Shown one piece after another: positions 1 to 64,000 of a DNA stretch of 64,000 nt. Source of the stretch: a virus; the IMG/VR virus record IMGVR_UViG_3300036774_000066, positions 92,610 through 156,609 of that record. The stretch is one strand, 5' to 3'. The position numbers were made by a program, and so were the translations under genes. Positions within the stretch are counted from its first letter, which is position 1. Every line of letters starts with the position of its first letter. The notes under the pieces are model-generated. The model was not told the origin of the DNA, made no database searches, and saw nothing but the letters and a program-made list of their open reading frames with translations.

Positions 1-268
1 TATCACAGAATATCAAAACAAGCACCAGTAAAGCACTTGCCTCGAACTTCGGAAGATGAAACACAGCAATTCTCTTTTCCATCAGATCAATCAAGTGAGC
101 GTACTTCCGAGTTTCCTCCAACATTCCTTCCAAATCAGCAGTATTCCCTTTGTCCATCAAAGCAATCTTGATAAGCACCGAACTTTCCTCTTTAGTTAGA
201 GGACGTACCTCATACGGAGTTGTAGCAACCAACGGATAATCAGGGACCATCAAGTTACGCAATGTCAT
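1..268 (-). CDS. Hypothetical protein, runs off the left edge (MTLRNLMVPDYP...)
   Basis: ATG at 268 preceded by GGAGAGGTG; frame open to position 1; read manually. Confidence 0.65.
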   Translation of the reverse strand, partial: MTLRNLMVPDYPLVATTPYEVRPLTKEESSVLIKIALMDKGNTADLEGMLEETRKYAHLIDLMEKRIAVFHLPKFEASALLVLVLIFCD

Positions 269-294
269 ACGTCACCTCTCCGGTTAATACGATT

Positions 295-579
295 TTATCC
301 TACAAACTTCTTAGATAATGAACCAAGAAGATGCTCTCCTATTCGGCAAGGAGTATTACCCCTCTCATACTGCTCATGCGCAAAGCAAGGAGTCTCATTG
401 TACCAAGGCATAGCATGAACAGCATAAGAATATTCACCGGGCTTACTCCCTTGTAAATGCTTACACGGACCAATGCCCTCATGGAAAACAATATTGCCTT
501 CCACCGGACCCTTTACAGGATCGTCAACAATAGGAACACATAAGCGAATGCAGCAGTAACCGCAATGCAAACAAATCAT
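295..579 (-). CDS. YkgJ-like CxxCxxCC cysteine-cluster protein
   Basis: Start refined to MICLHCGYCC after a GAGGA SD; further Cys at PCKHL, PC, PC. Confidence 0.65.
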   Translation of the reverse strand: MICLHCGYCCIRLCVPIVDDPVKGPVEGNIVFHEGIGPCKHLQGSKPGEYSYAVHAMPWYNETPCFAHEQYERGNTPCRIGEHLLGSLSKKFVG

Positions 580-580
580 G

Positions 581-775
581 TTATCCTCGCTGTACCATCC
601 AAAACTCGTCACCCCACTCATCCACGTTAGGTACAGGCAAAGCATGACTAAGCATCTCATGAAGTTTCTTATTCTCTTTTTCCAACCTTTCATACTCCTC
701 AATGTAAACCCAAACCCCCGCTGGATTTTCCAACATTTCTCGGTTTGCATAACAAGGCAAATACTTCTTAGGCAT
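581..775 (-). CDS. Small hypothetical phage protein (MPKKYLP...)
   Basis: ATG follows the GAAAGGTCTGGTC leader; WVYIEEYERLEKEN coiled segment typical of small phage proteins. Confidence 0.6.
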   Translation of the reverse strand: MPKKYLPCYANREMLENPAGVWVYIEEYERLEKENKKLHEMLSHALPVPNVDEWGDEFWMVQRG

Positions 776-1073
776 GACCAGACCTTTCATATCTTAAAAG
801 ATACTCAATATCCTATCCTAAAGAAATACTCAATTGCCGAATGCACGAGAATCAGGTGCGTCTTTGTCCTGAAATATTCATACGGATTGTAAAGATTCAA
901 AGCAAGTTCCCGGTACATATCCGGGTAGAACTTCTTGACCAACGCATTGACCTTACGTTTGCAAGCTCTCTTCGCTCCCTGCATCAGTCGCTCCCACTCC
1001 GCAGAAGTGCAGTCCACACATCTTGTCTCATACTCTATGGTAACGTCACTGTACTGCATGACCAGACCTTTCA
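772..1073. repeat. 18-bp direct repeat GCATGACCAGACCTTTCA (772-789 and 1056-1073), the shared RBS+start of two adjacent genes
   Basis: Identical copies seen directly; minus strand reads TGAAAGGTCTGGTCATGC. Confidence 0.9.
805..1059 (-). CDS. Hypothetical phage protein (ends LILVHSAIEYFF)
   Basis: ORF with SD from the repeat; start refined to MQYSD. Confidence 0.7.
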   Translation of the reverse strand: MQYSDVTIEYETRCVDCTSAEWERLMQGAKRACKRKVNALVKKFYPDMYRELALNLYNPYEYFRTKTHLILVHSAIEYFFRIGY

Positions 1074-1345
1074 ATGTCTCGAAGAAAGTTGCAGACCTTC
1101 AACACGGCAGGATACGGGACACAATACTGCATCCCCACAACCTGCATAGAAATATCACCTTCACGAATCCCCTCTTTGTAAAGCTGCTCGGCAAGGACCG
1201 CGAGCGGATCATTCTCAATGACTGCCTGTATCCTTGCCGCAATCTGCTTTTGTGTAGATAGCACTTTTTTTACCTCACCGTATTTGGCATCCGGCAGGTA
1301 CTTTTTCACGCTATCTGTCACTCTCTGGATTGTTTTGTCTCTCAT
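1046..1345 (-). CDS. Hypothetical protein
   Basis: ATGA overlap with upstream gene; tight packing. Confidence 0.6.
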   Translation of the reverse strand: MRDKTIQRVTDSVKKYLPDAKYGEVKKVLSTQKQIAARIQAVIENDPLAVLAEQLYKEGIREGDISMQVVGMQYCVPYPAVLKVCNFLRDIERSGHAVQ

Positions 1346-1788
1346 TTCATACTCCACTTTCCGTCAACGATCTTTCCCCTTGGGTAATCTTTCGGGTCAA
1401 GCCCGATGTCCCGAATCGACCCAAGAAGCAGATCATAGTTGTCTTCAATCCGGCTCCCGTGCCGTCGCACATACTCCCCCAACTCGATCTCTTGTGTGTG
1501 ACCTACATGGTCAATAATATCCTTGACACACAGAGAAACCTTTGCAGTGACCTCTACCTTGACCCGAACAGCAATAGCCGGAATACTCAGGCTGTCCACC
1601 AAAACCGGGCTTAAAGTCAAGTCCTGCTTAGAAAGGTCTTGTATCGTGTGAATAGCCTCATCGTCGGTCAGGATTACCTTATCCTTGCCAACAATAGCCG
1701 CGTTGATCTCGGAGAAAGGCAGGTCACATTTCCCGTCCGTCAGACACCGCAATGCAGTTCTCAAATCATAAACCTTGACTTTTGCCAT
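1342..1788 (-). CDS. Hypothetical protein
   Basis: ORF in operon, purine-rich SD. Confidence 0.65.
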   Translation of the reverse strand: MAKVKVYDLRTALRCLTDGKCDLPFSEINAAIVGKDKVILTDDEAIHTIQDLSKQDLTLSPVLVDSLSIPAIAVRVKVEVTAKVSLCVKDIIDHVGHTQEIELGEYVRRHGSRIEDNYDLLLGSIRDIGLDPKDYPRGKIVDGKWSMK

Positions 1789-1794
1789 AAACAC

Positions 1795-1989
1795 CTACCC
1801 CTTTCTTTTAAGATAATTGTGGTATTCCTTCACCATGTCATCTGTATTCTTCCATCCGGCAACCGTCAGAAGGTGATGATCCTGATTGACAATCGAAGCA
1901 GCACCAGAAATCAAGTCAAGATCATACAACGAGGTAGAAATAGCCTCGTGCTTTTCGTCATACTTTGTAAATGCTCTGTACTTAGGCAC
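1795..1989 (-). CDS. Hypothetical protein
   Basis: ORF tiling between neighbours. Confidence 0.55.
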   Translation of the reverse strand: MPKYRAFTKYDEKHEAISTSLYDLDLISGAASIVNQDHHLLTVAGWKNTDDMVKEYHNYLKRKG

Positions 1990-1991
1990 AA

Positions 1992-2186
1992 TTACCTCTT
2001 ATCAAGCGAGGTAAGGGAATTAGAACACCTCACCCGACTCACCAAAACCCGACTCGTCACAACAGCATCCTTGAAGCACACAACATACTTCTCCGAATCT
2101 GACTCCTCCCGGTCCAACTCCAACCGTATAACAGCATTGGGAGTTCCAGCCGGATAATCCTCGTATCTCTTGACTCTCTTGCTCAT
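1992..2186 (-). CDS. Hypothetical protein
   Basis: AAAGGAG SD upstream. Confidence 0.55.
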   Translation of the reverse strand: MSKRVKRYEDYPAGTPNAVIRLELDREESDSEKYVVCFKDAVVTSRVLVSRVRCSNSLTSLDKR

Positions 2187-2211
2187 ACTCTATTCTCCTT
2201 TCCCATCCACT

Positions 2212-2230
2212 TATATAAGGCGCAAAATCT
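2212..2230 (-). promoter_or_regulatory. Putative class-2 promoter motif AGATTTTGCG-CC-TTATATA
   Basis: Near-identical 19-mer at 9181-9199; both intergenic and upstream of an SD. Confidence 0.45.
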
Positions 2231-2257
2231 ATACCTGATATATCAAAGGAAATCCCA

Positions 2258-2641
2258 CTAAACCGCCAAGTCCTTGTCCATAAGGGACATAAGACGGCTC
2301 AAGTCTGTAACGGAGAGAACTTGCTTCCAGTACCTTGTGATTTTTGCCTTGAGTATGGCAAACTGCTTTGCACTCAAGACCCGTCCCGCCTGAACCTGTC
2401 TCGCAAAACTTGACAGGATTTCAGCATCATAGGCACCAAACCCCACCCCATTGTCCTCCACCGTCTTTTCTATCTGCTGTTCTGCTGCTGTCTGTCGCGC
2501 ATACACGACCTCCAAAGCCCGGAGTGCCCATCTCGGGTCAGTCCGCAGCTTCCCTTGCACGTACACCGCTATCTGCTTCTTGGTGTACTTCTTGGCCTTC
2601 AAAACAACTTTCTGCGTTCCCGTCTCTACTTGGCTACTCAT
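2258..2641 (-). CDS. Conserved early phage protein (QTxxEQ...NGVGF..DA..LSS..LS.KQ family)
   Basis: Motif pattern recognised from large phages; first gene after the sigma70 promoter; start refined to MSSQVE. Confidence 0.75.
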   Translation of the reverse strand: MSSQVETGTQKVVLKAKKYTKKQIAVYVQGKLRTDPRWALRALEVVYARQTAAEQQIEKTVEDNGVGFGAYDAEILSSFARQVQAGRVLSAKQFAILKAKITRYWKQVLSVTDLSRLMSLMDKDLAV

Positions 2642-2665
2642 AACTTCGATCTCCTCTCTACTTCT

Positions 2666-2736
2666 AATATACAACGAATCAAGGGAAAAGTCAATAGTTT
2701 TCAAAACTTTTTTCTAACCTCTGTAAGTCATTGAAA
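2666..2736 (-). promoter_or_regulatory. Early sigma70-type promoter TTGACT-17-TATATT with upstream IHF-like box (TTTCAATGACTTA, 2724-2736)
   Basis: Consensus match; same architecture repeated at 8995-9066. Confidence 0.8.
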
Positions 2737-2742
2737 ACAAAT

Positions 2743-2774
2743 AAAAAGGGCAAGAACCTTTCGGCCCATGCCCC
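2743..2774 (-). terminator. Probable intrinsic terminator after lipase gene
   Basis: GGGCA...TGCCC stem followed by T run on minus strand. Confidence 0.55.
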
Positions 2775-2809
2775 ATCACCATTCCACAACAACCTTTTAG
2801 GAAATAAGG

Positions 2810-3622
2810 CTAAGTCGTACACTCCTTCAAAACTTCCTGCATCGCAGCAACTCCCACAGCATCCCCAGACGATTGACAGTCTGCCATAATTGACTGAGTA
2901 TAGCGAGAATGGTAGTGATCCCTAATCAAGTCTTTCTTGCGTGTAAACCACCCTCCAATATGAGGAGGATAGACTACTTCTTTTCCTACTGCCCGTGCTC
3001 CTGTTGAATCCGGGGGAACCTGTGCCACAATATCTCGCCCGTTAATCACACGAGTACAGTCAACAGGAAGCATATTATACTGGTCCCTAAAGTCCTTCGT
3101 CCCTGCCCTTGGACACCCGAAAAAGATTGCTGAGTGTGGTATGTCAAGCTGCTTCCCAACATACCCAGAGCAAAGCGTTCCTAACGCCCCACCCCTGGAA
3201 TGACCTGTAATCAGAAGACTTTTCAGCTTCCAGAACCTCCAAAAACTTCCAGCACTCTTCTTGGTCACATGCTCTACATCTTCCTCACCAATAGACTGCT
3301 TGATATACTGCAACAAATACTGAGTAACCGAAGGCTCAAAGTATTCCCATGATGTAAAGAATCCCTTATGCACAACATCACTTTCCCATTCAGACTTTCC
3401 AGCCAAAGGCAAAATATCAAAGTTAGACACCCACCCAAGATCATCTGACGTTGGACAAAAGGCAATCACAATTCGATCAGAAAATTCTGCTATAAAGGCA
3501 TAGTCAGTATCGTTCCACATAGGAGTAAAAATCAAACTGTCCGCTACAAGAGGGTGCGACGAATCCTCTGGCTTATGAGAAGCCCTCTCTGCAAACCGCC
3601 ATGCATCTGCAATTGCTTTCAT
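2810..3622 (-). CDS. Class 3 lipase (alpha/beta hydrolase)
   Basis: VHKGF, LITGHSRGGALG nucleophile elbow, FGCPRAG, RVINGRDIVAQVP, C-terminal DH. Confidence 0.85.
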   Translation of the reverse strand: MKAIADAWRFAERASHKPEDSSHPLVADSLIFTPMWNDTDYAFIAEFSDRIVIAFCPTSDDLGWVSNFDILPLAGKSEWESDVVHKGFFTSWEYFEPSVTQYLLQYIKQSIGEEDVEHVTKKSAGSFWRFWKLKSLLITGHSRGGALGTLCSGYVGKQLDIPHSAIFFGCPRAGTKDFRDQYNMLPVDCTRVINGRDIVAQVPPDSTGARAVGKEVVYPPHIGGWFTRKKDLIRDHYHSRYTQSIMADCQSSGDAVGVAAMQEVLKECTT

Positions 3623-3632
3623 AAATCATCTC

Positions 3633-4310
3633 TTAACATCTGGAAAATCCACACGTACACGAAACACAGCCAGACTCATGCCGTAATTTCGCTCTACAGT
3701 CAGGGCAAAGTCCTTGACTTACCCAAAAATCTTCCCCTCTCCCCTCGTCACCAACAACCCTATGGGGTATAACTCCCAATCGTTCTGCCTTCTCAACAAT
3801 TGACTCTTCCTTGTATTTCTGTTCCTCAACTTGATGTATGCGAACTTCTCTTGCCTCAATAGACTTTTCTCTAAGGTCTTCCGTCGCAGAAAAAATCGCC
3901 TTCAGTTCCCCTTGATGCTGTTCAAAAAACTTTTGCGCTTGTAAAGTCTTCTTCATTGCAGACGCTAAAGCCCGCGAACAAGAGGAATTTCCTGTCTTCT
4001 TAAACGCCTCATCCTTTCCGGCACGGTATCGTGCTGTCGGACACACCTCTGACTCCAATTGGTCAATAATCTCCTCAATAGGAGTTCCCCTCTGTAAGTG
4101 CAAAGAGACAAGCCGCCCCGTCATCTTTGTACTTGACGCACACCCACCCTTAGAGGATGATCCACAAAACACCTCTATCAACCGTACCTTATCGTGCCAA
4201 TTAAACTTAATAGAGAAGAATGCGGCACCACAACCTGTTTCTTCTCTGAATGTAAGTCCAATGGTAGGATTATCTCTGTGAACTCTTGACAGATTTGTAG
4301 TGTCATCCAT
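3633..4310 (-). CDS. Stand-alone TSCPD-domain protein (C-terminal part of class II ribonucleotide reductase, NrdJb-like) with Zn ribbon
   Basis: TGCG...EVF...KGGC...GRLVSL.LQ.G...EIIDQL...SC and CPDC...ESGCVSCTCGFSRC end. Confidence 0.8.
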   Translation of the reverse strand: MDDTTNLSRVHRDNPTIGLTFREETGCGAAFFSIKFNWHDKVRLIEVFCGSSSKGGCASSTKMTGRLVSLHLQRGTPIEEIIDQLESEVCPTARYRAGKDEAFKKTGNSSCSRALASAMKKTLQAQKFFEQHQGELKAIFSATEDLREKSIEAREVRIHQVEEQKYKEESIVEKAERLGVIPHRVVGDEGRGEDFWVSQGLCPDCRAKLRHESGCVSCTCGFSRC

Positions 4311-4801
4311 CAGAACTTCTCTCTTTCCTCTGTAAACATTTTATCCGTGACCTCTTTACACTTTAACTCGTCCACATTCGGAAAAATACCCATCATGTGC
4401 TCGACAAAGCACAGAGTATTCTTTACCATCGCTTGCGGGTCAAGTTTGGTAAGGTCTAACTTGTAAACATCCCCATATCTCCATGTTCCCTTATTTGCAT
4501 ACTTAGTTCCAAAAAACTCCTTGTGAATCTCAGTCACCGAGTGCATTAACTCAAGCTGCTCCGGCACATCAGGATCAGCACAACACAAAAATCCCTGAAT
4601 CATACAATCGGCAAGGTCACGCATTGTCAAGCCTTTAACTTCAGTCTTTCCACGCTCCCCTTGGTCTGTCCACATCTGACCATTATAGGGACGGTCCCTC
4701 GAATTGTCATAGTCAGACGATCCAAGAGTTGCAGAAAGTAAATGATCCAACTTCTTTTCAAAAGCTGGATCATCTACATCGACCACCGGAACACCCTGCA
4801 T
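4310..4801 (-). CDS. Hypothetical phage protein
   Basis: ORF translationally coupled to the TSCPD gene. Confidence 0.7.
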   Translation of the reverse strand: MQGVPVVDVDDPAFEKKLDHLLSATLGSSDYDNSRDRPYNGQMWTDQGERGKTEVKGLTMRDLADCMIQGFLCCADPDVPEQLELMHSVTEIHKEFFGTKYANKGTWRYGDVYKLDLTKLDPQAMVKNTLCFVEHMMGIFPNVDELKCKEVTDKMFTEEREKF

Positions 4802-4802
4802 A

Positions 4803-5240
4803 CTATCCCTTTGAAAAATCCGTGAGTTCCCCTACCCTCTTGACAAGTCTATCCTTGATCGTCGGGGCTTTCTTCAGTCGCGGATTCTTGTCATTGACCT
4901 CAATATACCCCTGCCGATTCTCAATGTGCTTCCACACCTCGCATCTTTGCAGATGCATAAGAAACGGCACAATGGCTGTGAATCTGCGAGTTACCCGGTC
5001 TTCCTGCTCTGTAAAGTCCAAGAAGGAAGTTGTACTCCGAAACGTGTACTTCGTAGACCGCATCCAGAAGCCTCCATTGGGCATCCTCTCAAGCACAAGA
5101 GTAATAGGCTTTCCTCCTATGGCTCGAAAAAGATGTATGTCTTCCCCCTTGACTGCGACCTGAAAGTAACCCTCCCCAATCAATCCGGCAACTGCCGCCT
5201 TCGTTGACATACGCTTAACAACAGACTTAGCAGCACTCAT
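4803..5240 (-). CDS. Hypothetical protein
   Basis: ORF, GGAGG SD, ATGA overlap. Confidence 0.7.
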   Translation of the reverse strand: MSAAKSVVKRMSTKAAVAGLIGEGYFQVAVKGEDIHLFRAIGGKPITLVLERMPNGGFWMRSTKYTFRSTTSFLDFTEQEDRVTRRFTAIVPFLMHLQRCEVWKHIENRQGYIEVNDKNPRLKKAPTIKDRLVKRVGELTDFSKG

Positions 5241-5638
5241 TTTGTCAACCTCCTTACTTCAACACGTTTAGGTTTAATCAACTCCTCCACCTCAAGATGT
5301 ATGCTACATGCCTTGTTTACAGCAGATACAAGTTCCTTCACCTGATTGTAACATGCAACATTTTCAGATACCCATATTGACGTATAAACTCTAATCCTGC
5401 TCCTCTTCTCCTTTGTCTCTCCCTCAGACTCCGCTGCATCTCTCTTGGAAAATCCCAATTTCTTTCTCCGTTTGTAAAACAAACTCATGTCCAACTTGAA
5501 CTTTGGATGCGCCTCCTCAAACTGTGTAAAAGTAGCAGTAGGATTTTCTCTCAAAAAACGATCTACAAGACCGTAATTGATCTTCCTACGCTTCTTTACT
5601 TCCGATACACCTAACTCAGCCACAGCGTCCGTTTCCAT
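5237..5638 (-). CDS. Basic hypothetical protein, possibly DNA-binding
   Basis: Lys/Arg rich; AAAGGA SD. Confidence 0.65.
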   Translation of the reverse strand: METDAVAELGVSEVKKRRKINYGLVDRFLRENPTATFTQFEEAHPKFKLDMSLFYKRRKKLGFSKRDAAESEGETKEKRSRIRVYTSIWVSENVACYNQVKELVSAVNKACSIHLEVEELIKPKRVEVRRLTK

Positions 5639-5671
5639 AGCAACATCCTTTCTTCTTACAACATCATGAGT

Positions 5672-5747
5672 AAAAAAGGAGTCCTGTATAGAGGCCCATC
5701 CTCACCCTGCAAGGAGCAAACAAGAGAGCAAAGAGGTACAGGACTCC
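5672..5747 (-). terminator. Terminator-like hairpin with 11-bp stem and unusually large internal loop
   Basis: GGAGTCCTGTA...TACAGGACTCC followed by TTTTTT. Confidence 0.65.
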
Positions 5748-5753
5748 CACCCG

Positions 5754-5945
5754 TCAAAGCTGTTTCTGAAATGTACTCCCAGAAGGAAAACTGTTCGGCA
5801 ACTTGATGTCATACGTGGTATCAGATATAACCTTCTGACCCGGAGAACAAAAATCACTGGCACTAACAGGGTCACTAAGATCATCAAGGATAGAAATACA
5901 CTCATCGCTCCCCGACTCGTTACTGCAATGGATAATGCGAACCAT
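5754..5945 (-). CDS. Small hypothetical protein
   Basis: Starts 2 nt after upstream stop with GGGAG SD. Confidence 0.5.
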   Translation of the reverse strand: MVRIIHCSNESGSDECISILDDLSDPVSASDFCSPGQKVISDTTYDIKLPNSFPSGSTFQKQL

Positions 5946-5947
5946 AA

Positions 5948-6532
5948 TTACTCCCTTATGTCAAGAGATTCCGACTCAAACTTCTCAAACGACTTCATCC
6001 CCTTGATCTTCCCGGCCAACGCCTTACTAACCTTGTTGTACCAGGCAATATCCTTCTGACGCTTCTTGACCGTTTTGTTATACTCAGTCACGAAAGCCAG
6101 AAACGCAGCATGAAAATCCTTTCGCCTCTTCCGCATATTATTGGTCCCGGTAATCAATCTCTCCCTCACGGCCTGCCGCCACTTGACAAGATCATCAACC
6201 GTATTATCCTCAACTGCCTTTGCTTCCTGCACACAATGAAGAGCACTTTCCAAGTGAAGATTTAGAAACTCAGTAGAAAAAGACTTGCCATGCGTCCATC
6301 TCTGACGCAGAAACTCCATCGTTCCTTCCGGGTCAAGTCCGATTCTCGCTCCTTCAGCAAAAATTCCTTCATACAACAACTTACGGTCTTTCCGAGCATT
6401 CTCCTTGACAAAATCATCTGCGATCCTTTTTGCACTATTGTCTATCTCAACAACCCGCTTTACATCATCAACATCAACGGTCTTCCTGACCTTAGCAACA
6501 GGGTTTCTTCTTACAACTTTCGTAGCCATCAT
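5948..6532 (-). CDS. Hypothetical helical protein
   Basis: AAGGAG SD; 194 aa ORF. Confidence 0.7.
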   Translation of the reverse strand: MMATKVVRRNPVAKVRKTVDVDDVKRVVEIDNSAKRIADDFVKENARKDRKLLYEGIFAEGARIGLDPEGTMEFLRQRWTHGKSFSTEFLNLHLESALHCVQEAKAVEDNTVDDLVKWRQAVRERLITGTNNMRKRRKDFHAAFLAFVTEYNKTVKKRQKDIAWYNKVSKALAGKIKGMKSFEKFESESLDIRE

Positions 6533-6544
6533 ACACTCCTTCGG

Positions 6545-6898
6545 TTATCCGTTAATGGGGAAAAACGGCTCGTCACACTGCTCCAAACGTACTTCCTCTG
6601 AAAGTGACCTCTGATACTTCTTACAAAAGCCAATACACCCTTCCTCAAGTGGAACATCCAAGTAAGTACACCCTTTACACGAAACACTCTCCACCTTGTA
6701 GTATTTGTATCCCCGTGCTATTCGCTTGGAGAAAAACGACCCGACAGAAGGTGCCGCCATCCACTCCTTCACTACCTCTTCCGAAACATCATGATACTCA
6801 TATAACGATCCGTTTTTGAACTTGACCTGAAGAACTTTTTTCGCAGGATTATGTGCGTATGCCTCAATGTTGGAAGAAGTAACCGGACTCAGCTTCAT
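6545..6898 (-). CDS. KTSC-domain protein with C-terminal Cys-rich extension
   Basis: PVTSSNIEAYAHN...LQVKFKNGSLYEYHDV...APSVGSFF..RI; start refined to MKLSPV after AAGGAG. Confidence 0.85.
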   Translation of the reverse strand: MKLSPVTSSNIEAYAHNPAKKVLQVKFKNGSLYEYHDVSEEVVKEWMAAPSVGSFFSKRIARGYKYYKVESVSCKGCTYLDVPLEEGCIGFCKKYQRSLSEEVRLEQCDEPFFPING

Positions 6899-6941
6899 TT
6901 TCTCTCCTTTTATGGGTTCCCTTGATAATACGTAAAAACAC

Positions 6942-6971
6942 AAAAAAGGGGAAGAGCTTTCACTCCTCCCC
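6942..6971 (-). terminator. Intrinsic terminator closing the putative ncRNA
   Basis: GGGGAGGAGT-GAAA-GCTCTTCCCC-TTTTTT. Confidence 0.85.
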
Positions 6972-6972
6972 T

Positions 6973-7200
6973 CCGGTCAAGCTGCCGTGCGACAAAGCCG
7001 CTGCTCTACTTTGCCGCGTTACCCCACTACGGGCCTACACTTTTGTTGATAGAGCGTAGTGGCTCCACCCTTTTGTGTGCAGGGGCGAGATGTTGGTGCC
7101 CTGTAAGTTTCGGCAACTTTCTCTAACGAACCGGGCATCCTTCGGGAAAACCCCGTAAGGCACGCGCTGGTCCGCTCTCTGTTAATACGCTGACCTCTCC
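6973..7200 (-). ncRNA. Putative structured non-coding RNA of unknown family
   Basis: GC-rich intergenic tract with several complementary stems and its own terminator; no convincing ORF. Confidence 0.6.
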
Positions 7201-7208
7201 AAAAATCA

Positions 7209-7610
7209 TCAGGACTTAGGCTTGTACTTTCGCAACAGACGACCATTACAATACGTCCCGGCTTTGTCCCATTGCCAAGGAGCATACCGAAATACTGCTA
7301 CCTCAACAGAATCCCCCTTCACCACATTGGCAAACTGACGGTCCTCGGAAGAAAAAGTCACGACCTCGTTGCCAATGTCAAGATCAACTGCAAAGGAAAA
7401 TGTACCAGAGGGAAGCCCACCACCGGCACTACGCCCGGCAACCACAGACATACTCATGTTGGAACACGCCGTTACCTTTCCGATAAACTCCTTCCGAGAA
7501 AAGAACTTGTACCCCGCAGTATAGATAAGACTCCCGATGATTCCCACGATCACGACCACAACCATCAACTCAATGAGAGTGAAACCACGCAACCACTTCT
7601 TCTGAAACAC
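7209..7610 (-). CDS. Prepilin-type N-terminal cleavage/methylation protein (type IV pilin-like)
   Basis: KKWLRG|FTLIELMVVVVIVGII class III signal; GTG start at 7610 after AAGGGAG. Confidence 0.85.
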   Translation of the reverse strand: MFQKKWLRGFTLIELMVVVVIVGIIGSLIYTAGYKFFSRKEFIGKVTACSNMSMSVVAGRSAGGGLPSGTFSFAVDLDIGNEVVTFSSEDRQFANVVKGDSVEVAVFRYAPWQWDKAGTYCNGRLLRKYKPKS

Positions 7611-7773
7611 AACAGGCTCCCTTCTGTAAATGTGAAAAGGTACAAGGATAACTGGTTTTCGTGGCACACACCACGCGGGGAATCCCGTAACCGCCTATTA
7701 GCCCTTCGCTATCCCTGTACCCAAAAATCCTTCTTACAACCTGATTCCAAGGTAAGACATACGTACCCGCCAC
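7570..7773 (-). CDS. Small hypothetical protein
   Basis: Fills the gap between neighbours; weak support. Confidence 0.35.
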   Translation of the reverse strand: MAGTYVLPWNQVVRRIFGYRDSEGLIGGYGIPRVVCATKTSYPCTFSHLQKGACCVSEEVVAWFHSH

Positions 7774-7952
7774 GATTTATGAAAAGCCTGTAGAAAAGTC
7801 TTTGCAAGGAAGGATGACCCGGTAAGCATGTCTATCAATACGTGGGAATCGGGAATATGCTTTAGACCTTCCTGCTTTCCCCTGTACTCAGATAGAAGCA
7901 AAACGGAAATCACATCCCAACGATGAAGTTTTCTTTTCTTTCGTCTTCTCAT
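7734..7952 (-). CDS. Small basic hypothetical protein
   Basis: GAGG SD; ORF tiling. Confidence 0.5.
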   Translation of the reverse strand: MRRRKKRKLHRWDVISVLLLSEYRGKQEGLKHIPDSHVLIDMLTGSSFLAKTFLQAFHKSWRVRMSYLGIRL

Positions 7953-7960
7953 TCATTACC

Positions 7961-8170
7961 TCAATCAACTATGGCATTCGCAGCATTCTCCATCCTCTGT
8001 CGCAAAGAACTCTCCCCTGACAACCGAGTCACTCTCTTGACTGCATCGGAATATTCCTCTCCATCTCCAGCAACACGGTCTTTCCAACAATCAAGATTCT
8101 CCCCACGAACAATCTCCCTGAGTCGGGCATCACACCGCATATTACCACAAGTTGAACATGACTTTTTCAT
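7961..8170 (-). CDS. Small Cys-rich hypothetical protein
   Basis: CxxC..C...C; GAGG SD. Confidence 0.55.
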   Translation of the reverse strand: MKKSCSTCGNMRCDARLREIVRGENLDCWKDRVAGDGEEYSDAVKRVTRLSGESSLRQRMENAANAIVD

Positions 8171-8179
8171 AGACTTACC

Positions 8180-8725
8180 TCACGACCGCACGTTAAGGTC
8201 AAAGGTATACTGCAACTCAATTTCCTCTGCCTCTTTGTTAATCTTCTGCATCTCTGCAAGCGCAGCATTCCAGCGATCAACCAAGACGGAAGCCTTACTT
8301 GACTTATCCCCAAACAAGGGATTTTTGGGCTGGATTCCGTACTCCAAACGGTCAGCCGGAAGATCGTTCTGCAAGTACCCCTGATTGCTTTCAATGATCT
8401 TCTTGAGGTTGACAACAGGAGAGGAGTCATACCCAATGAGGAAGCTCAACGTGGGATTCTTGCCGGAGTCCGAAATCCTTACCTCGATGTTGTACATGCC
8501 ATAGTTAAATGTATACCGGACAGGCATGGAAGAAAGACCCTCCTTGTCAAGCGAGTCCCGAACCTTTCCCTCAAGCCGTTTCGTGATCTTCTTGCCGTCT
8601 TCCGATTCCAGCCCGGCAATCACGGCACGGCACACCTTGGAACTCAGTCGGTTCCACTCAATACGTTCCTTAGACTCTTCAACAATCTTTTCCAACACCA
8701 GCGGCTTAACAAACCCGATTGACAT
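8180..8725 (-). CDS. Early hypothetical protein (MSIGFVKP...)
   Basis: Start refined by GGAGG SD. Confidence 0.7.
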   Translation of the reverse strand: MSIGFVKPLVLEKIVEESKERIEWNRLSSKVCRAVIAGLESEDGKKITKRLEGKVRDSLDKEGLSSMPVRYTFNYGMYNIEVRISDSGKNPTLSFLIGYDSSPVVNLKKIIESNQGYLQNDLPADRLEYGIQPKNPLFGDKSSKASVLVDRWNAALAEMQKINKEAEEIELQYTFDLNVRS

Positions 8726-8726
8726 A

Positions 8727-8978
8727 TCAGCCTCCCACCCCAACGGGGTAATAGTATTTAAGATACACCTCTTGGAGAATTTCAAAAGGAACTTCCCCGC
8801 ACTTCGGACAGGCATACTTCGCTGCCTCTGCCCGGAAAGCATCACCCTGTTTAATTGCATTCGCTATCAAAGAACACGCTTGCGCCTCTTCCTTCTCTCC
8901 ACACATTTCCCAAAGGGCCGCAGCTTCGGCCCACTGATTCATCCGCTCTTTCTCTCTTGCTTTCTGCCGAATCATCAT
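8727..8978 (-). CDS. Early hypothetical protein with CPKC motif
   Basis: First gene after sigma70 promoter; GGAGG SD. Confidence 0.7.
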   Translation of the reverse strand: MMIRQKAREKERMNQWAEAAALWEMCGEKEEAQACSLIANAIKQGDAFRAEAAKYACPKCGEVPFEILQEVYLKYYYPVGVGG

Positions 8979-8994
8979 ACTGACCTCCACTCTT

Positions 8995-9066
8995 AATATA
9001 CAACAACTACAAGGAAAAGTCAACAAAAATATTCAAAAACTTTTAATTCCTTGTAAGTCATTGATT
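8995..9066 (-). promoter_or_regulatory. Early sigma70-type promoter TTGACT-17-TATATT with perfect IHF consensus box AATCAATGACTTA (9054-9066)
   Basis: Matches WATCAANNNNTTR; mirrors 2666-2736. Confidence 0.8.
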
Positions 9067-9071
9067 TTCAA

Positions 9072-9143
9072 TCAGTCCTTTGCCCCTGAAAGTATCCTGA
9101 AAAAAGCCATCACCGCGAGGATTATCACAATCAGCGTCAGCAT
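9072..9143 (-). CDS. 23-aa hydrophobic micropeptide MLTLIVIILAVMAFFRILSGAKD
   Basis: AAAGGGG SD, own upstream motif; below ORF-track cutoff, read manually. Confidence 0.55.
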   Translation of the reverse strand: MLTLIVIILAVMAFFRILSGAKD

Positions 9144-9180
9144 ACAAGCCCCTTTCTTTTAGTTGTTTCTCTGTCTCCAA

Positions 9181-9199
9181 TATATAATATCGCAAATCT
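9181..9199 (-). promoter_or_regulatory. Putative class-2 promoter motif AGATTTGCG-ATA-TTATATA
   Basis: Repeat of motif at 2212-2230. Confidence 0.45.
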
Positions 9200-9206
9200 C
9201 ATGCCC

Positions 9207-9249
9207 CAAAAAGAAAACCCTCAAAACAAGCTAATTTTGAGGGTTTCCT
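9207..9249 (-). terminator. Intrinsic terminator after peptidase
   Basis: AAACCCTCAAAA / TTTTGAGGGTTT inverted repeat with T tail. Confidence 0.75.
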
Positions 9250-9306
9250 TAAAACCTGTAGACTTATCTCACATAACCCCCACAGAAGGAGAAAAGAACT
9301 CTCTCG

Positions 9307-10083
9307 TCACTCGCTCAATGTTTTGTGGATCGTCCAAAAGTCATCTGACAAATTCCGATCTGCGAGATAGTCATACGGAATTGTAAAATGCCCTGTCATT
9401 CCCCACGTCGCACCCCACGAGTTACGGACCAAAAACCGCTTCTGAGTATCATCATAGCCTACACACAGCACGGCATGACCTCCAAGAACCTGCTCACCAG
9501 ACTTAGGCATATCCACAATACCCGTCTGTGCAACATACGAACCCTCAAAACTCTCATACACGGTAAACCCAAAAACAAAAGGATACCCCAAGGATAACTG
9601 AGTTCGCATGTCGTCAACTGTATTAAGACGGGTATAACTTAACGAATCAGCAATCTTATGTGGGGAAGCTGCTGCATAGCAAGACAATGAAGGCTTCTTT
9701 GTAAACCTTGAAATAATATACGGCCACATACTCTCAGGGCACACCCCCAAAGAAAACAAAGTCTTCACCCCGTCTCGTATCGCAGCACCGGAGTCATACC
9801 TGACAGTACCTTCAAGTTTCCTTTCGTTATAGTAGATAAAAAGACGACTGAACATTATTGGAGTCTTCTTATCCTTCAAGTCAAGAAACTCGATTGCAGC
9901 AGAAAGGGCATTGGCAGTACATGATCCCAACTGTCCCTGATCGTAAACAGGAGGACAAAAAGTTCTCAAATCTACCACAGGGGGAAGGGAAGGAATACTC
10001 TTTTTGTAAACATGGTCGCGTCTGTCAGGTAAATCCGGCTTCCATCCGTATCTACTCATCTCAGGCTTTGAAAAAATCCACAT
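9307..10083 (-). CDS. Papain-like C1 cysteine peptidase (xylellain-like)
   Basis: YGWKPDLPD, DQGQLGSCTANA, GGHAV, RNSWG motifs. Confidence 0.92.
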   Translation of the reverse strand: MWIFSKPEMSRYGWKPDLPDRRDHVYKKSIPSLPPVVDLRTFCPPVYDQGQLGSCTANALSAAIEFLDLKDKKTPIMFSRLFIYYNERKLEGTVRYDSGAAIRDGVKTLFSLGVCPESMWPYIISRFTKKPSLSCYAAASPHKIADSLSYTRLNTVDDMRTQLSLGYPFVFGFTVYESFEGSYVAQTGIVDMPKSGEQVLGGHAVLCVGYDDTQKRFLVRNSWGATWGMTGHFTIPYDYLADRNLSDDFWTIHKTLSE

Positions 10084-10109
10084 AACTCCTCCTCTGTTAA
10101 AGTATAGAG

Positions 10110-10607
10110 TCAAGCTGGCTGAACTGAGTCCAACGAATCCACCCGAAATTCAGCATCGTCATAATGGATCAAAAAATATCGGTTACACCCGGCATTGACC
10201 TCCCTAACCGCGAGATTCTGAAACATCACAATATCCCCCACATTTACGTCAGGACGGCTGTAATTCCGACCCTTGGGAACATCAATCACCTGTTGACCAA
10301 AGCTGTTCCTACGCCCTCCCCCGGATGACCAATACACCGATTTCTCTCCAAGCCGCACAACCTTACCTATCCTCCACACACGCCAACACGTCGCCGGAAT
10401 AATCAATCCAACTTTAGACTTTACTTCCTGCACAAGTGGCTCGACCATGATATAAGGCCCGATGATCGTCAACATATCGGCAACAATCAACTCTCGACCA
10501 CAACCCATACATCTACGACTCTCCCGTGCCTCTAAGACTTTTCCCTCGTCAACATCTTTCCATTCCCGTGTCTTGAGACAAAATTGGCAAGCATACGGCT
10601 CACTCAT
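10110..10607 (-). CDS. groES: GroES-like co-chaperonin with N-terminal Zn-ribbon
   Basis: IMVEP...SKVGLIIP...GKVVRLG...DVNVGDIVMF...YFLIHYDD; N-terminal CxxC...CxxC. Confidence 0.7.
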   Translation of the reverse strand: MSEPYACQFCLKTREWKDVDEGKVLEARESRRCMGCGRELIVADMLTIIGPYIMVEPLVQEVKSKVGLIIPATCWRVWRIGKVVRLGEKSVYWSSGGGRRNSFGQQVIDVPKGRNYSRPDVNVGDIVMFQNLAVREVNAGCNRYFLIHYDDAEFRVDSLDSVQPA

Positions 10608-10810
10608 TCCCGTAACTCCTTTACAACAGGGGATGCTTCACAAACTACAAACTGATTAGACTGTCCTGCCATTACCTCATGTCTAAAAATATCATTGTAA
10701 ACAGGCTCTCCGTCCCGAAACTCCAAAACAAACGTCGGACGTGTAATAGCCGCTACACACTTCACAGGACGACCTTCAAGGATATATCTCTTTCCTACTT
10801 GTAAAGTCAT
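10604..10810 (-). CDS. Hypothetical protein
   Basis: ATGA-coupled ORF. Confidence 0.6.
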   Translation of the reverse strand: MTLQVGKRYILEGRPVKCVAAITRPTFVLEFRDGEPVYNDIFRHEVMAGQSNQFVVCEASPVVKELRE

Positions 10811-11076
10811 AGCTCAGTTTCTTCTTTCTCATCAAATTCAAGTGCAAAGGAAATAAAACTCTCCTCTTGCTTATCATCTCTCAACACAACAGAAAATCCT
10901 AAAAATGTGTGCTCTACCCTCACCCTCACTTCAAACCCAAACTCTTCCCTGACCAAAACCTCTGTATAAGCAATCAACTCACGTAAAGATATTTCCGAAG
11001 GAGAAATAAAGTATCTCTTCACCGGAACGCGAAGTCTATCCACCAAATCCTGAAGTAAAGCAGTGTCAAGCATCAA
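10807..11076 (-). CDS. Hypothetical protein
   Basis: Coupled ORF. Confidence 0.6.
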   Translation of the reverse strand: MMLDTALLQDLVDRLRVPVKRYFISPSEISLRELIAYTEVLVREEFGFEVRVRVEHTFLGFSVVLRDDKQEESFISFALEFDEKEETEL

Positions 11077-11333
11077 AGATACCCATTTCCATTACAACGA
11101 TCACAAGAAACCTCAACCCCTATACCAAGTTCTCTCTTTCCTCGACCCCAACAAGTCATACAAGCATCCCGTAAATCTTTCAACATAACAGAAACAGTAG
11201 GATTATCTAAGTTTCTCCCGAAGCGAACAAAAACCATGTCCTCCTTTTGATTACACAACTCCGCATTATCAACAACGCAACTTCCTAAAGTTACGTGATG
11301 TACTGTAGTACCAATTGCAGGCTTTTCTATCAT
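11073..11333 (-). CDS. Small protein with DnaJ-type CxxCxGxG zinc finger
   Basis: CMTCWGRG and CDRCNGNG. Confidence 0.65.
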   Translation of the reverse strand: MIEKPAIGTTVHHVTLGSCVVDNAELCNQKEDMVFVRFGRNLDNPTVSVMLKDLRDACMTCWGRGKRELGIGVEVSCDRCNGNGYL

Positions 11334-11782
11334 ACTTTACTGCTCCCGTCGTTCACAGGCTCCTCATCGGGATAAGGATTATTGACAAAATTCAATGCAA
11401 CATCAGCCTGCAACATCTTCAAAATAGTACACTCCGCACAAACCTTAGTAAGAATATCTGCATGTTCTTTACTTTTAGTGGTACATATTATATCTACAAC
11501 CCAATCAACATCATCCTCACCTTCTTTTTGCATGTTTTCTACAATGTCAATGGCAATATCTCCAAAACCCTTAACATTATCAGAAAAACAAGCACGATTA
11601 TCCCTCCTAAGAAGATGCGCAGTTATTCCTCTCCCTATGCACACCCCAACCGCCGTCTCCACAAAGTCAAGAGCAGAGGGATTCTTCTTGCCAGAACTTC
11701 CGACAAAGGTTACTCGACCACCTACCCCTTCCCAAGTCACCTCTACCGCTTCACAAGTACGTATGTCCAGTTTAACCGCCAT
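11330..11782 (-). CDS. Hypothetical protein
   Basis: GGAGAG SD; start refined to MAVKLD. Confidence 0.65.
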   Translation of the reverse strand: MAVKLDIRTCEAVEVTWEGVGGRVTFVGSSGKKNPSALDFVETAVGVCIGRGITAHLLRRDNRACFSDNVKGFGDIAIDIVENMQKEGEDDVDWVVDIICTTKSKEHADILTKVCAECTILKMLQADVALNFVNNPYPDEEPVNDGSSKV

Positions 11783-12099
11783 CACTCTCCTCCCGAACAA
11801 TGAAAAAATCCACTGTACTTACACTGGTAAACTTGGTTATGCCCATACGTATAGGCATAAAAACATGCAGACTCTTCTGAAAAGTGGTTCAACTTTCCAC
11901 AGACACAATACCTTGACAAGGTATGCCTAACCTTCTCAAAGCAAGAAGGACACAACCACTCTTTAGCCTCTTTACTAAATGCAAGTCCTTTCGCAAACCA
12001 CTTCTTCTTTAAGCCATCCTCTATCTCACGCCCTACCCTAACTATTAGTTTCTCACTAAAACACACAGAGCAAGGATATTCATACAATTCCCTGCTCAA
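11782..12099 (-). CDS. Cys-rich hypothetical protein
   Basis: Multiple CxxC/CxC. Confidence 0.6.
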   Translation of the reverse strand: MSRELYEYPCSVCFSEKLIVRVGREIEDGLKKKWFAKGLAFSKEAKEWLCPSCFEKVRHTLSRYCVCGKLNHFSEESACFYAYTYGHNQVYQCKYSGFFHCSGGE

Positions 12100-12317
12100 T
12101 TGGGCAACTTCCTTATCTCAGGTTCAACTCCAAAAGTAGTACGGACATACTCAGCCCCATACCCAGGGGTAGTCTCAAACTGCATATTCATTCCACCCTG
12201 CTCACGCATCCCCATAGCATAAACCATAGGATTAGAATACTGAGTGAAAAATACCACAGTATCATTATACCCCTCTCGGGTAAAAACAAAAACTTTGTCA
12301 ACCTGTACCTGAAACAT
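12096..12317 (-). CDS. Hypothetical protein (MFQVQVDK...)
   Basis: TGATG coupling, GGAG SD. Confidence 0.6.
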   Translation of the reverse strand: MFQVQVDKVFVFTREGYNDTVVFFTQYSNPMVYAMGMREQGGMNMQFETTPGYGAEYVRTTFGVEPEIRKLPN

Positions 12318-12469
12318 CACTTCTCTCCCAACAATCTCAAAATTCTCTTTTGTCGTTTCTTCTTTGCACAAGTAACGCAAAAAGAGGGGTTCTTGAGTTT
12401 ACACGCAACACATGGGTCTTTTGTGATCCTATCCATATCCTCATCAGAAATTTCATCTTCTTGCTTCAT
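12317..12469 (-). CDS. 50-aa CxxC-CxxC protein (MKQEDEISDEDMDRITKDPCVAC...)
   Basis: Read manually; abuts both neighbours. Confidence 0.55.
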   Translation of the reverse strand: MKQEDEISDEDMDRITKDPCVACKLKNPSFCVTCAKKKRQKRILRLLGEK

Positions 12470-12739
12470 CTATACGCATGTCCTAAACATCAACCGAGAA
12501 GAAAATTTCTTTCCCCTTGACTCATCAAAATATGAAAAGCGCACCACACAAGACTCGCAAGCAATATCCCCCGAAGTCAAGGTAACTGAAATAACATCTT
12601 CTTTAATAGAAATTGTCCTATTTACAGAGACAGAATCTCCTCCGTCCTTGGACAATAACAGGTTGACATACTTCTTGTAAACATCTTCTTTCCAAGGCAC
12701 CTTAAAAGACAAAACCGGAGGACTTGTTACTATCATCAT
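12470..12739 (-). CDS. Hypothetical protein
   Basis: Follows polA in operon. Confidence 0.6.
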   Translation of the reverse strand: MMIVTSPPVLSFKVPWKEDVYKKYVNLLLSKDGGDSVSVNRTISIKEDVISVTLTSGDIACESCVVRFSYFDESRGKKFSSRLMFRTCV

Positions 12740-12742
12740 AGA

Positions 12743-14923
12743 CTATCCTTTCGGAACCCACATATTATTTTTATAGACAAAAGGAAACAGCGTTCCCCAT
12801 GTCCTACCTATCGAAATCTCTGCCAACATCGGAACTTTCCACTCAGTAATTTTGATTTCCATGATATTCTGCAACATCAAGACCATTTCTGTAAACTTCG
12901 CCGGATTTCTTGCGTCTATCGAGAAGTTTATCTCATCGTGAATGGATGACTTGAGATAAATCCCATCATCTCTACCAATCCAATTTCGACACTTGTTGTA
13001 TATGTTAATCAAAGAAATTCGCATCATGTCTGCTGCGCAACCCTGAACAGGGTGATTCGTACAAGTCCTATCTGCATATCCAGACATTCTTCTGCTGCCA
13101 AGCGAATACCAATGTCTAAGTCTGCGCTTACGCCCAAAATAAGTGGAAATATACCCGTTACGTCTCCCAAAATTCATCACACCGTCACACCAACTCCGAA
13201 TACCAATAAGACCTTCCCACCACCTGTCAAGTAAAACCTGTGCCTCTATTTCAGATATTCCAAGCTGACGTGAAAATGTCTTAGACCCACCTTGGTATAA
13301 TGCTCCAAAGTTTAACGCTTTTGCAGCCTTCCTTTTTTCCTTGTCATATAAGGATTCGTCATTGTTACATATACACATCAAAGCAGTAGACTTATGCACA
13401 TCTTTATTGTTTGTAAAAGCATCTATCCAAACAGGCTCGTTCGCTAAATTTGCTGGAATCCGTAACTCCTGTGCTGCATAATCAATTGACACCCACAGAT
13501 GATATGGGTAATTTGGCTTGTATGCAGCACGTATGTTCTCGTCAAGTGAAAAACCCTCAATCCCGTCCTTACCATCAACCTTCTCAAAACGGTAATTCAG
13601 GAAGGAAAATATATCTGGTGAGTCTACAGAAACAGGTTCTTCTATTGCCTTGTAATATGCAGGGTGCGGCTTTGGAATCGCTTGACCGTTAATCTTGCAA
13701 AAATACTTATTCTTTGCATCAGAACCAGAGGCGAAACGCCCCGTGGGTACAGCGTTATGTTTGTAGGCAAATCTGACGCCTCCTCCCAAATCCTCTCTCC
13801 ATTCATTCAAAAACGGCTTACAATATGTCGTCTCAAACTTCTTCAGCTTCTTATACCTGACCAACAAAGGTATAACCGGATGCTGACCTATTAACTCCTC
13901 CAATGCCTCTTCATCCGTAGAGATACTCTTTCCTGATTTTGTCATCTTCTTAGGCTGTATTCCAAGCCTCTGTAAAGCAATCAGTAATTGCTTCGTTGAT
14001 CCTAACCCAAAACTATACCCAAAATGAGCGAAAATCTCCATTGACAAATTAGCCAACTTATCTGTAACTTCTGAATCCAGCTTCTTAACCAAATCTCTGT
14101 CAATTTTAACAGGGTCATCTTCCATTACCATTAAAGGCACCAGAACTTGATTGTCAATATCGCATACAAATTTCATCTCTTCATATACATGATACAAGAC
14201 AAAAATCAAATTGTACGGGGCAAGCACGTCATCACACGCATACGCAAAGCAGTCATTCGGGTCATTGTATGCAAAGTTCGTTACCTCCTCCCGTTCACTC
14301 CCTACGCTATCCCCCGCCTCTCCATCCCCTTCGGAACCTCCCTCCCCATCCTGACTACCCTTCTCCCCTTCCGGTCCTTCCATGACCTCCTCGAAGGTCT
14401 TCATCTTCCACCCAAGAAAGTGCAAAGCTGACCATTTCAAGTTAGGCATTCGGACATTCGTATCTGCGTTGAATGTAACCACGGATAAGTCAAAGTAAGG
14501 CATCTGGTCAATATCCATAAACTTTCCGAGTCCGGCCTTCTTTAATACTCTATAATCAAACCGATAATTGTAGAATAATGCACGCTTCGCATATTTACAA
14601 AAAGCAGCAACTACCCGTAAAGCCAAATCAAGAGGTACATTCTTTCCAACATGGTGTCCTACAGGCATGTAAAAGGCTTGTGTTTTACTTATAGCAATAG
14701 AAATTCCAACAAGATTTTCCTTCTCTGTGTTCAACCCTGTCGTCTCTGTGTCAATCGAAATTAGTTCTGGCTGAAAAGCATGTGCAGCAGCAATCAGATT
14801 ATTCAACTGATCTTCTGTTGTAATCAAACGCCTATCTTGACCTGAAGGATAATTCGGGTCCGGCTGTGCAGCACTGTACCAATGCTTATATCCCTTTTGA
14901 CGGGCATCTTTCCCAATTGGCAT
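12743..14923 (-). CDS. polA: Family A DNA polymerase with 3'-5' exonuclease domain
   Basis: SIDTETTGL (ExoI), TGRFAS, IDYAAQELR (A), RKAAKALNFGALY (B), IHDE (C). Confidence 0.95.
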   Translation of the reverse strand: MPIGKDARQKGYKHWYSAAQPDPNYPSGQDRRLITTEDQLNNLIAAAHAFQPELISIDTETTGLNTEKENLVGISIAISKTQAFYMPVGHHVGKNVPLDLALRVVAAFCKYAKRALFYNYRFDYRVLKKAGLGKFMDIDQMPYFDLSVVTFNADTNVRMPNLKWSALHFLGWKMKTFEEVMEGPEGEKGSQDGEGGSEGDGEAGDSVGSEREEVTNFAYNDPNDCFAYACDDVLAPYNLIFVLYHVYEEMKFVCDIDNQVLVPLMVMEDDPVKIDRDLVKKLDSEVTDKLANLSMEIFAHFGYSFGLGSTKQLLIALQRLGIQPKKMTKSGKSISTDEEALEELIGQHPVIPLLVRYKKLKKFETTYCKPFLNEWREDLGGGVRFAYKHNAVPTGRFASGSDAKNKYFCKINGQAIPKPHPAYYKAIEEPVSVDSPDIFSFLNYRFEKVDGKDGIEGFSLDENIRAAYKPNYPYHLWVSIDYAAQELRIPANLANEPVWIDAFTNNKDVHKSTALMCICNNDESLYDKEKRKAAKALNFGALYQGGSKTFSRQLGISEIEAQVLLDRWWEGLIGIRSWCDGVMNFGRRNGYISTYFGRKRRLRHWYSLGSRRMSGYADRTCTNHPVQGCAADMMRISLINIYNKCRNWIGRDDGIYLKSSIHDEINFSIDARNPAKFTEMVLMLQNIMEIKITEWKVPMLAEISIGRTWGTLFPFVYKNNMWVPKG

Positions 14924-15366
14924 CAGACTTTCCTATTCAATAACGTATTCATAAAAGACAAACAAACCATATTCGCATAACTCAAAAAGTCTACTCTCTG
15001 TGCAATGAATTTCGATCTCTCAAAAAGCAAGTTGCCCCTCAAGTCAATCCTCTCAATGTCCGCGTACCCATGCAAAATCTCGTCTGGGACATCCCCCCGA
15101 GAACGTAAAGTTCTTTCTATATCAACATCGGTATACCCAAGAAACACCAACACATCATAAGGCCGATACTGTTTAGCCTCTGAAAAGCAATGCAGACAAT
15201 CCTTAAATATCTTTCCTGACCTTCTTCCTCCTGCTTCATCGTCATGGAAGGGACAGAAACAAAGCTGCCCAACATAAGGGTCTTCCAATCCTACCTGTTC
15301 AAGTAAAGGCAGGATTTTGAAGTCCTTGTTCGCCCACCGTATCAATACTCCTCTTGACAAAGGCAT
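14923..15366 (-). CDS. Primase-type CHC2 zinc-finger protein without TOPRIM domain
   Basis: CFCPFHDD...SGKIF...HCFS; only ~147 aa. Confidence 0.65.
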   Translation of the reverse strand: MPLSRGVLIRWANKDFKILPLLEQVGLEDPYVGQLCFCPFHDDEAGGRRSGKIFKDCLHCFSEAKQYRPYDVLVFLGYTDVDIERTLRSRGDVPDEILHGYADIERIDLRGNLLFERSKFIAQRVDFLSYANMVCLSFMNTLLNRKV

Positions 15367-15370
15367 AGGC

Positions 15371-15529
15371 TCATTTTTTCTCCCCACTAACCAAGGGGTT
15401 TCCCAAGGAAGAAAGAGACGAAATAGCTATATCAACCGAAACCACAAAGCCACTTAGCAGAAACATAATAGACAAAATAAGAAAAATTCCTGTAATACCG
15501 TGTCTCTGAACCACTGAAAAAATCGGCAT
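15371..15529 (-). CDS. 52-aa predicted membrane protein
   Basis: GGAGG SD; hydrophobic GIFLILSIMFLLSGFVVSV; read manually. Confidence 0.55.
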   Translation of the reverse strand: MPIFSVVQRHGITGIFLILSIMFLLSGFVVSVDIAISSLSSLGNPLVSGEKK

Positions 15530-15530
15530 A

Positions 15531-16922
15531 CTACCCTCCAAATCCAGGTAAGGTATTCGTTACCAGTAATTGTGTAAAGTCAACAGGAGCAGAAACTCCT
15601 CCCGTTCCTTTTTCATCTCCGACAACACAATATTCAGGGTCAAAAAAGACAGTAACAGGACTTTCAAAGGTAGTCACATATCTATTCTTTGGTAAATTTA
15701 TCAATATCTCCTTTCTTTGCTTCAGGGAATCCGAAGTATAAACAAACGACACGTATGTTGAATCTCTCTCCAATGCGTTTATCTCAGCCAACGCAGTAAG
15801 AGGGTATGCTCCCTCTACCCCTCCCCTCGTTGGCTTTCTGACAATATCATACCACGTCCTATTTGTCTGAGATAACATCATCAGGGAAAATGAAGTCCCG
15901 TGAAAGTCCATACAAAGATTGTTGAAAAAAGCAACGTACCTATTCGCTGGCTCTTCCATATCATGTGGAGCAAGAAACTTGAACTTCTGCGCGTAATCCA
16001 CAACCATGTAATGAATCGGAAAATTCAGCCTTGACAAGCGAGACAAAATACCAGAAAATGACGTATTTGAAAAGTCAGAAATATCAAGTATTTCCAACTT
16101 GCCATGCTCAGAGTTATTCAACAAGTCATCGCTTACTTCATCGAGTATATGGCTCTGCTCCTCTGGATTCATAGTTGCAAAAATTATCTTTTCCTTCGGA
16201 ACCGGACGAAAGATACTCCTGAATTTTTCGTGTTTGGAATGCCTTGACAAAAAGTAAGACATCAACAAGTGCTTCGGCATCTCAAACGACAAATACACAC
16301 CATTCAAACCACATCTAACAGAATTTCCATACGCCGCCGACAACCCCAACGTGGTCTTTCCTTGACCTGCAAACCCTCCCACTGAGTACATAGTCCCGAA
16401 TGCAATCCCTCTCAGATGCTCGTCCAACTCCTTTACAAACGTCAACATTCCTACAGGCGCAGACTTCCTCTTCAGATACGCTTCTTTGAAACTAAGTTGC
16501 TTCTGCTCAGTTACAGAAGAAACTTTCTCCAATACCTTAGAAATCTGCGAAAGAAGCTGGTCCTTAGATAACTTACTTATGCCCTTTGAAATCTCCAATA
16601 ACGACCTTGACAACTCGCCTTTTTGAACAGCATCTTGATGTATCTCAATGTACCCAAGAAATTCCGCAATGTTAATATCATCTTTCAATGCTGGAACTGA
16701 CCCTGTATACCCCATGTTCCCTATGATAAAATCAAGGGAAGGAATTTCCTTAGACTTTACAACAAGTCCAGAAATACGATTCAACAGCGGATCATCCAAT
16801 ACAGGAAGTACCGCCTGAAGCAATGCACACTTCTTCTCAAACGGTTGACCACCGAGAAGGTAGCCAATCATGTAATCAACAGGAGTGTAGTTGATATATG
16901 TAGTATTACTTTGTTCCGACAT
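15531..16922 (-). CDS. dnaB: DnaB-like (SF4) replicative helicase
   Basis: GFAGQGKT, YLSFEM, VVDYAQ, LSQTNR, LERDS, KNR motifs. Confidence 0.88.
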   Translation of the reverse strand: MSEQSNTTYINYTPVDYMIGYLLGGQPFEKKCALLQAVLPVLDDPLLNRISGLVVKSKEIPSLDFIIGNMGYTGSVPALKDDINIAEFLGYIEIHQDAVQKGELSRSLLEISKGISKLSKDQLLSQISKVLEKVSSVTEQKQLSFKEAYLKRKSAPVGMLTFVKELDEHLRGIAFGTMYSVGGFAGQGKTTLGLSAAYGNSVRCGLNGVYLSFEMPKHLLMSYFLSRHSKHEKFRSIFRPVPKEKIIFATMNPEEQSHILDEVSDDLLNNSEHGKLEILDISDFSNTSFSGILSRLSRLNFPIHYMVVDYAQKFKFLAPHDMEEPANRYVAFFNNLCMDFHGTSFSLMMLSQTNRTWYDIVRKPTRGGVEGAYPLTALAEINALERDSTYVSFVYTSDSLKQRKEILINLPKNRYVTTFESPVTVFFDPEYCVVGDEKGTGGVSAPVDFTQLLVTNTLPGFGG

Positions 16923-17271
16923 TCTTTTTCTTCTTTGCTATTCTCCTGTGATAAAAAAGAATCATAGCCCTCACGCACTTCTCCAACTCCGAAGGCTTTG
17001 TAGGGTATGCCAACTCAGCCACAGCACCCAAGTAAAACCTCTTCGCTATTGGTGTTGACAAAGAAGGAACATCCCTCACAACAACATACACAATCCCGCT
17101 CAATCTTAAATAGATGTATCTCCAAACTGTAAACTTAGCATTAGAGATAAAAAGGTACTTGGTTTTAACCGACAAAATTCCCTTGACAGACTCATACTCG
17201 TATCCACACTGCCCAAGCACGAGTGTCAAAATATCCGCAGATTCTTTATCAAGAAACACTGAAACTTTCAC
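16906..17271 (-). CDS. Degenerate CheY-like receiver-domain protein
   Basis: VKVSVFLD..ADILTLVLGQCGYEY...RFYLGAVAELAYPTKPSELEKCVR; GTG start after AAAGGAG. Confidence 0.5.
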   Translation of the reverse strand: MKVSVFLDKESADILTLVLGQCGYEYESVKGILSVKTKYLFISNAKFTVWRYIYLRLSGIVYVVVRDVPSLSTPIAKRFYLGAVAELAYPTKPSELEKCVRAMILFYHRRIAKKKKNVGTK

Positions 17272-18136
17272 TCTTTTTTCTCCTTTTCTTAGGTTCTTCT
17301 TCTCTCGGAAGTGGCTCAACTCCTCTTCCCGCCCTCCCTGGATCACTTGCCGCATACGTTATCTTTTTCTCCGCGACGGAAGAAGAGGGTGGAGGTGGAA
17401 TCTTCTTTTCAGGCTCAGGCTTCTTTACCGGGGGAGAAACAGAAGGGGCTGGCTGCGGCTTTACTGCTGGTTTTGACAAAACAGGCTGCGGCTTCGGTAA
17501 AACGTCTCTCACACCTGTAGTATTTCCCTCGTATCGAAGTGTATGAAACCCCACAGACCCTAAAAAATCAGCTATGTCAACATTCCCAACTGTTTCTCCT
17601 TGCAACCTCTCTCCGTTCTTGTAGTAATATCTACTGTAAACCGGAAACGCCTTGCCCTTCACAAACACCCATGTATATCTTCTACGCATCTGCCTATGCT
17701 CAATCAAGTTCGCAAAGAGATTAGGCAGACTATTGTTTACATGCTCATGGAACCCCGCATATATCGCAAGAAATTCATAACACGCCAAATCTGCTAACCC
17801 ACGGCACGGCTCAATCTCAGGCGTACTTTGCACAAAAATCTTGATAATATCATCCGTCTCTATTTTCCTGAACGAGTTTGAAAATCCCGCCCTCGCCCAA
17901 AAATAAGCTGCTGCCCAATTCACAATTCGAGGGTCAGTCACATTGACATAGTAGACAATATCACGCGCAAGGTTCTCGTTCTTCAACTGTTCCGCTATCC
18001 TCGCATCCCCTGTAATCTCTCCAATAGCCAAATCAATCACCCTCTGCATTGAGTCATACTGAAAGCAACCACATGGCACCCAAAGCCCTTCTGCGTTCTT
18101 ATAGTACCTGTTCCCATCACAAACACTACAAGCCAT
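17249..18136 (-). CDS. DnaC/DnaI-like helicase loader, degenerate ATPase, Pro-rich tail
   Basis: N-terminal CxxC...PCGC, LFANLIEHRQMRRRYTWV sensor-like region; no intact Walker A; upstream of dnaB. Confidence 0.55.
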   Translation of the reverse strand: MACSVCDGNRYYKNAEGLWVPCGCFQYDSMQRVIDLAIGEITGDARIAEQLKNENLARDIVYYVNVTDPRIVNWAAAYFWARAGFSNSFRKIETDDIIKIFVQSTPEIEPCRGLADLACYEFLAIYAGFHEHVNNSLPNLFANLIEHRQMRRRYTWVFVKGKAFPVYSRYYYKNGERLQGETVGNVDIADFLGSVGFHTLRYEGNTTGVRDVLPKPQPVLSKPAVKPQPAPSVSPPVKKPEPEKKIPPPPSSSVAEKKITYAASDPGRAGRGVEPLPREEEPKKRRKKSESFSVS

Positions 18137-18157
18137 AAACCCTCCACACTCAATACG

Positions 18158-19696
18158 TCAAACTGCCCTTATTCCATCAGGCTGTTGTAAAATAAACGCT
18201 CTGTCCTCCGCAGACATCTTGCCTATCTCTTTCTTCCTCCACAACAAATCCTTCCGCATCTTGACAATGTAGCCTTTAGAAACTTCAGCACCAATCTCCG
18301 GCAAATTCGGGTTCTTTGAAACAACCTTCGTGATCTTGTCTGCGTTGTGCTCCAACATCAACCTCTTGTACGAGTCAATTGTTCCCTCTGCCACTATGAT
18401 ATACACTTCCATAAACTCATGCTCAGTGTTCATGCGCACCACACGCCCGACCACCTGTATAAACTCACCAATAGAAAATGTCAAGTTGAAAAAGATAACT
18501 GTATTCGATACCTGCAAGTTCAGACTTTCCCCGCCCGCGCCCGTCATAAGTATGATTGACCTCGGGGCAAACTCATTAACGATCTGCTCCCTCTTGGCAA
18601 GCGTCGTGCTTCCTGTGACTACATGCAAGTCTACTCCACAGAACCTACCTCCTATCAGGTACTTCAGCCTGTCAAGTGACTCCCTCAATGAAGAGTACAC
18701 AATCACTGCCTTTCCTTCTGCCAACTTCTTCTCAATCAACTCCAAACACTTCGCTTCCTTAGATGTATACAAACAACTTGACTGAGTTGGAATAGAAAAA
18801 TCACTGCCCCTCAAACAAGTGTCCACGGCTATCTGTAAATCCGGCAACCTCGCCGCAAAATCCTTGTACGTCCCTCCCAAAATACCCATAGCTGCACGTA
18901 AATAGATCAGATTTTCCTGCCTTGACAAAACCACAGGCTCATAGCTAAACCGTACATCAAAATCCCTAAATCTTGACATAACATACGGCTTAATCAACTC
19001 CCGCAGGATTTCCAAGTTCCTGTATCCGACTATATCAAATATCGTCCGTAAACCTAACTTCCTCATCTTTCTAATAGTAAACTGCATCATAAACTGAGTC
19101 TTTGTTCCTAACACACCAGGAAACATGAAGTTGACCAACACGTATAGGTCTTCTATGTGATTCAGCAATGGCGTAGCCGTCAACCCCCAACAAACTAAAC
19201 TATGCTGCTTCAACACTTTACATAATCCATACCAAGTAATGCCCTTCTTCTTGTCATTCTCTCGGTAAAACTGACCCTTCTTGATTTTATGCATTTCGTC
19301 CAATACCAACACAACGCTCTGCCCTCTCAAGTATAGCTTCTCCAAGTAGAGTTTTGCATCCTCCAACTGATGATACGTGACTATCGTTATGTCCTCTTCC
19401 CCCGGTGTCAAAGGTGCATACTCCGTCATCGACCACTCAGGGCGACAAAGGAAATACTTGTAATGAGTCTCACCCTCAATCTCTTTCAACCAAGTAACCG
19501 TAGCTGACTTTGTACACACAACAAGTAAATGGAATTTTTTGTCAGGGTTCTTTCTGCGTAAAGCCTCAAAGGAAACCAAAGCCGCGTATGTCTTCCCCAA
19601 ACCTGTCCCAAAAGCAAGTATATGATCGGACGGCTTCGACAAGACCTGTAAAGCCTCAACCTGTTCGGGAGCTAATAGCATGTCAAAGTGACCCAT
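18158..19696 (-). CDS. SNF2-family SF2 helicase
   Basis: GTGLGKT, LDEMH, LTATPLLN, GGESLNLQ, QVVGRVVR. Confidence 0.92.
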   Translation of the reverse strand: MGHFDMLLAPEQVEALQVLSKPSDHILAFGTGLGKTYAALVSFEALRRKNPDKKFHLLVVCTKSATVTWLKEIEGETHYKYFLCRPEWSMTEYAPLTPGEEDITIVTYHQLEDAKLYLEKLYLRGQSVVLVLDEMHKIKKGQFYRENDKKKGITWYGLCKVLKQHSLVCWGLTATPLLNHIEDLYVLVNFMFPGVLGTKTQFMMQFTIRKMRKLGLRTIFDIVGYRNLEILRELIKPYVMSRFRDFDVRFSYEPVVLSRQENLIYLRAAMGILGGTYKDFAARLPDLQIAVDTCLRGSDFSIPTQSSCLYTSKEAKCLELIEKKLAEGKAVIVYSSLRESLDRLKYLIGGRFCGVDLHVVTGSTTLAKREQIVNEFAPRSIILMTGAGGESLNLQVSNTVIFFNLTFSIGEFIQVVGRVVRMNTEHEFMEVYIIVAEGTIDSYKRLMLEHNADKITKVVSKNPNLPEIGAEVSKGYIVKMRKDLLWRKKEIGKMSAEDRAFILQQPDGIRAV

Positions 19697-19748
19697 TGCT
19701 TAATCCTACTCCTATCCTTAATCCAAATAGACTAATAACCCACAAAAT

Positions 19749-19785
19749 CAAACAGGAGAAGAAATTTCATTTCCCTCTCCTGTTC
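19749..19785. terminator. Hairpin/terminator
   Basis: AAACAGGAGA...TCTCCTGT inverted repeat. Confidence 0.6.
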
Positions 19786-19906
19786 TTTCTGAAACATTGG
19801 TATTTGTTATATGAGCAATGTCCTCTTCCCCTATTGGTTTTTATGCCGTAAGGTTCGGAGTCCAAGACTCTCAAAGTGTTAGAAAATGCACGATGTTTGT
19901 CCTATT

Positions 19907-20290
19907 CTATCCGTTTCTCTTTTTACCTTCCCAACTCTTAAAACCCTTTATCTCATTATACGCTTTTTCCCAATTTCCCCGGAAGGTTATTCCCATATCG
20001 TCCAAATACACGTCAGCAAAAATTTTCCTTGAGTCATGAGTTTGATCTGGATTCTCGTTCACATGGTCATACGGTATTCTATTAGCGTCAAGGTACTTTT
20101 TCAACAACCCTTCTTCTTCTCTCGCTGTCCAAATAATAATCATCCACCCCTCATCGTGGAGTTTCTGAAGATACTCCGCAGCACCCTCAATAGGAGAACC
20201 AAAGACACCCTTACCCTTATCTCCCTCAGAATAATCTGCAATAACTCCGTCAAAGTCAACTGCGAGAGTTTTTCTTCTTTTCTCTGCCAT
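19907..20290 (-). CDS. HAD-superfamily phosphatase/nucleotidase-like protein
   Basis: AVDFDGVI, WTAR, KIFADVYLDD. Confidence 0.85.
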   Translation of the reverse strand: MAEKRRKTLAVDFDGVIADYSEGDKGKGVFGSPIEGAAEYLQKLHDEGWMIIIWTAREEEGLLKKYLDANRIPYDHVNENPDQTHDSRKIFADVYLDDMGITFRGNWEKAYNEIKGFKSWEGKKRNG

Positions 20291-20924
20291 ACTGTTCTTC
20301 CTCTGCCTTGTCTAAAAACTTGTTTACATCTGGACTAAGCATCAACGGTAGAAACTTCTTTACTTTTGAGTCAGGCCAATTCCACCACTGTAAACGAAGG
20401 AATCTCTTGATAGTCTTTGAATCAAAACGCACCTTAATAACTTTAGCAGGATTTCCACCAACAACAGTGTAGGGAGGAACATCTTTTGTGACAACAGAGT
20501 GAGTCGCTACACAAGCCCCATCCCCAACGGTAACTCCATGAAGAATCGTTGCGTCGTTCGCTATCCAAACATCATTTCCGATAACAACCGGACCTTTCGA
20601 CTTCGGGTGTCCTTTTATCCTCCACGCAGCCTCACAAAAAATGGTAAAGGGATACGTTGTAGCCCAATCCATTCTGTGATCTCCGTTAATGAAAATAACC
20701 GAATTGGCAATAGAACAATATGATCCTATTGTCAAGTTTCCTCCATACTCACGCCGCCCACAAACCTGCACCTGTCCAATATAAGTGTGTTTTCCAACAA
20801 AAACCCACGGATAAGTCTCAAGAAATCTCTGCGTCATCAAAGCAGAGCTATTTGTGATATATGTATTTACAGCACGAAGATACTGCTCCTCAGACATTCC
20901 TTCATGAAAGTCAACATCAGGCAT
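20256..20924 (-). CDS. CatB/Vat-related hexapeptide O-acetyltransferase
   Basis: IGSYCSIA, HRMDWATTYPF, IGNDVWI, VTKDVPPYTVVGGNPAKVIK.RF, WWNW. Confidence 0.92.
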   Translation of the reverse strand: MPDVDFHEGMSEEQYLRAVNTYITNSSALMTQRFLETYPWVFVGKHTYIGQVQVCGRREYGGNLTIGSYCSIANSVIFINGDHRMDWATTYPFTIFCEAAWRIKGHPKSKGPVVIGNDVWIANDATILHGVTVGDGACVATHSVVTKDVPPYTVVGGNPAKVIKVRFDSKTIKRFLRLQWWNWPDSKVKKFLPLMLSPDVNKFLDKAEEEQYGREKKKNSRS

Positions 20925-21363
20925 ATAGGCTCTCCAAAGAAATACCACAATAGGCACAAATCAAGCTAACCAAAATATCTTCTTTTTTCAAAACCCCATT
21001 TACAAGTAAAAGCAAGAGCAAATTCCGTAGCACAGAAACAGTTTCCCCAGATAACTCAGGGATATGCGTTGTACACTCCGAAAAAAGAACATGCTTGCAC
21101 TTGTAAACATTAGAACAAACTCTACATTTACTCTGAACAAACCTCTCATGAAAATCCCTACCATGCTTCTCAATCCATTGCAACCCGAAATCATCTCCGG
21201 GGTCTTTATGTATCCTTTCCCCTTCCACCCACTTCTCAAGTTCCATCATGTGAGTTTCAGCGATTTGTTTCCTCTTGTAAACACTACTCCCCACTAATAC
21301 CTGTAGATTTTTCTTAATCTCTCTACTCTTTTTTCTCCCAAGAAGCCAACGTAAAAAGTGCAT
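20917..21363 (-). CDS. Hypothetical protein, DUF4032-like KW.E.E...D.G...W motif plus Cys cluster
   Basis: EKWVEGERIHKDPGDDFGLQWIEKHG...CRVC..C...C. Confidence 0.5.
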   Translation of the reverse strand: MHFLRWLLGRKKSREIKKNLQVLVGSSVYKRKQIAETHMMELEKWVEGERIHKDPGDDFGLQWIEKHGRDFHERFVQSKCRVCSNVYKCKHVLFSECTTHIPELSGETVSVLRNLLLLLLVNGVLKKEDILVSLICAYCGISLESLYA

Positions 21364-21366
21364 AAA

Positions 21367-22332
21367 TCACCCCGCAATTGGCAATTTCACAGGCACATAC
21401 TCCTTGTTTGAAAACGGTAGAAACCTCACAAAATCCCCTTTAACCTGACTTAGCTTGTACTGCTCAATAAAATCCCACGTACTGTTGCACCGATAAACAG
21501 GAAGACCTTCAATAAAGCGTGCCTTCATCAGACTAAAAAGAGAAATCATTGAATCTGGACTCTCTCGCAGCATCTCAACCCACTTCGCATCTTTCTTCTC
21601 ATCCCCTCGATAGTCCGACTGCAAAAATCTCTCTGGACTACCAAACAAATTTGCGATCCTTGCCCCTAAACTCCTCGGGAAACGTGGATAACCCGGCCCA
21701 AGGGAGTCACTACTATCCCCTCCACATACAGACCTAAAGAATGGCACGTTCTCAGGCTCACAACCCTTGAAAGTCTCCCTAACCTCTGGTATCCCCCGTT
21801 CAATGAATTTACTTCCATCGCACTTATTCCATAAGACACACCTATCGTTTACACACTGCATCAAATCTTTATCATAGCCATAAATCAAAATCTTACTTGC
21901 ACTACCGGATAGTTTCTTAGACAAAGTATAAATAATATCATCACCCTCATACCCGTCATAGGCTGACAAATAAACATTAGGAAATAGTGAGGCTGACTGA
22001 ATTATCTCAAACAGTTTCTTCCAAATATCCGGCCTATACTCTCTCTTGGATTTATACTCTGGATGTTCCTTCTTTCTGAGATTATTTCTTGAATCAAGAC
22101 AAAGAATAATAGGAGAATCAGGACTTCTCCGTATCATCATAAGTAAACCCATCAAAAACCCATGAATATCCCCTGTGGAAGTCATTATTCCCGAATGGTC
22201 ATCTATCACGCTAAAATCTGTGTACCCATAGAAAGACTTATGCAAAAGCCACGAGCTATCCACAAGGAAAATCTTGTTTACAAATCCATAAAGCGGACGC
22301 AACTCTGACTGTTCTGTGACATGCGCTTCCAT
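21367..22332 (-). CDS. 5'-3' exonuclease / flap endonuclease (PolI N-terminal or T4 RNase H-like)
   Basis: LVDSS, RKKEHPEYKSKR, GYEGDDII, DKD, GDSSD. Confidence 0.9.
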   Translation of the reverse strand: MEAHVTEQSELRPLYGFVNKIFLVDSSWLLHKSFYGYTDFSVIDDHSGIMTSTGDIHGFLMGLLMMIRRSPDSPIILCLDSRNNLRKKEHPEYKSKREYRPDIWKKLFEIIQSASLFPNVYLSAYDGYEGDDIIYTLSKKLSGSASKILIYGYDKDLMQCVNDRCVLWNKCDGSKFIERGIPEVRETFKGCEPENVPFFRSVCGGDSSDSLGPGYPRFPRSLGARIANLFGSPERFLQSDYRGDEKKDAKWVEMLRESPDSMISLFSLMKARFIEGLPVYRCNSTWDFIEQYKLSQVKGDFVRFLPFSNKEYVPVKLPIAG

Positions 22333-22355
22333 GAGATACTATACGTTTTCTCCTG

Positions 22356-22387
22356 AAAAAAGAAACCCCGCAAGCAATCTCGCGGGG
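22356..22387 (-). terminator. Intrinsic terminator
   Basis: CCCCGC...GCGGGG stem followed by T-rich tail. Confidence 0.7.
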
Positions 22388-22407
22388 CCACAATCCAAAA
22401 ATACAAA

Positions 22408-22935
22408 TTAAGCTGAAATAGGTGGAGAATCTTGAGGAGACTCAGAAGAATCTTCTTTACTCTGCACCGGAAAAGGTAATTCCTTTTCAGACTTTTCAGG
22501 ATCACCTATGTAACCCTCCGTTGCCTTTCTCGTCTCCCTTCGTACAATATCCAACTTCTCCACAACACTGTCAATTGCCTTGACAATGCCAGGATTATCT
22601 ATCTCTCCGCTCAAAATTGTATCCCCAACTTCTCCAACGATCAAGTCACACCCTGCATCGGAAAGAGCCTTGCACAGCATCTTAAATTCAATGCTGAATC
22701 TCTCCTTCTCAGGATTATCCGTAGGATTATCGTTCTTAAAAAGCTGCTGTCGCAAAAAGACCTTCACAGCCTGACCAACAGCACAAGTAAACCGCATCTC
22801 ACCAATGACCTTCGTTCCCTCCGGCAAAACCGGAGCCTCCTGTGGAGAAGGCTGAAAAAACCGAATGCGATGAAACACAGTGTGCTTGGTGACAGCACGC
22901 TCAAACTCAGAAAACTTCACATACGAATGAATCAT
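22408..22935 (-). CDS. Hypothetical protein
   Basis: AGGAGG SD; flanked by non-coding gaps. Confidence 0.75.
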   Translation of the reverse strand: MIHSYVKFSEFERAVTKHTVFHRIRFFQPSPQEAPVLPEGTKVIGEMRFTCAVGQAVKVFLRQQLFKNDNPTDNPEKERFSIEFKMLCKALSDAGCDLIVGEVGDTILSGEIDNPGIVKAIDSVVEKLDIVRRETRKATEGYIGDPEKSEKELPFPVQSKEDSSESPQDSPPISA

Positions 22936-22988
22936 GAAAATTCCTCCTGTTTCTTACTAATACGACCAAAGCTAAAAAATCACACAGA

Positions 22989-24149
22989 CTACCCAATGGA
23001 CTTTGTGAACCGCACAACGAAACTGGAAATAATTGTTGAATAAGTCGGCAAGTCCACATACTCATCACCAACCAATTGCAGTATCTTCAATGACCCATCA
23101 GTCCGTACCAAGACAGCCCCGTTCACATACTGACTATTATTAACAAAAGCAAAGGGAAGAAGAACTTCCTGTGACGGCAGGTAGTCAGATGCAAGAAAAA
23201 CGTCCGTATAAACCGGACCCGTAACAAGACCGCCAAATCCCTGAAATACCATTTCCACAACAACACCGTTAGTAGCAGGATTTGAGGTAAACCTACTCAC
23301 AAACACCTTCGGGTGTGTAGGAGAAATACCTCCAGAACATCCATTAACTGTTATACTATACAAGTGGGAAAGATCAGGAAGTAAAGGATCAAGCTCGTTA
23401 TACAACTCGTCAAGGGACTGCTTAACTGTTCTTACCGTTGCTCCAGTAGCAACATTGTAAAACACCTCGTCAGCCATCACATCCCGCTTAGGAATATAAG
23501 GCAGCCCCTCGTAGCCTCCAATAGCAAAGCTACAATTTCCAGCTTCAAACAAAGTAAGAGAACCGCCAGACATTGTATATGGGGTAAACCCACCACACTC
23601 AATTTTCAAAACCAACCGAGAAAAGTAGGCTGCGTCGGCACAAAGAGTAGAAACCCACAATCTATGTAAACGCCCGTCACCCGGATGCTTATAGTCACCC
23701 CGAACATTGGCAAACTCCGTAAACGTACCACCTGTAGCATTGATAGACCCAATACGAATACGAACATTCGGTAAAGAAGTAGCAACATCGCATGAAAAAG
23801 TAACCACCCTGTCCACACAAACATCTTTAGGAATAAACTGAAGTATAGTATGTGGAGAGGACACTAAACCTAAATCCAAAATATTCCCAACAACAAACTT
23901 CACCCCTCCCCTAAAGGAGGACTGATCTATTGTAACAACTTCATGACTACTTATATCAAAAGTAGTAAATCCTGAATCAAGGTAACTATCCGCTATGTCA
24001 ACCCACCACTTATCACAAAATTCCTGCGGATTAGCTACCACACGAGGAAAGGTATTAAGCCGATTAAGAAACTGCGGGTTATAGCACCGACTCACCATGT
24101 TCTGTAACAAGGGGGAAAACCCGGCAACACTTCCCTCACTATTAGTCAT
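22989..24149 (-). CDS. Tail fibre / baseplate-associated protein
   Basis: End of tail operon; beta-rich; C-terminal fibre-like segment. Confidence 0.55.
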   Translation of the reverse strand: MTNSEGSVAGFSPLLQNMVSRCYNPQFLNRLNTFPRVVANPQEFCDKWWVDIADSYLDSGFTTFDISSHEVVTIDQSSFRGGVKFVVGNILDLGLVSSPHTILQFIPKDVCVDRVVTFSCDVATSLPNVRIRIGSINATGGTFTEFANVRGDYKHPGDGRLHRLWVSTLCADAAYFSRLVLKIECGGFTPYTMSGGSLTLFEAGNCSFAIGGYEGLPYIPKRDVMADEVFYNVATGATVRTVKQSLDELYNELDPLLPDLSHLYSITVNGCSGGISPTHPKVFVSRFTSNPATNGVVVEMVFQGFGGLVTGPVYTDVFLASDYLPSQEVLLPFAFVNNSQYVNGAVLVRTDGSLKILQLVGDEYVDLPTYSTIISSFVVRFTKSIG

Positions 24150-24184
24150 ATTCATACCTCTACTCCATTCGTGTAAATAATGAC

Positions 24185-27100
24185 TTATTTCATCTTTGCC
24201 AAGTAACGTCCACAAGGAACCATTGCAGATAGAAAAGCATCACAAGAGTACGACCTATAGGTAGGTAAACTATCCCCAAAAGAAAGCATAATTGCAATTT
24301 GTCCACCACTCATCTTAGAAACTGAGAACAAAGCAGCAAACACACTATCCCCAAACCCAAGGGGAAAGTAAGTCTCAAAGTCTACCGCTTCAGAGTGGAT
24401 ATGTTGACCAATAGCAGTATTATTTGATTCAAAAATACCTTGTTGAAGAACAAGATACTCAAAAGAGAAAGCAATAGCATGACGAATATCATAGTTAAAA
24501 TGACCTGAATAAAAATATTCCAGAAGAGAACCTCTGTCCTTGTACACATCACACGGCATTGCTCGCACAAACTGAACAGCACTCCCTAAAGAATACTCAT
24601 GTGAAGGAAATGCTGCTGAAACCGCTCTTCCGTCAAAAGGAATAACAGCCCGTGCAATGTAGTTATGTAAAGGATGGTTAAACATTCCGTTAAGCTGGTC
24701 CAGCAGGTTTATTACGCCTCTCGATGGTATCACCCGCATATTCTTATACCCAGAGCCAAGAGTGGAAACTAACACAGGGTTCTCCGGTACGTAAACTACC
24801 TTACTCTCACTTACCCACGGACCACCTACCAAAGTAAAACAAGCACCTCCAGCATGGACTCTTGGTGCATACTCTGTATAAAAAACAAGAGTATCATCCG
24901 GCAAATTCCCTATGGCGTCATCATACCGAAGAGCATGGTCCATCGCACCACGACCCTGATACATCGCATTCTGTGATGTACCACTTCCGTTTCTATCAAC
25001 CATTCCCAATACTATCTTACAAAGTAAAGAGGTCACTACGGTACTCGATCCAAAGTTACCCAGATAACTCTTAATACCATACGTCCTATACACCTTATCG
25101 TCCTTAAAGATATTACATATTGTCAAAAAATATGGATGATTAACAGTTTCATCAGAATTTTCAAGGTATGGACAAGCAGAATCAGGAATATCCTTTCTCC
25201 AATACTGAGAGTAATGCAAATCTTCTGACCATCTTGGAATATCCGACATCATCCAGTATATTCCAGTAGTAGAAAATCCATAAAGAACTTTCAAGTGATC
25301 TTTTGGTCCATAACCCCTACTTCCATCATAATCCTCAGAAACGGTAAGCCAAACCTTGTATGTACCAAACCCACACTCTGCTTCCATAATCACAGAAATC
25401 TCCGTAGGTAAATCACTGCCTGTCAATATATCCGTATCTGTAACAGGGGTCAGCGCAATGTTATCCCACACAACCCCATCAGCAGATTCCGCATACGTCA
25501 CTATAGCGTCAGAATCGTTAATAAACCACATCTTAAACCGAGGTGTAGGAAGTGAAGTACCTGCACCCGTGTCAAACATCACACATGCTTTTATGATATT
25601 AGTTCCATGTCCAGTCAATCCAGTGCAAAGTGTAGGACCAGTCCAATTAACTCCGTCTGTTGACACATACATATTCAACTGGTGCAAAAGATTAGTGGCA
25701 AAAAGATAATACTTCATTGTCACAACAGCAGCCTTTACAACAGATATACCATTCACGTTATTCATATCTCCACAATCAGGCAAACCTGCACAAGGAACAG
25801 GGGAAGAAAAACTATTAAGGTCAGTTGACGAATACAGGTCAAATCCTCCTGTAGCAGTATTAGCAACCCAAACTTTGTACTTTCCGTCAGAATCTCTCAT
25901 ACAACTACCGAAGGGGCGAAATTCTGACTGAGGAAGGGTAACAGGGGTAGTAGGATTTCCGTCAAGTGCAATTTGATCTGATATAAAAGCAAAGGTATGA
26001 ATCCTTCTCGTTTGTTCATCAAAACCAAGAGGCTCATACTGGTTATATCCAAACGCCTCCATCAAAGGAGTCCCATTCGAGGTCATGCTGAAGTTTCTTG
26101 CCTTCCCCCAAACGGGAGTCCTGTCAAGAAAAGAAGACCCACGAGAAAACTTAATGTAAACCTCACCTACCATTCCATCATGTGAATGTACTGAGTATCC
26201 TTCATAACTTCCAATATTTCCAGACTGCACATACCCTTGTATTGCTGCACCTGTCAAAGAAGTCCAAGACATATTTACAGTTGCGCCATTACTCGCCCAA
26301 CGAAATTTAGGAACCATACCAGTAAATACCACATGATCTCCAGCACCACCATTCCATGAAGGAAGCATCTGTAAATCAGCCTTCACCCAATGCCCAATTT
26401 GGTTGTACTCAAAAAATCCAGTAGGAATACACAGATTACCCGGATCGTCAATATCGGAAATAAAACAAATTGCAGCCTGACTCTCCTCTGCGTCTGACCA
26501 AACTTGACGTATTCCATCAGGGGCAGCAGGTATGCCATTATTTGTAATAATTTTATACTTCAACTGTGTTCCAGCAAGAGTTGAATTGCGAATACCCATA
26601 CCCTCAAAATGCCTATTCCCATAAATATCCAACTGTGTAGAAACAACTCCATCAGGTAGGCTATATTGAGAATACCAGTTGGTACTTAATGACCCTCCCA
26701 TAAGTTTCTTCATCGTCTTTTGATAAACTTCTTCCCAATCAAAAGTCCCAAGAGTAACGGTATGCCGCATATCCATTACATCCCGCTCCGCAATAATAGG
26801 AAAGGAAAGAAGATCAGGACGTGAAGAACCTCCATTGATATTTGCTTCACTGAAGGCAGCTTGATTTCTCCGATGCACAAAACAAATAGGAATACACCAA
26901 GCTAACCCGCCAACTCCCAAAGATGTATCCCCCGAAGCAGCAAATAAGCCATAGTCAGAAGAAACAATTACAAAGTTAGCGGTTGAAGAATCAGAGCTTC
27001 TCTTTCCCTGTGCGAAAAGGGCAGCATTCGTCAATATATTCTTAGGAATAACAGAGTTAGTTGTGGAGTCCTCAAAATCAAGAGAGAAAACCCGTATCCT

Positions 27101-27934
27101 ATATCTCACCTGAATGTACTTTCCTGTTACTCTGTCAACATAGATAGTTCCAACCACAGAAGGATGTGTCGGGTCAAGAGTCCCGTAAACAGTTCCACTC
27201 ACGTAAGGATAGTCTACATTGGTAATTGTTGTCGGAGCAGTATCATCCGGTAAATTACTTGCAGGTCCATACTGAGTATTTCCGTAGTAGAAAAACTTGG
27301 AAGTTGACAAATCTATTCTCTCCCGCCACACTTCCAAAAATGCCATATCCTGTCTTTTACCAAACACAGGAGCATCAGGAAATCTAATAGTAATATCCGG
27401 CCTACTCCCATCAAAAGAATTAGAAGTCAAGACAAGCTGATACCCGTTCACAAGAACAACAACATCTGTACCATTTGACTTAATGCGAACACTATTATCT
27501 ACCAAACCTCCCTTATCACAAACAAGATCACCAGGGGATAGCATACTCTCCAAGTCAGTTCCTACAGTAAATTCCTTTACATCCCCAGTATTTCCAGAAA
27601 GAAATCCAGAGGCAGCAATACTTCTTCTGTAAAGAGCATCCCTCTCAATAGAAGAAAGACCTCCAAAACTATAATCCACTGTGTCAAGATACCCAAGTAT
27701 GTCATCCACCTTCTTAGCAACAAAAGAGTCACGAGCACCAAGACTCTGAAATACGGGCTTCTCCGCAGGCGCGTACACGGGAGTCGTCGTATTCCAATAC
27801 GATATGTCAAACACCGCATCAGGCTTAAAAGAATCCCCCCAATTCAAGTAAGAATTTGGGTCAGGAGGATTATTCAAGTTGTTCCACGAAGGAAATCCCA
27901 AGTCATCACGAATTTTAGTGATTCCAGTAGCCAT
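24185..27934 (-). CDS. Large tail fibre/receptor-binding protein with Asp-box beta-propeller
   Basis: RQDMAFLEVWRE baseplate-anchor type N-terminus; YSSTDLNSF, YVSTDGVNW, YAESADGVVW, STTGIYW repeats. Confidence 0.7.
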   Translation of the reverse strand: MATGITKIRDDLGFPSWNNLNNPPDPNSYLNWGDSFKPDAVFDISYWNTTTPVYAPAEKPVFQSLGARDSFVAKKVDDILGYLDTVDYSFGGLSSIERDALYRRSIAASGFLSGNTGDVKEFTVGTDLESMLSPGDLVCDKGGLVDNSVRIKSNGTDVVVLVNGYQLVLTSNSFDGSRPDITIRFPDAPVFGKRQDMAFLEVWRERIDLSTSKFFYYGNTQYGPASNLPDDTAPTTITNVDYPYVSGTVYGTLDPTHPSVVGTIYVDRVTGKYIQVRYRIRVFSLDFEDSTTNSVIPKNILTNAALFAQGKRSSDSSTANFVIVSSDYGLFAASGDTSLGVGGLAWCIPICFVHRRNQAAFSEANINGGSSRPDLLSFPIIAERDVMDMRHTVTLGTFDWEEVYQKTMKKLMGGSLSTNWYSQYSLPDGVVSTQLDIYGNRHFEGMGIRNSTLAGTQLKYKIITNNGIPAAPDGIRQVWSDAEESQAAICFISDIDDPGNLCIPTGFFEYNQIGHWVKADLQMLPSWNGGAGDHVVFTGMVPKFRWASNGATVNMSWTSLTGAAIQGYVQSGNIGSYEGYSVHSHDGMVGEVYIKFSRGSSFLDRTPVWGKARNFSMTSNGTPLMEAFGYNQYEPLGFDEQTRRIHTFAFISDQIALDGNPTTPVTLPQSEFRPFGSCMRDSDGKYKVWVANTATGGFDLYSSTDLNSFSSPVPCAGLPDCGDMNNVNGISVVKAAVVTMKYYLFATNLLHQLNMYVSTDGVNWTGPTLCTGLTGHGTNIIKACVMFDTGAGTSLPTPRFKMWFINDSDAIVTYAESADGVVWDNIALTPVTDTDILTGSDLPTEISVIMEAECGFGTYKVWLTVSEDYDGSRGYGPKDHLKVLYGFSTTGIYWMMSDIPRWSEDLHYSQYWRKDIPDSACPYLENSDETVNHPYFLTICNIFKDDKVYRTYGIKSYLGNFGSSTVVTSLLCKIVLGMVDRNGSGTSQNAMYQGRGAMDHALRYDDAIGNLPDDTLVFYTEYAPRVHAGGACFTLVGGPWVSESKVVYVPENPVLVSTLGSGYKNMRVIPSRGVINLLDQLNGMFNHPLHNYIARAVIPFDGRAVSAAFPSHEYSLGSAVQFVRAMPCDVYKDRGSLLEYFYSGHFNYDIRHAIAFSFEYLVLQQGIFESNNTAIGQHIHSEAVDFETYFPLGFGDSVFAALFSVSKMSGGQIAIMLSFGDSLPTYRSYSCDAFLSAMVPCGRYLAKMK

Positions 27935-27945
27935 CGGAAAACTCC

Positions 27946-28518
27946 TTATGTATTAGAACCAAAACGAATCTGATGCCAAATGTCAAGGACCATCGAATGA
28001 TTCACAGGGAGAGGGGTTGTCAGCCTCTTGTAAGCCATAATCTCATTTTCTTTACCCTCATACACTGTATCTCGCCAAGCAACAGTAGGAAATAAACCTT
28101 CCTCTGTAATAACTATACTGGCAGGAGGAACAAACCCCGTTACTTTATACGTTATGAAAGAATCAGGATAGGAAGGCAAAGGAGAAGTATCTACTGCGGG
28201 AAACCCCAACGTAAGACCAGAATACAGCACTTGACCAGCCGGATATAAACCAACAGAAGGAGATTCAAGGTGAGTTCTATTCGGGTCCAAAGGTTCTGAA
28301 GAAAGAGGAGGTAACTTAATTCCAAGACACATGGTACTTATACGTCTTGACGCATAAGTAATAGGATCAGTTGCCATCAAAGCAACATGCCTTCTCCCAC
28401 AAAGAGGAATAAAATTCTTCTCTTCAAACAGAAGAGTAGGAGTACCCCGAAAGTCCTTTCTCTCCCACTGAAAAATTCTCAAAAATCCCTCTATCACACA
28501 AAAATCTTCTTGATACAT
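27946..28518 (-). CDS. Baseplate/tail-fibre attachment protein
   Basis: EEKNFI...GR, ITEEGLF, MAYKR motif set; position after wedge gene; start refined to MYQED. Confidence 0.6.
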   Translation of the reverse strand: MYQEDFCVIEGFLRIFQWERKDFRGTPTLLFEEKNFIPLCGRRHVALMATDPITYASRRISTMCLGIKLPPLSSEPLDPNRTHLESPSVGLYPAGQVLYSGLTLGFPAVDTSPLPSYPDSFITYKVTGFVPPASIVITEEGLFPTVAWRDTVYEGKENEIMAYKRLTTPLPVNHSMVLDIWHQIRFGSNT

Positions 28519-28534
28519 AGCCGCTCCCAGATAA

Positions 28535-30538
28535 TCAATAAGGATAGCCCATGCTCTCGTAAAGTGGCACGGAATGGTCATTATGATCGTATATCCACAG
28601 TTTATCGGTTTGACAATCGTTGTTATGAAGAACAGACCCACCACCAGCTAAATTAAACCCTGAACCCGCTTGCAACTGAAACTTGCTAAATGAGTAACTC
28701 TTATCAGGGGCAAGATGATATTCCCCATAAGTATCAACATTCGCAGCACTATTAACTATATGAGAATCAGGAAAAGCATTCCATCCAGACCCATCATTGT
28801 AATATCCTGTTACAACATTACCAACCCTTTTGATTCTTAACTGTACTTCCTTGTAAGGTGTCCAAGTAAACGTAGCAAAAAGAGCGTTTGTATTTGTAAC
28901 CCAAACAAAAACATTCTGTCCAGGGGTAGTATGGCTACCTACACCAACAACAACCCAATCTATGCCAAGTAAATCTATCAATCTCAAAAAGATTCCATTG
29001 CCAGCAAGAACATTCTGGAAAGCAGACATTTTTATATTGAAGTCAAGTTGAATATCCCCATTGATATTAGAAAAAAGTCTCCAATATACTCCGTGGTCAA
29101 CGGCATTTCCAAGAGTAGCACAATAATCACTACTCAAAGGAGGACGTACATCTAACACATACTTACTCAGAAATTCCACATCCCAACCCGAGTCAATAAC
29201 ACCTCCGTCAAAATCATCCATTTCATACGTTTCCAAGTAAACCCAAGAAGGAGAAGCAGCATGATTATGAAAAGCACACCACCCTCGATGAGGATAATCC
29301 CCTAAACAATCAGGAGGCCAACTGGAACAATAGCTATGGTCATAGTAAGCATCTCTATAAATATCCCATTCAGCAGATGTATGTGTGATAGAATCACTAT
29401 GAGTATCAATCGCTAAATGATCGTGCTTCGGAGGAGGACAACACGTACTCCCATGAGTCAAGCAATCTGAAGGCTTCCAAGGAAAGGATTCTGTAAAGGG
29501 ACTCGGCTTAATACCCAACGGATCAGTCAAAATATGCAAATAGAATTTTGTAAAATCCTCAGTAATTGGAAAAATATCTCCACACTGGTCCTTATCACAA
29601 TCAGGTCCAATAAACTTAACCGCTGCATAAATCTCATACAATATATGCGCCGGAATCACCTCATCAATTCTCTTTACAATATCGTCAAATGCAGCAGGTA
29701 TTAAACTGATAAAAAAGGAAAAGTCAGGCTGAATCCTTATCATTGAATCAGGAAAATATACCCACTCATTCACTGGCTTGTGCTTACCAAAAATATCCTT
29801 ATTCTCTGCGGGAATATCCCTTGTCCTAACATCTATGTACCTACGATCATTCCTATCATTCTTATTTGACCAGACAAACAGAACAGTAACATCTCTTCCA
29901 ATAGACTCAAAAAGAACCTCATACCCTCGCGGAACACCCTTCAAACGATACCACTGTGTCGCCCATTTTAACTCATTTCTGCGAATACTCTCAGAGGAAA
30001 GAGGAGGAAACACTATCCACGAAGGAGGATCAGTAACAGTTGTAGGAACTATGTGCTTATTCCCATTTATCTGACTCTTATATGTCTCTCCATCATAGTA
30101 AACCAAACTGTTATAGTGATACTCCGTGTCTTTATCCCATGCACCACCAACAGGAGAAGGAAGTATCAAGTTATCAAAAATAAACTCATATCCAATAGTC
30201 CTTGCTAAGTAAGTGAGAAAAGAAACAGGTACTTCATCCGGGTCCATCAAAGAAGATAGTCTCTTAATCTCATTTCTCAAACTCTCTACTGCGTCAACTG
30301 TCTGACCATTAGAATCAACAAAGGAAGAAGTACCCTCTAAGAATATCTTTTGTACCAAGAAAAGAATATACCGAATAATACCTCTACCATTCGGGTCTTC
30401 CTTTGGAAAAACAGCAAGAGGATTCATCGGATCAGACGGATTATTTACATCTCCGTCAATATGACGATCTTTTGGCACAGGGGAATCAGCCCAATCCCCC
30501 TGTCCAAAACGCCAAAAATTTCTTCGCGTCCAATCCAT
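28535..30538 (-). CDS. Baseplate wedge protein (P2 gpI / T4 gp7-like) with CBM5/12-like and ConA-like inserts
   Basis: LMDPDEVPVSFLTYLARTIG, WYRLKG, IDEVIPAH. Confidence 0.75.
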   Translation of the reverse strand: MDWTRRNFWRFGQGDWADSPVPKDRHIDGDVNNPSDPMNPLAVFPKEDPNGRGIIRYILFLVQKIFLEGTSSFVDSNGQTVDAVESLRNEIKRLSSLMDPDEVPVSFLTYLARTIGYEFIFDNLILPSPVGGAWDKDTEYHYNSLVYYDGETYKSQINGNKHIVPTTVTDPPSWIVFPPLSSESIRRNELKWATQWYRLKGVPRGYEVLFESIGRDVTVLFVWSNKNDRNDRRYIDVRTRDIPAENKDIFGKHKPVNEWVYFPDSMIRIQPDFSFFISLIPAAFDDIVKRIDEVIPAHILYEIYAAVKFIGPDCDKDQCGDIFPITEDFTKFYLHILTDPLGIKPSPFTESFPWKPSDCLTHGSTCCPPPKHDHLAIDTHSDSITHTSAEWDIYRDAYYDHSYCSSWPPDCLGDYPHRGWCAFHNHAASPSWVYLETYEMDDFDGGVIDSGWDVEFLSKYVLDVRPPLSSDYCATLGNAVDHGVYWRLFSNINGDIQLDFNIKMSAFQNVLAGNGIFLRLIDLLGIDWVVVGVGSHTTPGQNVFVWVTNTNALFATFTWTPYKEVQLRIKRVGNVVTGYYNDGSGWNAFPDSHIVNSAANVDTYGEYHLAPDKSYSFSKFQLQAGSGFNLAGGGSVLHNNDCQTDKLWIYDHNDHSVPLYESMGYPY

Positions 30539-30541
30539 AAG

Positions 30542-32578
30542 CTACTCTTGTATGTCAACAGACTTAACGGTCAAAAGTTGATACGCCGCAACAGGAACCT
30601 CATCTCCATAAGCAATAGAAGGTATAACTCCTGCCCAAAGAGTAAAAGAAATTACTCCGGTAGTTTGACCAATAGCAGTGTAAAGCAAGTGTTTGTGAAA
30701 AGAAAGTCCAGGTACAAAGGTTGCAAACAAGGTATATATCGCTTTTCTTATGTTGTTCTTAACAGTGACACGATCAAACTTCAAATCAACTATCAAATTG
30801 GAAATAATAATATCAATATAAGAAGGTTGCCCATCCAAAACTTCTGTCTGCACAACAGACATTCCAACATCCCCTTGATACTGTGATCCTATGAGATTTC
30901 CAGCATTCAAGTAATCTCTCAAGTCATCTAAAAGATTCGGCTTAGACGCATCCGTCGCGGATACATACTGCACCGAGTCAACAATCCCATCTCCATCTGT
31001 ATCAAGTTCAACAGGACACCAAATATACACAAGCATCACGTTAGCCATGTACGAAGGATAATAGGTATTCAATAGAAAATCGTATGTTCCTGCAACAGGA
31101 ACTCCCCCTGAAACATTCCCAAGAGCATAATGCCCACCTCCCAAATCCTTGAGAGGGACAGTCAAGGGAATCTGGTGATTCAAGTTGTCTGCGTCATTCT
31201 GTGGCCGAATTACAGCAGCCTTACCCGCAGAACCCCAAGAAGGAGAAACGTACTTCAAAGCTAAAGTCAAGATGTCATTCTTTGTGATTGCCCTCTCTGT
31301 AGTCTTAAACCACCCCGGAGCCAGATAACGAATATGATCCAAACTCTCCTTGTCAACACCACCAAAACCTCCTGATGTATTTACATTGTTCACTGTGAAA
31401 GGAGTTTCAATGGTATTCACATACCCCACCACATTTCCCGAAGCAACTCCTTTAATAACATGATTTCCTGCTACTCCTCCACCTGTGCGATAAAACAGAA
31501 CTACGTCAACAGTAGGTATTGCTCCATGTGTCAATCCATCCCCAAAAGCAATCTTGAGATTCCCCTTTTCCGTAAACTGTATTACGTAAACTTGATCTGT
31601 CGGCGTAGCAAGATTCAAGGTATTTTTTGATTGCTGTTCCCATCTCGCACCATTCACAAATACAACCCATGAATCTTCAATCACACTCCCCTGTGAAGAA
31701 ACAAACTTCTGAAAATCCCCTCCCGGCTCGGGCGTAAAAACATCTGCCTGTGAAGTACCCTCAAGTAAAGCAAGACCGTACACATTCTGAGCAGAGTCAA
31801 CAACCCACCAAGGATCACCAACCACATTCGTCGGCTGATGACCTATATTTCCATCTTGTAAACTTCGATAAGTCCCGCCATTGAAAAAACAAATCTCTCC
31901 TGCATGAAAAGTCACACTGGATGTCCAATATAACGGATATTCACCAAGAAAATCACGCAATACCCAATTAAGGTCTTCCGAAACTATGTACAAACCACCA
32001 ACCTGAGTAATAGAAATCTTCTTAGGAACTGTCAAACTTGAATACGGCGCATCACCAGGATTAGGAAAATCCAACAAATTTATAGCAGCAAATTTTCCAG
32101 TAGAAATTTCTTTCTTTGCAAAGTAAGCCAACTCAAGATTCAGATTATCCACAACAAAACTGGAAGGAGGAACAACAGCATGAGTTGTTGTGTCAAAATA
32201 AGCTCCCCGTAATTCCAAAACTTGACCAGAAGGAATCACAGGAACTCCACGTACAGGTACTCTTGCTGCCACAGGAGCAGTTGGTGTATATCCAAGCAAA
32301 TTCGTAATATGAAGCATCCCACGGTAACGCTCCACTACGTCAATAAAGCTATTATTCGCAACCTTATCCATGTTAAAGGAAAGAACGTCAGACAAATAAG
32401 AAATCAAATCCATATAAGCAACACCAATATTCGATTCAAACAAATCATTCCAAAAAGGAGTGTCATGCGCCTGTACCCATGTACGCAATGCCTCTTTCAT
32501 CAAGGAGAAATCCCTTGACGAATAACGCACCTCTTCCAAAGGCTTAAATATCTCTTGGACTAAAGGAGAAATTGCCAT
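30542..32578 (-). CDS. Baseplate wedge protein (T4 gp6 / gpJ-like)
   Basis: YSSRDF...WNDLFESNIG, LGYTP, IAFGDG, YRTGGGVAGN, GGVDKESLDHIR, RAIT. Confidence 0.9.
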   Translation of the reverse strand: MAISPLVQEIFKPLEEVRYSSRDFSLMKEALRTWVQAHDTPFWNDLFESNIGVAYMDLISYLSDVLSFNMDKVANNSFIDVVERYRGMLHITNLLGYTPTAPVAARVPVRGVPVIPSGQVLELRGAYFDTTTHAVVPPSSFVVDNLNLELAYFAKKEISTGKFAAINLLDFPNPGDAPYSSLTVPKKISITQVGGLYIVSEDLNWVLRDFLGEYPLYWTSSVTFHAGEICFFNGGTYRSLQDGNIGHQPTNVVGDPWWVVDSAQNVYGLALLEGTSQADVFTPEPGGDFQKFVSSQGSVIEDSWVVFVNGARWEQQSKNTLNLATPTDQVYVIQFTEKGNLKIAFGDGLTHGAIPTVDVVLFYRTGGGVAGNHVIKGVASGNVVGYVNTIETPFTVNNVNTSGGFGGVDKESLDHIRYLAPGWFKTTERAITKNDILTLALKYVSPSWGSAGKAAVIRPQNDADNLNHQIPLTVPLKDLGGGHYALGNVSGGVPVAGTYDFLLNTYYPSYMANVMLVYIWCPVELDTDGDGIVDSVQYVSATDASKPNLLDDLRDYLNAGNLIGSQYQGDVGMSVVQTEVLDGQPSYIDIIISNLIVDLKFDRVTVKNNIRKAIYTLFATFVPGLSFHKHLLYTAIGQTTGVISFTLWAGVIPSIAYGDEVPVAAYQLLTVKSVDIQE

Positions 32579-32582
32579 AGTA

Positions 32583-33116
32583 TCATCCTACGTTTGAAAC
32601 AATCCTCAATGACCCAACCGCCGCTTTTTGTGCCTGTAAATACAAATCAACTGGCAAACCTGATTCTATAATAGTGTAGTTATGGTGTATCGCAACATCA
32701 GACCCACTTGAAAAAACATTGATAGACAACAGGTTAATCCGTGGTTCCCATGTCCGTATCGCATCTGTCATGTAAACAACAATCTCTGCCCTTAGTACAG
32801 CGTCGTTAGGCTCAAAGAGAATATCTAAGAAATGTGATCCAAAGAGAGGCTGCATCAACCTTCCACCTACTCTCGTCGTGTAAATCATCAAAATGGAAGC
32901 CTTGACAAGTTCATTCGTACACTTCACACCAAGGCGACCGTCTTTTCTTGGAGCGGTAGGAACTGCGGCACCCTTCCACCTACACCCAAACTGCTGTAAC
33001 ACAGGAGGAGGAGCATACCCTTGTATCTCTTTCGGAATAGCAGGATTAGCTGTCCACGCATGAGGATCAGTAAGTTGCGTCTGGTAAAGTTCTGTCTCAA
33101 AAGGAATGTTAGCCAT
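32583..33116 (-). CDS. Baseplate gp25/GpW-like protein
   Basis: TRVGGRLMQPLFGS...LFEPND...IRTWEPRI. Confidence 0.9.
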   Translation of the reverse strand: MANIPFETELYQTQLTDPHAWTANPAIPKEIQGYAPPPVLQQFGCRWKGAAVPTAPRKDGRLGVKCTNELVKASILMIYTTRVGGRLMQPLFGSHFLDILFEPNDAVLRAEIVVYMTDAIRTWEPRINLLSINVFSSGSDVAIHHNYTIIESGLPVDLYLQAQKAAVGSLRIVSNVG

Positions 33117-33130
33117 AACATTAAGTCTAT

Positions 33131-33568
33131 CTATGCAATCGGAATTTCTCTTGCCCCTTCTTGCTTCTTAACAGAGGAAAGCATCGGCGGAGGTTTATCA
33201 TATACCCATGTCCATCCGTAAATATCCGTTGCAGGTAATCCCTGTCCACCACTACCGCTTCCTTTGTCAAGATGCTTCTTTGAGTTAAACTCCATCAATA
33301 AATTCTGATACTTAGTCACAGTTGGGTCTTGTGAAGTGGATGCCTGCCTCTTATCATCCTCCGATTGCCCGGAAAGACTGTATGCAAAATACTTGGCAAA
33401 AAAGGAAGGAGGGGTAACAGACGGATCAGCAAACACATCCTTCTTCAAGTCAACAAAGAAAGAGTCAACCTTCGCTTCAATTGCTATCGTCTGTGCAGAA
33501 ATAGCGTCAGTTACAGCCGTGGACATTGCCTCAATTGCAGCTACTACATCGTCAAGAGTTGCAGCCAT
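33131..33568 (-). CDS. Hypothetical baseplate-region protein
   Basis: ORF between PAAR and gp25. Confidence 0.65.
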   Translation of the reverse strand: MAATLDDVVAAIEAMSTAVTDAISAQTIAIEAKVDSFFVDLKKDVFADPSVTPPSFFAKYFAYSLSGQSEDDKRQASTSQDPTVTKYQNLLMEFNSKKHLDKGSGSGGQGLPATDIYGWTWVYDKPPPMLSSVKKQEGAREIPIA

Positions 33569-33571
33569 GTA

Positions 33572-33886
33572 CTACTCCGAAAAAGTTACAGGGGAACCTT
33601 GAATAATCACACCGGAACCAGAAGGACCAACTACAGAATCCATTACTCGTGCAAACCCAAACCCATTGTCTCCCTTTGTCACAGTAGAACCTCCCACAAC
33701 CGAACCTGTCCCACATATCGTACAATTAAGCTGGACTTGATCTCCTTGACGTACAACAAAACTTCCGTCTAACTTCTTAGTCTTATCACCAGAAATCAAG
33801 TACCCGCCAGGAGGTTGATTATACGGATATGAGTTATGTGCGCAATTGTATTGAACCATGTCATTATTACGTCCTACTGCTTGCAT
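33572..33886 (-). CDS. PAAR-like spike tip protein
   Basis: AVGRNND, VVRQGD, FARVMD...IIQGSPVTF triple repeat with Cys/His. Confidence 0.8.
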   Translation of the reverse strand: MQAVGRNNDMVQYNCAHNSYPYNQPPGGYLISGDKTKKLDGSFVVRQGDQVQLNCTICGTGSVVGGSTVTKGDNGFGFARVMDSVVGPSGSGVIIQGSPVTFSE

Positions 33887-33887
33887 G

Positions 33888-34601
33888 TCAATACAACCTA
33901 CTTGCCATTGATGATAAATCCTGCCGCATACCTGTACACGTATTCATCACAGCCTGATCTTCATTCTTCATTGTCTGGACATTTCCCTGTGCATCAAAAG
34001 ATACCTGAGACTTCAAAGAATTGTATCTAATAACAGCAGGGTCATTCTGAGAGGCAGGATATTTTGCTATTAAGCAATAAAGTGTATTGTCGGTTGCCTG
34101 TATCAAGGTATAAATACCAGAATTTTTAACCAACGTATCGAAGGCTTCCTTCATTCTGGCAATCAATCCCAAAGGAGACTTCGCAATTGCCCCTGAAACG
34201 ACCTGTGCGGCCTGTGCCTGTGCTTCCTTGGCCTTTGTATTCGCTAACTGGACATACGTGGTAGCCATAGCTAATACGGCTGCTGGAGGGTTTGCAGGAT
34301 CAAAAGGACCATTGTTCGCTATATACGTCTCTACCCAATCAATAAACATCTGCGCATTCGGTAAAACACAAACAGCAATAGGACATCCCAGAATCAAATC
34401 AAGATACTCCTCCATTGTCAGCAAGTGAACATCCGGCAACTTGAACTTGAGCATCAATTCCCCAAGGTCAAGACCCTGAGAATACTTTTCCAACTTTGCA
34501 CTGACTTTGTTTGCCTTGTCAACAACAACACTCAATTTCGAGTTTATAGTAGATAAAAACTTGATAGAACTATCAAAGAGGTCTTGACAAGAGTATGCCA
34601 T
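33888..34601 (-). CDS. Hypothetical helical protein between spike and PAAR genes
   Basis: 237-aa ORF in tail operon. Confidence 0.7.
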   Translation of the reverse strand: MAYSCQDLFDSSIKFLSTINSKLSVVVDKANKVSAKLEKYSQGLDLGELMLKFKLPDVHLLTMEEYLDLILGCPIAVCVLPNAQMFIDWVETYIANNGPFDPANPPAAVLAMATTYVQLANTKAKEAQAQAAQVVSGAIAKSPLGLIARMKEAFDTLVKNSGIYTLIQATDNTLYCLIAKYPASQNDPAVIRYNSLKSQVSFDAQGNVQTMKNEDQAVMNTCTGMRQDLSSMASRLY

Positions 34602-34603
34602 AT

Positions 34604-35266
34604 CTATATTCCACCATACGAGTTATTCTGAATCTGTACAGCCTTATGTACCAACTGCCCAGGAGTTTCCTCTACCATTCCTCCATCAGCCTTTAGTTTC
34701 CATTGCCCGCCTACCAAAAAGTTACAATCACCAGACACATTTACAGTTAAATCACCATTGACAGTAATATCCATGTCATTCTTTGTTGAATCTATAAGAA
34801 CTGAGTTCCCATTCTTGTCAGATATTTCTACTGATTCTTTTCCGCTCTTGTCTACAAACTTCAAGTAATGCCCACTTCGGGTCTTTATGATTCGTACTTC
34901 GGGGTAATCTGTTTGTGCCTCTTTTGGAATTTCCGTTTGTCCGTTAGGAGAACCGTACCAAGTCCCTACCCACACAGGATATTGATATTCTCCATTGATA
35001 AATGTTATCCAAACAGTATCCCCCTTGTTCGGAATGAAAACAAACCCATAGTTATTCCCACCTCCATCAAGGGCCATGTACTCCGTCCAAGGTAGCCTAT
35101 CTGTATCATTTCTATAATCCTCGTCATGAATAAACGGAATGTAAACCTTCAGTCTTCCCCGTTTATCAGGGTCATTATTGTCCACGCACCAGCCACGATA
35201 AATACCACCAAGCCGCTCCTGTGGGGTCATACCGTCCTTAATCATCTGTGCCGGAGTCAAATTCAT
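34604..35266 (-). CDS. Central spike, gp5/VgrG OB-fold (gpV-like), no lysozyme domain
   Basis: YRGWCVDNNDPDKRGRLKV, LPW, GFVFIPNKGDTVWITF..G..YPVW, KTRSGH. Confidence 0.92.
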   Translation of the reverse strand: MNLTPAQMIKDGMTPQERLGGIYRGWCVDNNDPDKRGRLKVYIPFIHDEDYRNDTDRLPWTEYMALDGGGNNYGFVFIPNKGDTVWITFINGEYQYPVWVGTWYGSPNGQTEIPKEAQTDYPEVRIIKTRSGHYLKFVDKSGKESVEISDKNGNSVLIDSTKNDMDITVNGDLTVNVSGDCNFLVGGQWKLKADGGMVEETPGQLVHKAVQIQNNSYGGI

Positions 35267-36531
35267 TTAGGCTCTACAACCTTTGTAACAAGATTTGATT
35301 CCCTTACCTCTCGCAAAATACTTCCTATCTTTGTTCTCGTCTCAAGGTCTAACTGTGAAGCTGACCTTGGAGTATTCATAGAATTTCTTGACATTTCTAA
35401 GGATGATGTAAAATTACCTCCCTCAATACTCTGAGTAATTCCCGTTACCCAATAAATACCCGACAAAGGGTGTATTCTATCTTGTGCAGTAATAACAATA
35501 AACTCTACGAAACACTGAATAGGGATAATTGGATCACCTACAATTTCAGCAGTTGCCGTATAGTTATTCAAGTTATATAATGCAAATCTTGACTTTCCAT
35601 AATCATCAATATTATCCTGCTTAGGATGTGCAGACTTAATAACTCTACCGTGAGAGTTACCTTTCGGTTTAATTACATTAACTTCTCCTGTACCTGTAAT
35701 AGTAGCTATAGGATAATTTGAAGCATTTACGGTAGTCTTAATTACCTTCTTTTTTATAGGGTCAACACTCTCCACATAAACATCATGTGATCCCAAAAAC
35801 ACCTGCTTGTAAGCGTCTTCACTTGGAGAAAATGAAAGAACTTCTCCATTCATTCCTCTGTACACAATGTACGTTTTGTAAACATCAATCTTACCAGTAT
35901 TCTTAGGATTGTACAAAGGAGTATGAAAATGAAGAGCACCCGACTCATCAAAGAAAAAAGTATACCCTCCCAAACCTTGCAAATTAACTGCCCGTGGAAC
36001 AAGTTCATTCTGAATAAAATAAAGAGTATTACAATTTCTTTGTATTATTGGACTATCAAATCCCCCTCGTGTCTTTTCTATGATAGCCTTAATCCCTCTA
36101 TTATCAGCATATTTCTGGACAATATCAGAAATCCTCATTCCAGCCTTAAAAGACAAATTTCCTCTATCATAATTTGCATCAACAGAAATATCATAAAACT
36201 CCAGCCGTAAAGTAACCCCATCAGAAGTAAACTCTGGCGCATATCCAGTCAATACCCCATCAATGGCAGGGGAATAATAGTCCGCCCATCCATACCTGAA
36301 CACAATCTTAGCCTGAGTAGCACCCTGAAGTAAAATAAAGGACTCCAAAAAGGTCCACGTAGGATCAAAGAGAGTTATTGTTCCAGTATTTCCTGTACCG
36401 TTAGTCTTTCTTTCGTATGTAAAGCTCTGGAAATAGTTATACATCGGGATAATATTACCGTTTATAGACAAATCAAAATAAACCTGTCTTAAAGTACCCG
36501 AAGGAATTAACGGTAAAGCCTCTGGTGCCAT
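35263..36531 (-). CDS. Baseplate hub (gp27 / late control D-like)
   Basis: FRYGW, ISDIV, GDP, SGIYWVTGITQSIEGGNFTSSLE; position. Confidence 0.8.
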   Translation of the reverse strand: MAPEALPLIPSGTLRQVYFDLSINGNIIPMYNYFQSFTYERKTNGTGNTGTITLFDPTWTFLESFILLQGATQAKIVFRYGWADYYSPAIDGVLTGYAPEFTSDGVTLRLEFYDISVDANYDRGNLSFKAGMRISDIVQKYADNRGIKAIIEKTRGGFDSPIIQRNCNTLYFIQNELVPRAVNLQGLGGYTFFFDESGALHFHTPLYNPKNTGKIDVYKTYIVYRGMNGEVLSFSPSEDAYKQVFLGSHDVYVESVDPIKKKVIKTTVNASNYPIATITGTGEVNVIKPKGNSHGRVIKSAHPKQDNIDDYGKSRFALYNLNNYTATAEIVGDPIIPIQCFVEFIVITAQDRIHPLSGIYWVTGITQSIEGGNFTSSLEMSRNSMNTPRSASQLDLETRTKIGSILREVRESNLVTKVVEPK

Positions 36532-36535
36532 TCAC

Positions 36536-36856
36536 TTATCCTGTTACAATATCACTTAGTATAAGTCTTACTCGATCAAAAGACGGAACTCTCAAACGGA
36601 TGCCCGGAATAATCTCTTCAAAAATATCCTCTACCTTATTTGCATGTGCAATTATCCACCAAAGATTAGGGTCATTGTAATACTGAACAGCAATCAAGTC
36701 TAACCTTCCAACTTCTATCTCTGTAACTCGATGGATAATGTCATCATCTGCTTCAGGGAAATTCACTGGTTCCCAAATATCAAAATACTCAGAATTACCC
36801 TCTTTTAGTAAAGGAGTTATCAACATCCGAGAAGAAGGCTGTAAATCTACTGACAT
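36536..36856 (-). CDS. LysM-like baseplate protein (gp53 / tail X-like)
   Basis: GRLDLIAVQYYNDPNLWWIIAHAN...PGIRLRVP. Confidence 0.88.
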   Translation of the reverse strand: MSVDLQPSSRMLITPLLKEGNSEYFDIWEPVNFPEADDDIIHRVTEIEVGRLDLIAVQYYNDPNLWWIIAHANKVEDIFEEIIPGIRLRVPSFDRVRLILSDIVTG

Positions 36857-37554
36857 TAAGCTGCCCTTCCTCCAGAGATAAACTTGTCAAAATCTGTCCC
36901 TACTGTCAACTCAGCAACTTTCGTTCTTGCAGAAGCTACAAACTTAGGATTTATCGCTGCTAACCCCAAATTATCATTATTCAAAACTCCATTAAACGAA
37001 ACAGGAATATCACTTATTACTCCAAGAGTAATACTACACTCTGCAACCATAGGAAGCAATGTATGTACAGGCTTACTTGGTACATCTACATCTTCTTGCA
37101 AAACCTCCCAAGGAGTACGATATGTAGGTGTAGCTTCCTTCAAAATACACATCTTCGCAAGAAAATCTCCAAACACAAATAAAACCTTTGGAGGTCGGTA
37201 AGAAATTCCTTGATACACAATCGGATACTTCAAAGACCTTAGAAAATTTACCTTTGACACAACATCATCAAACACATTCCTATATGCAAAGAACTGCAAT
37301 GTAAAAGAAAGTTCTTCCGCAGATGTACTTTGATAAACCTGATAAGGTGCCCATCTTCCTACAATGTCAATATCATTATATGTAGCTTCCGCACCAGAAT
37401 GAGAAATCTCTTCCGGCAAATATGTAAACCCAAGTTTGTAAAAAGGAAAAAATTCTCTTAACTTCTTTGGATAATTCCGATCAATCAAAAGGTATGCCCT
37501 TGCCTCGTGCTCGGCACGCCCAAAAGATTCTCCGCCAGTCAAAGCACTTGACAT
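36856..37554 (-). CDS. Tail tube initiator-like protein
   Basis: LPEEIS...IVGRWAPYQVY...LSFTLQF...RPPKVLFVFG. Confidence 0.7.
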   Translation of the reverse strand: MSSALTGGESFGRAEHEARAYLLIDRNYPKKLREFFPFYKLGFTYLPEEISHSGAEATYNDIDIVGRWAPYQVYQSTSAEELSFTLQFFAYRNVFDDVVSKVNFLRSLKYPIVYQGISYRPPKVLFVFGDFLAKMCILKEATPTYRTPWEVLQEDVDVPSKPVHTLLPMVAECSITLGVISDIPVSFNGVLNNDNLGLAAINPKFVASARTKVAELTVGTDFDKFISGGRAA

Positions 37555-37569
37555 AGGAAACTCCGTCTA

Positions 37570-40224
37570 TTACCAATAAGAAACACCAAGAGAAGCCAAA
37601 GGAACACCTCCTGATGTAACTCCCCCACTCTTTTTCTTCTTTTGTAAATCAAGCTGCTGCTGATTTACTTTTCTCAAAGCATCGACTCTTTTTTCTACTC
37701 CAGACATATCTACATTTACAAGGACATCTTTACCCTGCTCCTTTACAACAGCAGATTTTCCCATATCTGCCCTAACAGCCTGGACATCTACTTCCTTCTT
37801 TCCAAATAATCCTGTCCATACATTACCAATATCTTTCATCTCTCCACCCATCAACCTACCAAACTCTTTCGGGGTAATCTGACCGGACACCAACCCTATT
37901 ACACCTCCAATTAAAGAAGCAGCAGAACCAATTATCTTAACAATGGATATAATAGTTCCGGCCACAGCCTTCAAAGCTACAACTAAAATATCTAATACCT
38001 GTACAACTCCTGTAGACACAAGTGAGGCAAACCAAGTTAAAGAATCACCAAGCCACTTAAAATTATCCCCCATTGCTCCTTTTCCAAAAGTATCTGCCAT
38101 AAACTTAGTAATAGTATCCCATAGCTGCATAAAACTAAGCCGCAACTGCTCCAATGCAATCCTGAAAGGTAAAGAGTTCTTATATGCAACAACAAAAAAA
38201 TCGGCCAACGTCATTATCAACCCAATAACACCCCCAAGTTTCAGTAACTTAAACAGTTTTGGTATCCATGAAAACAACCCTTTCATCCAAGGCATACTCT
38301 TAAATAATCCAGTAAATAGTCCTCCTGTAAATTTACTTGAAGCCTTAAAAGACTTAGCAAACGCTCCTGCTGACTTTTTACCTACTTTACCAAATATTCT
38401 CTCATACTCCTTATCATAAGTAGACAAAGAAATACTGCCTTTCTTACCAAAAAACTTACGAGGTTTAACCATAGATTCAAAAAAACTATTGAGTGCTCCC
38501 TTCAATCCCTTCTTTCCTCCCTTACCAAAAAGCATCTTAGTAACAAGCCCTGCCTCTCCCGCCTTTCCCACACCCTTAAAAAACCCAGAAAAAAGTTTAC
38601 TAACACCAGACATCCTAAACAAACTTAACCCGAAGAAAATAGACTCTAACATAGGAAGTAAACCTTCAAGAGCATTCACTATATTGTTAATCAAAGGAAG
38701 GGTCTTAGTAAATCTTGTCACTTGTATGTTAATCTGTTGCCATAAAGACTTTGACTTCATATTAGCCTTATTCAAAGCCTCATATCTTCCCGTAGCCTTA
38801 CCTAAAGAATGAGCTAATTGATCTGTAGCTTGCTTACCTTTTTTACCTCTTGCTGCTAAGTCAATTAAAGTCTCCTCTGAAACATTGAAAATCTGAGAAT
38901 AGACACTCCGCATCTGTGTAGCTGCAAGAGTATTCCCTTTTGTAGCCTCTCCTAAATTTGCTAACTTCTCCATTACTGCACCAGGATCACCCTCTGCCAA
39001 CTTTTTATTGACAAATTCAGCAGACAGACCAAATCTCTGCAAAGCAACCTTCGCCTCAAACGATCCAAAATTCACCTCCTTAATAACCTCGTTCAAAAGG
39101 TCAGCATCAAGACCAGCATTATACATCCCTGCTCCCATAGCAGCCATTGACTTAATAGCTTTTCCCATCTCCTCCGGTTTCCATATCCCTGTCATACTCT
39201 TAGATATATCTGCTGCTTTTTCAAGATACTCCGTTATATTACTCAATCCAATAGTAATACCTGTTGTTTTTTCTGCATCCCTAAAACCTTCCGACATATC
39301 AAGAACAAGCTGGTTTACATCATCCGCTGCCATCTCGGTATAAAAAGAAAGGTCTTTCGCAAACTTTGATAAGTTAGCTCCCTGAAAATCCTCTACAAGA
39401 CCCAAGGTTTTTGACAATTTAATTGCATCCTGCTCAGTCAACTCTGACTCTTTTCTTAAATCATACATATTCTCAAAGGTTCGCTCTATGTCATAACTTG
39501 CACCGTCAAAAGAAGTAATCAAGGCTTTTCTTGTTTGTAACATTTCATCTCTTGTTTGCCCAAAATGCTCCCGCAACTTTTTAGTAAGATCAACCATACT
39601 GGAAATATGAGTTTCCATATCTGCATATTCTGACTTTAGACTCCTTGCCACTTCTGAAACTTGTTCAAGACCTTCCCCGCCTTCATGCATACCTCGCATA
39701 TTCCGCATACCCATTCTCAAAGCTGTCGCTCCCAACCCTCCTCCGGGTATCGCTCCATGTGCCATAGGCAAAAGTTGGGGTAAAGCCCACTTCCAAAAAT
39801 CCCTATTTTTCTTCTTTCCCAAAGGTACAACCATCTCCGGTCCAGCTTCACCTATGAGAGCATGTGTAGGCTTATTTACAATTGCTCCCTTTTCCAAAGG
39901 AACAAGTTTCGGCAACCTACGCAACTTTACATCCACCTCAACCTTACCAAACTTTCCTCTTGACAACTGAGAAAAAGAGGCCATCAAGCCTACCGCCTGA
40001 TGACCTATTTCGACGTACTGTTCCATCTTGTTAATAATTCGATCCAACCCACCAGTAAACATACCTGTCTGGTTGGCCTTCTTGTAAGCCTCGTCCATTG
40101 ATGCTGTCAATTGACGATAAGCAGACGTAACTCTTTTCAAGTGTGGAGTCGCATCATCCACGAATGAAAGGAGAAACCCTACATTCGACATTCCAATTGC
40201 AGCAGTTCCCGCACCAGCAGGCAT
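37570..40224 (-). CDS. Tape measure protein
   Basis: Long helical Ala/Gly/Lys-rich protein after chaperones; PTHALIGEAGPEMVVPL motif; hydrophobic C-terminal stretches. Confidence 0.85.
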   Translation of the reverse strand: MPAGAGTAAIGMSNVGFLLSFVDDATPHLKRVTSAYRQLTASMDEAYKKANQTGMFTGGLDRIINKMEQYVEIGHQAVGLMASFSQLSRGKFGKVEVDVKLRRLPKLVPLEKGAIVNKPTHALIGEAGPEMVVPLGKKKNRDFWKWALPQLLPMAHGAIPGGGLGATALRMGMRNMRGMHEGGEGLEQVSEVARSLKSEYADMETHISSMVDLTKKLREHFGQTRDEMLQTRKALITSFDGASYDIERTFENMYDLRKESELTEQDAIKLSKTLGLVEDFQGANLSKFAKDLSFYTEMAADDVNQLVLDMSEGFRDAEKTTGITIGLSNITEYLEKAADISKSMTGIWKPEEMGKAIKSMAAMGAGMYNAGLDADLLNEVIKEVNFGSFEAKVALQRFGLSAEFVNKKLAEGDPGAVMEKLANLGEATKGNTLAATQMRSVYSQIFNVSEETLIDLAARGKKGKQATDQLAHSLGKATGRYEALNKANMKSKSLWQQINIQVTRFTKTLPLINNIVNALEGLLPMLESIFFGLSLFRMSGVSKLFSGFFKGVGKAGEAGLVTKMLFGKGGKKGLKGALNSFFESMVKPRKFFGKKGSISLSTYDKEYERIFGKVGKKSAGAFAKSFKASSKFTGGLFTGLFKSMPWMKGLFSWIPKLFKLLKLGGVIGLIMTLADFFVVAYKNSLPFRIALEQLRLSFMQLWDTITKFMADTFGKGAMGDNFKWLGDSLTWFASLVSTGVVQVLDILVVALKAVAGTIISIVKIIGSAASLIGGVIGLVSGQITPKEFGRLMGGEMKDIGNVWTGLFGKKEVDVQAVRADMGKSAVVKEQGKDVLVNVDMSGVEKRVDALRKVNQQQLDLQKKKKSGGVTSGGVPLASLGVSYW

Positions 40225-40227
40225 TTA

Positions 40228-40413
40228 TTAGCCCCTTCTTGACACGCGAGAATGTGGCTTACCCTTTGCAACCCTCATTGCATCATCCTCCTGCTTTTTC
40301 TCTTCCTTCTTAGTATCTGCCAACTTCTTATGAAGATACCTGAATCTCTCCCACGGTAAAGATTCAACCCACTCTGGATTGAACCTTCCATAATAGGTCA
40401 ACTCAAAAATCAT
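40228..40413 (-). CDS. Tail assembly chaperone downstream ORF (T-like), probably reached by frameshift
   Basis: Between chaperone and TMP; LPWERFRYL..L motif; no SD; frame open upstream to the T6 run. Confidence 0.7.
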   Translation of the reverse strand: MIFELTYYGRFNPEWVESLPWERFRYLHKKLADTKKEEKKQEDDAMRVAKGKPHSRVSRRG

Positions 40414-40432
40414 GTCATCAATATCTGATTGC

Positions 40433-41221
40433 TTACTGTCTTTTTCTTGGACGAAAAAACTCAGCCGTAAACGGCATCATCACCTCGTCCAGATAGCCGC
40501 ATTTTCGACATTCTGTGTTGACCATGAGAGAAATACCAGACTCTTTTTCTTCGACATCATTAGAAATCTCATTTATGTCTCCTGCATCCAACCCGGAGAC
40601 ATACTGCTCTTTCGCATAATAATCCAAGTCCGTCTTATCCCCCACAGCCTGAATCATGGTTGCTATTCGCATAATGAAAGATGGGTCAGAAGGGTCACTT
40701 GACTGCATCAACATCCGCTTTGCACTCTTAGAAATTGAGTTCTCGTCGCGCCCGCGCAAGAACCTGTATGTGATAATCTCCCCTGAATTGGGCAACTTCA
40801 ACTCAATAGGTTCCTTCACAGAAGAAGACATCTCTTTCGTCTTCAATTCCTTTGAAATATCAATCTCTTCCTTGTACTGCGCTCCACACGCATCACACTT
40901 CAAAGGGAAAGAGTAAATCGCACCCATTGACCGAGTACGCAAAATCAGGAGAACATACATACGATCTGTCAATAGAAAATCCACGGGGTCTATGGCGCAA
41001 TTGACAACGCAAGAAGAAATAATCGTATTCAACTTAATCATTGCATCACCACCGGGATTGTACAGGATCGAAAGTTCCCTTGCGGTCAAGGGACGAAGCA
41101 TGACTGTACCATCGGGAACCTTCCCGTCATACAAAAATCCCTTACTTGGCAACGTGATAGAAAATGTGTTGGAAGGAAGAGGAACTGAAGAAGACCTTGG
41201 AACTGCATTCTCAATAGACAT
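40433..41221 (-). CDS. T4 gp26-like hub / tail assembly chaperone
   Basis: LPSKGFLY, RPLTARE, DRMYVLLILR, two CxxC, PFTAEFFRP end. Confidence 0.85.
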   Translation of the reverse strand: MSIENAVPRSSSVPLPSNTFSITLPSKGFLYDGKVPDGTVMLRPLTARELSILYNPGGDAMIKLNTIISSCVVNCAIDPVDFLLTDRMYVLLILRTRSMGAIYSFPLKCDACGAQYKEEIDISKELKTKEMSSSVKEPIELKLPNSGEIITYRFLRGRDENSISKSAKRMLMQSSDPSDPSFIMRIATMIQAVGDKTDLDYYAKEQYVSGLDAGDINEISNDVEEKESGISLMVNTECRKCGYLDEVMMPFTAEFFRPRKRQ

Positions 41222-41273
41222 ACATAGCCCCTTTCTCAGAGTGAGAGTGATAACATAAAAACCATAGACAATC

Positions 41274-41310
41274 AAGGTGGAGTGATGATTAGGTAATCAC
41301 CACTCCACTT
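41274..41310. terminator. Hairpin after tail tube gene
   Basis: GTGGAGTGATGATTA / TAATCACCACTCCAC inverted repeat. Confidence 0.65.
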
Positions 41311-41319
41311 GACTTCTGA

Positions 41320-41880
41320 CTATATCGTAGGAACCAGATTCACCGCTGTCGCCGCCCTCGAAGCATAACACTTGTCCATAGAAATAGTCAAAGAAATCTT
41401 GACAGGCTCCGCTGAAGCCATATCAATCTGACCCGCATTGAACGTCGTCGGAAACATACCAATGCAAGACCAGAACCTATGAAACTGCTGATTCGGTCCA
41501 AACAATTCGATCTCACCACGCTTCTTATAGTTTCTGGCAAGACCAATGCGACCTGTCACAGGATCATAGACTTTTTCATGCCACAGCTTCAAGACCCGTG
41601 CCGTCCGCATGTCCACAAAGTCCTTGAACATCACCTCCATATCTTCAAAGGTGACAATTCCGGCAATCTTCCTTTTCTCATTCAAGAAGTTTGTCTCAAG
41701 AGCTTCCACTGTAGTCACGGGCAAAGGAAATGACTGAAGGGAAAGAGTAATAAGATGCTCTCCCCTGTCAACAATCACATTCTCAGCAAGATCAAAAATC
41801 CTGAGAATGGCATTGTTACCGCGCTGCTCTTCAAACGCCCCACCCTGCGCAGCTAAATGCGACGCGCTTAGATCATTCAT
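41320..41880 (-). CDS. Tail tube protein (T4 gp19-like)
   Basis: KIAGIVTFEDMEVMFKD, WHEKVYDPVTG, YKKRGEI, GMFPT; follows sheath. Confidence 0.9.
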   Translation of the reverse strand: MNDLSASHLAAQGGAFEEQRGNNAILRIFDLAENVIVDRGEHLITLSLQSFPLPVTTVEALETNFLNEKRKIAGIVTFEDMEVMFKDFVDMRTARVLKLWHEKVYDPVTGRIGLARNYKKRGEIELFGPNQQFHRFWSCIGMFPTTFNAGQIDMASAEPVKISLTISMDKCYASRAATAVNLVPTI

Positions 41881-41912
41881 AGCTTCCTCCGTTTAGTATA
41901 GAGTTTAGTAAA

Positions 41913-43772
41913 TTACTCTGAGAACTTGGCACCAGACGAGTAAAGGTTAAAATCAACAGTTAGGAACTCCGCCGTTCCCGTGGGCTTCAAAAGAATCTTC
42001 CCGTACATCTCACTTCTGTCAATCGCTGTCGCATCGGTCGTTGACGAATCACAAATCACTTTCACATCATCAAGACCTCTGCCCCTCTTTACCTCTTCCA
42101 CATACGGAGTAACAAGATTGATAAAAGTAGTCCACGTCAAGTCATCGTTCGGTTCAAAAACGAGATACCGAACAGAGGTAGAGATAACCTTCTCCAAATA
42201 CAGAAGCATCCGTCGAACATTCACCCGGTCAAGTTTTGTCGGACGATTCTGCAAGGTCCGCTGACCCCACACAGTAAAGCCAGTGGAGGGATCAGGGACA
42301 ATGACGTTGCAATTCGCTTTACGGTCATACAAGTAATCCACGTCAGGGTCCGTAGGAGTGAACTGAAGTCCCAAGGGTTGCGGATTCAACACACCCCGAT
42401 TCAAACCAGCAGGCGCAAACCATGTCGCTGCAACCGCGTCATTGTAAGCGTACCTTTGGGCAATGTATCCAGAAGGAGGAAGGATGACGTTTACGTTGTT
42501 GTAGACATCATCATCGACCACCCAAGGCCAGTACAGAGCACCGTATGAGGTATCCTTCGCCGGACCATTCGCTCCCTGTCTCCATGCAATGACCTGTTCC
42601 CGATTATAGCCCAACGGCGGATCAACAAGATAGAAGCAGTCCCGGCGAATGTTGCGACAAACATCATCCATTGCAACAATGATAGAATGGTATCTCGCAA
42701 GGTCAACGCGCGTCCCATCAATCTGCACACCCGGAACAGCAACAAGGTTCAAGTCAAGAATCTTGCTGTTTGACATTGCATAAACACCAGTCTGTGAAGC
42801 ATACGTTCCAGCATAGTCGATGGCATCACAATCAATCCCGTCATCTCCTCCTGCAAAAGTAAAGTTATTTACAGCAGGAGCAGTTGTCGGATGAGCAACA
42901 CTGTAAGGCAAAACTTCAATTACCACATTCGTAGAAATAGGATCACCCCTCCGACCCTCATTGATAACCCGAATAACAAAATTATCACTTGTCGGGTCAA
43001 GGCTTACCCCATGATAAGACTCCACAGCAACAAAAGCAGAGGAAAGTGTGTCCCATCCCTGCACAATGAAATCAAAATCATCAGCATCAGTAACATTCTG
43101 AATTGAAATCTGAATACGAGTATCCCCGGTATCTGCCCAAGTACCCGGAGAAGTTGCAGACACCCGTAGCAAGTCGTGTCCCAAACCATCATTGACAATA
43201 GCTTGAGAGATACCTGATTCAGAATAGCTACAATGGATATTATTAGTACCACTTTCAGGAGGATTCAAGAAACCATCACTCCCATCTCCAATGTCAAAAT
43301 CCCCTGTCTGGTAATCAATACTTCCAATATCATTCCCTGCCTCTACAAGTCTTCCCAAACCATTATCAGTTACATGATGCGTCCCTGTAAACGGATACGT
43401 AATATCAATCGTTGACGGTGTTATAGGAGAATTTGTCAAAGTTCCTGTAAATTTCTTCAGGCTTCCATTACCAGAACCAATAGCCTCATTCGGAATCTTC
43501 AGGTTTATCACCCTAACAAACACGCCCTGATTGCCAATCTTGAGAAACTGCTCCATCGCATACCACGCCTTATCCTTCCAAGCCGGATTCGGGTATCCAA
43601 GTTTCTTGACAAGTTCCGTAGGATTTGCAATAAGGTTACGATCATTAACCTTACCTTTTGCAGCACGTCCTACCACACCAAAAATCGTGGTCGAAAGTCT
43701 CTCTGCATACTGAGAGAAATCAAACTCACGAAACGCAACACCAGGGCTAAGAAGGGGATATGAATTTCCCAT
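41913..43772 (-). CDS. Tail sheath protein (T4 gp18-like)
   Basis: LSPGVAFREFD, ALYWPW, WFAPAGLNRG, VWGQRTL, RVNVRRML. Confidence 0.97.
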   Translation of the reverse strand: MGNSYPLLSPGVAFREFDFSQYAERLSTTIFGVVGRAAKGKVNDRNLIANPTELVKKLGYPNPAWKDKAWYAMEQFLKIGNQGVFVRVINLKIPNEAIGSGNGSLKKFTGTLTNSPITPSTIDITYPFTGTHHVTDNGLGRLVEAGNDIGSIDYQTGDFDIGDGSDGFLNPPESGTNNIHCSYSESGISQAIVNDGLGHDLLRVSATSPGTWADTGDTRIQISIQNVTDADDFDFIVQGWDTLSSAFVAVESYHGVSLDPTSDNFVIRVINEGRRGDPISTNVVIEVLPYSVAHPTTAPAVNNFTFAGGDDGIDCDAIDYAGTYASQTGVYAMSNSKILDLNLVAVPGVQIDGTRVDLARYHSIIVAMDDVCRNIRRDCFYLVDPPLGYNREQVIAWRQGANGPAKDTSYGALYWPWVVDDDVYNNVNVILPPSGYIAQRYAYNDAVAATWFAPAGLNRGVLNPQPLGLQFTPTDPDVDYLYDRKANCNVIVPDPSTGFTVWGQRTLQNRPTKLDRVNVRRMLLYLEKVISTSVRYLVFEPNDDLTWTTFINLVTPYVEEVKRGRGLDDVKVICDSSTTDATAIDRSEMYGKILLKPTGTAEFLTVDFNLYSSGAKFSE

Positions 43773-43787
43773 AAGTAAAACTCCTTA

Positions 43788-44036
43788 CTAAAGGGTTAAT
43801 CGACTCTTTTTCTTGCGCACAATCTTACTCTCTCCACCCGCGCCCGCACTCACTCCACCTGTCTCACCTGAATCAACTTTCGGCGGTACTACAACATCAG
43901 ACTTTTCCTCCTTTGCTTTGGTCAACTCAGGCTGAGTCTGCGGTTTCTCTTGTATTGTTTTTTCACCAGATTGGTGTTGATTGCTTGGGTCATCATAATG
44001 AATCATCCTACCATTTACCATGATTGACTTGAGCAT
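43788..44036 (-). CDS. Small low-complexity hypothetical protein
   Basis: AAGGAG SD. Confidence 0.6.
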   Translation of the reverse strand: MLKSIMVNGRMIHYDDPSNQHQSGEKTIQEKPQTQPELTKAKEEKSDVVVPPKVDSGETGGVSAGAGGESKIVRKKKSRLTL

Positions 44037-44045
44037 AAAATCTCC

Positions 44046-45329
44046 TTAGTAAGCACACTTATGATAGGAAACTCGCTTAGTTTCAAAAATCTTAAAATTA
44101 ATCATATCCTTTGAGTTTATCCTAACACTTATCACCTTGTCCAAAGAAGCAATAACAAAGGACTGTAGAAAATGTAAAGGAACTTTTGATGCAGGCATGA
44201 CAAACGTGAATAAAGGAACTCCCCCAACATTCAATATCTGTACCGACCACGTATTCTCCGAGATAAAAACTCCCTCAACCACGTAAGTCTCCGGCCACAC
44301 AGGAAACGAATGAGACACAAGGTAATCGTTCAACACATCAGCCGGGGCAAACATCATCCTTGGATTAACAAAACGCATCTCTCCCACATCCCTATCAAAA
44401 ACCTTGAAAAATGCATTCCCACTCGCGTTAATCAAGTGAATAGTCTCAGGTGGAGTACAGTTGTATGAAGAATAAACTACTGTATCTATTACATCCCAAG
44501 GAACCTCTTCGATATAGTCAGGAATATGTATAGTCTTAATTGAAGTAACTGAAGTAACACCATCACTTGCTGTTAAAGATGCAGTATATGTTCCTGGCCT
44601 CTGTTTGTACAAAGGAGGATTCTGCTCTGTAGAATTTCTACAGTCTCCAAAATCCCACAACCAAGAATTAGCTCCTTTACTTAGGTTAATAAATCTTGTT
44701 CCTACTGGAGTAGTTACTACGTTAAAATCAGCACTCAATGGAATTTCTGTGAAAATAACTATACTTACAAACTCGGAAACAGAAACAAGATCACTTACTA
44801 AATCGGCTCCCTCAATATCAATGCCAATAAACTCAGACACAACTACGAAGTCATCTACAAAAACAGACTCCTCAATGGTCAAGCTGACAACATTCGACCA
44901 AAACGACTCCAAGGAAAGACTTGTTACTCTGGCAAGAACACGGTAATAATAAGTATCGGCAAGGGGAACAACATCATCAAACGTAAGATTAGGACCAGAA
45001 TATACATTAACAGGGGATAAAAACAAGGCTGACGTATCTCGCTGAAGTAAATACTCATCCGAACCAGTGGACACTCCCCAAGTTACAGTTACAGTCAAAG
45101 GACCAGACTGAACAGCAGATATTAAAGCAGGAACAGGGACTACGTAAGAAGTAGTATACACATTGGGAGGAGAACTGGCATCTACAAACACAACATCTAA
45201 ATTATTAGTATCAATAAAGTTAGATAATTCATTCGATCTGGTGGCACTCCAATCAAGTACGGTAACTTCTGGAGAAGTATCGTTAATGTCTACAAACTGA
45301 AGTGCTTTAAGTCCAATAGTCATAATCAA
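44046..45329 (-). CDS. Virion protein with FN3 and PKD domains
   Basis: VTVTW...YLLQR...TYYYRVLA (FN3); SWLWDFGD...PGTYTASLT (PKD). Confidence 0.75.
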   Translation of the reverse strand: MIMTIGLKALQFVDINDTSPEVTVLDWSATRSNELSNFIDTNNLDVVFVDASSPPNVYTTSYVVPVPALISAVQSGPLTVTVTWGVSTGSDEYLLQRDTSALFLSPVNVYSGPNLTFDDVVPLADTYYYRVLARVTSLSLESFWSNVVSLTIEESVFVDDFVVVSEFIGIDIEGADLVSDLVSVSEFVSIVIFTEIPLSADFNVVTTPVGTRFINLSKGANSWLWDFGDCRNSTEQNPPLYKQRPGTYTASLTASDGVTSVTSIKTIHIPDYIEEVPWDVIDTVVYSSYNCTPPETIHLINASGNAFFKVFDRDVGEMRFVNPRMMFAPADVLNDYLVSHSFPVWPETYVVEGVFISENTWSVQILNVGGVPLFTFVMPASKVPLHFLQSFVIASLDKVISVRINSKDMINFKIFETKRVSYHKCAY

Positions 45330-45733
45330 TATGAGTATACAGTGAAAACTCTGATAGGTTTTTCTTCTTGGACGTAAACACTCACGTCAACTACACTTGA
45401 CGCAATATTCTTAGTTACATGAACAATCGGAGAAACCCCCGAAAATGGCTCTATCTCCAAAAGTGTAAGATTATTGTTGACATCTGTGTACCACAACCAA
45501 AACCTATCCGCATAAAAAACTCCCCCTAAGTCTAACGCACGAGAGACAGAAAACTTATTAACAACAAAATCAAATCTGTAAACAAAAGACCCCTCATATT
45601 CTTTAAGATATAGCCTGCCTCCGCTTTTGTACAAAGACCATGTAGACCCCTTAACAATGACATTATGAGGAAACGATTCTGACCCAGAACCTCCCTGAAA
45701 TAATTCCGTATTGTCAGTTACAGGTATACTCAT
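45326..45733 (-). CDS. Beta-rich virion protein, possibly the N-terminal part of the FN3/PKD gene
   Basis: ATGA coupling at start; overlaps next ORF. Confidence 0.55.
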   Translation of the reverse strand: MSIPVTDNTELFQGGSGSESFPHNVIVKGSTWSLYKSGGRLYLKEYEGSFVYRFDFVVNKFSVSRALDLGGVFYADRFWLWYTDVNNNLTLLEIEPFSGVSPIVHVTKNIASSVVDVSVYVQEEKPIRVFTVYSY

Positions 45734-45978
45734 TTTGGTACATTGGAAACGGCGTAATCCAATCCTACCACAAGCTGCTTCAATCGCTGTCCTTCCGGTG
45801 TTGTCATTGTAGAATCTGTCAACAATTCCTTCATTGCCCCGAGAAGATCGGTCTGAGCCTTGAAAAGTCCGTCAGCCATCTTCACCGGATCGAATGGGTC
45901 TTTCACTATTTCCGAAGACAAGGAAGCAGCATAAAAACCCACCTTTGACAACTCAGCAATAACAATGGCTTTGTCCAT
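45730..45978 (-). CDS. Hypothetical protein
   Basis: AAGGAG SD. Confidence 0.65.
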   Translation of the reverse strand: MDKAIVIAELSKVGFYAASLSSEIVKDPFDPVKMADGLFKAQTDLLGAMKELLTDSTMTTPEGQRLKQLVVGLDYAVSNVPK

Positions 45979-45988
45979 AATCTTCTCC

Positions 45989-48900
45989 TTATGAATACAG
46001 CGTGTAGAGATATTTCAAAGTAAGATTTTTGCCTGCATCTGCCGCTGAGAACACAAATACTCCATTGACACCTGCTATGTACGTGCCTGCTGTAGGTTGA
46101 ATAACTTGAATGAAAGTATTGTAATCCTGCGCGGGTATATTCTTTAAGTCAATAGGTACATTCCCTATCGCATCAGCGTAGGTATAAGCAAGTTTACAAC
46201 TTGTAGAACCATTATTGATAGCGTAATACACACCAAAATTCCTGAGAGGAAAAACAGGACGATAAGTACCGTTAATAGCAGAATAACCACCTGTTATCCG
46301 AACAGGAGTCCCTGTTGGAATATTAAGACCGTGTGTTAAAACATCTGTACCAAAGTCAACAGAACACACCGTTTCAGCAGGCAAAACAAACTTAGTATAC
46401 TGTGTCAATCCTTCAAATACGTCTACCATCCAATCAACAGGCTCCATATCTCGAAAGTCAGGGTTACTTTGTTCTGCAATGTGAAAAATCCGAGGGTCAG
46501 AACTCGGAACAGTCACAGGTACTCCAGAGCTTACATTGGCCTCGCAAGAATAATACCGAGCCTTGACTTGTACGGTTTGCAAGTTGTCCTTTACTTTGTA
46601 AGGTGCGTAGACAAAAGTAAATCTCTCTGTAGCAATGAATTGTTGGTCCCAATTTTTACCTACTGCATTATTAAATGCTACTGATACACCGTGAAGTAAT
46701 GCTTGAGTTCCTGTTTTCTTGATAAGAATATCTGTTGAATCATCCTTAACCCAACTGCTAACGGGATAACCGAACTTAACGGGAACCGGGGGATATTGAG
46801 CAAGGATTACTGGACCCACCATAACACCATAGATACCATTACCAAAATCTACTTTATTCCTCGCAGATAGGAAGTCCCGTCCACTAACCCACGCGCCTGT
46901 AAGTCCTCCGGGTGCAGCGGTTTGTGGGGGAGAGCCCCACACAAAAGTAGCTGAACCTATATTAGAGGTGTTCCAATCATTAGAATATGTAACCAAAAAC
47001 ACATCATTAGTAAGTTGAACACAAGCAACGGTATATTCATTGCTCCAATAACCCGTAGAGTATGTATTAAGAACAGTAAGTGATCCTGTTCCTTTTCCTG
47101 TCACAATAACGGAAATTTCGTATCCATAGTAATAGCAAAAAGTAAGAATCTGATTTGTACCTCTCCTTATCGCACCACCCATAGAAACCCACTCATTTAC
47201 TATACCTCCGCCAGATATTTTATACCAACCTACCCCATCATCCATTACCCACCCTTGACGGTAGGCAGTAACACCACCACCAGACGGATCACCCATTCGG
47301 GTTACACGACCATTATATACATCCAACTGACCTCGTTGAATATTCACTTCGTTGTTAGTCAAACCATCCAAAGCCTGTCCTGCTGTATTAAGATATTGAG
47401 TAGCTGTTAATGCGCCCATGTCAATCTTGCTAAGTCCAGTAGAATGCCCTGACCAGAAATATCCCGTCACAACATCTTTCTGCAAATCAGAGATATTGGT
47501 ATCAATAAGCCCAATTATGGTAAGCAATGAAGGGGCGACTGTCGGAGTAGCACTATTGTACTTGTAAATACCCGTTGTAGTGTAAATGTACAAAAAGTTA
47601 CCATCAGGAATAAGACCATTTACAACAAGAGAACTCGTTCCCCATTTACACAAAGCATCAGATGTTTCTAAACTCATCAAAGGCCAGCGACACACGTTAT
47701 GAACCCCACTAACCCTACTCTTCTGCACAGAATAGATATAATCATTGATTTGAGCCTGTCCACGAAGCATGTAAGTAGGTTCGTCATTCCAACCAACACC
47801 ACCTTCTCCAATGTCATAAACAGCATCAAGAATTTGGGGCATTGCCTTTCCGTCAATGTCCACACCCATACATATTTGGTTAGCATTCAAGTGCCCAGGA
47901 CCAGACGAATAAACATTGGGCCACGTCCAAGGTTGAACCTCCAAGGAATACTTACCAGTATTTTGACGAATGATAGTATGTGTACCAATTCCTGTATTCG
48001 TAATAACAACCGCTAACCCACCTTGAGATAGGGATACTCTAAAGTTTGTACCCCCGTCTAAAAGATAATAGTCAAGATTCGGTAAAAGAGGATCAGGAAG
48101 TGTATCCGTCGAAGTAAATCTTACTATGTCGTCAACAGCCCAAGCACTCTGACTCACAAAAATCTTATTTGGGGCAGGATTAACTGTAAATGTCTCATCA
48201 ACAAGATCAGAAGCGTCTCCCGTTTTTGTAATCTTGACACGTCCCACCATCGGTATTTTTGTAGTAGGTATTCCTGAAAGAACAATACCACCTTGTGAAG
48301 ATGCTGGATAAGACGGATCGGAGAATATCTGTGCAATGCGAGATGCGGGATGGACAAACACGCGAGAGATAGAAGGTGCTTGATCGGGAATCGGGCTTAT
48401 GCCATAAATCTGATTCATAAACCCACTGTCAGGAGCCGAATAGTAGGCTTTCCTACCGGGAAATACAACATTCCCCAACGGTCCAATAATATCACCTACA
48501 TCGTAATCCCTTTTAACTTCTGTAACAAATTCTGCTCCACCGTCATTCCTGTTAGTATTGAAGTAATGAGGGTTAATTGAATCAATCGCACACTCAGGAT
48601 TTCTCATCACTTTATTGAAATCAACCGGATAGATAAACGGAGAGATAACAGGAGTGCCGTAGTTATAGCTCCTTCCATCTATGTTAAATAGCGTTTCCCC
48701 ACCTTTGAGGAGTTGCGAATTGATGCCGTATTCAATGAAGTGATTGTTGGGAGATTTGTACCCTCCAGTGGCGTAGTTAAAGAAATTCGTGTACTTGACG
48801 TAGAGATATTGATTCGTTTGCTGAGTAATAGGAGTGCTAAGAACGATGTATGAGATAAATCTATAAGGATTACCACTTCCCCCTACCCCTATGGTTGCAA

Positions 48901-49228
48901 TGGTTCTGGGTGACACGGGAGGAGCAAAACTCGCAGCATTATACTTAGACCTCAAAGAGAAGTCTACCCCACCAGAGTCACTTTGCTGTGTCAAAAGATT
49001 AAAAACAGTGGAGGCACCAGCACGACGATACTCTACTCCAACTGTAGGAACCGTATCGGATAATTGAATCCACAGGTTAGTCGCGTAGAAATAATTTCCA
49101 AATGAGCCTGTTATGAAAGTCCACAACAAATAGTCAGTACAAAGGTTCCACTGCGAACCCTCCTGAACTACAAGTCCTGTGTCCTTGTCAACCAGTTTCC
49201 ACTCATACAAACCTTTAGCCTGAACCAT
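45989..49228 (-). CDS. Large beta-rich virion structural protein (fibre/whisker-like, propeller region)
   Basis: 1079 aa Thr/Gly/Ser/Tyr-rich; two related modules (DIVRF...YYLL..FRVS / TPVRI...YYAI..CKLA). Confidence 0.6.
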   Translation of the reverse strand: MVQAKGLYEWKLVDKDTGLVVQEGSQWNLCTDYLLWTFITGSFGNYFYATNLWIQLSDTVPTVGVEYRRAGASTVFNLLTQQSDSGGVDFSLRSKYNAASFAPPVSPRTIATIGVGGSGNPYRFISYIVLSTPITQQTNQYLYVKYTNFFNYATGGYKSPNNHFIEYGINSQLLKGGETLFNIDGRSYNYGTPVISPFIYPVDFNKVMRNPECAIDSINPHYFNTNRNDGGAEFVTEVKRDYDVGDIIGPLGNVVFPGRKAYYSAPDSGFMNQIYGISPIPDQAPSISRVFVHPASRIAQIFSDPSYPASSQGGIVLSGIPTTKIPMVGRVKITKTGDASDLVDETFTVNPAPNKIFVSQSAWAVDDIVRFTSTDTLPDPLLPNLDYYLLDGGTNFRVSLSQGGLAVVITNTGIGTHTIIRQNTGKYSLEVQPWTWPNVYSSGPGHLNANQICMGVDIDGKAMPQILDAVYDIGEGGVGWNDEPTYMLRGQAQINDYIYSVQKSRVSGVHNVCRWPLMSLETSDALCKWGTSSLVVNGLIPDGNFLYIYTTTGIYKYNSATPTVAPSLLTIIGLIDTNISDLQKDVVTGYFWSGHSTGLSKIDMGALTATQYLNTAGQALDGLTNNEVNIQRGQLDVYNGRVTRMGDPSGGGVTAYRQGWVMDDGVGWYKISGGGIVNEWVSMGGAIRRGTNQILTFCYYYGYEISVIVTGKGTGSLTVLNTYSTGYWSNEYTVACVQLTNDVFLVTYSNDWNTSNIGSATFVWGSPPQTAAPGGLTGAWVSGRDFLSARNKVDFGNGIYGVMVGPVILAQYPPVPVKFGYPVSSWVKDDSTDILIKKTGTQALLHGVSVAFNNAVGKNWDQQFIATERFTFVYAPYKVKDNLQTVQVKARYYSCEANVSSGVPVTVPSSDPRIFHIAEQSNPDFRDMEPVDWMVDVFEGLTQYTKFVLPAETVCSVDFGTDVLTHGLNIPTGTPVRITGGYSAINGTYRPVFPLRNFGVYYAINNGSTSCKLAYTYADAIGNVPIDLKNIPAQDYNTFIQVIQPTAGTYIAGVNGVFVFSAADAGKNLTLKYLYTLYS

Positions 49229-49236
49229 ATAATCTC

Positions 49237-50586
49237 CTATGTGTTGGTAACGATCATCAAAGACTTGATTCCTGCCGCTGTCTGAAACGTAATGCTATCT
49301 TGCTCAAAATCTCGGCTCTCCTCATACTCAGAAGTTTTCGCAAGCACACTTCTCATCCCTGAAGCTGTCTGAAACGTGATACTGTCTTGCTCAAAATCTC
49401 TGCTGTCAATATACTCAAAAGTCTTAGTTAGTAAACTCCTCATACCCGCAGACGGCAAAGGAGTCAATTCATCTGCTATGATAATTTCGTTAATTGTATT
49501 TCCATCAACTGTCTGCTTCTCAAAAGGATCAAATACTTCAACCTGCTTGTAATTTGCTTCAGGGGTAACTACATCCCCTTGAATCAAGACGGGGCAAGTG
49601 GCACGCAATCTAACATACTTTACACCAAGAGAACCTGACCACTGTACCCATCTGTCAGCGGAAAAGGCACCGTTGGCATTGAATGAATAAGAGGCTTCAA
49701 CGGTGTACGTGCTACCACTTTTTGAACACACCTCAATGTAATACGGATAATTAAGGTACTGTAGATTGGTGTTAGGTGTCAAGATGAATGGTAAGAATAT
49801 GAAAGGCTTGTAATCTAATCCCACCAGCCTGAAGCACATTCCCGTAACGCTTATAGGGTAAATTTCTAAATTAGTAATAGAACTTACTGCCCTTGAAGCA
49901 GAGGCAGTTTGAAATGTCAAGTTAATGTCAGGTTGGTGATTAAGGGTTATCACCCCTACGTTATTCTGAGTATTCGGTAAGTATCTCCAAGTCAACTCAG
50001 AGGATAAATCAAAAACTCTCAGATAAACAACACTGTCCTTTTTATATGAAAGAAACACCTTGTCAAGGGAAGAGTCATAAAATGCGCTCGGCTGCTCACC
50101 TGTACTAAGGCGAATTTCCTCATCCGTCCATACCCAATCACTGCCAGATAGTTCCTGCTTGCGTATGTAAATCCCTCTACCAGTTTTTTCCACTTCTTCT
50201 ACCGTTACAATAGCAGTATGCCCCACATTTATATAAGCAAGCACTACGGAAGATGCAATGTCTTCCATAGTCCACGAGGTTACATAATGAAGACCCATTG
50301 AATCCGCATATACAAGAATAAAAGAATCAATCGGAAGAACACGAGTGTCAGAACCCCACGAAATAGAAGAACCGTTTACATTACCCGAACCCGCTGGAAT
50401 ATTTATGGTTAATGGAGGAGTAGAAGTAATATGGGCAGTAAGACTCGAATATCCTGTTAAACCAGAAGTAAAGAATTTCTCATAAAACACCAACATCCTG
50501 CCAGAATTAGCAACAACAACAGAAGGAGAACTGCTGTATCTTCCATTATCAGTATCAAGAGTTAGTTTGGTGGTATTAGTTATCAT
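49237..50586 (-). CDS. Virion structural protein with C-terminal 29-aa repeats
   Basis: In structural operon; repeats SRDFEQDSITFQTA. Confidence 0.6.
   Translation of the reverse strand: MITNTTKLTLDTDNGRYSSSPSVVVANSGRMLVFYEKFFTSGLTGYSSLTAHITSTPPLTINIPAGSGNVNGSSISWGSDTRVLPIDSFILVYADSMGLHYVTSWTMEDIASSVVLAYINVGHTAIVTVEEVEKTGRGIYIRKQELSGSDWVWTDEEIRLSTGEQPSAFYDSSLDKVFLSYKKDSVVYLRVFDLSSELTWRYLPNTQNNVGVITLNHQPDINLTFQTASASRAVSSITNLEIYPISVTGMCFRLVGLDYKPFIFLPFILTPNTNLQYLNYPYYIEVCSKSGSTYTVEASYSFNANGAFSADRWVQWSGSLGVKYVRLRATCPVLIQGDVVTPEANYKQVEVFDPFEKQTVDGNTINEIIIADELTPLPSAGMRSLLTKTFEYIDSRDFEQDSITFQTASGMRSVLAKTSEYEESRDFEQDSITFQTAAGIKSLMIVTNT
49277..49450 (-). repeat. 87-bp (29-aa) coding tandem repeat, two good copies plus degenerate ones
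   Basis: GCTGTCTGAAACGT...TTGCTCAAAATCTC at 49277 and 49364. Confidence 0.85.
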
Positions 50587-50594
50587 TTACCAAC

Positions 50595-51335
50595 CTAACA
50601 GTCAGAATTAACTTCTTCATTGACAAGAACTGTCCCAACAATCTTTGTACCGTCTCCTCCATCATTAAGCGGAAAGAAAAGCCACGCTCTCGCTACCATG
50701 TCAACGGTACTTCTCAAAATTCTGTTAGACTCAGAAGGTTCTAAGTCACTGTTGTCAGACATTCCTTCCAAACGCAAAGGAATTATCTTGTCTCCCCAAC
50801 CATTCCCAATTGTCACCGTGCGGAATAACTCATTATGTGCATTCCCATAATTTGCCATCTGAGAAAACAGCCACTCCCAGATATGTGCCTCAGTAAATTT
50901 TCTCTTGTACCAAAAATCAAGCTGATAAGGAATGTTTATCGGGAGAGGAGTTCTTGAAAGATTTGCTTTTCTCTTGTCGGGACTAAATGACAATGATCTA
51001 ACACCAGACCGCATGAATCTTGTTTCATCTATGGTAGGTGTTTGTCTGTAAATCGAAACAAAAGGCAGGGGTATTCTCTTCCAAGTCTCTAAGGCTTTTG
51101 TATCCATCCCGTCACCAATGCCGGGATTATTCGGGTCAAGCCATCCTTTACGAACAAGAAGCTGCTCCATCTCAGCAACAGCACGATGCGGGGTAGCAAA
51201 GCATCTCAATATTCCGAAGTTTTGACGCGGAGTACCTGAAATATCACCATAGTTTACCTTTAGCGTATCTAACCATAGATATACCATCTGATCGTAGGTA
51301 CGAAACGAGTCATTCAAAGTGTATGGACTTGCCAA
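50595..51335 (-). CDS. Tail terminator / sheath stabiliser (T4 gp15-like)
   Basis: IPLPFVSIYR, PLPINIPYQLDFW, RILRST..ARAWL. Confidence 0.7.
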   Translation of the reverse strand: MASPYTLNDSFRTYDQMVYLWLDTLKVNYGDISGTPRQNFGILRCFATPHRAVAEMEQLLVRKGWLDPNNPGIGDGMDTKALETWKRIPLPFVSIYRQTPTIDETRFMRSGVRSLSFSPDKRKANLSRTPLPINIPYQLDFWYKRKFTEAHIWEWLFSQMANYGNAHNELFRTVTIGNGWGDKIIPLRLEGMSDNSDLEPSESNRILRSTVDMVARAWLFFPLNDGGDGTKIVGTVLVNEEVNSDC

Positions 51336-51471
51336 GATACACCTGTACCTTTTCTCAAACTACCAGGAGAACTTATCTGTCAAGCCCTTACGGGCCTTAT
51401 CCGTTGGACCTACCCGCACGCTTACGCGCACGCGCACGCCCATATATGTAAGCCCTTGCGGACTTTATAGA

Positions 51472-51720
51472 CTACTTCTTTTTCGGTCTTCCAAGCCCAT
51501 CATTCCAATTACCAGCAATCACATTCAACCACAAAATTACATCCCCTATTTCCTTTGCTTGACTCAAAAGCATCATAGCATTATTCTTGGCTGCATCATC
51601 AACATCATATCTCCAAAAAGCATCAGGATCGTCAACCTTGTTATAGTCCATCGCTTTTGGTGGAAACCGTGATTCATCGAGATTATCTTCCTTACTATAA
51701 ATTTCCTGAAGTAAACTCAT
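51472..51720 (-). CDS. Small probable internal head protein
   Basis: N-terminal LLQE...NLDE putative protease sites. Confidence 0.5.
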   Translation of the reverse strand: MSLLQEIYSKEDNLDESRFPPKAMDYNKVDDPDAFWRYDVDDAAKNNAMMLLSQAKEIGDVILWLNVIAGNWNDGLGRPKKK

Positions 51721-52574
51721 ACTGCTCCCTTCTTCTTTGTTTTCTTCTTAGAAATTACAGCAGCCCTCGCCTTATGCTTTCGCATCTTAATAAACTTCGG
51801 CTTCGGTCGTGGTAACTTTGCCTTCAAGGACGGCCTTATATGACCAACAACCTGTGACCAAAAATCATGTTTCTTTGGATTCTTCTTGTTAATATTCATC
51901 AGATAAACAGCAGCTTGCCGTGCCTTTGTCTTATCCCCACCCTTCTTTGAAACCAAGTCATCCGCTGCCTCTTTCGGGGTCTTCTTTCCGGGGTCCGTCG
52001 CAGTCCCTCTTACTTTACGTCCCTTGGCCTTTTTCTTGCCCTTGGCTAAACTCTTGACCCTCTGGCGACCCTTTGAGTCAGGCTTCTTCTTGCGTGCCCC
52101 TGCACCCTTCTTAGCGATCTGAAACAACTTCGCCCCACTCTTAACCAATCCGGCAATTCCCCCCGCAATTGCTCCAATTATTCCAAAACCCATAACAATA
52201 GGAGCAGCAGCAATAGAGGCAATTTTTCCCAGTAAACTCTCTAAAAGAAACTCTTCCTTGATCTCTTGCTTCTCAGACTCTTTTTCCCGAGACACCCTCT
52301 CCCCACTCAACACAGAGGAAATAAAATTAGACAACTGCTCGTTGTCCTTCACCTCTGGACTGTCAAGCATCATCTTCAAAGTAACAAGAACAGCATTCTC
52401 ACCAGTCTTTCCGAATCTCTTTATGGCATTCGTAGTAATATCTTTCAAAGACTTGACAAAGTTACCATGACCCGCAGCCTCAAAAGAACTCTTGACAAAC
52501 TCGATTGCCTCAAGTTCTTTGGAAGTCCGCTCCTTTGAACTACTCTGATAAACACCCTCATAGAAAAACATCAT
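51717..52574 (-). CDS. Probable internal head protein with very basic C-terminal half
   Basis: IKEEFLLE site, then hydrophobic helix and Lys-rich tail; start refined to MMFFYE. Confidence 0.6.
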   Translation of the reverse strand: MMFFYEGVYQSSSKERTSKELEAIEFVKSSFEAAGHGNFVKSLKDITTNAIKRFGKTGENAVLVTLKMMLDSPEVKDNEQLSNFISSVLSGERVSREKESEKQEIKEEFLLESLLGKIASIAAAPIVMGFGIIGAIAGGIAGLVKSGAKLFQIAKKGAGARKKKPDSKGRQRVKSLAKGKKKAKGRKVRGTATDPGKKTPKEAADDLVSKKGGDKTKARQAAVYLMNINKKNPKKHDFWSQVVGHIRPSLKAKLPRPKPKFIKMRKHKARAAVISKKKTKKKGAV

Positions 52575-52575
52575 G

Positions 52576-52809
52576 TTACTTGTCCTTGTGATGCTTATGC
52601 CAGTTTGCAACCAAACGCTTTACCCCAAGAAAGGCAGCACCTACCAACACTCCAATACCGATAGAAATTCCACTATCAAGTTCGGGAGGGACATTATTTA
52701 CATGAATCTTGAGAATACCTATCACAATTCCAGAAAGAGCACCCACAACCGCACCCTCTACTCCACCTTCAAGCCCCTTCTGCTTGGATACTTCTACGTC
52801 GTATGCCAT
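52576..52809 (-). CDS. Holin-like two-TM membrane protein
   Basis: Two hydrophobic helices, charged C-terminus, GGAGG SD. Confidence 0.55.
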   Translation of the reverse strand: MAYDVEVSKQKGLEGGVEGAVVGALSGIVIGILKIHVNNVPPELDSGISIGIGVLVGAAFLGVKRLVANWHKHHKDK

Positions 52810-52822
52810 AAAATTCCTCCTC

Positions 52823-52836
52823 TAATTCAGTATATC
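52823..52836 (-). promoter_or_regulatory. Putative late promoter GATATACTGAATTA
   Basis: Identical 14-mer at 56570-56583; core GATATACT at 61311-61318. Confidence 0.6.
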
Positions 52837-52846
52837 GAATAAGCTA

Positions 52847-53242
52847 TCAATCAACCCTCTCAGGCATCTTTACATCGGGTAAAACAGACTTCAAATATTC
52901 AGAGTCAAATCCTCCCTGGGAAAGAGAAGCCATAACCTTATTTACACTCTGCAATCGCTTATCCCCTACATCATCATAGCAGTTAGAAACTCTTACAGGT
53001 AAATACAAGTATACTTTAGCTAAGTAGATCACCTCTCTCTTTTCTAACTTGACAATAATCCTGTGACCACCTACCAACAACACCAGACAATTCTTTGCAT
53101 CATCCCGTAAAGCCTCGCTTACATCATAGTCATTAAGAAAAACAACTTGCCGATACTTAATAGAAAATCCCAAGTCAAAGGTCAAGTCCAATGACTTACA
53201 ATCCAAGACTTTGTTGACCTTTGCACGTAAAATCCAATCCGT
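52847..53242 (-). CDS. Degenerate thermonuclease (SNase)-fold protein
   Basis: WILRAKVNKVLDCKSLDLTFDLGF resembles the Y.A.V..V.DGDT.D..IDLGF phage SNase start; SD-positioned ACG at 53242. Confidence 0.55.
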   Translation of the reverse strand, partial: TDWILRAKVNKVLDCKSLDLTFDLGFSIKYRQVVFLNDYDVSEALRDDAKNCLVLLVGGHRIIVKLEKREVIYLAKVYLYLPVRVSNCYDDVGDKRLQSVNKVMASLSQGGFDSEYLKSVLPDVKMPERVD

Positions 53243-53245
53243 AAA

Positions 53246-53881
53246 CTACCTCACAGTCCTTACATGCCTCTTGTGAACCATGCCTCGAATAATCACTCTA
53301 CGCTGCTGCATTATCTCAGTATTACCTGTTGTAAATGCACGGGAAACCATCTGCTCAACATCCACATGAGGAAGTTTCTTTTTTAGATTATTTGTCAACA
53401 AATTCGACAGCCTCAACACATGCGTATGAATCTTCGCACTCAACTCTCTACTTGTCGGACGAAAAACAGGACGTGCAACCATCTTGGAAGTACCATACTC
53501 CAAGTACCGTGCAATCGTCTGTAATCTCTTTCCATCAGGGTAAGCTAAGTCCTTTACACCAACTCTATAAACAATAGCCTCCCGTACACTTTCATTAAAT
53601 GCACCAATATTATCCAAGAAAAACCTTGTCCGAATAAGAATCCTTGTATCATATCCCTTTCTCTTTTTCCACAACAAATAGTTAGGAGTAAGAGGCTTAT
53701 GATGAAACTGCTGCTGAATAATCTTGCTCTTTATTCCTCTTGCAGTATCAGTTGCCAACTTCTTAACAAAGGCTTCCCCCGTTGACCGGATAATACCAGG
53801 GATCAACCCAAAATAAAAATTAGGAACTTGGGTGCCCCACATCACCGCCTTTTGACGAGTCTTAGAAATTCTTTGGGGCAT
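53246..53881 (-). CDS. Tail completion/neck protein (HK97 gp10 / virion morphogenesis-like)
   Basis: PLTPNYLLWKKRKG..RILIRT, ARYLEYGTSKMVARPVFRP. Confidence 0.8.
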   Translation of the reverse strand: MPQRISKTRQKAVMWGTQVPNFYFGLIPGIIRSTGEAFVKKLATDTARGIKSKIIQQQFHHKPLTPNYLLWKKRKGYDTRILIRTRFFLDNIGAFNESVREAIVYRVGVKDLAYPDGKRLQTIARYLEYGTSKMVARPVFRPTSRELSAKIHTHVLRLSNLLTNNLKKKLPHVDVEQMVSRAFTTGNTEIMQQRRVIIRGMVHKRHVRTVR

Positions 53882-53886
53882 AAATG

Positions 53887-53925
53887 AAAAATCCCTCTCC
53901 TTTACAGAAGAGGGATTCCTTTTTT
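53887..53925. terminator. Bidirectional-looking intrinsic terminator
   Basis: AATCCCTCT...AGAGGGATT flanked by A and T runs. Confidence 0.7.
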
Positions 53926-53947
53926 CTTGCCTGTCATACTCAGGACA

Positions 53948-56536
53948 TCAGAAAATATCCAAAAGTTCGGCTACTGCTTGCTTCTGGTCATCTCCCCATG
54001 CCCATACGTAAACCTTGTCCGTATTGGTGTAGACATAGGCAATCCAAGAGCCAAGAGGAACGTCATAGTCGGAAGGATAAGCACCATCACCCATCCCAAG
54101 GAAATTCCCCTTTGTCGGGTCCGTGTACTGAAATGCCATAACAATCAAAGACTCACCCTCATAGTTCACCTTTTCCCCTGAATCAACTCCGTAACGCTGG
54201 ATACCCGCAGAGCCTTCGTCAATGGACTGCTCGTTCTTTTTTCTTTTTGAAACCTTAACACCACCTTCCATATCTGCTGTCTTAACAAAATCCTTCTCAT
54301 GCTTCTTAAAAAGTTTCTTAGCAAGCGGAGTTAGAATATCCTTTACCTTATCAAGAGAAGGTCCATCCAAAATCTGCTGACAAGCAGAAATTAAACCTAT
54401 ACAAATAACATCATCGTCACCATCCGACCAATCCTCAAGACTTTCACCTATACCATCCACATACTCCATCAAATAACTATCCAAATCTACCTTTTTTATC
54501 TTCAAAGCATTCTTTACAGCAAGAACCGCTCTTTGGTATGAATCAGGCATATACTTGTCTAACAAAGTAAAACAAAAACTTTTCCCTAACTTATCATTAT
54601 TCCCAATCTCATCTATCGCATTATCAATATCAGAACTGGTTGCAAAATTACCAACAGTCTTACTTCTCCAGTTAAAAGTAATATCCTCGTCAATGGACTG
54701 CTCATCCTTCTTTGCAAGTCGAAGAAGAATATCGGAATAACTATCGTCTCCTTCATCATCAGCAAAATTCGCTGCCCTATACAAATCTCCCTTTGCTTTC
54801 TTGACATACTTCATAACTTCCTTGGTCATAGAAGGAAGTTCCGTTGCATCATCATCTCCTGTGCCACTGTACAAATCCTTTACCATCTTCTTAACTTGCT
54901 TCTCAATCTTACCCAAATCCACAGAGCCTTCGTCAATCGGGTACACCATGTCATCCAAACCCTCAATAACATCATCATCCTCAATCAACTGAGTAAACTT
55001 CTCATAGGACATCTCAGAGTTCAAAAAACTCTCAAGTGTCTTCTTGTCAACCTTACCAGAGGCAAACTTCGCAATCTCTTCCTGCACATCCTTACCAATA
55101 TCCTTAAAGAAAAGTTTGTCAGCAGGAACATAATCATCTCTTCGGTCAATGGGATTTTTCCCAGACTTTGTTGGCTCATGCGGGAACGATCCTGACGCTG
55201 CTCCACCAGCAGAGGCAGACTTGTCATTCCATCCCTCAATTACTTGCTCATCCTTTTTGGCTTTCCGCTTGCCTTTGGGTTTCTTACGTAGTTTGCGAAG
55301 CCTTCCAAAAATCATCGACTTTGCTTCCGGCTCATCAACAGAATAATCCTTCTGTGCCTTCTTGACAGCCTTCTTCAAAATCGCAACTGCGCTTCCCTTA
55401 CCCTTTGCCGCTTCCTCAAGATCGTCAAAGTCAATCTCGTCAAACTCATTAACACTATCAAGCCCAAACTCCGGGGCAATCTCAGTGTCAATCAATTCGT
55501 CTACACTTTCAGCAAAAGTATCCTCGTCTCCCTCGTCCTCCCCCGCCATCATATCCTTGTCTTTGTTCTTCTTGGGGAGATAGTCATGCCTTTTGTCAAT
55601 AGGATTTTCTTTGGAAATTGTCGGAGCATGAGGAAATGAACCAGCAGCAGCCCCACCGGAAGAAGCAGACTTGTCATTCCAGCCTTCACGTACTTGTTCA
55701 CGATACTTTGGTGCCCTGTTGGAAAAAGCCGGATCAGACTCTTTCTTTGCCTTCCTCTTACCCTTCGGCTTCCGACGAAGATTCCGAAGACGACCAAAGA
55801 TCATCGACTTTGCTTCCGGCTCGTCAACACCGTACTTCTTCTGAGCAGACTTTACAGCCTTTTTCAGAATAGTAACCGCACTGCCCTTACCTTTTGCTGC
55901 CTCTTCCAAATCATCAAAATCAACGTCCTCAAACTCCTCTACGCTCTCAAGTCCAAACTCAGGAGCTATCTCAGTGTCAATCAATTCATCCAAGGAAGAC
56001 TCTTGGGTAGACTCCGCGACAGGGGTAAGAAACCGCTTCAAAATACCAAGAGCACACGACGTATCCCCTCGCTGCTCCCTTGTAAGATCAACAGCATGAC
56101 GCACCATGCTCTCAACCTTCTCATAAGAAAGAGCATTACCAAACACCCGCTTCCCCTGCTCAGTCGCATACCGAATCAGGGAAGTCTTATCAATCAACTT
56201 CTGCTCTCTCGCTTCCATCATATCATACCCCTTTGACTTGTACCCACGCGCCTGATTGAAGTCATGAAAATCAACATTCCCACCGCCTGCATATCCCAAC
56301 ATCAAGTTGGCAGCACCAGAGTAATCCTTCTTGGCAATCTTCTCACTCACCAAATCCCGGTCGGGCAATCCAGCATTGTAATACATGCCAAACGCCTTCT
56401 CAATCATTGACTTGTGATCGTCAATATTCCCCGTCCAATTTCTCAAAAAACCAAGTTTGTCCTTCACATACTCATACACCTGGGTAGGGGAAACTTCATT
56501 CATCACTTGAAACATCTCTGATTGAGAAAATCTCAT
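53948..56536 (-). CDS. 862-aa modular, highly charged probable internal head polyprotein
   Basis: Own late-promoter motif and terminator; internal duplication; recurring (I/L/V)-x-E linkers. Confidence 0.65.
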   Translation of the reverse strand: MRFSQSEMFQVMNEVSPTQVYEYVKDKLGFLRNWTGNIDDHKSMIEKAFGMYYNAGLPDRDLVSEKIAKKDYSGAANLMLGYAGGGNVDFHDFNQARGYKSKGYDMMEAREQKLIDKTSLIRYATEQGKRVFGNALSYEKVESMVRHAVDLTREQRGDTSCALGILKRFLTPVAESTQESSLDELIDTEIAPEFGLESVEEFEDVDFDDLEEAAKGKGSAVTILKKAVKSAQKKYGVDEPEAKSMIFGRLRNLRRKPKGKRKAKKESDPAFSNRAPKYREQVREGWNDKSASSGGAAAGSFPHAPTISKENPIDKRHDYLPKKNKDKDMMAGEDEGDEDTFAESVDELIDTEIAPEFGLDSVNEFDEIDFDDLEEAAKGKGSAVAILKKAVKKAQKDYSVDEPEAKSMIFGRLRKLRKKPKGKRKAKKDEQVIEGWNDKSASAGGAASGSFPHEPTKSGKNPIDRRDDYVPADKLFFKDIGKDVQEEIAKFASGKVDKKTLESFLNSEMSYEKFTQLIEDDDVIEGLDDMVYPIDEGSVDLGKIEKQVKKMVKDLYSGTGDDDATELPSMTKEVMKYVKKAKGDLYRAANFADDEGDDSYSDILLRLAKKDEQSIDEDITFNWRSKTVGNFATSSDIDNAIDEIGNNDKLGKSFCFTLLDKYMPDSYQRAVLAVKNALKIKKVDLDSYLMEYVDGIGESLEDWSDGDDDVICIGLISACQQILDGPSLDKVKDILTPLAKKLFKKHEKDFVKTADMEGGVKVSKRKKNEQSIDEGSAGIQRYGVDSGEKVNYEGESLIVMAFQYTDPTKGNFLGMGDGAYPSDYDVPLGSWIAYVYTNTDKVYVWAWGDDQKQAVAELLDIF
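55124..55995 (-). repeat. Internal tandem duplication, period 489 bp (163 aa) at the 5' end
   Basis: DELIDTEIAPEFGL...EPEAKSMIFGRLR...EGWNDKSAS...NPID present twice. Confidence 0.92.
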
Positions 56537-56569
56537 AACGTGCTCCTGTAAGTTTCATTTATCGACTCA

Positions 56570-56583
56570 TAATTCAGTATATC
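56570..56583 (-). promoter_or_regulatory. Putative late promoter GATATACTGAATTA
   Basis: Identical to 52823-52836. Confidence 0.6.
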
Positions 56584-56594
56584 CAAGATTGCTA

Positions 56595-57167
56595 TTATGA
56601 TCCAGGCTGCTTCGATTTTGCAGTCACAGAAGAATACAAAAAGTAATCAGTGTTAAACCATCGTCCTGTCAACTCGTATGTCTCAACCTCATAGATATTG
56701 TCACGCCAAATAAACTTATCTTGAGGTTTGATTTTCATGCCCAACAACTCAAACTGAAAATTCAAGAAGACAAATCTTGGCGCATGAACATCATCTATTC
56801 CCTGCTTGACTAAATTCTTCTCAGACTTTTCCCACATCAAGTTGACATTCAAATCAACTGGCTCTGCAAAATGGTCATACTTCGTTGGATCAATTGCCGG
56901 ATCAGTGTGCGGCTGTGTAAAATTCCCTGCTAAAGCATCCGGTACTGTCTCACCCCACAAATCATCAACAAGAGATACACTTAGATCAGTTGTTATTCCC
57001 CCAGAAGCAGCTTGTAAAGGTAGAAGAAAAGAGTAATACTGGACTAACGGAAATCTTCTTTCGTACTTCTCTCTTGCCATTCTCTTGTAAGCAATAAGGT
57101 CTTGTGTCTCTTTCTTAGCAAGCTGAGTAGTGAACCGATACTTGGTATCTGGATTGATAAAAGGCAT
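56595..57167 (-). CDS. Neck / head closure protein (T4 gp14-like)
   Basis: VDDLWGE motif, IKPQDKFIW...YEV; follows gp13-like gene. Confidence 0.65.
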   Translation of the reverse strand: MPFINPDTKYRFTTQLAKKETQDLIAYKRMAREKYERRFPLVQYYSFLLPLQAASGGITTDLSVSLVDDLWGETVPDALAGNFTQPHTDPAIDPTKYDHFAEPVDLNVNLMWEKSEKNLVKQGIDDVHAPRFVFLNFQFELLGMKIKPQDKFIWRDNIYEVETYELTGRWFNTDYFLYSSVTAKSKQPGS

Positions 57168-57171
57168 AGCA

Positions 57172-57882
57172 TTACTCTACCTCGACCAACTGCATAGTTG
57201 TCAACTTATCATCAAGATCAGCAAGCATCGTCTGTACAGTCCCAATCATTTCATCCGCATCAGTCTCCATGTTAATATCACCACCCTTAAACTTTCCACG
57301 GATTCTCGCTGCTGATTCCATTGACTTTGCAAGGGCAAACTCTTTTACCCATGTAATAGCCTTATCCCACGTCATATCATCCATCACATTTACAGCAGGG
57401 TGATAGCACACAGTCACACGGTTTTCAAAGAAGTACCCCGAGACAATCACCCGATCCTCTAACTCAATCCATGTAATCTTATTGCCAACAAACGTACTTA
57501 ACTGACTCTGAAATCCTTGATAGTATGCGGCATGAGCAATATCCGCAGTATAAATCATTCTACTTTGTAAACCATACAACTGAGAGTCAACATCGGAAGC
57601 ACCCGCAGACTCTTGTTGGGTATTGTAAATCTGATGAATGGAATCAACGGGTTTTGACAAAGCAGATTTTAGAAACCACCTACTGTTCCCAGACATAGCA
57701 CTATTACTTGCATCTGATACAGGGATAGTCTCGTACTTCTTCGGCTCATAGTACCAAGGCTTTATCCTTCGGACACCCTCGCGAATAAACGTAGTTATAG
57801 CAGAATCTTCTGTCTCCAAATCAACAATATTATCACCTGTCAAGGTATGCTTGACCCAAGTAATAACATCCGCTTCCGTCAT
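57172..57882 (-). CDS. Neck / head-tail adaptor (T4 gp13-like)
   Basis: WVKHTLTG..VDLE, WVKEFALAKS...RIRGKF. Confidence 0.7.
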   Translation of the reverse strand: MTEADVITWVKHTLTGDNIVDLETEDSAITTFIREGVRRIKPWYYEPKKYETIPVSDASNSAMSGNSRWFLKSALSKPVDSIHQIYNTQQESAGASDVDSQLYGLQSRMIYTADIAHAAYYQGFQSQLSTFVGNKITWIELEDRVIVSGYFFENRVTVCYHPAVNVMDDMTWDKAITWVKEFALAKSMESAARIRGKFKGGDINMETDADEMIGTVQTMLADLDDKLTTMQLVEVE

Positions 57883-58275
57883 TTACTTTACCTTCTTGCG
57901 TCCAAAAGCCTTGATACTACCTGTGCCCGTTGTACCCAAAGAAAATGCAGGTACAACATCTTTCACCTGTACTTCCTGCTTATCAACGGTAATTTTCACT
58001 TCATCCAAGACAGCAACAGAATCTTTCAAAACAACAGGGCCATCTGCAACATCAGGCTTTTCCCCTACAACTGACATAACAGCATTCTCATTCGCCGGAA
58101 GAACCATAGGACCAACATCAAACTCCACAACATTCATCGGAACGGACAAAAGAAACTTCCTTTCCGAATCGGACAAAGAATCAAGTTCTATAGGATGATG
58201 AGGAACAAAGTGAATTTCCTTCTTTGCAATTACAACAACCTGAGTGTTCTTAGCCATGTTAGTCACAAGAAACAT
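57883..58275 (-). CDS. Hypothetical protein after capsid gene
   Basis: GGAAGG SD; abuts neck gene. Confidence 0.65.
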   Translation of the reverse strand: MFLVTNMAKNTQVVVIAKKEIHFVPHHPIELDSLSDSERKFLLSVPMNVVEFDVGPMVLPANENAVMSVVGEKPDVADGPVVLKDSVAVLDEVKITVDKQEVQVKDVVPAFSLGTTGTGSIKAFGRKKVK

Positions 58276-58295
58276 AAAAAACCTTCCTGTGTTTG

Positions 58296-58327
58296 AAAAA
58301 AAGGGTACGGGAGATTTCCCGTACCCT
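58296..58327 (-). terminator. Strong intrinsic terminator after major capsid gene
   Basis: AGGGTACGGGA-AATC-TCCCGTACCCT plus T run. Confidence 0.9.
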
Positions 58328-58362
58328 CCCCTTTCTCACATTCCTACGTAGGAAAGTGAAAA

Positions 58363-59796
58363 CTATGAAATCGTAACAGGGGCGAAGAACTTGGAGTTCA
58401 CGAACTTGCGCCCGTAACTCTGCACCATACCGAAACGCCCAACCATGTCATCAAGCACAATGGTCCGCGTTGTGTAAAGTGGCAGGTACGGTGCCCACAC
58501 ATAACCAGCCTCCAAGAACATATTGCCCTTGTAGCCAAGGAGATACTTCAGGGAATTGTAGTACGGATTCTTGTAAACCCGGAAGTCTCCCAGAGTCCCA
58601 ATGTAATGCGGTCCCGGCTGAATCGTCCCTTCCCTCTTGAAAAGAGGAGCAAGAGCCTCGACAACCGAAGAAACCTCTGTGCCTACCGCAATAAAGTTAC
58701 CAACCGCCCGACGAGTCGCTGCAAAGATCGCGTTTGACGTGGGGAGAATACTCTTGTCATAGAAAGCCCACTTGTGCTCACTCCACGGCACGCCCGCGTC
58801 CGGGGTCCGGTTCCAAGTGTACCCTGTGGCAGTTCCACCCGCCATGAGTTCACTCAGAATACGACCATCGGTTTCCTGACGCACTTCCGCAGCCAAGGAA
58901 GCCTTCAACTCCGTGTCAACCGAACGACCAAAAGCCTGCTCAACGTCCCACGCAGAATCCAGCGTGTAACGCGCACGGCACTTCTGGTTCTCAGCAGTCA
59001 CAGGAATTGACGTGATGGAAATATCCACTTCGGGAATCAACTCAGTGTTTGACTCGAAATTGTTGTCATACACCGCAGTCACCAATTCCCCATTGGCAAC
59101 ATTGTTACTGAATGTCACGTCAACGACACCAGTAGTAGGCACAACGGTTGACGCAGCACCAACATCACCGATGAGGTTTCCAGTACCATCATCGTGAACA
59201 GTCATAACGACACCGCCAGCCTTCTTTGCCGTAATGACAAGTGTTCCAGCAACGATGGGATGAGCATTGAGAGGATTGATTGCCACGCCAGCCCCACCGT
59301 AATGAGCATGTGCGCCATCACCCGTTGAAAGGGTCTGCGAGACACCTTTCTCATGTGTATAGCTGATACCCGCGCCCGCCTGCGCAGAGCCAGCCACATC
59401 ATAGGAAAACATCTTCGTTCCCGCAGCAATGTCACCGCGAGTCGTTCCATACAGGAACTCAAGAAAGAAGATTTCTCCCTGTCGCCGTGTCATCGGCTGG
59501 ACAGAGACAATCTCGTTCGCAATCAGGGAAGGAAGAACTGCCGCAATGAGTTCAAACCCATGCTTGATGAAAGAACCGACATTGACAGCCGCAGTCGTTT
59601 CATCCATCCTCTTGAAGAAACGGTCGGTATTCTCCAGACAAATTGCCGTAGTAGCAAGGGTCAACTCACTTACGTCAGGCTTACCACGCTTGACACCCTC
59701 CAAAATATCGCTCCATTTCGACATAGCATAATCAGCCATGCCAAAAAGGGCTTCCTTCGCCTCATTCAATGCAACTTCATTAAGAGCCTTTGACAT
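58363..59796 (-). CDS. Major capsid protein (T4 gp23-like)
   Basis: LIANEIVSVQPM, GYKG..FLEAGYVWAPYLPL; start refined to MSKALNE after AAGGAG. Confidence 0.95.
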   Translation of the reverse strand: MSKALNEVALNEAKEALFGMADYAMSKWSDILEGVKRGKPDVSELTLATTAICLENTDRFFKRMDETTAAVNVGSFIKHGFELIAAVLPSLIANEIVSVQPMTRRQGEIFFLEFLYGTTRGDIAAGTKMFSYDVAGSAQAGAGISYTHEKGVSQTLSTGDGAHAHYGGAGVAINPLNAHPIVAGTLVITAKKAGGVVMTVHDDGTGNLIGDVGAASTVVPTTGVVDVTFSNNVANGELVTAVYDNNFESNTELIPEVDISITSIPVTAENQKCRARYTLDSAWDVEQAFGRSVDTELKASLAAEVRQETDGRILSELMAGGTATGYTWNRTPDAGVPWSEHKWAFYDKSILPTSNAIFAATRRAVGNFIAVGTEVSSVVEALAPLFKREGTIQPGPHYIGTLGDFRVYKNPYYNSLKYLLGYKGNMFLEAGYVWAPYLPLYTTRTIVLDDMVGRFGMVQSYGRKFVNSKFFAPVTIS

Positions 59797-59807
59797 AGGA
59801 AAACTCC

Positions 59808-61292
59808 TTAGATTTTCTTGATGATGTCGCAAACCGAGTCGGCGCGACTTGTCTTGGTAGCGGACTGAAGATCAACATTTTCATGTATCACTTGAAGTCC
59901 ACCAATGATAGGCTTATGTAAAGCCCCTTCAAATATCCGAGGACGATTCCCCTTATGTACAAGGACAGGCTTAGGAGTTTCTTCATGAATCAGGTCTTCT
60001 TCTTCAAAAAGATCCTCTTCATGCTGTTCCTCCACCGCACTTTCCTCTAACGCAAGGTTAAGTCTTGAATACAAAGATGCTTTCTCAGAGATAAGTTTCC
60101 TTCTCTCTGAGTCCCATTCCTTACGCGCATCGGTCAACTCTTCCACCTTCTTACTGAGAAGGCTATTTGACTCGATCAGAGAAGAAATTTTCCTCCCGTA
60201 TTGTAGGAGTCTTGCCAAACCCTGACCCTCTTTAATTGACGTGTCAGCAGCATGAGATTCAATCACGACTTGAGGTGTTCTCTTTGCTTTTGCAAGAGTA
60301 ATCGCACTCTCAATATCGGATATAAGATTAGCATTTTCATGCTGGACAACATCATAAAGAGTCTCAAGATTTTGCATTTCTTCCCTAAGACTATCTCCAG
60401 AATCCATTGTTTCAATCTTCGATGTAACCTGAACCGACTCCACCAAAACAGAAATCTTATCCTTCAACTCTACTACCTCTGACTTGCTCCTCTGCAACTC
60501 AGAGTCTCGTGTTGAAAGTGTCTCTTCAAGGGACTTTGTTTTCTTCCGTAAAGCCTCAACTTCTTTCTTTAACTCCTCAATGACAAGAGCATCCTTACTG
60601 GAACTTTCATTGAGAGACGGTTGTGGCTGCTTCACTCTTTCCAAAATCAAATCACCATTACACCCAAGTTTTTCAAGTATTCGCTTGAAATAATCAGGGT
60701 CTTCTTTGAAAGAATCAGGAGAAGATTCAAGAATAATTTTCTCTATCTGCTCCCGTACAGGTCTTGGATATGCATTCTGCGCGGACGGCTCAAAAACAAA
60801 ATCAAACCCTCCCCACTTGTAACCCTTCTCAGATACAAACTGCTTTCCCTCTTTTTGAACTGTGTTTCCACCTCCACGAGTAGACGCACCTAACTTTACA
60901 TTCGCTTTCAAAAGGGTAGAAACTATACGCCCCATCGGAGTGTCAAGAACTTCGGACTCTGCCATCAAAGCCTTCTTGTTCTTATCCACCCACGCACTTG
61001 TCATAACGTGAGAAACAGTAGACAAAGGAGGTACAAACTTATCTGCGGGATGATCTGCTGCACCAACTAAAGCACGCTCTTTTATCGCTACTTGAACATC
61101 ATCACGGTTTAACACACTATCCCAAAACTCATTCGTGTAAACACGACCATTCCTATTCTCAGTTTCCGTAATACCAATAGGCCCGCGCACCTTCATTATC
61201 ACGCCAGGACGTAGACTTTCCTTCTCACACACCAATTCAAAGGTGGAAGAATCAGTAGAAGGAAAATAGTCATCAGTCAAAATAGGGTCCAT
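59808..61292 (-). CDS. Prohead protease (T4 gp21-like) fused to coiled-coil scaffold
   Basis: NRNGRVY, ADHP, VSH, LDTPMG, LGASTRGGG, FDFVFEPS. Confidence 0.92.
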   Translation of the reverse strand: MDPILTDDYFPSTDSSTFELVCEKESLRPGVIMKVRGPIGITETENRNGRVYTNEFWDSVLNRDDVQVAIKERALVGAADHPADKFVPPLSTVSHVMTSAWVDKNKKALMAESEVLDTPMGRIVSTLLKANVKLGASTRGGGNTVQKEGKQFVSEKGYKWGGFDFVFEPSAQNAYPRPVREQIEKIILESSPDSFKEDPDYFKRILEKLGCNGDLILERVKQPQPSLNESSSKDALVIEELKKEVEALRKKTKSLEETLSTRDSELQRSKSEVVELKDKISVLVESVQVTSKIETMDSGDSLREEMQNLETLYDVVQHENANLISDIESAITLAKAKRTPQVVIESHAADTSIKEGQGLARLLQYGRKISSLIESNSLLSKKVEELTDARKEWDSERRKLISEKASLYSRLNLALEESAVEEQHEEDLFEEEDLIHEETPKPVLVHKGNRPRIFEGALHKPIIGGLQVIHENVDLQSATKTSRADSVCDIIKKI

Positions 61293-61310
61293 GTTTACCT
61301 CTTATCCTTG

Positions 61311-61318
61311 AGTATATC
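61311..61318 (-). promoter_or_regulatory. Putative late promoter core GATATACT
   Basis: Upstream of head operon SD; same core as 52823 and 56570. Confidence 0.5.
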
Positions 61319-61348
61319 TTCTTTTTATGAATTACCTCTATCACAACA

Positions 61349-63309
61349 CTATTCTATTGGACGTACTCTCGGTTCCTTTGACATATTGTAAAGTACCAAT
61401 CTTTCCCTTGCCGAAGGATCAATCTTAAAAATTTCTTTCAAGTTCAATCCGTGAAATCCTTTTGGACAAACCCAAACAGTTCTCTTTCTAATTCTTGGTG
61501 TAAAAACAGTATTGAAATCTTTATTCTTAACAGTTTCACTATACGTATCCCCGAATGCACCATCCGTCAACTGAATAATAATATCAGGGCAATGGCACTT
61601 GGTAAGTGCTGCTACAAAATTGAAGGTAAAGTCAGTATTACCACCATCAAACTTATCAGCAAGTACACGCTTTAAGTTAGTATCAGAAAATCCTACCAAC
61701 CTGAGATATTTACTCCTGTCAAGAGAACCCCAAAAGAAAACATGCACAACGGCACTTCCCAAAATAGCCCGATAAGACTCAAAAAAATCCCTCAAGGCTT
61801 CCAATGCAGGCTGAAACACATGCATTGACTTAAAGCTACCAGACCTATCTGCCATTATGAGAACATTCTTAACTTTCCTTTCCTCAACACTCCCACCCAT
61901 TGCCCCTTCAACCTCAATCCTACGAGAAATCACGTTAGGATCACGCTTTTCGTCTACACTAATAATGTGTTTCAAAACACGCCTCATTATCTCCCGCCAA
62001 CGAGACTCTGACCCAATCCCTCTCAGAGCAGGAATCTTGGAAACGTCAATAACACCCTCTCCAAGCGCATTATCAATAATACTCTGCGGGTCAAAATCTT
62101 CCTCACCAAGTTCATTCTTTTTTATCGTACCATTACGACGCATTTCTTCCAAAGCCTTCTGTACTGCCTCGACTACTGCTTTGTCAATCTCATCGTTTGT
62201 TGCAGTAGTTCCCGGCTTTACTTCCTCCTCACTTACTTGATTCATCAAATCAATACCAGCCTCAGTACCGTGACGAGATTCCACACCCTCCTTTGCCCTT
62301 TTCAAAGCCTCTTTTATCTGCTGTTCTGTTCTCTTTGCTTGTGCCAGAATATTGTCAAAAGGATCAACGGGAATACCGGGAATACCACCTTCCCCTCCAC
62401 CTTCTCCTCCACCTTCTCCTCCACCTTCCCCTCCACCTTCCCCGCCCTCACCACCGGGAGTACCGCCTTCTCCACCGCCTTCACCTCCACCTTCCCCGCC
62501 CTCACCACCGGGAGTACCACCCTCTCCACCTCCACCTTCTCCACCACCTTCACCTCCACCTTCTCCTCCAATTTTAGGCATTTCCAAAACGCGTACCTGA
62601 TCTAAAGTAAGACCAGAGTACACATCACCAACAGACTCATTTGTGTCTTCTGGTATTACCTTAACAGAAATATGCCCATCATCCGAAATATCAATTACTT
62701 TAGCTGTCTCTCCTGTTGAAGTTACTTGTACAACAGACCCAATAGGTAGGATAGATTTAAGACGCTCCCCACGGGTACTCCCTCCCAAATTTTTCTTTTT
62801 ACCTTCTCCACCTTGCTTTCCTGTACCTTTGCCCTCACCGCCTTCTCCACCCTCTCCACCTTCTCCACCCGCGCCTGCACCTGTGCTACCCTTCTTGCCC
62901 TTTCCGGCCTTCTTGCCTTTTCCGGCCTTCCCTGCACCGCCCTCACCACCTTCTCCACCTTCACCGCCCTCACCGCCTTCCCCTCCACCGCCCTCTCCAC
63001 CTTCTCCACCCTCACCGCCTTCTCCACCTTCACCGCCCTCTCCACCCTCACCACCTTCTCCACCCTCACCACCTTCTCCACCCTCACCGCCCGCGCCTGC
63101 ACCTGTGCTGCCCTTCTTGCCCTTTCCGGCCTTCTTGCCCTTTCCGGCCTTCCCTGCACCGCCTTCTCCACCCTCACCGCCCTCACCGCCTTCTCCACCC
63201 GCGCCTGCACCTGTGCTGCCCTTCTTGCCCTTTCCGGCCTTCTTGCCTTTTCCGGCCTTCCCTGCACCGCCCTCACCGCCTTCTCCACCCTCACCGCCTT
63301 CTCCACCCT
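61349..63309 (-). CDS. VWA-domain protein (DUF2201-like C-terminus) with Gly/Glu/Lys repeats; 5' end lost at junction
   Basis: MIDAS DRSGS, GGNTDF, LTDG; the tracked start at 63352 lies in the topA-derived DNA. Confidence 0.75.
62385..63309 (-). repeat. Low-complexity coding repeats: (GGE)n, (GGGE)n and three copies of AGKAGKGKKAGKGKKGSTGAGA
   Basis: Copies begin at 62871, 63093 and 63201 on the plus strand, with variable GGE spacers. Confidence 0.95.
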
Positions 63310-64000
63310 GAACACCCGATGAACCTGGACCCGCGCCTACCTCTCCTGACAATCAGCTCGGAGCCACACTTCTCACAAGTTCCAACGATCTTGTCGGTTC
63401 GGAGACCTTCTCGCAGAGATGTGCCTATCTCCTCTTCGTTCTCTTCCAGCTCCTTGAATATCGAGGTAAGCATCTCCCTGGACTCATCTATGACTTCAGC
63501 CTCCTTGATCTTGCGCTCTGATATGCTGGTCATGTCCTTCTCGAGGGTCTGGGTCATTTCCGGCTTGGTTATGGCGGAGGCGTACTTCTCAAGAGTGTCA
63601 ACAACTGCGTAGGCTGTGTTCGTAGGCTTCATGGGGTTGCCGTGGACGTATGCACGGGCGTACAATTTGCTTATGATGTCGTGGCGAGTCGATTTAGTCC
63701 CAAGGCCAAGATCGTCCATGAGCTTTATCAGCCTTCCTTGGCCATACCGGGCCGGCGGCTGGGTTTCCTTGGAGGCAACCTCATGCCCTAACACCTTCAG
63801 GCGCTCGCCCTCTTTTAGCTCTGGAAGGATGATCTCCTCGGATTTGCTGTAAGGGTAGTAGGCACGCCATCCAGCCTCTATCAGCCTCGCTCCGCTTGCT
63901 TTGAAGGGCTCTGTTCCGATATCGACAGAGAGATTAGAGACCTCCCAGGAAGACTGCTCGGCAAGGGTGGCGAAGAATCGGCGCACAACTAGCTCATATA
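63305..64000 (-). CDS. topA: Archaeal-type DNA topoisomerase I (type IA), internal fragment; truncated in first Zn ribbon, N-terminus beyond window
   Basis: YELVVRRFFATL, TQPPARY, LGLGTKSTR, PEMT..LE..M, CEKCG...RFIGCSG; resembles methanogen (Methanothrix-like) TopA. Confidence 0.88.

Follow-up and report, generated by a model that had tools for sequence, protein, structure and literature searches.

A structured, terminator-linked RNA of an uncultivated T4-type myovirus and a candidate three-member phage RNA family

Genomic setting of the RNA

The window analysed here is a stretch of 64,000 nt (bases 92610-156609 of the 156.6-kb IMG/VR record G000, which has an estimated completeness of 93%). 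The phage is an uncultivated myovirus whose capsid is of the T4 type (Gp23); besides the Gp23-type major capsid protein and a prohead protease, it encodes a tail sheath protein, a family A DNA polymerase, and DnaB-like and SNF2 helicases. Among cultured phages the best match to its capsid protein is only 38% identical. The minus strand carries nearly all of the genes and the GC skew is strongly negative throughout; no tRNA or tmRNA was found in the searched window sequence. A structured, strand-specific, terminator-linked non-coding RNA of about 230 nt lies on the minus strand between a 133-aa prepilin-like gene with an N_methyl motif (PF07963; minus strand, 7610-7209), whose stop codon abuts the RNA, and a KTSC-domain gene with a Cys-rich C-terminal extension (PF13619, E = 5.6e-20; minus strand, 6898-6545). 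The first-pass annotation had named both neighbours correctly from the sequence; its description of the interval as the largest non-coding gap holds locally, but three gaps elsewhere in the window are larger (8861-9306, 16923-17248 and 27935-28534).

Approximately 20 homologues of the prepilin-like protein (P0124-P0143, 43-62% identity) are found in metagenomes. ABC-transporter permease/ATPase genes adjoin a homologue in two of the gene maps read, which suggests that the prepilin-like gene with these neighbours is part of a wider phage or host module. Elsewhere in the window, a 225-aa protein encoded at 3633-4310 has weak PHROG matches to ribonucleotide reductase (E = 7e-09) and a counterpart with 72% identity in the closest relative of the phage, described below. 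The plus strand at 62300-63340 contains long runs of a 9-nt periodic repeat, which may encode Gly-rich or collagen-like repeats of a 667-aa minus-strand ORF (61349-63352).

Fold of the RNA and its copies in a related phage

Folding of the minus strand from 7208 to 6942 (267 nt) gave a minimum free energy (MFE) of -113.3 kcal/mol with a stability z-score of -5.30, and none of 200 shuffled sequences was as stable; the plus strand of the same interval gave a z-score of -0.95. The fold thus exceeds chance, and does so on the strand to which the first-pass annotation had assigned the RNA. The MFE structure is entirely nested and consists of a 4-bp outer helix (GGUC/GACC, 7195-7192 with 6978-6975), a long imperfect 5' hairpin (7176-7125), and a closing helix of nine out of nine pairs, AAGUUGCCG/CGGCAGCUU (7119-7111 with 6987-6979), which encloses four hairpins, a to d. 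The closing helix bounds the conserved core (7119-6979, 141 nt), which has a z-score of -4.66 when folded alone, with the MFE structure representing 23% of the ensemble. Hairpin a (7101-7083) is a variable arm of four pairs, GGGC/GCCC, with an 11-nt loop. Hairpin b (7082-7035) is built from an outer stem (7082-7077 with 7040-7035), two A-rich linker strands (7076-7070 and 7047-7041), an inner stem (7069-7062 with 7055-7048) and the loop CACUAC (7061-7056). Hairpin c (7034-7021) has a 4-bp stem and the hexaloop GUAGUG (7030-7025), and hairpin d (7017-6989) is a 10-bp arm, GCGGCAAAGU/GCUUUGUCGC. An intrinsic terminator with a 13-bp stem, a GAAA loop and a U6 tract lies immediately downstream (6974-6942, with stem and U6 at 6974-6945).

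Whole-window searches at Rfam gathering thresholds gave no match, and at E<=10 the interval 6850-7300 gave three chance-level matches only, with RNase P and self-cleaving ribozymes absent from them. A hammerhead reading of the CUGAUGA motif at the pilin stop codon was discarded in the absence of a match to any Rfam ribozyme.

The closest relative of the window phage, G001, was located by an alignment-based scan from a capsid relative, and synteny between the two was mapped by tblastx. G001 is a complete 167,660-bp IMG/VR genome with terminal repeats; its capsid protein is 94% identical to that of the window phage and the structural genes share about 75% DNA identity. BLASTN of the window's RNA copy (hereafter W) against G001 found nothing. 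The KTSC orthologue in G001 is 50% identical; directly before it lies a non-coding stretch of 462 nt with a terminator at its end, equivalent to that of W. The 3' half of this stretch, G1-1, folds alone into the same architecture as the W core (core at 1315-1135 of L023, the piece of G001 with both copies described here). In both RNAs the closing helix is followed by variable arm a, long hairpin b (an outer stem of 5-6 bp and an inner one of 8 bp, separated by two A-rich strands of 6-7 nt), the directly adjacent hairpin c (4 bp with a 6-nt loop), three unpaired bases, a 10-bp arm d that is branched in G1-1, one unpaired base, the closing strand and the terminator. The outer helix is confined to W, with no counterpart in G1-1, and the long 5' hairpin of W, likewise a feature of the window's copy only, is not alignable to the G001 copies.

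A second G001 copy, G1-2 (L023 2212-2058), lies 0.9 kb further upstream, before a gene for a 173-aa protein. It comprises an 11-bp closing helix with a U-run directly after it, together with b and c; neither arm a nor arm d is clear, and its MFE structure pairs those regions with each other. Further upstream it has a hairpin unrelated to the long 5' hairpin of W. Arm a is longer in the G001 copies than in W. The elements common to W, G1-1 and G1-2 are only the closing helix, b, c and the loop-loop contact between them, and in all three the closing helix, a bent hairpin b with two A-rich linkers of 6-7 nt, a 4-bp hairpin c, complementarity over the full loops and a 3' terminator or U-run were found. 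The stability z-scores of the two G001 copies are -2.76 and -2.87, and neither has a match in Rfam at E<=10. A covariance model built from the W sequence alone ranked G1-1 first and G1-2 second when 5 kb of G001 were searched without filters. In a 23-kb search the same model returned a match of similar score at L023 10943-11067, which was rejected as it aligns to a coding region of the window and is without the outer stem of b.

Other branched elements occur in these genomes. Directly upstream of G1-1 is a branched RNA of about 170 nt (L023 1504-1335, equal to G001 96335-96504, minus strand) with a closing helix of about 20 bp followed by U6, and G000 78985-79145 forms a branched element with a 12-bp closing helix, also followed by U6, in a region syntenic with the minus strand of G001 at about 80165-80495. 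The latter G001 region appears, by eye, to contain a tRNA-like sequence with a CAU anticodon. The elements at G001 96335-96504 and G000 78985-79145 were rejected as family members; their architecture is different, and a covariance model built on W, G1-1 and G1-2 misses both.

In an alignment of the three copies, which come from two related phages and were aligned under model guidance that leans towards structure, 93.8% of cells pair, vs 40-44% when the 3' partners are slid by one to three columns, and 26 of the 41 pairs are changed on both sides, vs 2-5 in the slid controls. None of 500 shuffles attained any of the observed measures. Independently of this alignment, the three separate MFE folds agree, and the helices identified by eye are fully or almost fully paired in every copy in spite of differing sequences; all pairs of hairpin b form in each of the three. 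Helix lengths are held within narrow ranges, with 4 bp in c, 5-6 bp in the outer stem of b, 8-10 bp in its inner stem and 7-11 bp in the closing helix, and the lengths of the b linkers are also conserved. The nucleotides of the junction are not conserved among the copies.

The loop of b is complementary to the entire hexaloop of c in all three MFE folds, over 6 bp each: CACUAC/GUAGUG in W (7061-7056 with 7030-7025), CGUUAU/GUAACG in G1-1 and UUGCAG/CUGCAA in G1-2. When the stretches running from the loop of b to that of c were aligned by sequence only, 17 of 17 cells paired and four of the six pairs changed on both sides, while in slid controls of these loop pairs 12-62% of cells paired. Shuffles of the b loop that kept its composition gave 6 bp in 0.6-1.7% of trials per copy. 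Since the stems of b and c covary too, the loop-loop helix must form alongside them, as a kissing loop, and from this covariation we predict that the two loops make a 6-bp kissing helix.

The helices listed in the first-pass annotation all occur at the minus-strand positions given for them, and its strong terminator was borne out. The RNA is also pseudoknotted, as it had proposed, but not by way of the 9-bp crossing helix that it had singled out: this is the ordinary, nested closing helix of the core. The helix that it was supposed to cross, GCGUAUU/GGUAACGC, amounts to no more than four contiguous pairs and does not appear in the MFE structure, and its 5' strand is absent from the homologues. 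The pairing of CCACUACG with CGUAGUGG does occur, but what had been counted as a further stem is the predicted loop-loop helix of b and c and thus the true pseudoknot.

Extent and novelty of the family

The RNA family is known from three members in two phages, with W as the founding member, and is small and previously undescribed. BLASTN of W found no match in 50,697 phage records, nor in five related viral records. The covariance model built on all three copies, run with filters off over the whole of G001 and the window, found no further copies, and with filters on it found none in the remainder of G000 or among four relatives that are more distant. Searches anchored on neighbouring genes gave a similar picture. 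The pilin-like neighbour had no relatives in viral contigs, and beside its homologues in five readable contigs or gene maps the next gene follows within 6-35 nt and the RNA is absent. The KTSC gene, taken as an anchor in viral and metagenome scans and in an exhaustive HMMER search, led to no new copy; the RNA is absent from the KTSC contigs L002, L030 and L031. The DNA polymerase yielded nothing useful among viral and metagenome contigs, and a conserved 165-aa neighbour led to G001 only among viral and prokaryotic contigs. At 90% identity clustering, nine neighbouring proteins are all singletons. Finally, a pattern shared by W and G1-2 (GAGA-N0-1-RGTTGNC-N2-4-CTTACAG) retrieved 44 viral loci, of which the three-sequence model scored G001 alone. 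Near-identical G001-like contigs do exist.

The fold is new among the structured non-coding RNAs of phages and matches no known family. The suggestion in the first-pass annotation that this is a new RNA class is probably right: two of the checks that it had proposed, a search with Rfam and RNase P models and an examination of covariation among homologues, gave no match in W or the G001 copies at E<=10 beyond chance level, and covariation across the three copies. We regard this three-member family as a well-supported candidate rather than an understood system.

Few non-coding RNAs of phages are known to have a defined tertiary fold (pRNA, ROOL, GOLLD and a handful of riboswitches), and they have repeatedly given unexpected biology. 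A catalogue of viral structured RNAs has been seeded from BLASTN-alignable intergenic regions, with motifs of 29-151 nt (PMC10690425); W probably escapes it. Since the fold persists at a divergence beyond the reach of sequence search, surveys of viral structured RNAs that are seeded by BLAST would miss this RNA. The small size of the family limits its interest, which is greatest for RNA biologists. At 140-180 nt, the compact RNA is a small and tractable target for structure determination, and it could be used to probe the organisation of early transcription units in a little-known T4-like clade from environmental metagenomes.

Transcription setting and possible modes of action

The nearest recognisable promoter upstream of the RNA is a strong early promoter of sigma-70 type, TTGACT-N17-TATATT, at 9023-8995 on the minus strand, and the next one, with the same consensus and orientation, is at 2694-2666; no sigma-70-like site was found directly before the RNA. 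G001 carries near-identical promoters, TTGACT-N17-(TG)TATATT, at 98552, 98185, 91656, 89203 and 87190. In the early regions of the two phages these promoters follow one another at intervals of 2-7 kb, and in both the RNA and its terminator lie inside a stretch of about 6 kb between consecutive early promoters (9023 and 2694 in the window; 98185/98552 and 91656 in G001). A second type of motif, TTTTT-N8-12-CGTATTR, occurs three times in the window vs 0.19 expected and seven times in G000 and G001 together, always on the coding strand, and those with flanks read are intergenic. One copy, TTTTT-N11-CGTATTA, lies directly 5' of the long hairpin (minus strand, 7205-7183), and another lies between the terminator and the KTSC start (minus strand, 6947-6926) and is in the same place in G001; the remaining sites are at 22979-22958 in the window, at window coordinates -15166 and -15861 in G000, and at 111572 and 96085 in G001. 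The motif often stands right after the U-run of a terminator, 25-45 nt ahead of a start codon, and may be a phage-specific promoter, perhaps middle or late. If the copies at 7205-7183 and 6947-6926 are promoters, W would be a gene of its own and KTSC would be independent of read-through. G1-1 and G1-2 are without an upstream CGTATTA motif, and an own promoter is therefore not a feature of the family.

On balance, we think it probable that this is a discrete phage RNA, ended by the terminator, whose fold provides a platform or decoy for protein binding. Helix sequences vary freely, while helix lengths, linkers and the loop contact are kept and the junction bases are unconserved, which suggests that the RNA works by shape. 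It is probably a discrete species of about 230 nt, formed either as the 3' end of an early transcript from 9023 or from the motif at 7205-7183. Its core is a multi-helix junction closed by a helix of 7-11 bp, in which hairpin b would bend back by means of its two A-rich linkers of 6-7 nt, so that its loop could reach the adjacent hexaloop of c. The kissing helix would then be stacked on c at one end and on the inner stem of b at the other, with the A-rich strands spanning the gap, and the three-dimensional shape produced in this way would serve as a protein-binding platform or decoy, or as part of a self-associating particle. We think it unlikely that the RNA pairs with a target sequence or senses a small molecule; its longest complementarity to phage mRNAs is 11 nt. 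The KTSC protein, put forward in the first-pass annotation as a candidate partner, fares poorly, since the two are adjacent only in the two syntenic copies, the third copy precedes another gene, and KTSC homologues occur elsewhere without the RNA.

The RNA might instead control the terminator that follows it in cis, as an attenuator, a riboswitch or an antiterminator of the put/EAR kind, and so govern read-through into KTSC and the approximately 4 kb behind it; we consider this possible but unlikely. The position of RNA and terminator mid-way between consecutive early promoters in both phages would suit such a role, as would the direct coupling of all three copies to a terminator or U-run. The layout of a junction, kissing neighbour hairpins and a terminator is also that of the purine and lysine riboswitches, in which the junction is locked by a kissing loop between neighbouring hairpins and a terminator follows. 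These riboswitches share with the phage RNA the closing helix, the multi-helix junction, a loop helix of about 6 bp between adjacent arms and a terminator directly 3'. In the lysine aptamer, one arm also folds back towards its neighbour, and W and G1-1 resemble its five-helix junction with kissing arms in having a closing helix and four arms, with a and d unclear in G1-2. The resemblance is one of design only: the lysine riboswitch model (RF00168) gave no match at E<=10 and the junction strands, which bind the ligand in riboswitches, vary between the copies. Genes for lysine biosynthesis or transport are not downstream, where KTSC and the 173-aa protein are found instead, and the genes after the three copies are not all alike. 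The "lysine tRNA synthetase" of KTSC is in the name of the domain only.

The first-pass annotation had named two alternative partners of one strand, which would allow switching, and one of them, CGGCAA, has a counterpart in the orthologue. The 5' strand of the closing helix can pair with the 5' strand of hairpin d, over 6 bp in W (UUGCCG/CGGCAA, 7116-7111 with 7016-7011) and over 5 bp in G1-1 (CUACU/GGUAG, L023 1314-1310 with 1189-1185), with no counterpart in G1-2, and this pairing may form transiently during transcription or act as a switch. Nothing competes with the terminator itself, however. A search for mutually exclusive terminator and antiterminator pairings found none, the best duplex to a terminator half being weak and internal to hairpin a, and in constrained folds with the closing strand blocked the terminator stays intact. 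In both phages a promoter-like motif also separates the terminator from KTSC, which may free KTSC from any reliance on read-through.

HK022 put and Bacillus EAR are RNA-only processive antiterminators, structured RNAs in an operon upstream of a terminator with no accessory gene nearby, and put itself consists of two simple stem-loops of about 70 nt. The phage RNA resembles them as a structured RNA in an operon ahead of a terminator, with no detectable homology. A speculative and rather unlikely reading is that it represents a new class of phage RNA, with a fold unlike known examples, in which the loop pair drives an RNA-only activity, either self-assembly into multimers or a put-like grip on RNA polymerase that overrides the adjacent terminator.

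It is doubtful, though conceivable, that the b and c loops pair between molecules to make dimers or rings in the style of phi29 pRNA, ROOL and GOLLD. Covariation is blind to whether loop pairs are intra- or intermolecular, and the direct adjacency of b and c, with no linker, may hinder contact within one molecule. The phi29 pRNA, of 120-170 nt, forms loop pairs of about 4 nt between molecules on the portal of small protein-primed podoviruses. It is comparable as a phage RNA that keeps its secondary structure and mutually complementary loops and not its sequence, but its model (RF00044) has no match here, and this phage is a 157-kb myovirus with a Gp23-type capsid, a tail sheath and a family A polymerase. 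ROOL, GOLLD and OLE have architectures held by covarying kissing loops and A-minor contacts, and a ROOL kissing loop that had earlier been read as tertiary proved to be quaternary (PMC12286853). The phage RNA shares with ROOL and GOLLD an association with phages or prophages and a kissing-loop architecture; ROOL, GOLLD and OLE, in contrast, are widespread and about 500-800 nt or more in length, whereas the core here measures 141-181 nt and occurs in two phages, with no match in sequence or model. Against such assembly, the conserved stem lengths and linkers of 6-7 nt would, as judged from geometry, be those required for fold-back within a molecule.

An elaborated terminator or 3' stabiliser without specific function, its shape inherited and not selected, is improbable. 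The family is tiny, and other branched elements with a closing helix and a U-run (such as G001 96335-96504 and G000 78985-79145) lend this reading some weight. Against it, 94% of pairs are kept through 26 double changes where BLASTN finds nothing, the 6-bp loop match is maintained in three differing sequences, and W and G1-1 already possess a separate and sufficient terminator hairpin.

A reduced RNase P-like RNA or other ribozyme, suggested in the first-pass annotation, is very improbable. In W alone, the order of outer helix, hairpin, GAGAAAGU and long-range helix is superficially like P1-P3-P4, and the likeness goes no further than this helix order. The RNase P models (bacterial A and B, archaeal, type T) matched nothing in the window at gathering score and nothing at E<=10 in 6850-7300 or the G001 copies, and no self-cleaving ribozyme model matched any copy at E<=10. 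The P1-P2-P3-P4 topology is not formed, with the P4-like 9-bp helix being nested and the crossing helix of four pairs having no counterpart in the homologues. As for the universally conserved CR-I and CR-V nucleotides that flank P4 (GNAAAGUC... and ACAGNRA), GAGAAAGU is found in W and partly in G1-2 (GAGAGGU), but in the orthologous G1-1 it is missing together with the outer helix and the hairpin, and no copy has an ACAGNRA (ACAGAA) element. Within the reach of sequence models and of comparison among the copies, RNase P is thereby excluded.

The chance that the region is protein-coding is negligible: 7019-7285 and 7035-7163 are open frames of 88 and 42 codons, but the former matches nothing in Pfam and lacks a counterpart in the homologues, as the non-coding reading of the first-pass annotation implied, no frame is common to W, G1-1 and G1-2, and the substitutions are compensatory in the helices, without a codon pattern.
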